The position numbers and the translations under genes were made by a program. From positions 36,258,803-36,322,802 of the forward strand of contig JAUZTB010000063.1 of NCBI GenBank assembly GCA_034780895.1: DNA of 64,000 nucleotides. The letters are read 5' to 3'. The stretch comes from Rhynchobatus australiae. Its lineage: Eukaryota. The stretch's first letter is position 1; each line of letters opens with the position of its first letter. Below, piece by piece: positions 1 to 64,000 of this stretch. The notes below the pieces were generated by a model. That model searched no databases. It was not told the DNA's origin and saw only the letters and a program-made list of their open reading frames with translations.

Positions 1-4
1 AAGG

Positions 5-298
5 ACATGGTAGTGTAGCGGTTAGTGTAATGCTTTACAGTGCCAGCGACCCAGGTTTGATTCCTGCTACTGCCTGTAAGGAGTTTGTACATCTCTCCGT
101 GTCTGCATGGGTTTCCTCCGGGCATTCCAGATTCCTCCCACATTCCAAAGACGCAAGGGTTAGGAAGTTGTGGGCGTGCTATGTTGGTGCCGGAAGCGTG
201 GTGACACTTGCGGGCTGCCCCCGGAACACTCTAAACAAAAGATGGATTTCACCGTGTGTTTCGATGTACATGTGACTAATAAAGATATCTTATCTTAT
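5..298 (+). mobile_element. tRNA-derived V-SINE, family A, full length
   Basis: A/B-box-like head, V-domain GTGTCTGCATGGGTTTCCTCCGGG, tail ...GTACATGTGACTAATAAAGATATCTTATCTT; several copies in the window. Confidence 0.85.
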
Positions 299-1124
299 AA
301 ATTAAAAAAAAACAATGGTGGGGGCGCAGGTAATTATCCCCATGTTTATAATACACAATACATCACCAATTCACTTGTATACCTACCTGTCTGTACTCTT
401 GCAGTCTTTCCATTATTTATCTGCATTTAAATCAAAAAGTTATTGGATACCTGGTATCCACATTTTTAGCTTACTGGCTCCGGGTGAGATAAAAAGAGAT
501 TTCACAATTAGAGTTTTACAGATTCTAAGAGAATAGAATGTCTTCTCCTCTGCTTTAATTAGGATCAAAAAGGAAACAAAAATGTCTCTTCTCTCCAAAA
601 ACATCAAAGATTCATTAAAAACACAAGGCTGCATGTTGCCACTCCATAAAAACACTTGCTTGTGATACTCAAATGACATTGCTGGAATTTAACAGAGCCC
701 ATGTAGCCCCACAAAGGATGAGGACTCCTTTTTTCTTAAACTTTTATAATGTAGGTCTCAAATCACCTCATACTAATCAGACTAGAGTGTCTCTGCATTG
801 GCTCCAAATGGAAAATTAATCAACCCTATGGTCCAGGATCTGACCCTCAAGAGATGAGAGTGGGATTCCAATCATTAACATGCAACTCCATCTTGCTGGA
901 CAGAGTCATGGGGGCATGGGGTTTGTCATAAACCCTTTCCTGATAACCAGGGAGATCAGCCACTGAAGGCTACGATAAGGAGGGGCAGCACAGCACGCTA
1001 GTGGTTACTCTATCATTTGCGATGAAACAGAGTACAGATACAAGGATTTGCTTGAAATGGACTTCAGAGGGTCCCCAGCTGGCTCCATGACTGAGAAGGA
1101 TGTTCCCAGCCCTGCTGCTAGCTC

Positions 1125-1400
1125 AGCCCTGACCCCCGGTGCTGTTCTGCGTGGAGTCCGCATGTTCCCCCTGTGACCATGTGGGTTTCCTCCGGGTGCT
1201 CCCACGTCCCAAAGTCATGCAGATTGCTAGGTTAATTGGCCATGTAAATTGCCCCCGGTGTGTAAGAAGTTGGTAGAATCTGGGGATGGTTGACAGGAAT
1301 GGGGGGGGTGGGGGGGAGGAATAAAATAGGATTAGTATAAATGGCTGGTTGATCATCAGCAAGGACTCAATGAAAAAAAATGGCCTCTTTCCACATTGTA
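1125..1400 (+). mobile_element. V-SINE, family B (HE1-like)
   Basis: V-domain plus GGTTAATTGGCC..GTAAATTGCC motif; similar copies near 46905, 56925 and 57515. Confidence 0.75.
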
Positions 1401-1907
1401 GGAATCTACGAATTTCATCTCTCAAAGGGTGGGAATTCTCGACCTCAGTGTCATTTATTCAAGGCTGCGATAGGTAGCCTTTCAGCTCAGAGGAGAATCA
1501 AGGTCACAGGAACCTGGCGGGAGATTGCTGTGGGGAGCAAAGTTCAGATCAGCATGATCTCACTGAATGAGAAAGAGACTTCTGGGACCAAGTGGCCGAC
1601 TTCTCCTCCCACTTCTGCTCTTATTTGGTCATTCTCAACAGATCTTCGTGAACTCCACAACTCCCCTCAAAATCGAAATAAAAATGGGGAAGCATCTACA
1701 ACCTAATGCAGAATCATTAGACCGGTGCAGGAAATGTGCTTCCAAAATTAAGATCAAACCTGAAAGCTGAGACAGTTGAAGTCTGTCCCAGGAGCTTATG
1801 GTGAGCGCTGTCTCATGCGCCGAAACCTCAATGACCACAGAACTTGCAAGTGTACATCAAAATAGAGCTCTCGCTAACCACGTCACGCTGTGGCAGGCTT
1901 GACTCAC

Positions 1908-1923
1908 CCGAAACATCAGCCAT
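1908..1923 (-). CDS. RECQL: RECQL (RecQ-like DNA helicase Q1) first coding exon, 16 coding nt (MADVS+G); whole exon 1908-1975; rest of the gene lies left of the window
   Basis: Minus strand reads ...ttgccttgcag|GTTTTGAAGG...ATG GCT GAT GTT TCG G|gtgagt. This matches the recalled 16-nt coding start of human RECQL exon 2 (MASVS+A). The head-to-head position with GOLT1B matches known synteny. Only 5 codons are visible. Confidence 0.75.
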
Positions 1924-2289
1924 TCTTGAAACACAGTAACAACCACCACTCAGAGTATTGGTACACCTTCAAAACCTGCAAGGCAATATTTCACCACATG
2001 AATTTCTGAACACAGATAAACGCCATTTTTAAGAATCACTGGGTGACTACAAGTCCATTTTAAAGAAGTCTCCCTTAAAGTTTCCACAGTGCCTTCACCA
2101 AGGCCAATGTTTGCAATACAGCTTCCTAACCACTAGGTGCAGATGACAATGTCGCCGTGCACATTGCATCAGAGATACCGAAACTAAAGCCCATGGACAG
2201 CGTGGCTGATGGGCTCTGGCACTTCAGTCCATGCACCTCAGTTCTATTCCATGCTTGCCACCTTACCCTTGGAATAAATTTTTTTTCCC

Positions 2290-3110
2290 CCCAGGTGGTC
2301 CACAAGAGTGCTCACCAATGATTTGCGGAGGGGAATGAAGGTTGCAAGGATGCAAAACAGCTCCAATATGATTCAGATAAGAGGGGTGAGTGGGCAATTC
2401 CATGTCAGATTCAGTACAACGTGGATAAGTGTTAGGTTACCCATTCCGGTTTTAAGTAGGATAGACTATCCAAATGATGATAGATTGCGGAACAATGCAA
2501 TGAGACCTGGGTGCTCTTGGTGCACCAGTTGCTGAAAGCAAGTGGTAGGTGCAGCAAGCCAAATGGTATGTTGGCCTTCACTGCAATAGGATTGAGGAGA
2601 GCAGGTTTTGCTGCAGTGTACAATGCCTCATCTGGAGCACTGTGTGTAGTTTTATCTGAAGACGGATATTCTTGTCACAGAGGAGTGCAACAAACATTTG
2701 CAGGCCAGGATGGCAGGATGGACATACGATGAGAGAATGGGGCAGTGGTGCCTATGATTCACTGGAGTTGAGAAGAATGAGAGGGTATCTTTTGGAAACC
2801 CATAAAATTTTAAATAGTATGGCAGGGAAGTCTAGAACCAGAGTTCGCAGCCTCAGGATAAAGGACATGTCATATAGAACAGACATCAGGAGATACTTCT
2901 GCATCAGAAGAGTGGAATGCTCTACTACAGAATGAAGTGAAGGTCAAGTCATTAAATATCTTCAAGGACAAAGATCCATTTTTTAATGCCAGAAGGATCA
3001 AGGGGTATGGGGAGAAGGCAGGAATAGGTATTGAAATGGATGATCAGCTGTGATTACATTGAATGGTGGAGCAGGCCCGAAGGACCAAACGACTCCTGAT
3101 CTTATTTTCT
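2290..3110 (+). mobile_element. CR1 LINE 3' fragment, decayed
   Basis: Remnants of ANGMLAF and LELRRMRG..ETHKIL, followed by the CR1 3' tail. Confidence 0.8.
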
Positions 3111-4739
3111 GTGAATTCCAGAATGGCTTTTTATACAGGCCGAGACTGGGACAATAGCAACATTTTATATATGACCTGTATTAAAAAAAAATCAGAGGAA
3201 CAAGATTAATCTGCTCACTATGATGACTCTTGGATAGTCCTAGTTTACATAACATAGGTGGTGCAAGGGTAGGAATATGGGGGAGGCAGAAGACAAAAGC
3301 AGGGAAGGAAGTTGAAAGCTAGAACAGCTGAGCCAACGTATTACAGACTGTCAGATGAACTCAGCAGGTTGAGCAGACCCGCCAAGTTCCTCCAGCAGTT
3401 TGTTTTTGCACCAGATTCCAGCATCCACAGTCTATTGTGTCTCCAAGCCAACAGTGTACATCCAAGGAGGGGCAGCGAATTGGTCACATTGATGCATAGT
3501 AGCAATCTTTAATATTTACCTATTTAACATACAGCATTCTGCATGCAGCTAGTTACAAGTGTTGTTAACTTGTTTTGTGCTACTGTCTCAATATTGTGGC
3601 CTACATAGGAGTTTAGACTAATATTCAGTCACAAAGGCCTATGTTTTATAACATTTGAGAGCTGTTCTGCAGCTGAGTTTATAAAGGAACAAAGCTAACA
3701 TGAAATCACTTAAGAATTTTCCGTTTGAAATTGTTTACATCAATCCCAGTTCTAAAGCCAAATTTGGCAGGCCTACATTTACAGTGAAAGCTACTACATG
3801 AGTCATAGAAAATGCCAGCCAAAACGAAACTAGACTGTGATCTGTTTGTTTTTCCATCTCCAACATCCTAGTCATTGGATGAAATAATAATAGAAGTTAC
3901 TTTATCTACACCAGACACAGTCATAACGTCAAGAAAATCCCTGTGACACTCAAAGCCATCTGCTTCACCCATTGTGATTTAGCTCAATTAGCAAGAATTC
4001 CATTAAGATTCAGAAGTGTAATATTTTAGAAGAGGGAGCGGTAACAAAATGGAGGTGTTATTTTATTTCTGATTTCAGGTAAATTGAAAAGTAGACAACA
4101 TCAGCTAGAAATAAATAAAAGTGAATACAACAAAATAATCAGAAAACCTTGCACATTCAAGAGAAAATAAATTACCAGCAGCAAATTATAACATGCTCCT
4201 GCAATTCTTTTCCCAATGCACATTGCTAGCAGGGTTGATGTGGCCATGTAAAGACTCTCCACCTTTTCCTTCACATGGTTTCAGTGTATCATCTGCACCC
4301 AATCAAGCAAAAGACAATGAAATCTACTACAAAGCTGTTCTCTTCAGTGCTACCATAACAGAGGGCCTATATTGCAGATCTGATTTAAACTATCATCCAA
4401 TCTGGACTCATAAAGCCCCCAAAAAGATATTATAACCAGGATACATACATTGTGGACTGGGGACTAGATACAGAATAAAGTTCCTTTTACACCATTCCAT
4501 AAAATACTTTAAGGAAAGTGTACAGATGCATTGTAAAGCTCCCTCTCCACTGCCCCATCAAACATTCCAGGAAGGAGATAAAGGCATCGGATTAAGTTCA
4601 CTCTATATATACCATCAAACACTCACAGGAACCAGGAATAGGTGCAGAGTAAAACATCTCAACACACAGCAGAAATACCACCATTGCCACCTCTGCAAAT
4701 ACTCTTCAAAGCATTGGTGAACTAACAGCAGTATTCTCT

Positions 4740-5120
4740 CCCAGGCAAATGTCCCTAGTATCAAGGCCCTAATTCCTCAAACAGCTTTAAAGGGCAGGCC
4801 ATCCTGTTCATATATACAGCACCACATTCCAGAAAAAGCTCCATCATGGCAATAGTGGACAGTGGAGAAGATTCAAGGATGCTCTCAAAGCCTCCTTGAA
4901 AAAGTGCAACTCCCCACTGATGCAGGAATCCCTGATCCACAAGCTTTTCAAAATGTAGGAGCATTCAGGATGGCATTGAAAACCTCACACATTTATCAGA
5001 AGTGCACAGCCCAACACAAACACCTCCTAAATCATCACATGCTCACTGCAACAAGCACCTCCAGGCTCACTTGTGGCAGAGTCTGTAGGTCCGACATTGA
5101 CTTAATCAGCCACCTCACTA
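4740..5120 (+). mobile_element. RTE-clade LINE 3' fragment
   Basis: Translates to RRFKDALKASLKKCN and CGRVCRSDIDLISHL, typical of RTE ORF C-termini. Confidence 0.7.
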
Positions 5121-5285
5121 GAGTGGTGCAAAAGCAAAATATAGCAGATGTTGAAAATCTGAAATAAAAGAGCAAAATACTAGAAATATGCCACAGGACA
5201 GAAAACATCTGTTAACATTTCAGATCAATAAACTTTCATTAGAACTGGAGAAAGTTAGAAATAAGGTTTGTGATGGGTTGGAAAC

Positions 5286-5378
5286 CAAGGGAACGCACGT
5301 GGTAGACGTCTGCAAGGGAACGCACGTGGTAGACGTCTGCAAGGGAACGCACGTGGTAGACGTCTGCAAGGGAACGCA
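5286..5378. repeat. 27-bp perfect tandem repeat (CAAGGGAACGCACGTGGTAGACGTCTG), about 3.4 copies
   Basis: Units at 5286, 5313 and 5340, partial unit at 5367. Confidence 0.95.
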
Positions 5379-5394
5379 TTTAGGAGATGACTGT

Positions 5395-5692
5395 CGTGTA
5401 GTGCAGCCCTTAGCATAATGCTTTACAGCGTCAGTGACCCGGGTTCAATTCCGCCTGCTGTCTGTAAGGAGTTTGGATGTTCTCCCCGTGTCTGCGTGGG
5501 TTTCCTCCGGGTGCTCCGGTTTCCTCCCACATTGCAAAGACATACAGGTTAGGAAGTTGCGGGTATGCTTTGTTGGCGCCAGAAGCGTAGCGACGCTTGT
5601 GAGCTTCCCCCCCCCAGAGCACACTACGCAAAAGATGCATTTCACTGTGTTTCGATGTACATGTGACTAATAAAGATCTTACCTTATCTTAG
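5395..5692 (+). mobile_element. V-SINE family A
   Basis: Collinear with 5-298. Confidence 0.85.
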
Positions 5693-6079
5693 ACACAGTG
5701 CAGGGTAGGGACAGGCCCTGCAGTCTGCAGTGCTAACGTGTAAACCTCCCACCAACCCTCCTAGAATGAGGGGGAAGCAAGACTCCACAAACACCCATCC
5801 ACCCCCTCAACTTCAGCTTCTGCAGGGACTTTAGGAAGCTTGCTTTGCCCAGGTCCAAGAGGACGACCAATCAGCATTGTGGCCTCTCCCCATTGGTCAA
5901 GTGGGAACCAATCACAGCAACGCCGGGGCCAATTCGTCCTACTTTCCACGATGTCACAGGGCCGGTCGCAAGCTCCCGCTTTATGAACCCAAAGGGCCAG
6001 GGAAAACAATCACCCACCAAAGCGGGACCTTCCCTACAGGTCCACCGTCCCCAATCGGGATACCGTAGCCGTAGCATAC

Positions 6080-6200
6080 CTGGTTCTAACCCGGGGTTGG
6101 AGCCGGCGGCGCGGAGGGAAGAGGAGACGTCCCGAGTGCAGGCGGCAGCGTCCGGAGAGGGGCGGCACCTCCTTCCTCATCGGCCAAGCGGGCAGGGGCG
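6080..6200 (-). other. RECQL: Probable non-coding exon 1 of RECQL (5' end approximate)
   Basis: Minus-strand donor CCAG|gtatgc at 6080/6079 inside the CpG island, pointing away from GOLT1B. The TSS cannot be determined from sequence. Confidence 0.5.
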
Positions 6201-6714
6201 GGGCTTCCTCCCGTCACTCACAAGCCGACGCCCCGCCCATGGGGGCGGGGCTAACCTCTCGTCACTCACACCACCCACTTAGGGCGGAGTGTCAATCAGC
6301 CGGTGGGGCGTGGCCTCCTACTGTCAGTCAAACGACAGGTGGGCAACTCCTCTCTGGGAAGAGCGTGGCCTTCTGCACTGTCAATCACACGGCGGCCGGG
6401 CAGCTCTCCCCGGAGAGGGGCGCGGCCTTCTGCACTGTCAATCACACGCCAACCCCGCAGGCCGGGGCGGAGCTTACCCCGTCAATCGCAGCGCTGCCTG
6501 CCTCTCCAACCAAAAGCCTTCCCTGCCGATCACGTGGGTAGCCTCTTCCCGCCACCGAGAGGGGCGGGGCTTCCACCACACGGCCCCGCCCCGGCCGGAT
6601 GTGGCGGTCGCTCGGTTACCGGGGGGGGGTGGGGGGAGGCGAGCCGCGTGTTTCCGGAAGACGTGGCGGCTGATGTGGATCTGGTGAAGCCGATGAGAAT
6701 CCGCCGCCGCCAAC

Positions 6715-6739
6715 ATGATCTCGCTGACGGACTCGCAGA
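6715..6739 (+). CDS. GOLT1B: GOLT1B (vesicle transport protein GOT1B) exon 1, MISLTDSQ+K
   Basis: Kozak-like gccgccaacATG; donor A|gtaagt; matches the N-terminus of GOT1B (MISLTDTQK). Confidence 0.96.
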
Positions 6740-7849
6740 GTAAGTGAGGCCGGGGCCTCGGTGGGCCGGGACAGGGAGAGGGGAGAGGGCCCCCGGGGGC
6801 CGGCGCCGCCGCCGCCGTCGTGTGCACGCGCTGCCGTGATTGATTGACAGCCTTGGAACCGCGCGCTCGCCGCCCCGCATTCACTTCCTCCTCTTCCCAC
6901 TCCACACAGCCGTCAGGCAGCGCCGCCAGACCGCCCATCCTCCATGCGATTCCGAGCGCCCGCCTCCCACAGCATGTTTTTCTTTAATGGTTTCTTCCAC
7001 ACTCTTGTCTCCCCTCGCTCAGTTTCTTTCATTCCCCCCCCCGCCCCTCTTTTTTCGAGGCAACGTGTATATAAACAGACTCGGCTCTGTTATCAAGGTT
7101 CGAATTGCAATTGAAACATTTGAAATGAAAACATACAAAGTTGAAGTCTCAAGGGGTTGATGTTGCTCCCAAATATAACAGTACAAAACACTGCCTCTTT
7201 CCAATTTGTCTGCACCTAGCATTACTAATCAGTACGCTTGGTACCTCTTAATCAATGATAAGGTCTTGCATTTTTATAAACACCTTTCATAACCTCAGAG
7301 AAGTTCCAAAGAGCTTTACAGTCAATGAAATACTTTGGAAGTATAATCATCATAATGAAAAAATCAAAACAGCTAACTTGTACACGATGTGACAAGACCA
7401 GAGTGTACAGCCCTTTCCTTCCTAGAAATGGCCTCCCAAATAAACAGACAGAACCTCAATTTAACATCTCATCTGCAGAACTGCACCTCCTACAGTGCAG
7501 GAGGCTAGGTTTGGCAGATTGGCTAATGATTTTCTTGTATCATCCTTCCTTTCAGAGCATCCAGTGCACCACTTTACCCAGGCAGACTATACTTGATAGA
7601 CAGTAAAGATTCACCCAATCAAATAGCCTATTGTCTCAATAGTATATTCACATCAGCTGAAACGAATTGCCTTCACCTTCTGTGCCATTTTGGAAATTCA
7701 GGACAATTTATCTATAAACATAAATAAGATTCTTCACTTTGGTAGAAGAATATAGAAATAGAAAGGAAATCATAAAATGATAGAAGCATAGAAACAAACC
7801 CTTCAGTCAACTCTGTGCCAGTGATCAAATACATACTTTCAAGTTCAAT

Positions 7850-9114
7850 CAATGTAGGAACTGCTTTAAAAAGGAATTAGGAGGTCAAAGAGGGGGCACA
7901 AATGATCCTTGACTGGCAGTCAAGATTGAGGAAAATCCCAAAACATTTTATAGTACTACTAAGGGCAAGTGGGTAAGCAGGGAAAATGTAGGACTCATTA
8001 GGGGCCAAAATGGCAATCTCTACAAGGTGCCAGAGAGGAATGATATGATCTTAAATGAATGCTTTTCACTAAGGAGAAGGATACTGTAATTGGAGATTTC
8101 AGTGGGTGGGGCAGTGAAATTCGAGAACATGTGATTAAAAGGGGAAGTATTAAATGTCAAAGTGAGTATAAGGATGAATAGATCGCTAGGACCTGATGAG
8201 ATGTATCCCAGGTTGTTATAGAAGCAAAATGTTGAGGCCCTGATGGAGATTTTTTAAAATCTTTGCTGCCGAAGGTGAGGTGTCAGATGACTGGAGGATG
8301 GCAAATATGGTACCTTTATTCAAAAAGGGCAGCAGGAATAAGCCTGGCAATTACAGGGTTGTGAGTCTAATGTCAGTGGTTGGGAAGTTGTTGGTAACAA
8401 TTCTGAGGGACAGGATTAATCTGCATTTGGAAAAGTAAAAATTAATTAAAGATAGTCAGTATAGTTTTGTTAGTGGGAGTTCCTGTCAGGTCAATTTGAT
8501 TACATTTTTTTTGAAGAGGTAACCAAACGTATTTGATGAGGGCAATGTGATTGATGTAGTTTGTGTGGAATTCAGTGAGGCCTTTGAGGTCCCACAAGGG
8601 AGAATAGTCCAAAAAGTTGGAGACCATGGGATCCAGGGCAAGTTGGCAAATTGAATCCAAAATTATCTTAGTAATAGGTGACAGAGGGTGATGGTGGAGG
8701 GCTGATTTTGTGATTGGAAGCTTGTGACTAGTGGAGTGTCACAGTGATCAGTATTGGGACCTTTATTGTTATGTAGCATTTTGAATAAGAATGTAAGAAG
8801 TATAACTAATAAGTTTGCAGAAGATAAGGTAATCATAGTGTTGTTGGTACTAGGCCGGATAGTCAATAACCACAGGGTGATGTTGATCAGTTGTTAAAAT
8901 GGGCAGAGCAATGGTAGATTAAAATTTAATTCTAAAAAGTACAAGGTGATGCAATGTGGGAGGATTACTAAGGGTAGGACATACACAGAATCTGATATGG
9001 CCTTGGGAACTATTGAGGAACAGAGGAACCTGTACAAGTGGAGTTCTGGGCCCCTTTTCTTAGGAAGGATGTGCTGCTGATGGAGAGTGTTCAGAGGAGA
9101 TTCACGAGATGGTT
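7850..9114 (+). mobile_element. CR1 LINE ORF2 (RT) fragment, decayed
   Basis: DDWRMANMVPLFKKGSRNKPGNYRVVSLMSVVGKLL and EFWAPFLRKDVLLMESVQRRFTR. Confidence 0.9.
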
Positions 9115-9789
9115 NNNNNNNNNNNNNNNNNNNNNNNNNNNNNNNNNNNNNNNNNNNNNNNNNNNNNNNNNNNNNNNNNNNNNNNNNNNNNNNNNNNNNN
9201 NNNNNNNNNNNNNNCCGGCCGGGCGCTGTCGGCCGGGGGGATGGGGGCTGGGGCCGGGGGGTGGTAGGGGCTCGCCGGTCACCCCGTCTCGACTGTACCG
9301 GAGCCTAAAGCAGCTGAGATATGCGGTCCGTCGACACGACGGGCTGCGGATGCTGGAATCCGGAGCAACAGACGAAGAGGGGAGCTCAGCCGGTCGGGCA
9401 CCTCCTCTGGAGGGGGAGAAGAAGGAGGAGGAGGAGGGGGGGACAGTCGACATCCTGCACCTGGGCTGGGTGGGTTCCTCCAGCGGCTCCTCCTTTGCTA
9501 AGGGAAGTGATTTCACTCGCCCGCTTTAGGTAGCTCCCGCAGGCTGCGGCGATGAACTTGAAGCTGTTGTTTTGTGTCGATCTCAGGATTTCTGCTGGCG
9601 GCACTTCCTGAAGTTTAGTCACCAGTGCTTAAGTGAGCTCCCGCAAGCAGCCATATGATGATAACCGTCTCGTCTGCGGACGATCAGACAAAATTCCGCA
9701 AGCGTGACACTGACGAGAGGCTAAAAAGCGGAGGTGCCGTATCCCGAGGACATTAGCTGAGATTTAAGTTTATAAGCTACAGCTAAAAG

Positions 9790-10385
9790 TGGATGTACTT
9801 AACGATACAGCAGTCCCTCAGTACTGCACAGCAGTGTCAACCATAGATTTTGTGAGGCAGCTCTGTGTCATTCTCCAAGTCGAGTTGCCAAAAAGAGAGA
9901 TTGCAGCTTATCAATTACAGTGTGCACGTTTATTGTATCCGTGGGCCAAACGTGTTCAATGATTCGGACAATCTGAAAGCACTTTGCTTACAATGTCATA
10001 TGAAACACTTAAGTGATGCATTTTCATTTCTGAGGTGGAAGGTCCTGCGTTCATATCCCACTAGAGACATGAGTGCAAGATCCAATGTATCAGAATGACT
10101 CATTATTGGAAGTCCTACCTCACAGATGGAAATTTAAACTGAAGCAGTGTCTGCCCTCTCACATGCCACAGTATTGTTTTAAATTGTGTTTTTTTCCTTG
10201 GTATCTTAACAATTGTTTTTCCCTCAGCCAACAACACTGAAGTAGATTCCTTGGAATCTATCCAAGTGTTTTTGTGGGACCTTGCTCTGTATAAATAGGT
10301 AGTTATGTTTCCTGCATTGCACTAGTGACACTTCAAACCTCATTGGTTATAAAGTGCTTTACCATATCATGAGGTTGTGTTTTCA
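9790..10385. mobile_element. Ancient Deu-SINE-like (SacSINE/AmnSINE) fragments; similar pieces near 7260-7500 and 59660-60010
   Basis: CAGCAGTCCCTCAGTACTGCAC motif and GACACTTCAAA..CATTGG..AAAGTGCTTT tail resemble the recalled Deu-domain SINE consensus. Confidence 0.5.
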
Positions 10386-10580
10386 TGTTAGTTTCTTTAT
10401 GTCCATTTAAAAGTTGGTACTGCACTGCTACAAATACAACTTAGATCAGACTAATTTGATGATAGTACACATGAGTTATTCAGATTCTAGTATGCATCGT
10501 ATTTAAAGTTACCATAGTTAAAGGAACATCTGGAATTGAGATAAAATATTGAGTCTAATTGCCATGTGCTTCCTTTGCAG

Positions 10581-10672
10581 AAATTGGAATGGGATTGACA
10601 GGCTTTGGTGTGTTTTTCCTGTTCTTTGGCATGATTCTGTTCTTTGATAAGGCACTCCTTGCAATAGGAAAT
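10581..10672 (+). CDS. GOLT1B: GOLT1B exon 2, (K)IGMGLTGFGVFFLFFGMILFFDKALLAIGN
   Basis: cctttgcag| acceptor and |gtaagt donor; 92 nt; in phase with exon 1; near-identical to recalled human protein. Confidence 0.97.
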
Positions 10673-11291
10673 GTAAGTTTTGTTTATGAAACGTATTTCT
10701 ACAAAGACTAAATTGTCCCCTTTTTTTTCCAAAAACTATTATCATTTTCAAAAATTTTCATTTTTCATTTCCAGTTTTAAGACTTAGGCAGGATCTATAG
10801 AGCTGACAGAGGAAACAAATACAATTGGAAAGCTTTTCTGCATTGCTTGAGTATTGGTATTCTCCTTGTTTAGAATAAGCCAAGACACTTGATGTGGTTC
10901 ATATGTAAAGCTCTTGAAACATCACCTCCAGTTCTGCCCATTGTTACCAACATCACTAACAACATGTAACCATCAGTGACTCAAAGACTTCAACTCCTGT
11001 TTCTTGTTCTTTTGGGATAACTTCTTTTAAAAATCACCTCTGCAAGCACAACTGAATTTGAAAGAAAAAAATGTGCTTGAAAATTTTTCCACAGATTGTA
11101 AAATTGAAATTTTAAGTAACCACTAAACTGTTATGGCTATTTTGCAAACTTTACTCTTGGTATTACCAACTCAGAATTCATTCGATACGTAACATCCGTA
11201 AAACAAAAAACATTCTCCCCACAAATTGTTTGCCTTTAATCACAAAATAATCTGACATGCCATGGGTTTCCCACATTATTAAATTTCTTTC

Positions 11292-11830
11292 GTTAGGAAG
11301 GATGTGGAGGCTTTGGAGAGGGTGCAGAAGAGGTTCATGAGGATGTTGCCTGGATTGGAGTTTATTAGCTATAAGGAAAGGTTGAACAAACTTGGATTGT
11401 TTTCTCTGGAACATCAGAGGCTGAGGGAAGACCTGATANNNNNNNNNNNNNNNNNNNNNNNNNNNNNNNNNNNNNNNNNNNNNNNNNNNNNNNNNNNNNN
11501 NNNNNNNNNNNNNNNNNNNNNNNNNNNNNNNNNNNNNNNNNNNNNNNNNNNNNNNNNNNNNNNNNNNNNNTTAAGTCTGGTGGTACGTGCCCTCAGGCTC
11601 CTGTATCTTCTACCCGATGGAAGAGGAGAGAAGAGAGAATGTCCCGGTGAGGCTGAGGTGGTAGAAGCAGATATGATAGCAACATTTAAGAGGCATTTAG
11701 ACATTTACGTGAACAGGCAGAGAATAGAGGGATACCAACCATGTACAGACAGATGGGATTAGTTAAATTGGCATCATGGTCGGTATTGATGAAGCTCCTG
11801 TTCTGTGATGTACTGTTTTATGTTCTATAA
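11292..11830 (+). mobile_element. CR1 3' end with gap and an embedded Rex1/Babar piece (11571-11650, minus strand)
   Basis: ALERVQKRFMRMLPGL..LGLFSLE; the minus strand gives SLFSPLPSGRRYRSLRARTTRL. Confidence 0.8.
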
Positions 11831-12006
11831 TGCATGACTGGTGCTGTTGAGGGGAAAAAACAAATACTTGGAAATGATAAGACTTACTGTTTGTAAGAAT
11901 TAGAGAAATGCTTTGCCTGTGGGTTCTAAACTGAGTACTAGACCTTAGGCTTGTTTACCTTTCTTAGATTGGTCCTTCTAATATGCTTTTTTTCTCCCTT
12001 TTACAG

Positions 12007-12185
12007 ATTTTATTTGTGGCAGGTTTGTCCTTTGTAATCGGTTTAGAAAGGACTTTCAGGTTCTTCTTCCAGAAACACAAAATGAAAGCCACTGGCTTCT
12101 TTCTGGGTGGAATTTTTGTAGTACTCCTCGGCTGGCCTGTAATAGGCATGGTACTTGAAATTTATGGATTTTTTCTTTTATTCAG
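12007..12185 (+). CDS. GOLT1B: GOLT1B exon 3, ILFVAGLSFVIGLERTFRFFFQKHKMKATGFFLGG...YGFFLLFR
   Basis: ttttacag| acceptor and AG|gtaagt donor; 179 nt; visible in ORF 11983..12189. Confidence 0.97.
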
Positions 12186-12782
12186 GTAAGTTAATTAGAA
12201 CTCATTATTCACCTGGCTCCCCAGAAAACAAAATGTTCTCATGTTATCGATCACTGAATTTTCTTAATATTTTGAACATTATAGTTTCTGAGGTGCAAAA
12301 AGCAGTAGTACCACTAATTCTGGTGATAAATAGTTAAGAAACCTGAATTTATGATTTTGAAGGGGTATGGATTTAAAGATTTTTAGTTAAATTGTCAGTA
12401 AGCCAAGATGCCAATTTTAACTGAATCATGTTGTTTTGTTTTTTGTTTATTTAACTAAAGTTATTATTGGGTCCCATTTGTTTAAACTCTTAATGTCATA
12501 TTGTTTATCCCTGGGACCTAATTATCCCACACTCATAGTTAAAGTGGTTTTCATGTGAGAAGATCAAGTGGCTTTAATGCAAAGCCAGAAAAGTTTAAAA
12601 ATGGTCCAGGAAATGCTAATGACTGCCAAGTGAATGGTTTTCTATTGTTCATTACCCTGTGGAACAAAAAGACGATCTTGAAACATTGGCTGCAGTTTGA
12701 GTTCATTTCGTAAGGTTTTTACACTGTTTCATTGCTTAAAAGCCCGTTTTGTTTTTCCTCACATCATATATTTTTTTGCCAG

Positions 12783-12864
12783 GGGGTTCTTCCCGGTGGT
12801 GGTCGGCTTTATTAGGCGAGTGCCTATATTAGGCTCCATTCTGAATTTACCTGGAATAAGCTCA
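12783..12864 (+). CDS. GOLT1B: GOLT1B exon 4, GFFPVVVGFIRRVPILGSILNLPGISS
   Basis: ttttgccag| acceptor and |gtaagt donor; 82 nt; phase consistent. Confidence 0.97.
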
Positions 12865-13934
12865 GTAAGTATATTATCTATTACATGTTAGAATATAAAC
12901 ATCATGCCATTTTCCACCATTCAAAGAAGGTTGAATAAATTCTGAATCATTCACGTGCTTTTAATGGATATAGTTCCTTAAACTATAGTTAGTATCTGGG
13001 GATGAATTAAGTGAAACTGGCTGTAGAACAAAGAACTCAAGCACATCATCAAGAGGTTTGATTGAAGTGCAGTCATAACCTTGCTCTTAGCTATGCATTG
13101 CACATTATAATTTGCATGTGGTGGAGTTAATAAAGGGTTTTTGAACTTTAAATTTCACACATTCACATGAAAGTGGCAGGCAGGAGAATTTCAGCTGGTC
13201 TTTTGAGCTCATTCCATGTGGCTGTGGTGGAATTGAGCATTATGATCCTTAACCACTGACTCCTACCAAAAACTTAGAAAAAGGGCAGCGTGAGCTGAAT
13301 TTGTAGGCACATATTCAATATTAAGGATTTTAGGAAAAAAAATAACCCAAACTGCGATTGAAGTTAGACTGAGAATGAAGAACAAGATAACATTCAAACT
13401 AGTAAATGTTGGCACTAAATTAAGTCATTTGTAACACAGTGATCAGTGTGTGAAATATACTCAAAACAGAGTACAGATGCAAGAACTCTTGCAGTTATTT
13501 AAGAAACAATTTTTTTCATCAATTGAGACTATCTCTGCTTGAAGTGGAGGATGTTAGGACCCTTTTGATCAAGATTCTTTTATCAGATTCTAGGCCTCAG
13601 TTAGCCCATGGAATGTTACTAGTTCATTTAGAAGCATCTGGTACTTGCAGTTTATTTCCATATGTTGATCAGGGTCCAGTTAGCCAGGTAAATTTTTGTG
13701 TACTGTTTTTTTGACCCATGAACCTAATTGTAGGGAAAAGTGTAGTAAGTCATACATTTTGCACTATTTCTAGGACTTAGTAAGAGCTTTGCTGTTAGTT
13801 TTGTGGAATGGCACTGCCTCGATCCTACTCTTTATTCCATAAAAAGGTTAAGAACTCCCGCATTTGTTTCCATTAATGGAGGAATATGCAGTGGTGAAAT
13901 GCTGAACCCTTTTCTCCATCAAACACGGTTTATA

Positions 13935-14790
13935 GATGACGCAAGGAGTGGAGGTGTAGAGGGTACAGGGTGGTATCGGTGTGTTGGTGAAATGGGCTGA
14001 GAAGTGGCAGATGGAGTTTAATCCAAATGAACAAGAGGTGATACATTTTGGGAGCACTTGTGAGACTAGGATGTACACAATGAATAGTAGGGTCCTAGGG
14101 AGTGTTGAGGAATAGAGGGACCTTCACTTACAAATGCAAAGATTCTTGCAGGTGGGAGTGCAGGTAATAAGGGATATGGGAAACTGGTCTTCATTAGTTG
14201 GGTCATTGAATACAAGAATAGGGAGGTTATGCTCCAACTTCATAAAACGTTGGTCAGACTTCAGATGGAGAACTGCGTGCAGTACTGGTCACCACAGTAT
14301 AGGAAGGATGTGATAGCACTGGAGCGGGTACAGGGAGGTTCACCAGGATGTTGCCTGGGATGGAGCACTTCCTTTATGAGGAGAGACAGGAGAGGTTGGG
14401 TCTGTTTTCCCTGGAACAGAGGAGGTCGGGGGGGACATGATTGAAGTATAATAAAATTATGAGAGATATAGATAGAGAGGACTGCAGGAAACTTTTTCCC
14501 CATATCGGAGATAGATAAGAAGGCATAGATTTAGGGTAAGGGGTTAGGGATTTAGAGGGGCTCTGAGGGGGACCTTTCTCACCCAGAGAGTGGTGAGTAC
14601 CTGGAATACACTGCCTGGTGGAATTAGATTTGCTGACAGCATTTACTGTGTCTGTATAAGCATTTGAATTGCCAAGGCGTAAAAGGGAATGGGCCAAGTG
14701 CTGGAAGATGAGATTAATACTGATGAGTGCTTGTTGGTTGACATGGATGTGGTGTGTTGAAAGGCCTGTTTCCATGCTGTATGACTCTAT
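13935..14790 (+). mobile_element. CR1 LINE 3' fragment
   Basis: WAEKWQMEFNP, MLQLHKTLVRLQMENCVQYWSPQYRKD, and the tail TGACTCTA. Confidence 0.88.
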
Positions 14791-17099
14791 TAATAGAAAG
14801 GTTATTTCATCCTGTAAATGCAATGTGAACATTTTCAGTAAGCTCTACAAGAAAATTGTATTCAAGGCACAGATTTGTAACCCGTAGCTTGGTTTGTGTG
14901 TGAATTTGATGGTTTAGAAACCAGCAGAATGTAAGAAATATTATCTAAGTGGTGCAATACAAACAAATTTAATTGGATGATAAGTTTGTGATGCTCAGTT
15001 GAGCAATCTACGTCTGCATGCTGTGGCTATACTTCAGGAATATAGGAATAGTCAGTGGGTGTCGTTGATGGGCTTTGGCAATGATGAGGCACAAATGTTT
15101 TTCTTTCACTACCTGGTCACTGCTGGACCAGGTCAAAAACTAGTAGGAGATCTTTGTGCATGTGCATCAACTATTCTTCTGCACATTTAGTTGCAATGGG
15201 GGTGTACCTGTGATCTAAAACAAGGAATCTAAATATCCAATGAATGAAAGCACTTTCCCCAACAGTGACAGCTTATTTTAAATAGTGTGAAAGGCAAATG
15301 GAATACTCCTGTTTTAATCCATACGGACAAGATTTATTAGAGTTGATTATATTGATAACTCACCTTTCCACTGTATACACCCTGTTTAATGCGCTGGGTT
15401 TATTAGTGACCTCTGATTTTTGTCAATTCTTGCACAAAACCATGAAAGAAAAGATTTCTGTGATTAAACAAGATTTTCCTTGCATTCCACTTGTAGCTGT
15501 GTCCTTACTTAAATAAAGTGTTTGTTAATAGGAACAGTCTTGCTCTGCTCACCCTGTCAAGCACTTCCCTCTTGAATTACATCCTTTGTGAAAGNNNNNN
15601 NNNNCCTTTGCTACTATGTGGCAGACAAAAAGGGTTGTACGTTCAAATTTATCTGAAACAGGTGTATCTGAAACAGAGCTGTTGGCTCTGCCTGTGCCAG
15701 GGGAATGTTGCTTTAGAATGACCTCTAGTAAATAGTGCACATCTGATGAGCATTGACTCTGACATGCTCCCTGTGATCATGCAATAAGGTGTCCGTATTA
15801 GACAAAGGACAATTACTGAGAACAGGCACACACATAAAACTGTGTTAAATAGGTAATCATGTCTGAGATGTATCTTTTTAAAACCCTTTGGGTATCTTTT
15901 CAAATCAGTTCCAAAAACATTGTTAATTTTAAAGGTGACTTCAGAGGCATTGATGATTTGCAGTACAATTAGGTAATGTTGGTTAAAATGAAAGAATTGG
16001 TGGCTGAATAATATAATGATGAATGTGTTCCTGATATCTTATTGGGAAGCGAAAAGGCAGCTAACAAGAATCCAGTAAATTATTTAATGAATTCTTTATT
16101 TTTGAGCTCCTTGGAAAGACAACCAGGTTCTTGGCTATTGTTTCCAGTTTTATATGGCCCTCAAGTTGTTAGGTTGGTAGGAGATAAGTATGTCATTGAA
16201 GAACCATAGAAACAACATTTTTCCAAAGGTAGTAATAATCTGAACTTCTGAGAGGTTGATTTATTTTAATTCATTCATGGTATGTAGGTGTTCCTGGCTT
16301 TATAGCCCTTGAAGATGGTTTTAGTCTTAAAAGACTGGTCTATGTTCAAGGTACACACTTATACTATATATGGATTTACTAGTATTTGGTTTAGTGAAAG
16401 AATAATGACACATATCCACATTAGGATTCCGTATAAATAGCAGATACATTGTAGGTTGTGACATTTCAATGCACCTGTTGCTTCCACACGTGGCTGGGGC
16501 TGTAGATTTTGGAGGTGCGGTCAAAGAAACCTTGTCAAGTTGCTGCAGTACGTTTTTTAAGATGATAGAAACTGCAGCTGACATCTGTTGGTGTTGGAAA
16601 GAGTAAATGTTCAGGGTGGTGGATAGGGTGCTGCATGGTGGCAATTTTCCTAAGGGTTGTTGGAACTAAACTCCTCCAGATAAGTAGATAATGATCCATC
16701 ACACTTCAGATGTGTTCATTGTAGATGAGGGAAAGGCTTTAGAAAGTCAGGTGAGTCATCTACCGCAAATATCCAGGCTTGAGCCTGCTTTTGGATCTAA
16801 TCTTTTTAAGTGGCTGGTCCAGTTAAGTTTCTAATCAGTTGTGACCTCCATTGTTTCCTCTCTCCCTTCACCACCCAGTACAGTGAAGTCTGGAGCTGGG
16901 GAGCCCCAGCAGAACCCAAACTAAGTATCAAAGAAAAAATTATAGATAAATGCCACCAGCTAGTACTGTTAGTGACCCCCACCAGCATTCTTGGTGCTAT
17001 TTGAGAGTATACTAATGGGGGGTGTAATTAATCAGATTGGATTGTGCTGAGTGCTGGAGACAGAATGTAATTGAGCAATTCTCCATGATAGCACATAGA

Positions 17100-18200
17100 T
17101 GCTAATATTACAACTGTGTAAAAACAGAATGCAAGGGATATTCAGCAAGCCAAGTAGCATTTGTGGAGAAAGAAAGTTATAATTTCAAATTAATGACGCT
17201 TCATTAAAGCTAGGAAAGGTTAGAAACCAAACCTGTTTCAAGCTGCAGACAGCAAAGGGAATGTCTCTGATAGGATGAAGACCAAGTGAATCTGAATGAC
17301 AAAAGCAGTGGTGGTGCTGGTTAAGAGAGGTTGATGAAGGCATGTTAATGTAGCTGATCTGTCTGGAGAAGATGTAATTGGAAGATGAATGAGAACAGAA
17401 GATATGGGGAGGAGGAAATTAAGCATGCTGGAAATGTGATATATTACAAATCACTGGAAACATTCAAAATGCCAGGTAGCATCTTTGGAGGAGAAAAAAA
17501 GTTAACATGACAAGTTGATAACCTTTAAGAATTGTCCAGTGCTGATACAAACCAGGAAAGTGGAGTATCTGAAATTGTTGAGTTCAGTATTGAGTCTTGA
17601 AGGCTGTATTGTGCCTAGTCAAAAAGTAGGATGGTGTTCCTTCTTGCTTTGACCTTTGTTTGAAAAGTGTAGGATGACAGATGTCAGAAGGGAATGGGAT
17701 AAAATATCAAAGTGACAAGCAGTTAGGAGATCACTGTCACCCTTGTGGACCAGGTGATTTTTTTTTCCCTCTGGAAAGCAGTGACTCAATCTGTCTGTTT
17801 TTTTTCAATGTAATGGGGAGCACCAGATGTAGTATATCAAATTGGAAGAGGTACAAGTATATTTGATTCTTCACCTGGAAGGGATTTTTGGGTCCCTGGA
17901 TAGTTGCCAGGGAAGAGAGAAAAGGTCAGGTATGACATCCCCTGTAGCTGCGTGAGTAAGTGCTGAGAGAATCGGGTGGGCATTGGTGTGGATGGATGGG
18001 TGAACCAGGGAGGTGCTGAGGGGATGGTTCCTTTGTAATGCCGAAAGAGGAAGGTGTCTCCAGTCGTGGAATCCTCCTGATGGTGATAGAAATTATGGAG
18101 ATATTTCCATTGAAATGTGGAGGCTACTAAGGTGGGAGATGAATGGAGGGCGGAGAGGGGTAAGAGCAGAAATAAGGGAAATGGCATAGATATGGTTAAG
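17100..18200 (-). mobile_element. Penelope-like element 3' part (inverted copy)
   Basis: Minus strand gives EHHPTF*LGTIQPSRLNTELN and QGPKNPFQV..CTSSN remnants; mirrors 18300-19530. Confidence 0.7.
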
Positions 18201-18299
18201 GCTATCAGGTGTCTTGGATGTAAGTGGAAAGAGACTAGACAGTGAGGTAAAGAATATAGTCAAGTTAAGAAGAAATATGCTTCTCCCCACATGACACAT

Positions 18300-19530
18300 G
18301 GACTTGAATAGCGTCCTTGACTACATCTCCTTCCGTCCTGTTCCTATAAGGACTTCATCCTATTCTTCCATTTTCTCCCATTCCAACGCATGCTCTGATG
18401 ACAACAGTACTTCCGAGTTGTTCTTCTTGACAACTCGTCCATCGTGGTCGATGGGGCTCTCAACCACTTTTGTTCCATTTGCCATACATTGATTTCATCC
18501 ATTCTTCTCCCTTCCAGAGAAAGGAAAAGCTTCCCTTGTCATCGCCTGGCAATCCACCTGCATCCACTTTCAATAAATCATCTTCCATAATTTCCTCCAT
18601 ATTCAGCCACCCACCAGGAGAAACATCTTCCCCCTCCCCTTTGACCAGTCTCTTCGCAGTTCCCTGGTTCACTTTTCTCAGCTGCACTGCCATTGTCACA
18701 TCCACTTTTCCATGCAAATCAGAAGCAAAACCATCCTTTTACCTATTCTATTCCTATCATCCAGTGACCCAAACACTCCTTGCAGCTCACTTGCACTTCT
18801 AAGTGCAAGGAGTGTGGTCTCCTCTATGTTGGAGAGATGAAACCCAGAGTAGGTGACTGCTTTGCAGAAGACTGTTCAGTCCTTGTAAGTGATTCTGAGC
18901 TTTCCAGTTGCCTGTCGCTCTAATTCTCCATCCCACTCCCATTCTGACATCTGTCTTTGGCCTCTTGCACTGTTATATCAAAGCCCAAATTAAGCTCCAG
19001 GCACGGCATCTCATCCTCCAGTTGGGGATGTTATAGTCCTGAGGACTTGTTATTGAATTCAGCCTTTCCAGTTGGTATCCAAAACGCTAGTTCTGATGAA
19101 AGTCATCAACCTGTCACGTTGCATCCATTTTTCTTTCTCCATGGATTTTGTTGAACCTGATGAATATTTTCAGCATTTANNNNNNNNNNNNNNNNNNNNN
19201 NNNNNNNNNNNNNNNNNNNNNNNNNNNNNNNNNNNNNNNNNNNNNNNNNNNNNNNNNNNNNNNNNNNNNNNNNNNNNNNNNNNNNNNNNNNNNNNNNNNN
19301 NNNNNNNNNNNNNNNNNNNNNNNNNNNNNNNNNNNNNNNNNNNTGAACACACCCCCCGCCCCCCCCCCCCCCCAATTCTCTCAACCTTTTCCCTTGGAAT
19401 GTAAAATCTGTTTGATTTCTAAATTTTTTGAGTTATGATGAAAGGTCATTGACCTGAATTGTTAACCTGTTTCTCTCTGCACAGATGTCACCTGACCTGC
19501 TGAAATTTTCCCACACTCTGTTTTTCTTTT
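18300..19530 (+). mobile_element. Penelope-like element, GIY-YIG endonuclease region and terminal repeat
   Basis: CKECGLLYVGEMKPRVGDCFAE (about 18803-18870) is GIY-YIG-like; hammerhead-like cores at 19089 and 19431. Confidence 0.8.
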
Positions 19531-22500
19531 GAAGTTGGGTGTGGGGAAGCTCTCATTGTTGAGGAAGGCGAAATTCGTAGAGCCTTTTTCCTGCCTTTAT
19601 CTGTTTGGTTGTCCATTTCACTCATAGTTGAATCTGGAATAGCTAAACATTTGATGTGATTTATTGGTTATACAATCTTTTGAATGCATTGAATTCACAT
19701 ATTGTTTAAAAAGTACTTGGTTCTTTGCACAAAACCACAGTTGTGCTACTAATGGAAATGTCCCAGCTGTCACATACTTATCAGGGAGAACAACTCTGTT
19801 ACTAGAGTTGTTGGCAAAGCCCGTTGAATTTTTGGTATTTTGTTGGTGACAGGTGGATTTGGTATTTCTGCAGTGGGAGCTTAGAGCACTTTTGGTTTAA
19901 ATACCTAAGTATTTTACTGCCATATGCTGTAGTTTTGAAAAATTGCAAAGTATTTGAAATAACCTTGGATATCAGTTACATGTGATGCATCAGGTCAACT
20001 TTATTTTAATTTACAATTGATCAATAAAGGAAATATAGCATTTAAAGCACTGATACTCTAGATGCTGGATACTGATATTCCAGTTTATTATTTTGGAATC
20101 CGGTAGAAGGTTTATGCCCACAAATACTTGAGGAATTTGTCATGTATTTAATAGGAGATATCAGATGGGTGAATCTTAAAGAATCTTCCTTTTCTACATT
20201 TTAGCTGTTTAGAATCATATCAGCAAAGATTTAGAAGCATAAGTGTCTATCTTGTCTTTTTGACTGATGAATGGTGAATATCAAGGGAACAACTGAGTGG
20301 ATCAGGAATGAAGTTTACAGTTACCAAAATGTCTGGAACTTTTCTAGTGCATTGATAATTCCCAGTTATGTGTTTGATTTAATTCATTCTGATTATTAAG
20401 TTGAGGGTATTCGTTCTCAAATGCACAGATGTGAGTAATTGTGCTCAGATAATGGTCATCTTTTCAGGCTTATTAATAATAATACACTTTTAACTGAAAT
20501 GCAACTTCATTTTATTCTCTTTTAAAGTGTAGCGAGCCCTCTCTGACCAAGAGGAGTACTCGTAGACCCTAATTCAAACATAGGTCTTGTTTATTTCTAC
20601 AACTTTATTGAACATGTCTGACATGAAAAAGCAGAGAAGTTGGCAGATTCACTAAAAGAATATAGAGACAATCTGGACAAAGCCTGCAGAATGAGAAATT
20701 GAAAAGAGCAAATTTTCTTTAAAAAATCTCCAAATCGCCAATAGAGATAGGACAGGGGAAGAAGTTTCAATGAGAACTTCAGATGAACTTTGGTTGAAGA
20801 ATGAGAAAGACTTGCGAAAGATGGGTAATGTTGATTTGTTTCCTTTGTACATTATATACAGCAGTAAAAGTCGTGATCTAATAAACAGAAGTCTGGTCTT
20901 GTAGGCACCACTTTCAAAACCTGTTTTTACTCTGCAACACTTGATCAGGTTAGCATAATATCCTGGTCTCATTGGCTGCCCCAACTCCCACCACTCCACC
21001 CCAAATCTAGTGTCCAGTTTCCATTGCTTATCAGTAGTTTCAATATATAAAAGGCTAGATGGAGGAGAAAATGGAACTAACACATTGATGTGATTTATCT
21101 GAAGGTTGGTTCTGGTCTGTGCTATCTTATTGCCAACACTAAAAATGTAAACAACTGCCCGTGACATTAGAAAGGTAATCTTTCCTAATTGAAGAAATAC
21201 AATTCAACAAGTTAACTTCTTAAAGCACATTTATCCTAAACCCAGCATAGGTAGTCCTTTGTGAAACAATTGAGTAAATACTGTTGTAATTCTTGCCAAA
21301 GGTAGAACTTTCCCTTCGATTTTCTATCTCATTTTCAGACGTGTAACTAAAACGGTACTCTAGATGTTGTCATCTAAGATTCGGTTATAGTTTTTGGGGG
21401 TAAGAACTGCAACTTCTGGAAATTTGGTACTGAAACAGCATTGTAGAAATGACCAAAATCGATCCGTTTCAATGCAAAGTAAGTGTAGGTCAGTGTTTGG
21501 AGTGCATCGTTCATCACTTCTGAAGAATACTTGCCCAAGCCATCCAAACTTGTCTTTTTATCATTGGAGGCTTTCTCTGAAGTTTCTGCTGACTGTAGTG
21601 GACTTGCTTTGGAAGAACGGGCATTGAAAGGCAAATCTGTGGAAAGCTTTTACATTGACCACTTTAGAATAGAAGTTTTCCTTGCACGAGTTTGGCTGAT
21701 AACCCAATGGATGCTGAAAATCCTTAGGGAGAAAAACAAAATGCCAGAAGCACCCATCAGATCAAGCAGCATCAGTAAAGACAAATAGACAAGATTTCAG
21801 GTTAAGGGACCTTCAGAAAACTAGAAAAGTGAGAAAATAGGCATATTTTAAGTTGAAAAGAGAGAGAGAATGGAGAGAATAGAGGGCATGACTACAATAT
21901 GCTGAAGACTAAAGATGTCAAGAAAATAATTACTTTAAGAATGAGCGCTTTAGAGACNNNNNNNNNNNNNNNNNNNNNNNNNNNNNNNNNNNNNNNNNNN
22001 NNNNNNNNNNNNNNNNNNNNNNNNNNNNNNNNNNNNNNNNNNNNNNNNNNNNNNNNNNNNNNNNNNNNNNNNNNNNNNNNNNNNNNNNNNNNNNNNNNNN
22101 NNNNNNNNNNNNNNNNNNNNNNNNNNNNNNNNNNNNNNNNNNNNNNNNNNNNNNNNNNNNNNNNNNNNNNNNNNNNNNNNNNNNNNNNNNNNNNNNNNNN
22201 NNNNNNNNNNNNNNNNNNNNNNNNNNNNNNNNNNNNNNNNNNNNNNNNNNNNNNNNNNNNNNNNNNNNNNNNNNNNNNNNNNNNNNNNNNNNNNNNNNNN
22301 NNNNNNNNNNNNNNNNNNNNNNNNNNNNNNNNNNNNNNNNNNNNNNNNNNNNNNNNNNNNNNNNNNNNNNNNNNNNNNNNNNNNNNNNNNNNNNNNNNNN
22401 NNNNNNNNNNNNNNNNNNNNNNNNNNNNNNNNNNNNNNNNNNNNNNATATCTCTGTTCTAATTTGTCTCTCTATTTATCTTCTGTTCCTAGCAGCTCATT

Positions 22501-24174
22501 TTAAAATTATTTGTCATCTTGACAGCTTTGGTCTGCATCCTGTCGCAGAAAGTCCCACTGTTTCTCCACCTCCCCTTTTCTGCAACTTAAAATTCATTTG
22601 CTTTCTCACCTTTGCAGTTCTGAGGGTGGGTTCTAGACCCAAAACATCAACTCTCTCTCCCCATGCTGCTTCACCCACTGAGTGCTTTCCAGCAGCCTGT
22701 TTTTACAGATGATAACATATCTGCCTTTGAATACGAAATCATCAATTTAAAAAAAGCATCAATGACAGTCCAGTGTAGTAGTAAATTTGGAACTATTGCC
22801 CATCAGAGGATAGTTGAGTCAAGGTCACAACTTGTTGGTTGTGAGACACAAAGGATCCATGGCACTGTTTGAAAGTAAGATGAATTTTGCTGCTATTTGA
22901 CCAATATCCTGCATCAACAAATGCCATAAAAAGATTGGTGATTTGTTTACTTGGCTGTTTCTGGTGTCTGGTGTGAGCAATTGACTGCTACATTTTGTCT
23001 CTACAAAACAAGCTGCAATTCAAACATAATCTATTGGTTGTAAAATAGTTTATAATGTGCTAAATGCATATACAGTGTATAGTTGTAATAACTTGTACTG
23101 TAATGTTCTCATTTCCCTCTATGATGGTCATCATTCTGGCTACCAAGATTCAGCACACCTTAGGAATGACACCAAATTGTTTCTAAATTGAGGGCCAAAA
23201 TTGTTTTTACAGATCTCCCAAGTGGAAATTCAGTAAACAACACTGTATTATGTTGGTCATTTAGTTAAGTAGGTTTGAAATGTTAGTGACACAAGTACAG
23301 GAAATGGTACCTCAAAGTCACCTTTTAACTTGGCCTTTCGAATTGACATAATCTCAAATATGGCTGAGAGCTGATCTCCAACACATTGAATCTGTTCTCT
23401 GGTAACTATGCAGTCAGATATCTGACTCTGGTTAAACTCAGATGTAAAATTGTTATATTCTATTATTTGGGATTAACCCTTGGTAAATTTACAAACTATA
23501 CCTCTTGGCAGAAAATCCTCCTAAGGTTCCGGGACCACATTTAAAGTCTTAAACACCCATGTGGCATCTCCTGTATAATTAGATCATCAGTTGGTGTGTG
23601 TTTGTTTGAATGAACCTGCGGAAAAAAAAAATTCACATAATCAAGCCACCTAGCACTTTGAACAATGAATTTGCTGGTATTATGCTGCTTGTTAATGATT
23701 ATTCCGTTAAATATCTTTAAAGCTGGCGATGTAAAGGAGGCTGAGCATGAAGTACGTACCTTGTTACATTTTCATAATGGGCTTTTTTTTACTTAATCTG
23801 GAGGGAAGACCTGCTTAAAGCAGTCTAGCTTGGTACTTTTTTTTATCACAGCATGTTGCAACCTTAACTTAAAACTTCATTCCAAGCAAATAAGAGATGC
23901 ATGGTACAATGATCCTGAGTTTGTGTCAGAAATTGAAACTTGCATTGACGAAGGAGATTATCACCGAACATCATTGTTGTGTTCACCATAATCTGTCTTT
24001 AATCAATGGGTGACAAGTCACTGGTGGTGCATGTTTCTCTAACTAACTGCTTAAACAATGCAGTAAGGATTACATGCTTCATTGACCTTTCACTTTTTTT
24101 GTAGATTTCAGAATTTTAAAAAAATTTTAATAATATTGTAACAAAAATAAACCAGGCAACTTTTCTCAAGATGC

Positions 24175-24390
24175 AAGAGACTGTAGATGTTGGGCTCTGG
24201 AGCAAAATAACAAGCTGCTGGAAGAACTCAGCGGGTCAGGCAGCAGCTGTGGAGGCAAAGGAATAGTCGACATTTCAGGTTAAGACCCTGCATTGGTCCT
24301 GATGCAGGGTCTCGACCCAAAGCATCAACTATCCCTTTGCCTCCACAGATGCTGTCTCACTCGCTGAGTTCCTCCAGCAGCTGTTTTATT
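24175..24390. mobile_element. Fold-back (palindromic) non-autonomous element made of two inverted Penelope-like ends
   Basis: GCTGCTGGAAGAACTCAGCG...GACCCTGCAT / ATGCAGGGTC...CGCTGAGTTCCTCCAGCAGC form about 80-bp imperfect inverted arms. Confidence 0.8.
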
Positions 24391-24711
24391 TTACTTTCCT
24401 CATGATGTGAATTTGCTTTCCTCAAACAGTACACTACACTGATTTGGCTCATTCCTGGTACACTTCCAGCACAGGACTTTGCTACTTTTGAGATCTCTAT
24501 GCTGAAAGTACAGAAGAGATGCCAATTGAACATTATCCATTGGCCAACTATTGTATGGCATTTAATCAGGCATAATTAGCACATAGCTCTTCAGTATTTG
24601 AAGAATATTTATTGCGAGTATTACAACAATGTTTTAACTTTTTTGCTCTCTATTCTCATTTGCTGAAGTATTAACATTTCTTAATCAAGAAGGTAGTGTT
24701 ATAATTTGTTT

Positions 24712-25380
24712 AGAACATGGAACATTATGGCACGGTACAGGCCCTTCAGCCCATGATGTTGTGCGAACATTTTATCCTGCTCTAAGATCTATCTAACCCT
24801 TCCTTCACACATAGCCCTCCATTTTTCTATCATTCATGTGGCTATTTAAGTNNNNNNNNNNNNNNNNNNNNNNNNNNNNNNNNNNNNNNNNNNNNNNNNN
24901 NNNNNNNNNNNNNNNNNNNNNNNNNNNNNNNNNNNNNNNNNNNNNNNNNNNNNNNNNNNNNNNNNNNNNNNNNNNNNNNNNNNNNNNNNNNNNNNNNNNN
25001 NNNNNNNNNNNNNNNNNNNNNNNNNNNNNNNNNNNNNNNNNNNNNNNNNNNNNNNNNNNNNNNNNNNNNNNNNNNNNNNNNNNNNNNNNNNNNNNNNNNN
25101 NNNNNNNNNNNNNNNNNNNNNNNNNNNNNNNNNNNNNNNNNNNNNNNNNNNNNNNNNNNNNNNNNNNNNNNNNNNNNNNNNNNNNNNNNNNNNNNNNNNN
25201 NNNNNNNNNNNNNNNNNNNNNNNNNNNNNNNNNNNNNNNNNNNNNNNNNNNNNNNNNNNNNNNNNACTCCAAGTGTGGTCTGACCAGAGTTCTATAGAGC
25301 TGCAACATTACCTGGCAGCTCTTGAACTCAATACCCCAACTAATGAAGGCCAGCATACCATATGCCTTTCTAACAACCCT
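24712..25380 (-). mobile_element. CR1 3' fragment spanning a gap
   Basis: MLAFISWGIEFKSCQVMLQLYRTLVRPHLE. Confidence 0.85.
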
Positions 25381-26213
25381 ATTAGTGCTATTATATTACA
25401 GCTCTTGGGAAATTCAAAGTACTCCTTTTCTCCACAATAGGTTAGGTTAGAAAACAATGTGCAGAGCAGATCTAAGTCTCAATCTTAAAATCTAATGCAA
25501 CTCATTGTATTTCCATTTTGTACAGTCATGCATGCTTTGTCTTCACAGTGCTGTACTGAATTTCCATTGTGCTTTTATGTTTGTTTAAAATGTGAGGACC
25601 AACTGCTTGGAAATCACAAAATTAATTGAGTATCAAAAATGGAAGAACTGAACTATTTTCTGGAAGACGTTTTGGAAGATTATTTGAGTAAAAGTGAAAG
25701 ATGTTGAGGAAGAATATTTGTATCAGGCATGAGTTAATTGAGAATTGTTGAAGGTGACCAGAATAAAGTAACATAATATAAATGTACAAGCAGAATTCAG
25801 AAATACTTGTGTGAGCCAGCATCCATGGAGAGTTCAGTGGTTAAAATTTCAGGTCAATAACTTTCAGAACTGGAAAAGAATGAAGATGCGACATTTTTCA
25901 ACCTTCTCTCTTCAGCATTTGAGTTCAACAGTTTCAGAACTTAAACAGTCCTACTTTTTCCCACCCTTTCCCTCCCTATGTAATTGATACATCTCTGCCC
26001 TTTTCAATCCTGTTTTCAGATACAGGTTGATGAAAGAGCTAAACTGGATTATAACCAGAAATACTGTGGAATTTATTTGGCTCNNNNNNNNNNNNNNNNN
26101 NNNNNNNNNNNNNNNNNNNNNNNNNNNNNNNNNNNNNNNNNNNNNNNNNNNNNNNNNNNNNNNNNNNNNNNNNNNNNNNNNNNNNNNNNNNNNNNNNNNN
26201 NNNNNNNNNNNNN

Positions 26214-26590
26214 NGACCCTTCTTCAGGACTGAAGATAGGAAAAGGGGAAGCCCGATATATAGGAGGGAAAAGCAGAGCAGTGATAGGTGGGCAAAAGAG
26301 GGGAGGCAGGGTGGGCACAAAGTGGTGATATGTAGATGCAGGTAAGAGATGGTGATGGGCAGGTGCGGGGGAGGAGGGGAGAGCAGACCCACCGGGGGAT
26401 GGAGGAGGGAGAAATGAGGCGGTAGAAAAAAGTGAGATAGGCTGGGAAAAGGAAGAAAAGAAGAGGCATGTTTGGGGGTGAGTGTGGGGAAGCAGGGTGG
26501 GGATTACCTAAAGTGGGAGAATCCAATGTTCATGCTGTCAGGCTGCAAGATTCCAAGATGGAAAATGAGGTGCTGTTCCTCCAGTCTGTG
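26214..26590 (-). mobile_element. Penelope-like 3' end
   Basis: HRLEEQHLIFHLGILQPDSMNIGFSHFR followed by a pyrimidine-rich tail and GTCCTGAAGAAGGGTC. Confidence 0.8.
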
Positions 26591-26637
26591 TAAGTGGCTA
26601 GTTTGTATTTTAATTAATATTTCCATTATTTTTGCAG

Positions 26638-26676
26638 TTTGTAGATAAAGTTGGAGAAAGCAACAGCATGGTATAA
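26638..26676 (+). CDS. GOLT1B: GOLT1B exon 5, FVDKVGESNSMV*
   Basis: tttttgcag| acceptor; spliced CDS 25+92+179+82+39 = 417 nt = 138 aa plus stop. Confidence 0.95.
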   Translation, partial: FVDKVGESNSMV

Positions 26677-28310
26677 CAGAAACTGGATGAACAACTGCTG
26701 CAGAAGTATGCTGTATAATATATTTATAAGGTTCACCTAAGATGAACATTTCTAAATTTCTATTTTACTTGTTATCTGTCTAGGAATAAATAAAAATTGA
26801 TAACATTCTTTGTATTAAAATATTTTGTTTAGAGCAGAAAAGGGGAGCCAATGCAATTAATTCCACTCATTTTGACTTTCCCTCCCTGCCCAAAATTTTA
26901 TATACGTCTCTTTGTGGAGGGTGCTTAGCACCACACTTCCTTCAGCAGGAAGGGCAGGATGGATTTGGGCTCCACCACTACTATCAGTAATGCTCAATGA
27001 TCAGCAGGAGGGAGGTAGATCTTAAACTGGGAGAATTGAACCAAGCAAGATCAACCAAGGAGCATCTTGCTCTGTTCCATTGAACCTCATTCAACCAAGA
27101 CGACAAGAAAATCTGAAAAGCTAGAAGGACTGATTCACTTTTGATTTGGAAATCAAGTAATGAAATACTTGAAAGGACAGGCCTTGACCCATTGAACACA
27201 AATATATATATTGGCTGACCTTTCCTTTTGCATAAAAATAACTAGCATACTTCCATGATTGTCTTGCCCCTCTTATCTATGCTGCTCCTTCGGTTGTATT
27301 TGTTCACATCGTTGTCTTGTGTTACACTTGCGATTCCCAATGTAAAAAGCTAGGTTAATGGTGAGCTTTTCTCTTTGTGACTGTCTCATTTGGCAGGATT
27401 TTCATACAAGTGAACACCTCTGGCTTATTATGTAACAGCAGATGGTGCTTCTAGGTATTTAAGTTTTATAAAGGTTAACTTTTCAAATACACATTGTTTG
27501 ATGTTAAAATGTTGTAAATAAATCTTTGAATCAAATTATCACAGAATTTTTAATGAATTGTTCCCTTAATATGTGGATTCCTGGTCCAGTGTGTCACTTG
27601 TGAGTGAAGTTTGGAAAGCCTAGTGTTTATCTGCCAATGGAAGAAAATGTTTCATTTTTTTTAATGCAAAATAATAAATATTACGACTTCCAAGGGCATT
27701 GGTGCTGTAGTTCACCAGAAGAGAATTTATGACAGAAACCAGTATTACTGCTCTGTTAGAAATAGTAACTATCTGACTTAATATATCAGAAATTATATTT
27801 AATTTAAAAGTACAACGAGAGAGCAAACTATATTGGTTCATTGTCAGAAAGGATGTTGACTTTGTAACTTTGGAAACCACCTGTGAAAACATCAATGCTG
27901 GTGTAATTTCCATGATATGAAGTACCATATTGGGATATTTCATTAACAACTGTTCATTGTAACGGCTCAGCTGGGTGCATTAGCCACTGGGGACAAGTCA
28001 AGCATGAATGTAGTCATGGGTGAAGGTACAAAAGTTTTTAATTCTGTAGGAATATAATTGCATAATTCTGTATATCGCACCAAAACATTACTGAAAATTC
28101 TAGTCTTTGAGTACATTGTAGGTAATTTTTTTTTGTAATGTATATGGAAACCACTAAACATGTCAGAATTGCAATTCCTTTCGTGCTGCTGCCAACCTTG
28201 AGCAGAAGTCAATGCGTTGTGTATCTTTTGTGAACATGTCCAGAATTTGGGGTTCTGTCAAGTTTCTAGGTTGCTGAAAGGAAATAAATATTAATTATGG
28301 CCAACAGTGG
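26677..28310 (+). other. GOLT1B: Probable GOLT1B 3' UTR with candidate polyA signals AATAAA at 26785, 27517 and 28283
   Basis: Repeat-poor AT-rich stretch after the stop codon. The 28283 signal is followed by a GT/T-rich tract. The true end is unknown. Confidence 0.55.
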
Positions 28311-28699
28311 TTTTCTGTTTTAATGAGCAGAAAAACTTGCATGTAGTTATCACCAGATTAACCAAATCAGTTGAACAACCTTTGTACGTTTGTGCATTTA
28401 TCTTGATTCTCCACGGATTGTGGGAAGGAAATCATTTTTGCTGCAAGGATAGATCTAATTTTACTCTGAGGTCTCTGGTCTTTTTGTAGCTTCATCTTTC
28501 CTCCAAAACTGTTGTCTTTACCCCCTGTGGTGGGAGGGAGGGAGCCTTCATTTCTCCATCCCAACGAATTACTGTTCCCTCCACAACCCATCTTTACAGT
28601 CAAATTCTTGAATGGGCTGTAGACATGCTTAATACGTTGCTTTCTAATAGTCTGGACTGTTACTTTTCTTGACTAAAGAAAAGCAATTTAACAAATTAA

Positions 28700-29640
28700 G
28701 TGTGTTTATTGCAGATGGTGGCCTTACAAATTTGTCCTTCCTACACAACTGTTTTGAATCCCTCCAATTGGTTCTCCACTCCTACTGCTGTACTGATCAA
28801 AGTCATGAAACACATTCTATGCAACAACAGTGATGTATCTGTCCCTATTTGTTTTAACCAACCTACAGCCCTTGTTACTGTTGATGGTAATCACGTCCAA
28901 TGTCTCTCCTTAGGGTGCCACTTACTAGGTTTTGTCTAACCAGCTACATCTAGAAAATCAATGACTCCTTCCCTGCTTTGGGGGTGTCCTCTAGGGATCT
29001 TTGGCCTCCTGGTTCTCACCTAGCAGTGAGGTTCCACATATGTTCATGACTGTTAATGGCTCCTCATCTCTAAACTGACATCTAGTAATAAATAAGCCAA
29101 TATTTCAGCATCCATCCCAAACACCATTCTCTAGCTACAATTCCACTACTGCAACTAACCACTCAAAAACTACTAGACTGTTAACAACCTTAGTGTCATA
29201 TTTTATCCCTGGCTGAGTTTTGGACCATTGAGACCATCTATTTCTGTCTTAACTCCTTTGATGTTTAAATTCTCAACCATACCTTTGTTACTTCTAGATT
29301 TGACTATTCCAGCTCATTCATGACTGGCATCCCTCATTTAACTCACCGTAGAATCATTCAAAATTATGCTCCCTATATCCCTTCTATAGCAAATTCCATT
29401 CTGCCATCCTCTGTCTTACTGACTTGCACTCACTCTTGGAAAAATATCACTTTCATTTAAAAATTCTTATCCTTGTTTTCAAATCTCAATGGTCTCAGCT
29501 CTTGCTGTGTCTGAAACCTCCAGCAGCCTCTGACATCTGCCCTCCTCTACTTCTGGTCTCATTTATCATTTCATTGCCCTTGTGCCTTCAATTATTTGGA
29601 TTCCATCACTCAATCTCTCTACCAGTCTTAAGATACTCCT
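28700..29640 (+). mobile_element. Old L2-clade LINE RT fragment
   Basis: Degenerate GVP-GS-LG, TSRFDYS and FKILILVFKS-like remnants. Confidence 0.6.
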
Positions 29641-29957
29641 TAAAGTCAAAGTCAAGTTTACTGTCATATGCACAAGTATATGTGCCTGTGATGCTGCTGC
29701 AAGTAAACTTTTCATTGCACTTGTACATGAATGCATAATATACACAATATTTGCAAGAAAAATGTAAATTACGCAATGTTTACAAGAAAACACAATTAGA
29801 ACAAAAAAAAAGTCCATTGTAGTGCAAATGTTGCTATTACTGAGGTAGTGAATAGAGTTGTGCAGGTTGGTTCAAGAGCCAAATGGTTGAAGGGAAGTAG
29901 CTGTTCTTGAACCTGGTGGTGTGGGACTTAAGGCTTCTGTACCTCCTGCCCAATGGT
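29640..29957 (-). mobile_element. Rex1/Babar-clade LINE 3' end
   Basis: Minus strand gives GRRYRSLKSHTTRFKNSYFPSTI. Confidence 0.7.
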
Positions 29958-31569
29958 NNNNNNNNNNNNNNNNNNNNNNNNNNNNNNNNNNNNNNNNNNN
30001 NNNNNNNNNNNNNNNNNNNNNNNNNNNNNNNNNNNNNNNNNNNNNNNNNNNNNNNNNCCTAATTTCTAGAAATGCTGGTAATGAAATAGACCAGTAAGAA
30101 TTCTAACATGCATCTACTAATGTCTTTGGATAATAGTGATGGGGCTTGGTTGAAGTATTTGATTGGGGAATTTTCTGAGAATGTTTTTATCCCATTCAGC
30201 TGCTATAGCAGCTCAAATTTTGATGTGTTGCTAGTTTGGGATTGGTATCCAAAGGTTATGTTGCACATCTGCTGCAACTTCTCTAGTGAAACAGGAGAGA
30301 ACAAAACACTTGTACAAGACATTATTTCAAGGTCCAGTTTGTTCCCTAGCCTCTCCTCTGCCAACTTTCTCTTGCTGTTTGGGATAATATTAGCGGAGTA
30401 ACTATTGTGATCTTTATAGAAAACAGCCCATAATTAACCAACAAGTCAGCTGTATATTTCTGCATTTGAAGTGTAATGAAATTCTGTGGAAACCTTTGGC
30501 CATGTGGTTTTTAAGAACAGCCTAAGTACATTTAATACAAAACCTAGCCCTGACTTCTTGGGATCTACTTTAAGAGGTAGCGTCAGCCACTTCTGGGTGG
30601 AGAGTGTTGAGGCAGGTTAGATTGAAAATTGGANNNNNNNNNNNNNNNNNNNNNNNNNNNNNNNNNNNNNNNNNNNNNNNNNNNNNNNNNNNNNNNNNNN
30701 NNNNNNNNNNNNNNNNNNNNNNNNNNNNNNNNNNNNNNNNNNNNNNNNNNNNNNNNNNNNNNNNNNNNNNNNNNNNNNNNNNNNNNNNNNNNNNNNNNNN
30801 NNNNNNNNNNNNNAAGTCAATGGATAATAACAAAAATAGTGTAAATTTCTGAAAAATACAGTGGTTACATATTAACTTAATGATGGTCACCTTATATTGT
30901 TTCCTGTATTACTTCTAAAATTATCTGGTTGCACAAAGTGAAGCTGAAACAAGAGTACTATGCAAAACAACAGCCAGTCCAAACTCAGTGCGCGTCTTCT
31001 CTCACAGACTTGCAATGCGAATCTAGTTGAATTAGACCTTCAAAGATTGCTTCCAGCCTTTTGAAAAATTGGATACAAATAAAAAAAAAACAAAGCTGGG
31101 GAAAATAAGAGTGATGCAATAGCATAGTTTAAAAAGTATTCAACTGTGACCTCTCAATTAATGGAAACATGAAGAAAAATTTCACTAACACATTTGACGT
31201 ATTATAACCTAAGGTTGGGGTTTCACCTCTCTCACTTGCCACTGTCACCACTTTATCCCCCACCCCCATCTCTCCTCCCAAACCTGCATTCCGCCTCTCT
31301 GCCCACCGCACCACCAGCCAGGAAAAACTGGCAAAATAAAGGTGAAGGTCAATAAAGAAAATGAGGTACATATACACAATGGAGTACTATTCAGCCANNN
31401 NNNNNNNNNNNNNNNNNNNNNNNNNNCTGCCATTCAATAAGATCATGGCTGATCTTTTGCCATTTCTGCACTAACCTGAATTCCATCAATATCCAACACC
31501 ATCAATCTCTGTCTTGAATAAACAAGTGACGATGGCACCACAGCCCCTTTGGGTAAAGAATTACAATTA

Positions 31570-32019
31570 CAGGGGGTCCCTGGGTTACGTAAGGGTTCCA
31601 TCCTGAGAAACTGAAATTTCCATAAGTTAGAAACGATTTCCCCCAAAATTGCAATGTGAGATCTTTAGCTTCAACAGCCCTCGTTTGCAAAGAGTAGACT
31701 AGGAGTTCTTCCCAGCAAGTGAACTGTGATAAGTGTTTGAATGCAGCTCGAGTGGAGTGACAGGGGAGCTGACCTGCTAATCAGTGAGAAGACTGTCGGC
31801 AGTTCAACGAAAGAAAGTGTCCGCTAATGAGAGGTGGCTCGGAGTTTGTAATGTTTAATCTCACCTGAAGGAGAGTTTGGAGAAAGCATTGGCTTTTTCT
31901 GTGGGTGATCTCTGCATTGTTTCCTGGTGAAGAGATTCGGGTCCTGTACCTGAGAGCAGAGTCTGAGAACTTGCATAAAGTTGGATTTTCATAAATCTTC
32001 CGTAACCAGGGGAGCCCTG
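31570..32019. mobile_element. Tc1/mariner (Tigger-like) MITE with TA target duplication, nested in a CR1 tail
   Basis: TA|CAGGGGGTCCCTGGGTTACG ... CGTAACCAGGGGAGCCCTG|TA. Confidence 0.85.
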
Positions 32020-32021
32020 TA

Positions 32022-32720
32022 CTCTCTACGGTCTGGGTGTAGAAAGTTCCCATCTCAGTCCTAAATGACGGGCTCTGTTTTGAGAATGTGACTCCTGATT
32101 CCAGACATTCCCAATCATCCTTGCATCCACTTTGTGTGTTTCAATGAGACACCTCTCATTGTGATAAACTCAAGAAAATCTAAACCCAGTCTGCTCAATC
32201 TCACTTCATAGGATGATCCTACATCCCAGGGAGCCAGTCTGATGCATTTACACTCCCTTTAACACAAGCATATCCTTCCTTGGGTAAGGAGACCAAACGT
32301 GTACACAATATTTCCATGTGCAGTAAATGTACCCATGTACTCAAATCCTCTTGCAATAAAGGCCAACATATTGTTTGCCTTCTGAGTTGAGTGCTTTACC
32401 AGTGTGTTTAATTTCAGTGATTCGTGTGCAAGGACACCCACCTCCCTCTGAACATCAAAGCCATCCAACAAGATATTAATCTTAAAAATGTTCCTCTTTT
32501 CTACTTTTCTCTGCCAGTGTGGATCTTCCACATCACATTTTTCACATATCGTGTTCCATCTGCCATAACCTTGCCCATTCACCCAATCTATTGAGATTGT
32601 GTCGAAGCCCCCCCCCAAACACGCACAATCCAGTTTACCATCCAGTTTTGTGTCATTTGCAAACTTGGATATTTTACACTTGATCTCCTCAGCCAAATCG
32701 GTGGAATAGATTGTACTAAT
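32022..32720 (-). mobile_element. CR1 fragment (continues at 31425-31567)
   Basis: CKISKFANDTKL and KANNMLAFIARGFEY in ORF 32259..32726. Confidence 0.85.
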
Positions 32721-33049
32721 CCCCATAGCACCCCAACCATTCTACCTCTACCACTGAAGATGGACAGGGGCAGCAGGTGCATGGGAACACCATCACTTGC
32801 AGGTTCCCCTCCAAGCTGCACACCATGCCGACTTGACACTATATCAGCAGCCATTCATCACTGGAGTTCCCTTTCCTGCATTTTGGAGGTACCTCCACCA
32901 AAAGGATTATAGCGGTTCACATGGCAGCTCAGCCAGCCCCCACCTTCTCAAGGGCAAGTAGGGATGGGCAATAAACACTGGCCTTGTCAGGAATGCTCAG
33001 ATCCTAACAACTAATGTTAAATAATCAACTTCGCCAATCAAACTGATCC

Positions 33050-33270
33050 CTATCACTACTTCAGACCTTTCACTCCCTCAGCGTGAATTGGCTGGAAGTT
33101 TGTGTCCTGTATTTCAGAGGTTTTAGACAACAGCAAGTGGGAGAGTCTGGACCTGACACTGACACTGGAGAAGTTAACCAGTTCCATCCGTTCCACTGAG
33201 ACAAAAGAAACTTCCAGAAGCGACGGCTTACCTACCAATTTGTTCTGTTGGACTGGAAGTACAGGCGCTC
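33050..33270 (+). mobile_element. L1/Tx1-clade LINE ORF2 fragment
   Basis: ISEVLDNSKWESLDLTLTLEKLTSSIRS..KETSRSDGLP resembles the pre-RT L-L-EL...K-PG-DGLP motif. Confidence 0.6.
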
Positions 33271-33449
33271 ATGGGTTAGTCAAAATTTACCTTGCAATAA
33301 TTCCAACATCCTATTCCTTAAGATGGAGTAGTGGGAACAATATCTAGAACAGTTTGCAGCAGCAGTGGATTCAGAATAAAGTGAAGGTGGATATACATGC
33401 TGATGGCATGGAAAGAATATTTTCACTGACCTATTTATAAAATGAAGTT

Positions 33450-33825
33450 TATATAATTATGAGAGGCATAGATGGGATAGACAGAAAGAATACTTTTCCC
33501 TGGGTAGCTATGTCTAATTCTAGAGGGCATGCAATAAAGTGAGAGGGGGAAAGTTCAAAAGGAGATGTGTTGGGCAAATTTTTGACACAGAGAGTGGTGG
33601 GTGCCTGGAATGTATTGCCAGGGGCGGTGGTTGAGGCAGATACGATAGAGGTGTTTAAGAGGCTCTTAGATAGGCACATGAATGTGCAGAGAATGGAGGG
33701 ATATGGATGACGTGCGGGCAGAAAGGATTAGTTTAATTAAGAAGAATTAGCTTAATTAGTTTGGCACAACATCGTGGGCCGAAGGTCCTGTTCCTGTGCT
33801 GTATTGTTCTATGTTTTATGTTCTC
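33450..33825 (+). mobile_element. CR1 3' end
   Basis: TQRVVGAWNVLPGAVVEA and the tail TGTTCTATG repeats. Confidence 0.85.
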
Positions 33826-35854
33826 ACAGGATCTGTGACAGTCCATAAAAAAAACTGGTTAGTCTGACTTGCTGCAAGCTGATAGCACAAGGCCTAAAAT
33901 AATTTCCTTGTAAGAATTATTAATACTGTACATATGAATTTATAAGTTGGTCTGGTAATAACAGTTGCATTTTAAATTTGAATTCTGGTTAAAATGAGCT
34001 CACCTACATTACTGATTTGTGACTCAGAATCTTTAGAGTCCTCCATAATTGCAGTTGGTATGTATGTGTACACCAAACAAAACTTGCTCACTTTTGCAGA
34101 ATTTTCTGTCTTGACTCAGTGGCTGCCTGGAGTGGATCTGCCCTGAAGTTATACAGGTTTTTAAAAACACTTTTACTTTTACATTAATTCAGAAAGAATA
34201 AAGAAGTCAATGTCATTGAAACAAAATCAATGGAAGGCCGATAAATGCTCCCATGTAGATATTGGCAAGTCTGCCTTTTAGAATTCTAATCAAGTGATAT
34301 GTATTTTCACACACAAGTCTAGGAATAATTTTTGGTGATAATACCAGAGCAATGCTTAACACCCTCCTTTAACATTCCCTGGTCCATAGTTTAACCATTT
34401 TGTTTCAGAGGGATTAACACATTGGAGACAAATTGATGAAGAATTACATAAAAATAGCAGTCACAGGTATGTAATAAACATTAGTAAATTTCGTTCTTCT
34501 TGTGACTGTGAAAGTCTCGTACTGCCAATAGAAATTACATGGGGCTGCATGTTGTGCTTTTGGATGGATTGTATATCGCAAATATATTTTGCTCTTATTA
34601 GAACTGTGTTACATGATTACTGTTATATAAGTGATCAAGGGAGCATGACTTACAGAATACCGATTTAAAATATCTAGAAATAAGATCTATCGTGTTTTAG
34701 TAAAAGTTGAAACTGTTGGGTTGTCATCAAAAACTCAACTCATTCACTAATATGCTTCAGTAAAAAAATATGCCAACCTGATCCAGTGTAACCTCTATGT
34801 GACTCCTGTCCCTAATCAACATGGTTGTTTCTTCCCTGCTGTCTGAATTGAAAAAGAAAATAACTCCTGTACCAAATTCTCAAGCCAACTAAGGATAAGC
34901 ACCAAGCCGGTAAATAAATGTTTACAATAAATATCACTGCTCAGTTTTCCTCACAATCGTTAACTGTAAGAGACCTTAAAACTGTCATCAACTGTGGAAG
35001 TTACTTAACTCAACAGGTTTCTCACAAGCATATCAACCATTGACCTCAAACGTAATACAACGTGGTAAAAATCGTATGAGTGTCTTTTAAAATTGAACTC
35101 TGTTCCCTGCATTATTTCTGCTCTAACATTTCCACTATAATGATCAGTCAATTCACAACATGAACAGCTTTTTTATGGCAATAAAGTATCAGGAAGTAAA
35201 TAAGTAGGCATATTAAACACTGTTTGGGCAGGCTTCAGCAACTACCTATAAAAATATTCCTCTCAACTTTTCTCTCTTTATAAATAAAGGAAGAATGATA
35301 AATAAATTTGTTAATTGCATTTCACAAAAAAAAACATCATTTGATTTGGAATCACTTCTGTTCAAATATGTGGGAAACTAGCTGATAAAACGAGTTTAAA
35401 TTATTTCTGATAACCTTCAGTCCATCATCCAACCAAATACTTTTTTTTAAATTCGCGGGGTACATTCAGCATCGTTGGCAAGACCAGCATTTGTTTGTGC
35501 ATACATCCATAATTGCCCTTGAGAAGGTGGGGGTGAGACATGTGGGGATTGGTCTCCCAGAATCTCTTTAGGTGGGAATTCCATGATTTTGATCTGTTGA
35601 CCCTGAAGGGATGGTGTTGGGCCAACCACTGTCCAGGCCCACCCCTCCTCGCTCTCCACACGCCCAGGATCACCTGCGTGTGCTGAGCCTCCAGTCCACA
35701 GCAAACTGCAGGGAGGCCTCGGGGAGATTAGGCTCAGCTGGTGTAATGCTGAAGCCCCACCCCAAGCCAGTTTTTGTTTATTATGTTGTATAAATTATGC
35801 ATAACTTATGTTAATTTACATTTATGTAATTTATGTTTGTCATTCGATTTGATG

Positions 35855-36145
35855 AGATATCTTTATTAGTCACATGTACATCGAAACACACAGTGAAATG
35901 CATCTTTTTCATAGAGTGTTCTGGGGCAGCCTGCAAGTGTCACCACAGTTCCGGCACCAATATAGCATGCCCACAACTTCCTAACCCATATGTCTCTGGG
36001 ATGTGGGAGGAAACTGGATCACCCAGAAGAAACCTACGCAGACACGGGGAGAACATACAAACTCCTTACAGACAGTGGTGGGAATTGGACCCGGGTTGCT
36101 GGCGCTGTAATAGGGTTATGCTAACCACTACACTACCGTGCCTGC
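35855..36145 (-). mobile_element. V-SINE family A, full length
   Basis: Reverse complement of 5-298. Confidence 0.85.
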
Positions 36146-36989
36146 CCATGTTCATAACGTACTGTGTCGTCGCTGCAAAAAGCTAATTTTTATGCCCATG
36201 ACAATAAAATTGAACTTGAACAACCTTACAGTCTTTGACAGAAGGCAAGCCCCGTGGGGCATAGTGTGGAGGAGTGCCTAACTTCAGTCAAAATCTGACA
36301 AGCATTGTAACACTTTTAAATGTCCCTGATAATATTTAAAGTATTAGTTTTTTTCACAACATAAAAAACAATGAAAACATTAACACTGATAAATTATTGA
36401 GGCATTAAAATGGCTCACTGGGTGATGTTTCTCGCATTCCCTTTCTCTCACTGGGTGCTGTTTCCTGAACTGCCTTTGAACTCACTGTTATCCCATTTCC
36501 TGCACTCCATTTAAGTTTAGTCAAGTCCTGTTTCCTTCCTTCACTTTAAATATACCAGGGCGCTGGTTTGCATACTTCCTTCAAACTCATCAGGGCCCTA
36601 TTTCCAATTGACTGTGTTAACTGGAATATTTATTAGACTGCAGTGTAACATCTAAAATCAAAAATGAATTTAAAGTGCGCTGGAGCATTAATTGGAATAA
36701 CATCCAATAGTTTGGAAAATCTGTTGGACCAGCGCCACCAAAGTCCCAAGTGCACTGGAGTAAAGGATTTTTGCTGTAGTATTGTGTATTGAGAAAGAGT
36801 TAATTGATGTTCTGGTGGCTAAGTGTTTTTACAGAATAATGATCATAATATGATGGAATTTTATAGGAAGTTTGACAGAGATTCAGTTCAATTTGATACC
36901 AGGGTCTTATGTCTGAATAGAAAACTAGCGAAAGTATGAGGCGTAGGGATTAGGGCACTAAATTAAGATGTATGATATGAAACATCATA

Positions 36990-37830
36990 CTAGCCAACTT
37001 TAAAGAAATTAACACAGGAAAAGTTGTCCAACTGCGGCTATCAAGAGAAGTTAAAAATAACATTAGATCAAGGAAAGGGCTTACAACTGCAAAAAAATTG
37101 GGAAAATTTCAGAATTCAGCAAAAGAGGATCAAGGCATTTGATAAGGAAAGGAAAGGTAGAAAATGAGAGTAGATTGTGAGAACTTCTGTGGATAAGGGA
37201 AAAGATTAGCATAATTTAAAATGGTCTCCTTACAGACTGGGACAGAAGAAATTATTTTGTGTAATAAAGGAAAATGAGTGAATATTTTGTGCCTGTTTTC
37301 ATGGAAGAGGACAAAGAAAACCTCTCAGAAACAGTGGAAGTATTCAGACATCAGTGAAAATCTAGCACTGGAGAAATGAATAGGACTGAAGGGTGTATCC
37401 AGCAGAAGAGATAAGGGCAGACCTGTTGAAGTGGTATATCTGAGAAAGCCTTTAATAAGGTGCCAGGCAAGAGAGTATTGGATAAAATTAAAGTGCACAA
37501 TATTGAGGGTGATTTCTTGGTATGAATTGAGAGTTATTGACAGGGAGTTGAACAGGTAATTGGTATGTTGGCCTTTACTGAAGGGTTTGAAAATAAGCAT
37601 AGAGTTGGCCTGCAGCAATTACATACAGCCCTGGTGAGGTTACATCTGTAATGTTCTGTAAGGGTCTGGTGTCCTGATTAATAAAGGATAAAAGAGTAAA
37701 GATTGATTCCTGGGAACGTGTGTTTGCTTTATGAGGAGAGATTAAGCAGACTGAGCCTGTATCTTGAATTTAGATGAATGAGAGGGGATCTAATTGAAAT
37801 GTACAAATTTCTTATAGGCCTTTACAGGGC
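36990..37830 (+). mobile_element. Highly decayed CR1 fragments
   Basis: KAFNKVP and MRGDLIEMYK remnants. Confidence 0.65.
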
Positions 37831-38797
37831 CACTTGTTCCTAGTGACTTCAATTTTACTGGGGATCATTGAAACCATACTGACAAAAATGCTGCTTTAAA
37901 GCATGACCATAATTCTTCAAAAAGATGGAAAAACAAGATACTCCTTCTAAACTACTAGTTATGCCTGCTGAAACACAGAAGGGGCTTGACAATGATGAAA
38001 AGCATGCATCTGACTGCAATAGGTGAATGAGTCCCAATGGTATGGAGTAGAATTACTATAATAGCATAATGGAAAAAAGTGCTTGATTATATTTCACTTT
38101 AAAGATCTAGAATATTAATTTTCTTATTTCAATCTGCTGAAAAGTCTTTGTTTCAAGTATCGGATGTAAATCTGTACTGTCTGATAGCAGCTTCATAAAT
38201 AATTGTGGAAACATATAGATGGTGGAAAATTGTGTCAACCAGACTCCTTGCGTCATTGCAGGAACTGACGCTTCAAATGGGTTGTGAAATGCATTAAGAC
38301 CTCCTTTACTTAGGGTATCAAAACATATTTGATAAATCTCCACACAAAACACAAAATCTGTAGGCAATTGAGATAACACTTGGATATGGATAAGAATATG
38401 GGAAAATGGTAATGGAAAAATGTATTTAATTAAAGGGTTGTGTCCGCAAGAGGTCAAGTTCACCCATGGTCTGGTATTGGCACTACTGCTGCTGTTGCTG
38501 CTACTAATTTACATTGTGACTTGGACTCAGAGGTCCAAAGCCAATGGTTCAAATTCAGGCAGAGTCTAAACCAAAGGTGACAGTGGAGAAAGCATAGAAA
38601 TCACTGGAGAAATATCAAATTAGGCAAAACAATGGAATTTATTGCAGCTAGATGTAATTTTGGAATATTGGGAGGGAAAATGAGCAACAAATGAACAGTG
38701 AATCATACTGAAGTTGCTATGGATTAAGTTGACAAATAGCCATGAATCTTGGATTCTATGATTAGTATGTCCACCGCACACAGAACAGCACTCATTA

Positions 38798-39194
38798 CAG
38801 TCAAACTCTGATAATCTGGGATAAAACCATTTGGAGATCCTGGCAGTTTGGCATCTGACTCACCAGGTGATGTTTGTCCGGTCTTCTTCCATCGTGCAGC
38901 AGCTCCGGTTCCTGCGCTCCCNNNNNNNNNNNNNNNNNNNNNCGTCTGCCCACACTACCATTCAAGTCACAGGGCCTCAGTTTCCCACGCTCTCTTCAAA
39001 CTGACCAGGGTCCTGTTTGCCGTGCTCCCTTTAAACTTGCCGGGTTCACTGGGAAACTATAATACAATGTAGCATCTAAAAACGTGAATTGAAGATGTGT
39101 TAGTGTATAAAAAAAAATAATCTAATAATCCAGAAAACGTGCTTGTCTGATATCACCAAAGTCTTGATTATGCCGGATTATTGGAGTTTTACTA
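38798..39194. mobile_element. Tigger-like MITE; related copies at about 54495-55062 and an end at about 36640-36778
   Basis: TA|CAGTCAAACTCTGATAATCTGG ... CCGGATTATTGGAGTTTTACTA|TA imperfect TIRs. Confidence 0.7.
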
Positions 39195-40226
39195 TATCTC
39201 TCTACATCTGTATATTTCATATGGCAGTCACGACAATCCATAGAAATATTTGATGGTGAGACTTGCAGACTGAACAGAATGGAATCAATGTAAGCGAGTA
39301 ATCTGTGGGAGAAGTGATGAATCAAGGGAGAAAGTACAGATAAGTATTGTCGTAATTTTCATTCACAACTTTTATTAATTTTGTAATTCTATGCATCATA
39401 ATGTGGCCACTGCAAACTTTGCCCATGAAGGCAGAATTTCCTTGGGAATAAAGCATTAATGCTACCACATTCAATAAAGCAATGAAAAAACTCAATCATT
39501 TGCAACATAACCTTATGTTTAGGTTGTTTTAAAACCTTTTGTGTTCTTCTGGCATATTGAGTAAGTACCACTGACAGTTCCCCTACATATATACATATAT
39601 AAATAAAGGTCAAATGATGCCCTGCTGCAGGGAAATATCACTGTTTACCTTTATGGAAGTTGGCATTTTGATGTTTGTACATTACATTAATCTCCCCGCC
39701 CACAGAATGCAAGACTAAAGTTACAATACCAAATGCATATTACAAGGGGGTTCTCATCAAAAGTGTAATCCTCAATGTGTATATATTGTTTACTGGCTGA
39801 CTTTGTGGACCAGAGGTTTCCAGCATTTAGTAAGAGAAAGTTTCTTTTAATGTAATTACTTGATAAGTGAATATTTGAACACACTTTTTTTTATGTAGTT
39901 TGAGTATTAGAATGATTTGGTGGTGGGATTCAAGCTATGAAATCACACATTAAGACATAATTTGCTGATGAAATATTGACATGCTCATTGGCCACTGTTA
40001 TCTACAAATGCTGCAGCAACTTCGAGCAAGAGTACCTAAGAAGCTAAATGAATTTCAGCCTGAGATGTGTCTCCTCACAGATAGCTTTGCAAAAAAGTAA
40101 TTTCACTGCCTCCTGACCATTTTGAAACACATTGAGCAGTGTAGTTGCTATATTTGCATTGCAGACAGGCTAATTTCAGCACACAGTTAAATTTCACCCA
40201 TTTCCCTCAAATACCCTTATAACAAC

Positions 40227-40294
40227 TGTTACGGACTAGGTTACAATTAGTGAGGTTCCTTTAAGATTGTGTGTGTGTGTGTGTGTGTGTGTGT
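40227..40294 (+). mobile_element. 5' end of an LTR with a (GT)n tract, truncated by a gap
   Basis: About 40 nt nearly identical to the sequence from 46228. Confidence 0.7.
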
Positions 40295-41369
40295 NNNNNN
40301 NNNNNNNNNNNNNNNNNNNNNNNNNNNNNNNNNNNNNNNNNNNNNNNNNNNNNNNNNNNNNNNNNNNNNNNNNNNNNNNNNNNNNNNNNNNNNNNNNNNN
40401 NNNNNNNNNNNNNNNNNNNNNNNNNNNNNNNNNNNNNNNNNNNNNNNNNNNNNNNNNNNNNNNNNNNNNNNNNNNNNNNNNNNNNNNNNNNNNNNNNNNN
40501 NNNNNNNNNNNNNNNNNNNNNNNNNNNNNNNNNNNNNNNNNNNNNNNNNNNNNNNNNNNNNNNNNNNNNNNNNNNNNNNNNNNNNNNNNNNNNNNNNNNN
40601 NNNNNNNNNNNNNNNNNNNNNNNNNNNNNNNNNNNNNNNNNNNNNNNNNNNNNNNNNNNNNNNNNNNNNNNNNNNNNNNNNNNNNNNNNNNNNNNNNNNN
40701 NNNNNNNNNNNNNNNNNNNNNNNNNNNNNNNNNNNNNNNNNNNNNNNNNNNNNNNNNNNNNNNNNNNNNNNNNNNNNNNNNNNNNNNNNNNNNNNNNNNN
40801 NNNNNNNNNNNNNNNNNNNNNNNNNNNNNNNNNNNNNNNNNNNNNNNNNNNNNNNNNNNNNNNNNNNNNNNNNNNNNNNNNNNNNNNNNNNNNNNNNNNN
40901 NNNNNNNNNNNNNNNNNNNNNNNNNNNNNNNNNNNNNNNNNNNNNNNNNNNNNNNNNNNNNNNNNNNNNNNNNNNNNNNNNNNNNNNNNNNNNNNNNNNN
41001 NNNNNNNNNNNNNNNNNNNNNNNNNNNNNNNNNNNNNNNNNNNNNCATGTTGTTTGTCTACAAGACAATCCAGATAGTTCTATTTTCCAACTCTTACCAC
41101 ATAGCCCTAGGATATGTGCCTCAAGGAACAACCTAATTTCTTTTCGAGGGCAATGATTAAGTTTGCTTCCTGCACCTTTTCAGATAATGAATCCCAGACT
41201 GTGCGGAAAACTTTGTCCTCATTTCACCCTTGGTGCTTTTGATAGTGTCCACCTTCTACTTAATGACATTTCCACCAAGGACAACAGTTTCTCTTTTTTC
41301 ACTGCCCAGAGCCTTCATAATTTTAAACACCTCTCAACCTCTTATGAACCAAATGGAGATAACCTGACA

Positions 41370-41680
41370 ACTTTGCAGAACACCTCCATTCAGTTTGCAA
41401 GGCTTCCAATTGCCTGTTGTCTTAATTCTCCATCCCATTTCCTCTCTGATCTCTCTGCCTTTGGACCCCTATATTGCTCCAACAATGCGCAATGTAAGTG
41501 TAAGGAACAGCATCTCATCTTCTGTCTATCTACTCTGAAGCCCTCAGGATCTAACAAGTTCAGGTAACCACTCCAGCTGCTTTGCTCTTTGCATTTTCAG
41601 TTCTTGACCTGAAATGTTGACTCTGATTCACTCGCTGTTGTTGCTGCGTAACCTGTTCATTGCTTTCAGCACTTTCTGTT
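41370..41680 (+). mobile_element. Penelope-like 3' fragment
   Basis: LPIACCLNSPSHFLSDLSAFG...CKEQHLIFCLSTLKPSG. Confidence 0.75.
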
Positions 41681-41830
41681 CATGTTTTGTCGCCCAACCT
41701 CCTCTGCTTTAAGAAGGACAATCCCCGATTNNNNNNNNNNNNNNNNNNNNNNNNNNNNNNNNNNNNNNNNNNNNNNNNNNNNNNNNNNNNNNNNNNNNNN
41801 NNNNNNNNNNNNNNNNNNNNNNNNNNNNNN

Positions 41831-42050
41831 CTTTCACAAAACCATGTTGGCTCGGACCTATCTTGCCATTCACCTCTAGATATTCAGTAACCTCATCCTT
41901 GAGGATCGATTCTAATATCTTTCCTACCACTGACGTCAGACTAATGGGTCTGTAATTCCCTTCATGTTGTCTCCCACCTTTCTTGTACAGAGGAACCACG
42001 TTTGCTACCTTCCAGTCCTCTAGAACAATGCCTAAGTCTAGCGATTCCAC
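41831..42050 (-). mobile_element. CR1 RT fragment
   Basis: EDWKVANVVPLYKKGGRQHEGNYRPISLTSVVGKILESI. Confidence 0.9.
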
Positions 42051-42274
42051 TAGAACACAAATATTCTGTCGCAATAAATAATTAAATAGGGTGGCATATT
42101 TTTTTTCTTGTTTCAAATACCCTTGATACCTGTTGAGCAGGGAATCATATTTAGCTCTTCCCTGGTGTAAAGAATAAGCCTGCAATGACAAAAGTAATCC
42201 CAACAGTGAGCAACAGTTACAAGATACAGGAGGAATTCAACCCCCTGATGCAAATAGCTAAGCCACTTCATAAG

Positions 42275-42940
42275 AAGAATGTTGGCCTTCCTTACTAGAG
42301 GGATTGAATTTAAGAGAAGGGAGGTTATACTGCAATTGTACAGGCTGCACCTGGAGTACCGTGTGCAGTTCTGGCCCCCCAACTTGAGAAAAGATATACT
42401 GGCTTTGGAGGTGGTGCAGAGGAGGTTCACTGGGTTGATTCCGGAGATGGAGGGGATTAGCCTGTGAAGAGAGATTGAGTTGCCTGGGACTATACTTGCT
42501 GGATTTCAGAAGAGTGGAAGGGGATCCTATAGAAACATGAAATTACGAAAGAGATAGATAAGGCAGAGGCAGGAAAGTTGTTTCCACTGGCAGATGAGAC
42601 TAGTACTAGGGGACATAGCCCCAAAATTCAGGGGAGTAGATTCAGGGCACAGATGAGGAGAGTAGTGAATCCATGGAATTCTCTGCCCAGGGAAGCAGTG
42701 GAGGCTACCTCATTAAATACAATGATTTCTTTATTAGTCACATGTACATCGAAACACACAGTGAAATACATCTTTTGTGAAGTGTGCTCTGGGACAGCCC
42801 GCAAGTGTCGCCACACTTCTGGCACCAACGTTGCATGCCCACAATTTCCTAACCCATACGTCTATGGAATGTGGGAGGAAACCAGAGCACCCGGAGGAAA
42901 CCCATGCAGACACGGGGAGAATGTACAAACTCCCTACAGT
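42275..42940. mobile_element. CR1 3' fragment (+, to about 42720) followed by a truncated V-SINE A (-)
   Basis: MLAFLTRGIEFKRREVILQLY; SINE tail in reverse at 42725. Confidence 0.85.
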
Positions 42941-45409
42941 CAATAAACTTAAAGAAGAAGTGCATTTTGGATTTTGGAAAATTAACTCACATAATAGAAG
43001 TTATTTGCCACCAAAAATACAGATCAAATAACATTAGCAGAAGCTTAACTGAAAAGTGGATAAACTGGACTTTTGATGTTGTTATTTCTCCCAGGGACAG
43101 TTAAGAAAGAAAGGGGCAAATTTGGTGAAGGAGAGAGTGCATGATGCAAGGAGAACACAAAATAGGTGCAAATAAAGTTAACATGATCACAGACTGGCGA
43201 TAAAACAACCTGTGGAGTTATTGGAATATAAGCTGAAAATGTTGGGGATACTCAGCAGGTCAAGCAGTCTCTCTGGGGAAAGAAACAGAATTATATGTTT
43301 TGACGGCCAAGAAAGTAATGGGGTTCCATTAACTGTTATATTAATATTACAGAGACACAAGAGGCTGCTGATGTTGGAATCTGGAGCAAAGAAGAAACTG
43401 CTGGGGAACTCAATGAGTCAGGCAGCATCTGTGGACACAGAGATAGTCGACATGTTGGGTCTCGACCCTGCATCAGGATAATAATACAGACCTCCTAGCA
43501 CTGAGAGCTAAAAGAAAAGGAAAGTAAACTGATTTCTGAAAATGTTTATCATTTGCAGAGATTTTAATCACCAATTCAGGAATCGGGGCAGGGAGTGAAG
43601 AAGAGAATCCATTCCCTAAAACATTCCTCCTCAAACTGTTCATACTCCTAAAAGGCCAGAGGGTCTGTTAAGCTGGTTACAGGCAATGAAACAGATCAGG
43701 TAAATGAATTAAATCTGGATTGGCATCTTGGGGTTGGTGGCCACAACATGATGCAATTTAAGATCCAAATAAAAAGTGGAACAGTTAAGGACAAACACAA
43801 GTGAATTAGACTGCAGTAGGGTAGAATATAGAAACATGAAGGGGTTAGCCAATGTAAATGGAAAGTGACATTCACAACTGGGATGTGTATAACAATGGAA
43901 TTTTTTAGAAATCATCTTGCAAGGACATGANNNNNNNNNNNNNNNNNNNNNNNNNNNNNNNNNNNNNNNNNNNNNNNNNNNNNNNNNNNNNNNNNNNNNN
44001 NNNNNNNNNNNNNNNNNNNNNNNNNNNNNNNNNNNNNNNNNNNNNNNNNNNNNNNNNNNNNNNNNNNNNNNNNNNNNNNNNNNNNNNNNNNNNNNNNNNN
44101 NNNNNNNNNNNNNNNNNNNNNNNNNNNNNNNNNNNNNNNNNNNNNNNNNNNNNNNNNNNNNNNNNNNNNNNNNNNNNNNNNNNNNNNNNNNNNNNNNNNN
44201 NNNNNNNNNNNNNNNNNNNNNNNNNNNNNNNNNNNNNNNNNNNNNNNNNNNNNNNNNNNNNNNNNNNNNNNNNNNNNNNNTGTCATTTACCTTTATTCTC
44301 CTGTGCCACATACCTTCTCTTTAATCTTTAAGGAGCCAATTCATGCCTTTCCTTTTCCATTCATTATGAGTGTTATTTATAAATTAACTTTTCTGTTCTT
44401 ACTGGACAACTGTATTTACCAACATTCTATATACTATGCACCTATATCCAAGCAGTTACTATTTGATGACAGAAAGTGCAAAAGATGTGATTGATTATAT
44501 TTGCCAGTGAAAATAAGCCACAAACATACACTGACAGATGCTTGGTGCGTCACTACTAATATCCGTTAGAGATCTTAAAGGTCAGCCCTAATTGCATTAG
44601 CCTTACAGAGGTACATTTCAGTCAAAACATGAGTTGATACTACAGTTTTCGTAATGCTAACTGCCATGCCAAGTTACGCAAGCAGGGAGTAGCTCTATGT
44701 CTGAGATGTAAGGTTATACTGGCATCACTATCAGCTTATTAAAGCTTTAGGCTCATTTACAGGGATCAAAATGTCAAACTAATAGAAATATTTCCTCACT
44801 TGTAGAATCAAAAGGTTAAACAATGTCTAATACTTGGATCATTTCTTTTCAAGAGAACGCCAATTTTAAAAAGTTAAATTATTAAATGCACATTCTATTC
44901 AACTTTACCATGACATTTCTTCCTCATGAAGACAGAAATAATGAAGTGAGTATTGAATCATAAGGTGGCTTAACACTCTCAGTTTTTATTTTCCTAATGT
45001 CTTCCTTGCCATTCAAGATGAAAGAGAATGAGATGTTTTAAAACATATCAAACCTAGGTTGTAACTTCGAAGTTTAGTCACAATAACCTGAACAAGAATA
45101 TCATCCATAAAAGCTAACATCAGACTACATAAGGAGAAATTAGGATGTGACCAAAACCTTGGTTAGGGAAATAGAGTTGAAAGAGCATGTTGAAGGGTAG
45201 AGGAGAGAAAGGTTTAGGCAAGAAACTCCAGACTAACACTCCCTCAGATTATTCTCTCTCTTTTTACTCTCTCTCAACGTGCACTAATGTTGTTATGTTT
45301 ATTTTGTGTAAATTATGTATAATTTATGTTAACTTGTGTTTGTCATGTTCGTGATATACCAAGCTGCTGCTGCAAAAAGTTAATTTTCATGGTATTGGTA
45401 CTGGTATCG

Positions 45410-45750
45410 GTATTGGTTTATTATTGTCACTTGTACCGAGGTACAGTGAAAAGCTTGTCTTACAAACTGATCGTCTAGGTCAATTCATTACACAGTGCAG
45501 TTACATTGGGTTAGTACAGAGTGCATTGATGTAGTACAGGTGAAAACAGTAACAGAGTAAAGTGTCACAGCTACAGAGAAAGTGCAGTGCAATAGGTGCA
45601 AGGTCTCAACAAGGTAGATAATGAGGTCAGAGTCCATCTCATTGTATAGGGGAACCATTCAATAGTCTTATCACAGTGAGGTAGAAGCTGTCCTTAAGTC
45701 TGGTGGTGTGTGCCCTCAGGCTCCTGTATCTTCTACCCGATGGAAGAGGA
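45410..45750 (-). mobile_element. Rex1/Babar-clade LINE 3' end
   Basis: Minus strand gives PLPSGRRYRSLRAHTTRLKDSFYLTVIRLLN, then the 3' UTR. Confidence 0.75.
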
Positions 45751-46227
45751 GAGAGTGTGTATGTATGCCTATGACAATAAACTTGAACTTGAACTTGAGC
45801 TTGGTGCAGAGGCAATTGAAGGCCCAGCCACCACTGGTGGCCTGTTGAAATCTGAAGAGTTCAGAGATCTTGTAGCATTGCATGGCTGGGGGTGGTTACA
45901 GAGATGGGAAGGGCAAGGCATTGGAGAAATCTGAGAGCAAATTTCTGTTGTAGAGGGGCAGTTGTGTTGCGCAGTAAGATCCCATTATCTGCAATGAGAT
46001 AAATGAATATGCAGGGAATGGTGGGATATGGACCATGTACAGGTAGGAGGGATCAGTTTAGTTTGGCATTATGTGTGGCACGGGGGGCTGAAGGGCCCGT
46101 TCCTGTGCTGTTCTGTTCTGTGTTCTATGATCTAATAATTTGTTTCATTTGGTTGAAGTGTAATTGTTGAGCAGGAAACTGAAACAACTCCCTTACCTTT
46201 TTCCTCATGAGATCTTTTATGTCCTCC

Positions 46228-46266
46228 TGTTATGGACTAGGTTACAATTAGTGAGGTTCCTTTAAA

Positions 46267-46299
<33 letters not shown>

Positions 46300-46554
46300 C
46301 GTGCTTACGTCAACAGAAGATAAAGAACGTCATGATGTTTTTGTTGAAACAACCAGTCAGAGTCAGTCTGGNNNNNNNNNNNNNNNNNNNNNNNNNNNNN
46401 NNNNNNNNNNNNNNNNNNNNNNNNNNNNNNNNNNNNNNNNNNNNNNNNNNNNNNNNNNNNNNNNNNNNNNNATTATCATAAGTAGTTATTAATAAAGTAG
46501 TTTTTAACACTTATACATGTCTCAGTGTGTTTCTTTTGTTGCTGGTATATAACA
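46228..46554 (+). mobile_element. Solo LTR with 4-bp TSD (CTCC)
   Basis: CTCC|TGTTA...AATAAA...TAACA|CTCC; internal 100-N gap. Confidence 0.8.
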
Positions 46555-46904
46555 CTCCTAATAGGGCAATCTCAGTTTATTTTTGCATTACTCATTCATG
46601 GTGTGTAGGCAGCACTGGGAGTGCCACCATTTATTGTCCATTGTTGATTGCCCTTGAGCCAAGTTACTTGCTGGACTATTTCAGAAGGTTGGTTAAGAAT
46701 CAACATGACTAGTGGATCTGGAGTCACATATACTGCAGAACTAGTAAGAATGGTAGAGTTCCTTCCTCCAAGAACATCGGTGGGAATCTGTTCCTGTTGA
46801 TGAAGAGGTTGAGGACAAGAGGTCACATTAAGTAATTAACGCACAGAAGTACTGAAGGTTTCTACTGAGTGAATCCAGAACTTATTTCTCACATTTTCAA
46901 ACCA

Positions 46905-47215
46905 CACAGAGGGAGGCCATTTGACCCATTGACTCTATGCCAGCTCTCAGAACAATCTCATCAATACCATTCCCCCACTGACTTCCCTGTCAACAATTTT
47001 CTCATACATGCCCATTAACTTGTCCCCGATTTCCTACCACCCACTTACACCAGTAGTAATTTATAGTAACCAATTAATCTTCCAACCAGCATGTCTTTGG
47101 GATGTGGGAGGGAACCGGAGCACCCAGGGAAACCCATGTGGTTGCAGGGAACAGGCAGCACCCAAGGTCAGGATTGAACCATGGATCACTGGAGCTGTAA
47201 GAGACCTGCACTAAC
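46905..47215 (-). mobile_element. V-SINE family B
   Basis: Reverse V-domain GGAGCACCCAGGGAAACCCATGTGG. Confidence 0.75.
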
Positions 47216-47689
47216 TCCTGCACAGATTGCATAAATGGAGGGCTATGTGGCAGGGAAGGGTTAGATAGATGTTAGAGCAGGATAAAATGTTGGCACAACA
47301 TTGTGGGCCAAAGGGCCTGTATTGTGCTGTAATGTTCTATGTTCTATGAGCCAACCAGCTTTTTCCCATCATAGCTTGGAATTATTTCTTGCTGTACTGT
47401 GATCCAATGCATATCCTTAGCCAGAACATTAGCAATTAGATGAATCGACTTATTCCTCTGTCTGTTCTCAAACATTCTGGTCAGAAATTCTTGGCTTTCC
47501 ACTTTTATTAGATGCTCGTTTGCCTTGGAGCAAATATATTTGGCTTGAGCCGGTTACAGGCATTTATTGTTTTATTAATTTTGTTTTCAATAAGAGTGAA
47601 TGACAAGACAGAGATTTTTCACCCTTCCCTATCTGCCCTTGAGAAGATGGCAGTGAACTGCTTAATCTTCACTGCACCAACTCCAATCC

Positions 47690-48290
47690 AGACATTAGTG
47701 GTCATCTTCCAAGATTCTCTGGACCCTGGAGAAGTTCCCACAGATGGCCAATGTAACCCCTCTAAATAAAATTATCCTGAGAAAAAATGAGATCACAGAC
47801 CAGTAAACCTAATGTCTGTGGTGGGATAAATGCTGGAATCTATTATAAAATATGTAATATCAGAACACTTGGTAAGCATCAGCAGGATTGAACAAAAGTT
47901 TGCATGGGTTTCTGAAAGGGAAACCATACTTAGCCAATCTACTGGNNNNNNNNNNNNNNNNNNNNNNNNNNNNNNNNNNNNNNNNNNNNNNNNNNNNNNN
48001 NNNNNNNNNNNNNNNNNNNNNNNNNNNNNNNNNNNNNNNNNNNNNAGCCAATCTACTGGAGTTTTTTTGTGGATTTAACAAGTTGAATAGATAAGGGAGA
48101 ACCATTGAATGTAATGTATTTGGAAGGTTTTTGATAAGGTCCCACATAAGAGGATAGTGTGCAAAATGGGATTCAGGATAATACATTTGGATGGATTGAG
48201 GATTGGTTGACAGACAGAAAATAGAGGAATAAACTGGTGTCTTTGGGGTGGCAGTCAGTGATTAGTGGGAGCAGTAGGGTGCAGGGATCA
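47690..48290 (+). mobile_element. CR1 RT fragment
   Basis: IFQDSLDPGEVPTD and HGFLKGKPYLANLLEFF. Confidence 0.85.
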
Positions 48291-49339
48291 TTGTGTCATG
48301 ATGAGGAAAAATTCTTCTCCCAGCAGGTGGCCAACTTGAGGAATTCTCTGAAACAGAATATGCTTTGTGTATTTTAATAGAAAACACAAGCAAACCAAAA
48401 CTTTCAAGTGCAACACTCTCAGCCTGCATTGCGCCCTCAATCAATATCTGAAATGACATGACTTTGCCCAAGAGGTACCAATACTGACTGCTGTCAGCCC
48501 TCCTGTTGGGAGAATTTCAGTCCGGCTGCCTGACACCCCTATTGATTTGAGCATCCAGTAATTCATATAAAACAACACTTGAAAATGTTTTGAGAAATGT
48601 CAAAGCATTATCCGTACAGCTCATTACACTGAGATGNNNNNNNNNNNNNNNNNNNNNNNNNNNNNNNNNNNNNNNNNNNNNNNNNNNNNNNNNNNNNNNN
48701 NNNNNNNNNNNNNNNNNNNNNNNNNNNNNNNNNNNNNNNNNNNNNNNNNNNNNNNNNNNNNNNNNNNNNNNNNNNNNNNNNNNNNNNNNNNNNNNNNNNN
48801 NNNNNNNNNNNNNNNNNNNNNNNNNNNNNNNNNNNNNNNNNNNNNNNNNNNNNNNNNNNNNNNNNNNNNNNNNNNNNNNNNNNNNNNNNNNNNNNNNNNN
48901 NNNNNNNNNNNNNNNNNNNNNNNNAGCACTAGTTGTCAGAGTATTGGTCAACCTTTGGGTACACTTTGGCTCCTGGCTGCTTAGAGTGGTCTACTCTAGA
49001 GCAGTTCTGAGTTCTCTATTCCTGTTTGAAGATTCAGTTTGTGTTGGGATTCCTCCTCAGATCTCTGAGGCAAGATTCCTTTTAGCTGCTGCTGGTGTTT
49101 GGTCCTGAGGAAGTATCCTGACTCCAGACTCGTACTAGTGCGCTGCATTTGGGTTCTCTGTGGGCTTGCTCTTTGCTCAATGTTGTGACAGGTGGAACAG
49201 AGTCACTGACAGCATTTCAGAAGTGCCCATGTGAGCACAAGGATCACCTAGATGTAGAAGGCTACAAGCCAAATGCTGGAATGTGGGACTAATACAAGTG
49301 GGTGCCCACTGGTCAGCATGCCGAGGTGGGCCGAATGTC

Positions 49340-49740
49340 CTTTGGAAATGAAAAATGCTGGCAGCACTCCACAGTTCAGGCAGCATCTGTGGAATGAGCT
49401 CATGTTTCAGGTTGAAGAGCCATGACCAGAACTGAGAAAAAGACAATAGCTTGTTTTAAGTTAGAGAATAGTTTGGGGATGTTTGGACAGGACGGGGGAA
49501 TATCTGTGATAGGGCAAGACCAGGTCAAATAGATTAAGGGAGGTAATTAGCCGGTGAATCCATGGGACGGACCGACCTCCCTTCCCTCCCCACCACCTCT
49601 GCTAATGAAAACTAACTTGTTTTCTTTCTTTCACTTCCAACACACTAACTCTCTCTTTACACGGATGCTGCCTGACCCGCTGAGTGCTTCCAGCCTCTGT
49701 TTTTACTTCACATTTGCAGCATCTACGGTTATTTTGATTT
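49340..49740. mobile_element. Inverted pair of Penelope-like termini
   Basis: CAGGCAGCATCTGTG ... CACGGATGCTGCCTG inverted arms. Confidence 0.65.
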
Positions 49741-50984
49741 CCCTCCCTGACCGCTGAATGCACCGCCACGATGATAAAAGACACTGATTAACACCCGGTT
49801 TAAAGTCATAGTTATTGGTTCAGCTGCCCAGNNNNNNNNNNNNNNNNNNNNNNNNNNNNNNNNNNNNNNNNNNNNNNNNNNNNNNNNNNNNNNNNNNNNN
49901 NNNNNNNNNNNNNNNNNNNNNNNNNNNNNNNAGGATTCAAAGGCAGAATGACTTGAGTTGTTGGCATGGTGATTTCCATAAAGTCAAGAAAAGGGCATGG
50001 CTGGCACAGAGAGTTGGAGAGAATGACTGGGGTTAAAGAGATAGTCTCCAAGGTAACTAACAGGATTGATAACATGCAGGGAGGGAGTGGCCAGCAGCAG
50101 CAGTTAAGGGAAAATTGTGTACTTTAAGGTGCAGCATTCACTGGACCCATTCGAGTGCAATAGTTTGCAACATTTTATATCACTCTCGGTCATTTCATTC
50201 AGCACGATATCATTTCTAGTGCTTGTGTTCATATTATTTTATTTGTGATATTAGGTCAGGTTTAAGAATTGTTTTGAAAGAGCTCCAAGTTGTGCTGCTC
50301 TGTGAAACTTACCTAATTCTCCCCACTCAACGCAATCAGATCCAGTTCAGGAAGCTAATCAGCTGTAGCAGTGGTGGAGGTACAGGTGGAACTGTACTGG
50401 AGGCACAGGGGAGCAGGACTTGCAATATTCATGAGGGAGGACATAAAGGAAAACAAGTTATGACCTTGCACCTTATTGTCCACCTGCACTGCACTCTGCA
50501 GCTTGACACTTTACTCTGCATTCTGTATTGGTTTAACTTGTGCTACCTCAATGCATTGTGTAATGAATTGATCTGTACAAATGGTATGCAAGACATGTGC
50601 AAGGAACAATAATAAACCAATTCCAATAACAAACCAGTTCCACTGAGGCCACACTTAAAGAGGATATTCCAAGGGGAGAGTCCAGCAAGACCATATGGTA
50701 GAACACAGAAATAAAAGAGTGGATCTCTTTGATGGGGTACCCATCACAAGAGCACCCCCCCCCTCCAATTTTCAGCAGGAATTAGAAGAGTTGATATGTG
50801 TCATTATCACTGATAGGTGTAGGAATAGTTGTGGTGTAATAGCAGGTGATTTTAACTTTCCATATATTGACTGTGGCTGCACATCAGTTTGAGATTCTGT
50901 CACCTGGAGCAAAGAAAATCTGCTGGAAGAAATCAGTGGGTCAAGCAGCATCTGAGAGAGCAATGGAATTCCTGATGTTTCATG

Positions 50985-51540
50985 GAACATAGAACACTAT
51001 AGTACAGCCCTTCAGACCACAATGTTGTGCCAACATTTTATCCAGCTCTATCAAACCCTTCCCTCCCACATAGCTACATGAATAATAGAGAAACTAGAGG
51101 GCGATTTGTAATCTCTTAAATGTCCCTAATGTATCTGCCCCACAACCTCAGCTGACAGTGTGTTCCAAGCACCCATGACTCTTAAAAAACTTACCCCTGA
51201 CATTCCCCTTCTATCTTCCTCCAATCACCTTAAAGTTATGTTCCCTTGTGTTAGCCATTGTCACCCTGGGAAAATATCTGACTGTTCACTATTTATGCCA
51301 CAGATCATCTTGTAGACCTCTACCAAGTCACCACTCATCCTCCTCTCCAAAAGAGAAAAGCCCCAGCTCACTCAACCTATCCTCATAAGACATGCTCTCC
51401 AATCCAGGCAGCATCCTGGGAAATCTCCTCTACACCCTTTCTAAAGCTTCCACATCCTTCCTATAATGAGACGACCAGAACTGAACACAATACTGCAAGT
51501 GCGGTCTGACCAGAGTCCTATAGAGCTGCAACATTAATTC
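50985..51540 (-). mobile_element. CR1 3' fragment
   Basis: Minus strand gives MLQLYRTLVRPHLQYCVQFWSSHYRKDVEALERV. Confidence 0.88.
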
Positions 51541-51589
51541 CCAGGTCAACTCTGCCCTGTATGGGTTAGTGTGATAACACAGTGGTGTG

Positions 51590-51850
51590 TCCTGGGAGGA
51601 AACCTTGGCACAAAATTAAATGTAAACACCACCCAGTCCGTCACAGGCTCGTCACCTCCTTCCATCCAGTCCGTCTTCACGGTGCGTTGCTTCAGGAAGG
51701 CCGACGGTATTGTCGAGGATGACTACCCTGGCCATTCCCTTTTCTGTCTTCTACCTTCTGGGAGCTCGAAAAGCCCGGACGCCCAGACTCAAGAACAGCT
51801 CCTTCCCCACTGCTGTCAGACCCCTGAACCGATCCCCTCTCTCACACCCC
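51590..51850 (+). mobile_element. Rex1/Babar-clade fragment just upstream of SPX
   Basis: KARTPRLKNSSFPTAVRPLN in ORF 51710..52012. Confidence 0.7.
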
Positions 51851-51949
51851 CTTCCCGGTGGGGCTGCCACGTTCTCGGACTCTCAGTTATTCTGTGATTG
51901 TCTCCCCAGCATTTTCTGGTTCAAGTTTACAAAGGCGAAGATCAGACTT

Positions 51950-52379
51950 TGCTTCGCGTGTTACACAGCTGGGGAGTCCTGTCCTGTCCTGTCATTGCGC
52001 TCTAACAGGTAAGCGAACATCCTGCGCAATCTTCGACTCTCTCCTAAAGGTGCCTACGGTTCTTCGCTTGCCAATCCCCTCTCTCCAGGTCAGTAGACGA
52101 GCACTGACGTCCGCTGAGGGGGGGTTAGGCAGAAGGCTGAAACGTCGGGGGAGGTGGCCGGGTGAAAAGGGTTATCTTTGCTTCCTCGCTGATGTCCATC
52201 ATTCGCCGACGCCCCGCCGCTCGGCTCTTCCCTTGTGGCTTTAGTCTCCTCCATCTCCAAGATTGACAAGTGGCCCCTTCTTTAAAAAAAAGGGTCGAGC
52301 ATTTAAAGAGTGCATGCAGCGCACAGGAATAAACGCCAGTGAACCTGCTATCAAACCTCCAACAAGGATCTAGAGAAGT
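51950..52379 (+). promoter_or_regulatory. SPX promoter / 5' UTR region; CpG-enriched sequence continues over the gene to about 54700
   Basis: CpG enrichment; CCAAT near 52071; TGACGT (CRE-like) near 52105; TATA-like ATTTAAAG at 52301, about 80 nt before the ATG. Confidence 0.55.
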
Positions 52380-52385
52380 ATGAAG
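52380..52385 (+). CDS. SPX: Spexin precursor exon 1 (MK)
   Basis: ATG AAG|gtgagt; a 2-codon first coding exon giving MKGL..., as recalled for SPX. Confidence 0.88.
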
Positions 52386-52709
52386 GTGAGTGAGCTGTAA
52401 GTGGCTGTAGCGGATGGTGCTGAATGACCGGAAGATTACGTCTCTCCCTCAAGTGTTCATTGCAGATGGTTAGAGTGAGTCCAGAGCCACGCCGCCGGAC
52501 AGGCTTTGAGGAAGCTGTCTGTTCATATAACTACCCGCATGTGAGATTGGGAGTTATATTATGGNNNNNNNNNNNNNNNNNGGAAGGAGTGCACGATTGG
52601 TCTACATTTGCAAAACAAGGTCGCACTTCCCAAACAAAACAAAATGTTGATGCAAGTTTGCAGGAAATAGTGTGACAAATTATTTACTGAACTCCGTTCT
52701 GTTGTGCAG

Positions 52710-52787
52710 GGTCTGGGGACTGTCACGGTTCTCACTCTCTCGCTCCTGGCGTCTTCGTTCTTCGTACAGTCCGGCAGCGTTCCACAG
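52710..52787 (+). CDS. SPX: Spexin exon 2, signal peptide GLGTVTVLTLSLLASSFFVQSGSVPQ
   Basis: gttgtgcag| acceptor and CAG|gtattg donor; 78 nt; hydrophobic signal-like sequence. Confidence 0.9.
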
Positions 52788-52916
52788 GTATTGGTCCACT
52801 TACTGTCCCGTTCTGCGCTCGGTTGTTTAACACCAGTTCGGCTCCGAGTTCGCGCTTTATGCTTCTGCCCCGTATTTATAGTTATAGCTGACGAAATTGT
52901 GCTTCTTGTTGGACAG

Positions 52917-52974
52917 GATCAATTACGGAGACGGAACTGGACACCTCAAGCAATGTTGTATCTAAAAGGCGCGC
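52917..52974 (+). CDS. SPX: Spexin exon 3, DQLRRRNWTPQAMLYLKGA(Q)
   Basis: ggacag| acceptor and |gtaagt donor; basic cleavage site followed by the spexin-1 peptide (starts 52935). Confidence 0.97.
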
Positions 52975-53894
52975 GTAAGTCAAAGCTGAGGGCAATGTAA
53001 TGACCCAGTCTCCGAGTTGGCACTTGTTTAACGGGGATTTCAATAATTCTATTCGTTGTTTCAATATGGAGAGATTAAAGAGCCAATCTAACGTTTATGG
53101 AATTAACTTGGTAGGTGAGAATTACTCGGACCCTACACCTTCATTAGGAACTCTAATGATAAAAGAAACGGGGCTCAGAAGTGGTATCACTGCCTCTCGA
53201 TATACAGCGTTGGGAGCTGGAGATGGGAGGTTTCTACTGTTTGTAGAATATCTGATGAGTTGAGATGCATGTTTGAGGTTATTTATATAATTAGCTTTCA
53301 TTTATACCGACTATTAATTCACGGTAGATCCCGTAATAATTCATTTATAGGAGAGGAGCTCAAGGTTAGATTTACTGTGTACCAACTGGTACTCGCGATC
53401 ACCTACAAAGTAGTGAGCGAATTTTAAAAAAATAATTCGTTGGTGTGAAGTGTCTTCGTTTGGCTTAAGGGTTGAAAGTTATTACATGATTTTAAACCCG
53501 CCAATGACCATTCGGAGGTAATCTGCACTCCCCGAGCATCAACTCATCTGAACCGAATACNNNNNNNNNNNNNNNNNNNNNNNNNNNNNNNNNNNNNNNN
53601 NNNNNNNNNNNNNNNNNNNNNNNNNNNNNNNNNNNNNNNNNNNNNNNNNNNNNNNNNNNNCATCTGAACCGAATACAGCTGGCGACGGCGGCAGATAATT
53701 CGGAGCTTTAAGTGGAATCATTTCTTGCGAAATGGTCGCCAATATTCCCGGCGGAGAGATCATTTCACACCGCCATTGACCAGCGGATAAACAGCCGGGT
53801 TCACGCTCAGTAGGACCTTTAAATTCGTAGTGAAAGGCAGGGGAATGGCAAAATAGTTCCTCGTTTGAAATGTGTGCGTAAATTACCTTTACAG

Positions 53895-53957
53895 AGGGAC
53901 GGCGGTTCATAGCGGATGATGGAAAGGACAGCGACCTCTTTGAAAACATAGATATCG
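53895..53957 (+). CDS. SPX: Spexin exon 4, (Q)GRRFIADDGKDSDLFENIDI
   Basis: cctttacag| acceptor and G|gtaaga donor; 63 nt; supplies the GRR amidation/cleavage signal. Confidence 0.95.
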
Positions 53958-54186
53958 GTAAGAGCCAAAGCAGAATCGGGGTAGTCTTTGGTGATAGCGG
54001 TCACGGTATCTCAATGATGCTCCGTACTTTACAGTCTGGTATTGCATTAGACATGATTATATTGAATGGCGGGGTAGGTGTGAGGGGCCGAGTGGCCTAC
54101 ACCTGCTCCTATTTTCTTGCGTTGATTGATTAGCAGTAAGAGTTCGTCCTTGCAAACTCCAATAACGGCTCTTCTTTTTCTGTCAG

Positions 54187-54270
54187 AAACGAGAAGCCAA
54201 ACCGCCAGACCACTAACCCTATTGGAAGCAAAGGCCTTATTCCTGGCTACAATAAGGCAGGCAGAAAAAG
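54187..54270 (+). CDS. SPX: Spexin exon 5, (E)TRSQTARPLTLLEAKALFLATIRQAEK; 3' boundary inferred at a GC donor
   Basis: ttttctgtcag| acceptor; aligns with human ERRSPNPQLLTIPEAATILLASLQKS; followed by AAG|gcaagt. Terminal exon not identified. Confidence 0.85.
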
Positions 54271-55448
54271 GCAAGTATGTTGGCAGGCGCTCTGCAAGTT
54301 CACTGCACATGGAGATAGGTGAGACTGTAAACTTGAACCACATGAAGGTGATGAGAAAAGACCAGCTTTGCTAGGCTGTCCTCGTTGTTCGACACTCTGC
54401 AACCATCAGTAATCTTCATTCCTGGGGATTTTGTATTTTATGGCGCAAAAATAAAACCAAAAAGAGCTATAAATTCTGCAAGAGAGAAGCCAACGTGATA
54501 CTCCGATAATCCGGTGTCCGATTGTTTGGAAATCATAATGGTTAAGCATCTGGCCCACTCGTTGATCCAGAACACCTGATGTTCACAGTGCTAGTGGACT
54601 GTGCGACCAGACCCAGGGGGCTTGGAGTGCAGCCGGGGCTGAGGTCTGGACCGTGGACCTGGTGTGCTGCCGGAACCGGGGTTGGGATCGGAATGCCTCA
54701 AAGTCCAGTTTATTGTCATATGCAGGAGTACATGTGCGCACAGGTGCAGTGAGAAAACGTACTTAGAGCATCAGATACGCAGCATTCACAAGAAAAAACA
54801 TCAACGTAAATTATACACAATTTTTACAAGAACATTAGAATAGAATTCCTGGATCCAGAAACATGGGTAGGTTTGTGGCTGGAACCTGGGTCCAGAGTGC
54901 CTTTATATTTCCTGAACCCTTTAAACTCTGATTTCACAGGAACACTTATTATATTAATGTGTTACATTAAAATGTTTGGCATTAATAGGAGCAGCATCCA
55001 ATAATTTGGAAAACTTATTTGTCCAGCCTCATCAAAAAGTGCCAGAATATCAGAGGTTTACCATGCTGAGGTATTTCTAGATCACCACTGCTTTCTTTTT
55101 AAATGGAACTTAATAGCGGGTTCTTACAGCAGTTAATAAAATGGGATAAACTTGGATCAGAGATTCTAAACTAGAAGAACAGTGTTTGTTGTGGTGCTAA
55201 ATGAATTTTGGATATGTCAAATTGTGGTTTACTTTCTAATAGAGATACATCATAGACCAAAGCCCGAGCCAACTAAGATCAGGATAATTTATTGATCCCA
55301 CATCCACAATGGGAGCTATAGCAAGGGGTTGGAAAATGACATTAATGGGGTGCCAACTCTGTCTCCATCCTGCACCACCTTCAGGTGGGAGACCATGTTG
55401 GAGGCAAACAAATTACCCATTTCTCCAATACTCTCAGCTTCTCGCACG

Positions 55449-55925
55449 TATCTTTAGTCACGTGTACATCGAAACGCACAGTGAAATGCATCTTTTTGCN
55501 NNNNNNNNNNNNNNNNNNNNNNNNNNNNNNNNNNNNNNNNNNNNNNNNNNNNNNNNNNNNNNNNNNNNNNNNNNNNNNNNNNNNNNNNNNNNNNNNNNNN
55601 NNNNNNNNNNNNNNNNNNNNNNNNNNNNNNNNNNNNNNNNNNNNNNNNNNNNNNNNNNNNNNNNNNNNNNNNNNNNNNNNNNNNNNNNNNNNNNNNNNNN
55701 NNNNNNNNNNNNNNNNNNNNNNNNNNNNNNNNNNNNNNNNNNNNNNNNNNNNNNNNNNNNNNNNNNNNNNNNNNNNNNNNNNNNNNNNNNNNNNNNNNNN
55801 NAAACCGGAGCACCCGGAGGAAACCCACGCAGTCACAGGGAGAAAGTACAAATTCCTTACAGACAGCGGTGGGAATTGAACCTGGGTCACTGGTGTTGTG
55901 GTATGCAAACCGCCACACTGCCTCG
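55449..55925 (-). mobile_element. V-SINE family A (gapped)
   Basis: Both ends match family A in reverse. Confidence 0.8.
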
Positions 55926-56924
55926 TATCAAAAAATAGCTCTGTAGCTGCCAGCAAACCTCCCTTAACCCTCCCCTACCCTGAGAGAAAAAGATAGACCT
56001 GAACACAGAGGTGGTGAATGTTTTTGGAGTCATTAACAATTCAGGTTTCCCTGCAGAGCATAGTTCTGACATCTGATAAACAACACATGCAGCTGCACAT
56101 CCACATTGTACTTTCCAGCAGGTATCAAGCCCAAACACATGGCCATGCAAACATTTGCTGGTATTTTTTCCTGAGTTTGATAGTGATAGACTGGTAGTTA
56201 AAGTCCCTTGATAGTTATTCTTAAAGCATGCATTAATCCTAGCATCTTCCTGCAGGAAAAAGTTGACAAGAGATGTGCTGGACAGCTTATTTGGAATGAG
56301 CTGTCAGAAATAGTGGTTAAGGTGGGCATGTGAGCAACATTTAAAAGCCACCTAGATAAGTACATGGATAGGAGAGGCTTAGAGGGCTATGGGTCAAATA
56401 CGGGCAGATGGGACTAGCTCGCTATCTACAGCAGTCAGCATAGACGGGTTGAGCTGAAGGGCCTGTTTCCATGCTCTCTGACTCAATCAGTGTACAAGTT
56501 CCTGGCTGGTTAAATCAGGGTGGATAGAGGGAAGCAGTTAGTTCAAGGACAAAAGGATGTGCATTTAAAATTTTGGTAAAAAGATACAAGAGATGTGAGA
56601 AAACTTTTATTTTTACTCAGAGCAGTTATAATCTGGAACTCCCTGCCTATTCAGCTGGTGGAAATGGAGTCAGTGTTTCCAAGAAGGAATTAGGCTTGAA
56701 CTTGGATAATTTGCATCCCTTGTGGAAGAATCACTGATAGGATTGCTGTACTAGGAACTGATGTAGTCAAATGTGCCAAAGTGTCTTCATGTTATAACAA
56801 TGCTACAATTCCCACTCTGTAAGTCTTGGTCTTAAGGCATCACATTGACCAGTGCATTCCCACACAAGGAACTGGGTCAAAACTACAGATCTCAAGGCAC
56901 AATTTATCTTACCTTATATTAAAA

Positions 56925-57845
56925 CAAAGGAGGCTATTCAGCCCATTGGATCTATGTCAGCTCCCAGGGAGTAGTTCCATCGTTCTCATTCCCCCTCTGC
57001 TTATTTTACTTGCCACTGAAACCTATTCTCTCCATTGCATGCTCATCAATACTACCCCCTCCTACCCCCTTCAAACTTCTTGTCACTAATCTGCACTAAG
57101 GGTAATTTACAGTAGCCAATTCATCTACCAGCCCATCTTTGGGATGTTGGGATGAAACTGGAGCACCCAGAGGAAACCCACATGGTCACAGGGAGAACGT
57201 ATAATCTCCACACACAGATTCATGATTGACGCTGGGTGGCTGGAGCAGTGAGGTAGCAAATTGCTATGTCACTCTGCCACCTAGGACAACAGGCATCTTC
57301 TCCTCGTACCAAGCACCAATCTGATGCAGCATCTTGTGAGCTTTTGGTGAGTATAAATTGGTTGCTGCATTAGCTGAAAAATAATGAATACTCTTCAAAA
57401 ATAACTGATTATCTTTAAATATTTTGGATAACCACAAGTGTCAAAGGGACATGCAAATTTTAATTTGTTTATGATGACCTTTGTCTGCCAAGTCTGAGTA
57501 GATTGAGCCTACACAATGTGGCACAGCGAGTAGAGCTGTTGCCTCTCAGCTCCAGTGAACTGGGTTCAGTCCTGATTTCCAGTGCAGTCTGTGTGGAGTT
57601 TGCACATTCTCCCTGTGACTGCAGGGCTTTCATCCCACATCCCAAAAGCGTGCAGGTTGGTAGGTTAATTGGCCACCGTGAATTGCCTGTAGCATGTAGA
57701 TGAGTGGTAGAAACTTTGGGGGTGGGGCATAGTTGATCAGAATGTGTAGAGAATACAAGTGGGACTGATGTAGGATTAGTGTAAATGGGTGGTTGATGGT
57801 TGGCACAGTCTCAATAGGCCAAAGGGTCTCTTTCTGTGCTCTACA
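56925..57845. mobile_element. Two divergent V-SINE B copies (about 56925-57280 minus, about 57515-57845 plus)
   Basis: V-domain and GGTTAATTGGCC motifs in opposite orientations. Confidence 0.75.
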
Positions 57846-60800
57846 GGTGGAATGACAAATAGCACAATATGAATGTTTAAAAATAAGAAAATGAATATTC
57901 TTTAAGTTATCACCTAGTTTTCTGTAATCTGCTGTTTGGTAAGCTATTAGTATCAAGGTTGCTGAAAAATTCCAGGCATCAACTCTTGTTCAAACAAAAG
58001 GGTAGGATGAAATTCTCTCAATTATAGTCCAATTAATAGGAGGGAAACAGCTTTAAATAAAATTAACAACCATAGGCTGATTAATAAGAATCATCAATGA
58101 TTTACAGGCTAATTGTCTTTAAATAATTTAGTTAAACTTCATGAGCTGGTATATGAGGACGATGCTGTTAATCTTGTGTATATGAATGTTCAAAAGGCTT
58201 GTGATGAAGACTACATATTGGACTTATTAGCAAAACATGGAATATAGGAATTGGTAGCAAGGATACAAAAATTGATTGAAGAATAGATAGCAGAGCTCTA
58301 GAGAATGTTTGTTTGTTTGTTAGACTTGAGTGAGGTATACAGTAGAGTTCTCCAAGGTACTTGTGTAATTTGGGCTTAACAGTACTATTGAACTTGTGCA
58401 ACCAGCAATAAATGTGACTTCACAAGGACACGATCAGAGAATAGTCAGACTTGACAGATAAAATTCAGTGCACAGAAGTGTGTGATGATGCATTTCGTTG
58501 CAAAGAATGAGAAGATTGCATGCTAAATGGTATNNNNNNNNNNNNNNNNNNNNNNNNNNNNNNNNNNNNNNNNNNNNNNNNNNNNNNNNNNNNNNNNNNN
58601 NNNNNNNNNNNNNNNNNNNNNNNNNNNNNNNNNNNNNNNNNNNNNNNNNNNNNNNNNNNNNNNNNNNNNNNNNNNNNNNNNNNNNNNNNNNNNNNNNNNN
58701 NNNNNNNNNNNNNNNNNNNNNNNNNNNNNNNNNNNNNNNNNNNNNNNNNNNNNNNNNNNNNNNNNNNNNNNNNNNNNNNNNNNNNNNNNNNNNNNNNNNN
58801 NNNNNNNNNNNNNNNNNNNNNNNNNNNNNNNNNNNNNNNNNNNNNNNNNNNNNNNNNNNNNNNNNNNNNNNNNNNNNNNNNNNNNNNNNNNNNNNNNNNN
58901 NNNNNNNNNNNNNNNNNNNNNNNNNNNNNNNNNNNNNNNNNNNNNNNNNNNNNNNNNNNNNNNNNNNNNNNNNNNNNNNNNNNNNNNNNNNNNNNNNNNN
59001 NNNNNNNNNNNNNNNNNNNNNNNNNNNNNNNNNNNNNNNNNNNNNNNNNNNNNNNNNNNNNNNNNNNNNNNNNNNNNNNNNNNNNNNNNNNNNNNNNNNN
59101 NNNNNNNNNNNNNNNNNNNNNNNNNNNNNNNNNNNNNNNNNNNNNNNNNNNNNNNNNNNNNNNNNNNNNNNNTTAAATTAATTTCATCACTGTTCTATTG
59201 GACTCTGTACCAATGGTTACACAAAAGAACATTTGTAAGTTATTGATTACATTGTAATTGGTAATGGATATACATCTTTTGCATTATCCATTGTAATGTA
59301 GAACTGTTTAATGAATTAAAAGTCTATTAGCTTCTTGAACGCTAATTATTCCTGTCCAAGTATTATGGTTTTCAGTGACATTTTCAGCAATAGTTTATTC
59401 AAATTGGAAACACAGCTGTAAACTGGAAAATCAGAAAAAATTCTCCCTCAATTTTTGATACTATTTCAAATTAGCCACATCTACTGTTCAAAATATGAAA
59501 CATGGCTTTGTAATAAAGAAATTCTGATTACATTCACAGACTGCCACTTCAATGTAGCATAATAACAAAAATTAAAAATAAGGAATTTTGAGCATTTTAC
59601 TTACTGAAAAATTATATAATTAATGTTCAATTTAACTTAGATTTTTGACCTCCATTTAAAGAATGACTTGCATTCATTTACCCCTTTCACAACTTCATGA
59701 TATCCTACAGCATTTAGTAGCTGATTAGGTATTATTGAAGTGTAAGCACCATCACAAAACACCGCAGGCAATTTGTGGGCAGTCTTTCAGGAGATAACCA
59801 GATCAAATCCTTTAAATGTTCTGTGGCCAGGATATAGGGGAGGGCACCGCTGCCCTCAAATTAGCCATCTTTTATGTTCATCTGGAAAGAGCAGATGGGA
59901 CCTGGAACTGACACCTTTGAAATTGCCACATTCCTCATTACTGCAGGAGAACTGTGGCTTTCAATTCTTCTTCCTTCCCTCAGGCAACCCAATTTAACGG
60001 CTCTCATCCACAGCCCCCAGTAATAAGTTCTCTGGCCTGCACACCAGCATTTATGTAAAGTAGGGGGGTAACTATGCAGTTTGGAAAACATCCCACAACT
60101 CAGCCAAAAGATGATGCTCTGTCTTGAAAACCACTGCACTAGCAATGCAAGCCCAGATTTTGCATGAACATTCCTCTCCAAAGCAGAATTCCTAATTGAA
60201 CAATAGCTACAGTTAGTTAACCAAATACTCCAAATAATAAGCTTAAATATTTCATGATATTTATTGCACAGTGAACTGATTATCAATTACACTTGATTAG
60301 TATCAATCAAAACAAAGTAGTTATCCGAAATATCATAATGTTCTGTGCTGGTGCTACTGTTTTAAATAGTAGAATGCACCATTATCTGATGTCCTACTGC
60401 AGCATAATTATACTCAGGAACAAACATAAAATACAATCAAAATTAAGTTTAAATAATATCAAGGGGCAAATTGTATGATGTGCCATGGCTTGAAATTAAG
60501 AGGACATTCACATGTAGTCTTGCAAATTCAGATTCAGAACTAGTGGCACGTAATTCCAACACATTAATTTGCAGTCACTGCACTTTTTAGGTCAATATTA
60601 TGAAAACTAACAAAATTTAGAGGTCGGCAAAATAACAATGCAAACTTCACCACATCGAGCCAGAATTAAAATGAAAGCTACTAATTGAGATTAAACTATT
60701 GCATTGGAGACACTTTAATGGTGTTCACAAATTAAACTGGCAGTCATTGTGACTGCTCCTACTTGATGCAAAATGGATCATTAATGCTGCAAATATAGAA

Positions 60801-63249
60801 CAGCACCTACTAAAACCAGTCTGTATACACTGTCACCACATTAGTCTCATTCCCACTGCATCACCTGTGGTTTTTTTTGCAGTCAGTCTAATTCAGAGAT
60901 AAACCAGGCGGGTAGAAGTACCAATGATTACTATCTCACTAACTTTTGCTGTTGGTACCTGGGGCTACTGAATATAATTAAAGCCAGGATTGTACTGGAG
61001 ACATCTGCCCAGGTAATTCATAACTGAGCACAATTCTTCCCCCCTCTACTGATAAATGCTGGTTGTGAGATCAACTTATGTCATTTTATTTTTAAATATA
61101 TTTACATACATAATTATAGGAGGAACACTCCTTGCCAAGTATATTCTAGAAACTCTGTATAATGGGAAGAAACAAACAGAGCTTGAGATATTGTATATTA
61201 AAATAGAGACAATACACAAGAATCTGAAAAAACTTCACCTGCTTTTTTGGCTTTTGCAATATAAGTCCAAACAACAAACTAAATATTTAGCTTTTGTTTC
61301 AGTCAATTCTTGGAATTTAGGTTGCTCAGCAGCATATGCAATAAATGCTACTATTATAAAAAAATATATTTTGCAGTTAAGCTATGCGTGGAGACTTAAT
61401 GATGCTGATGTATTGTGCAACAGCTGCTACGGTTTGGAAAACAACACAAATAATTCAGGAGCTAATGCATCACTCCTGGATTATCTAGCTTGGAAACATA
61501 CATCACCTTTTAGTATTTCCCTGCAATGGTGCTTACAGGGGTGAGAGAAACAAAACTGAACACTTTTGCTTAAAGCAATTCACATCAAATTACCTCTATC
61601 TTAATCTATTGGATAATTAAAGTGGGGTATTTTCTATTTCCCACATTTATTCCATGTTCTGAGATAGGCAGTTTAGTATTAACAAGAGTTAAACTAAAAG
61701 ATTATTTTCTTGCCTTGTAGGCATGATATTGTGATGACAGTCATATTTCATTAGAGTTTCCAGTCAGATGAAGCAAAATTTTTATCTTATCAGTCTGGAT
61801 TAGTTTCAAACTTTGATTCCAGAAGCAAGAGTGATGTGCTAATTAGTTGCAATATTCAGTCCCTGTTGATAGCACCAATTAGTTCTAAGCTTCTCAATTC
61901 TTGCAGTTTGACTGACCTTTGAGGCAAGGGTTCAAATATGGTTGAAATTGGATACAATTCTTAAAGGCAAAATTATAAATACAGCTACAAAATAATATTC
62001 TAAAATCATGAGTTGCAAAGAAATGCAGAAAAGGTGGAAATTATCCTAAGAACTAATAGAACTGATCTAACTTGTGGGGCAAATAGATATTTGGTTTTAA
62101 GAAAACAAGCAATTTATACAGCAGGAATACCTTGCATTTTCTCAACAATCCACACATTTCACCAGTTTGAAATCCACCAGTTACAGAAAAGATTCTCAGC
62201 TGGATAGCAACAGCTGCATTTTCGTGAAGGAATTCACTTCATACATTTTCCTTTTTTGTATGGGGGATAGGATGATTAATGTGCACTATTTCACATGGGG
62301 GGGGGCGCGGGGGGGGGTAAATGATTGGGNNNNNNNNNNNNNNNNNNNNNNNNNNNNNNNNNNNNNNNNNNNNNNNNNNNNNNNNNNNNNNNNNNNNNNN
62401 NNNNNNNNNNNNNNNNNNNNNNNNNNNNNCCCCCCGCAACAGGATTGGCTGGTGAAAGAAGTGCCGCGAGTGATCCTCAGTGAATGGGGCAACCTGTACA
62501 TCCCACTGCCATCCCCACCCAAAACAACCATTATGAGTAATATTAGCATCCAAATCAATCATAATATTATAGTCTGGCTTTGTTTACTGGTACCGTGAAT
62601 GTCGAAAGTGGTTACTATAAGCTCCAGCCCCCTGCACTGAAATACCAGTTCAGATGACAAATCTTGGGAGGTCTTTCAATTTATGGATGCTGAAGCATCG
62701 GGCACTTGGTGACAAATATCACATCTTCATTCTGAAGAAATGATTACAGAAAACATTTCCTAATGACTAAATATGATGTAATATAATTATAACATTCTAT
62801 GAATATTCAATTTATTTGTAGAGATGGTGTAAATATATTTATGGAATCAAGGGGTGGCTTTGAGTGCGCACTATTATTTCCTTCATGTGGAAATTTATTA
62901 CTGGAATTAACTTCTGTTGGATTGAAAGGTGGTTGGAGTAACTAGATATACAGCAAGAAAGTGTACAATCCTTTCAGCACTATCTCAATATCACACAGTA
63001 GGAAAGGGAAAAGGCGCATCTTTTCCTTTATTACTGTAAGAATTTCAAAAGTTTACCTTATGTATTTATACAAGAGTTAGTCATCAAACAAATTTCTGGT
63101 CTTGATATAGTTGAGAATGTGACAATATGTAGTCACAGGACACAGTATAACCAGACCACATGGTTTTAATTTGCCAGCTCTCTCATTTCTATCTTCCCAT
63201 TGTCAAAGTATTGTAAACGATGCTTCAAAGGGTAGAGTTAGCCATCTAC

Positions 63250-63447
63250 TCAGTTTTGGTACTCTGCGTCTGATTGGCTCTTCCCAATAGGTGCTTTAAT
63301 GTTCCTTCGATCCTTTTCTGCCTCTTCCTCCTCATCATACCGCTCATCATCATCCTCCTCATCGTCGCTCTGGTGCGGGCTTGAATGCAACGACACAGAA
63401 GGGGACGGGGGCACAGAGGCTGGTCTGGGATATCTGAAACCTTCAGT
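63250..63447 (-). CDS. GYS2: Glycogen synthase last exon, [65 protein letters not shown]
   Basis: cttttcttgttccacaccag| acceptor; GSK3/CK2 phosphosite cluster; ends EYQN* like GYS2 EYKN*; convergent with SPX as in known synteny. The ORF track shows the wrong frame here. Confidence 0.93.
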
Positions 63448-63577
63448 CTGGTGTGGAACAAGAAAAGATTAGTCTGTAATGTTACACCTTAAGGAAAAGG
63501 CATGCATTTGTGGCATACAGTTTTCGTAACCCTGCCTTAACAGAAGACAAATCAATCTGCAACACAGACAGACTTAC

Positions 63578-63658
63578 CAAGGGTGGCGCAACTGGCTCCA
63601 TCTGGAACTTTTCTGGGAAGGCTTTACACAGTGCGAGATGGCGGGCATGCATGTAGTA
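63578..63658 (-). CDS. GYS2: Glycogen synthase penultimate exon, YYMHARHLALCKAFPEKFQMEPVAPPL
   Basis: ttttgtcttcag| acceptor and |gtaagt donor; 81 nt; phase 0-0. Confidence 0.93.
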
Positions 63659-64000
63659 CTGAAGACAAAAAAAAATTGAAAATTATCATGCAGTGAAGGT
63701 CATAGAACCCAACGCTGCAGATCCTGTACGTGTCAAGTTTTCAGATCGAGCTGCAGGTCCAGAATTTGCACGAATGCAAAATAACATATTGCAAAAAAAT
63801 TTGCGATAACTCTTGAAAAATAACCTTAAGGATATTAATTTTATTCAGTTTTGAAAATACTTGATGTCTGTTTTAAGTTGGAAGCAAATTTGTATTTACT
63901 AAATTTTACAGGTTGGTTAATTGTCTTACTTTCCATTTGTCAAGGTAGTCTCTTCAGTGAAGAAATTAAATTTATTATATTCATTTCCACTCCACTTTTG

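Follow-up and report, generated by a model that had tools for sequence, protein, structure and literature searches.

The window analysed here is a 64,000-nt stretch of the Rhynchobatus australiae genome (contig JAUZTB010000063.1), and positions 18643–19018 of its forward strand hold what is left of a GIY-YIG endonuclease, now broken, from an old Penelope-like element (PLE) of family A (tblastn E 3.6e-9, three pieces, 39–75% identity). Pfam finds no GIY-YIG match in this remnant, which lies upstream of two hammerhead motifs. The first, directly after the endonuclease stop, is an internal degenerate hammerhead-like unit with a tail remnant (19089–19179, forward); its CUGAUGA is good, helix II is broken, GTCAC replaces GAAAC and helix I has lost its 3' strand, so that this motif is an incomplete hammerhead, with private damage added to a family-level change at position 13 (GUAA or GCAA for GAAA). 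An assembly gap of 164 N (19180–19343) separates it from the second, a terminal minimal hammerhead of family A (19431–19466, forward) in which helices I and II pair and the core carries the private damage C3A, A15.1U and C15.2U. A conserved tail follows downstream of the predicted cleavage site (19467–19532, forward; tail-only profile E 1.8e-9).

Hammerhead units elsewhere in the window

All seven motifs listed in an earlier sequence-only reading of this DNA are present, at or a few bases off the positions given there. Besides the pair above, these include a decayed family A hammerhead that has lost most of its tail (5209–5246, reverse; G5A and a helix II mismatch), identified by descriptor and by endonuclease and profile searches, and a decayed hammerhead with tail (22616–22715, forward; A9G and G12A), identified by descriptor and tail profile. 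Positions 24204–24391 hold two units of the A9C lineage in a head-to-head inverted insertion, with 90-nt arms that are 80% complementary and a tail of class C9; this stretch folds at -128.6 kcal/mol (z -13.3) and is predicted to form one long hairpin that sequesters both motifs. The end of a family B4 element (26215–26587, reverse) comprises, from sequence and translation, the endonuclease C-terminus, which by eye resembles the endonuclease end of our element consensus, a pyrimidine-rich 3' UTR and the 5' half of a CUGAAGA hammerhead, cut off by an assembly gap (26215–26232, reverse). A further A9C-lineage hammerhead with tail begins at the ribozyme 5' edge and has a decayed GAAA (43359–43480, reverse; descriptor, tail profile and tail class), and a second endonuclease remnant, detected by tblastn and profile, is followed by a hammerhead without its core (41403–41660, forward). 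Ten more decayed units or tails of the element lie at 3375, 41602 and 49644 on the forward strand and at 9414, 17174, 17506, 21811, 43289, 49434 and 50982 on the reverse strand.

An initial mismatch descriptor found three of the quoted motifs and five other sites, and profiles were used instead. With a profile made from genome copies we find 16 units in the window at a threshold of at least 16 bits, and none at the same threshold in 20 two-base-block shuffles or in the reversed window. No copy in the window passes a strict hammerhead descriptor; an Rfam scan of the window, which is uninformative for minimal forms, gives no hammerhead match at E ≤ 10. Judged by their sequence, the motifs at this locus are dead and the local copies are fossils.

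Elsewhere in the window a GC-rich stretch (5800–7100) resembles a CpG island or the promoter of a gene, in whose introns the hammerhead copies may lie. Another abundant, dispersed SINE-like repeat occurs at 10–316, 5398–5677, 35829–36110, 42724–42976 and 55454–55899, LINE-like fragments lie near 11283–11828 and 14109–14500, and a tandem repeat of about four copies of a 27-nt unit spans 5286–5393.

The carrier element and its subfamilies

The earlier attribution of these minimal type I hammerheads to a Penelope element is borne out by a consensus made from 14 genome loci at which a coding stretch adjoins the hammerhead, and in which reverse transcriptase (RT), endonuclease, UTR, hammerhead and tail form one element. 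Its order is RT motifs, a CX4CxxC linker, a GIY-YIG-like domain, a pyrimidine-rich UTR, the hammerhead and a tail of ~90 nt, which places the hammerhead in the pLTR at the 3' end of the PLE at loci with upstream coding sequence. The translated consensus carries YIDD and GVAMG, which we take to be PLE-type RT motifs, and the linker between RT and endonuclease; the GIY-YIG pattern is recognized by eye. Pfam RVT_1 matches the element at E 0.0037, below its curated cut-off, Pfam searches of decayed copies return no GIY-YIG or PLE-specific match, and none of 150 scored matches has a full-length intact ORF. The ATG within the core opens no conserved reading frame, and family B4 has no such ATG. In the tails of all families a pyrimidine tract is followed by CAG or TAG (CGG in B4) and an ATG ~25 nt past the cleavage site (19467–19490 in the window); the tract ending in CAG or TAG resembles a 3' splice site. 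Retention of introns is known for PLEs.

RT, linker and putative C-terminal GIY-YIG domain are arranged as in the endonuclease-bearing (EN+) Neptune and Nematis elements described by Craig et al. 2021 (PMC8557442), where a CX2-5CxxC linker is the mark of the group, and the copies share with EN+ PLEs their 5' truncation, partial tandems, inverted 5' copy and tail. Unlike those elements, ours shows no full-length intact ORF, and its likeness to Neptune is one of anatomy; on this footing the carrier is likely a Neptune-type Penelope retrotransposon.

Abundance was estimated from 140 evenly spaced 10-kb stretches of the genome (1.18 Mb without N), searched with a tail-only profile that is blind to the ribozyme. 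This profile detects 285 units in the sample and none in its reverse, which extrapolates to ~450,000 mostly dead units in the 2.23-Gb genome. One randomly sampled locus (L070) also contains long protease-, RT- and integrase-like frames of an LTR retroelement. None of 80 complete sampled copies retains an intact core and helices, and a strict descriptor that is looser than this test gives three matches in the sample, all of known families, and none in the reverse. The view that every complete copy is a core-mutated fossil thus holds locally and in the sample, but not for the whole genome, where exact searches recover two types of intact copy, with 227 and 98 occurrences (none in controls), counts inflated slightly by near-identical copy pairs ~400–550 nt apart; one such pair, L148/L149, has an N gap between its members and is probably an assembly duplication.

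Most of the damage is CpG decay, at 11.1/12, 15.2/16.2 and 17/1.1, and through it the raw plurality at position 12 of B1 is A. Outside CpG, tails diverge by 13.4% (C9), 13.3% (B1), 10.4% (B4) and 17.4% (A). Core divergence among copies is lower than tail divergence, a comparison biased by trimming and tail heterogeneity, and we rejected it as a sign of selection on copies on account of the alignment trimming.

Two subfamilies with different paired stems had been proposed. Clustering by tail only gives at least four, and the inner part of helix II (GGTC/GACC) is invariant between them. Among 243 classified random copies, 134 belong to A, 45 to C9, 44 to B1 and 20 to B4. An endonuclease tree of 36 rows, each with at least 200 nt of gap-free endonuclease, resolves A, C9 and B1 as separate groups, the last with a single B4 row next to it; the C9 clade has support of 94/87 (not starred), its rows having been chosen by likeness to one copy. 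As predicted, the A, B1 and B4 consensuses of the tail-only clusters read CUGANGA and GAAAC-GUH. Family A has helix I GUU/AAC, U11.1 and U17, with A10.1 a minority state (27/70); CpG decay as the cause of its U11.1 was rejected (T 76, C 9 at that position; G 83, A 7 at position 12). Column counts show that helices I and II, the extra nucleotide after position 9, the palindromic 15.2-16.2 and NUH are kept, and 88.6% of cells in a hand-picked 20-row alignment are paired, versus 13–46% in slid controls.

The covariation that had been noted across copies comes down to two pairs that change on both sides, 2.1-1.1 (C-G to U-A) and 10.1-11.1 (G-C, G-U, A-U), the only ones to do so, and it is inseparable from ancestry. 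The association of 2.1 with 1.1 across copies (p = 7e-5) is weaker than that of the unpaired control 2.1 with 11.1 (p = 2e-7) and is absent inside family A, two such both-sided pairs are reached in 455 of 500 shuffles, and the strict descriptor adds no further families from the sample. The changes fit the fold but amount to about two substitution events, and the fold itself rests on homology to the known motif.

This anatomy has close precedents. Minimal hammerheads in the pLTRs of metazoan PLEs, described by Cervera & De la Pena 2014 (PMC4209133), cleave weakly as dimers and share with ours the type I layout, CUGANGA, an extra nucleotide before helix II, palindromic 15.2-16.2 after GAAA, NUH and a short helix I, as well as a prevalence of solo truncated copies and opposite-strand pairs. 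The family A states U17, G10.1-U11.1 and A10.1-U11.1 all occur in their published alignment. The searchable supplements of that study have no shark, skate or Callorhinchus entry, the alignment rows examined show no C9, A4 or U13 core, and its descriptor would miss such cores; the ~4.5e5 mostly dead units extrapolated here far exceed the copy numbers given there, with the qualification that ours is a count by homology and theirs by descriptor. Non-LTR retrozymes (bioRxiv 10.64898/2026.07.22.740005) also carry PLE-derived type I hammerheads, with one chondrichthyan case reported, but are tandem arrays with a hammerhead in every unit, whereas here truncated PLE ends occur scattered through the genome, alone or head to head; neither sample nor window contains a tandem array with an intact hammerhead per unit.

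Core changes carried by whole lineages

We find three departures from the canonical core, A9C, U4A and A13U, that are the majority states of their own lineages and not, as the sequence-only reading had it, private decay of single copies. The C at position 9 of the motifs at 24296 and 43445 is one example, since C is the consensus of that subfamily. The A9C core (CUGAUG-C) has 101 exact copies in the genome. In a hand count of core-blind genome matches of this family position 9 is C in 53, T in three and A in two (n = 58), compared with C in two of the first 100 of 394 B1 matches; 30 of 33 readable random C9 copies carry the change. C9 is common to two tail sub-lineages (16/18 and 7/7) and sits on an RT/endonuclease lineage of its own: among 29 loci picked solely by their endonuclease sequence, 15 have a downstream unit of the C9 tail type, 14 of which carry C9, and the other 14 loci have no unit. 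U4A was counted by hand in 37 of the first 100 of 394 B1 matches and occurs in 13 of 29 readable random B1 copies. It predominates in one upstream context (A 227, T 24, C 10, G 6; 227/267) and accompanies upstream coding sequence in one copy only. Both A9C and U4A are transversions outside CpG, and an origin by CpG decay was rejected for them.

The internal unit represented at 19089 is likewise a family feature, placed just past the endonuclease stop and behind a short palindrome, and ~305–425 nt ahead of the terminal hammerhead in the window and, by profile, at four of 19 related loci. Position 13 is T in ten, C in four and A in two of the 16 units readable among 25 distinct loci (hand count). 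The palindrome, 22 nt long (loci L296–L325; window 19070–19099), has 91 exact matches, some of them counted on both strands, and resembles a fold-back junction that became fixed in some old master element. By their consensuses, the A9C, U4A and internal A13U units are hammerhead-derived variants that depart from CUGANGA or from GAAA. RNA reads filed under another species label show U4A at 15–25% and A9C at 3–34%, which suggests that the variants are likely shared between species.

Natural core departures are known from Perreault et al. 2011 (PMC3088659), where they are rare, of low or no activity and found in isolated sequences; here they mark high-copy retrotransposon lineages. The variants presented there (U3-A8, A6C, A6a, U13a and U15.1-A16.1) do not include A9C, U4A or A13U. 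Our literature search returned no report of A9C or U4A hammerheads, which further literature may list, and nothing on elasmobranch PLE hammerheads. The motif and its arrangement in a PLE are already published; what may be new is the lineage-level A9C, U4A and A13U cores, none of which our search found in print.

Insertion boundaries and the place of self-cleavage

Among 267 matches we find 42 head-to-head pairs and no tail-to-tail pair; same-strand neighbours less than 700 nt apart number 14 pairs among the 267 sample matches, without intact units. The 109 young copies divide into 35 that are inverted, 28 that extend into the UTR, 24 that begin at the ribozyme 5' edge, a class inflated by a boundary model that begins 8 nt before C3, 13 that begin inside the ribozyme and one with tail only, and eight are unreadable. 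Of the 38 young copies that are truncated and not inverted, none starts within 2 nt of the cleavage site, which indicates templates that were uncut or re-ligated; since copies also span the predicted site, cleavage is likely dispensable for insertion.

These data lead us to consider it probable that we are dealing with minimal hammerheads, now decayed, from the 3' repeat of a Penelope element that is likely of Neptune type, that lineages with fixed core changes amplified, and that self-cleavage was likely dispensable for these insertions, as is also suggested by lineages with damaged cores having amplified as well as canonical ones. The element's RT/endonuclease would start reverse transcription in the tail and copy through the uncut hammerhead, often stopping where helix I begins on its 5' side or folding back there, and would thereby leave solo or hairpin insertions of 100–200 bp, whose decay would be neutral and affect CpGs first. 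For canonical masters (A, B1, B4) we would expect slow cleavage of dimers formed through the ACGU palindrome; for variant masters cleavage would be slow or absent, and the fold would be kept passively or as a structural signal. A mutational scan reports low activity for cores with one altered position in the CUGA turn (PMC9901934), and Naiads spread without a hammerhead (PMC8557442). In PAc, a Poseidon element of Anolis (Frangieh et al. 2024, PMC11167929), the hammerhead likewise lies upstream of the tail, reverse transcription begins in the tail, the insertion template is the uncleaved RNA and catalytic mutants leave insertion in vitro unaffected; its core is canonical, protein-assisted and bench-tested, whereas the core-changed lineages here are natural ones known from sequence alone.

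Several points count against dispensability. The variant lineages keep the helices, the ACGU palindrome and NUH while their endonucleases differ at ~35–45% of residues, which suggests selection on the fold. CUGAUG-C-A could keep A9 beside G10.1 with the C bulged, and we found no measured cleavage rate for A9C in the literature. Because the PAc hammerhead needs protein to cut, activity in cells may by analogy differ, and site-spanning copies could derive from re-ligated circles.

It is conceivable, though we think it doubtful, that a coding Penelope lineage amplified to ~70,000 copies with a CUGAUG-C-A core that still cleaves, through a bulged C with the 'extra' A as A9 or in mixed dimers; if so, hammerheads would have a natural core architecture that every CUGANGA descriptor overlooks, and the U4A lineage alongside would show that ribozyme loss is tolerated. 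That the variant cores are active natural hammerheads throughout, with cleavage part of the life cycle, seems to us unlikely. A9C would then act by a register shift, with C bulged after G8 and the 'extra' A serving as A9, by help from an element protein, or both, and the helices, palindrome and cleavage triplet conserved across lineages, the C9 of both tail sub-lineages, the low but real activity of some natural core variants (PMC3088659) and the protein assistance of PAc (PMC11167929) would fit; three separate core positions, however, changed independently, one of them in the CUGA turn (U4), where single mutants have low activity (PMC9901934), and three RNA runs under another species label, with both strands covered, show no end pile-up, standard RNA-seq being a weak test.

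A further, improbable reading makes these units substrate-only partners, which canonical cores would cut within mixed dimers, either in trans or, at a pair such as 19089/19431, in cis. Variant units do retain NUH and the ACGU palindrome as well as the 3' helix I strand, B1, U4A, C9 and B4 have helix I strands that fit one another over 3 bp, and internal and terminal units lie at the spacing given above in the window and at the four related loci. Trans pairing, however, requires high co-expression, the internal unit resembles an old captured fold-back junction, and ViennaRNA places the active homodimer 12–21 kcal/mol above the misfolded dimer, a rough figure for canonical pairs only; monomer and dimer folding does not discriminate the variants, and its B1 strings carried a CpG-decayed A12. 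The original model of two subfamilies descended from active canonical consensuses, with all core changes private decay, holds for most changes, which are CpG decay, and accommodates the lack of intact copies among the 80 sampled, but it is very improbable given at least four subfamilies, and the three majority-state core changes contradict it at their positions.

As to the role of hammerheads in endonuclease-bearing Penelope elements, Craig et al. (PMC8557442) raise the view that these ribozymes may be parasites of the element. The genome studied here amounts to a natural experiment, in which lineages that are sisters but differ in core type (canonical, A9C or U4A) each reached tens of thousands of copies by extrapolation. 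The contrast between them bears on whether amplification in vivo required cleavage or whether the hammerhead core tolerates more change than has been assumed.
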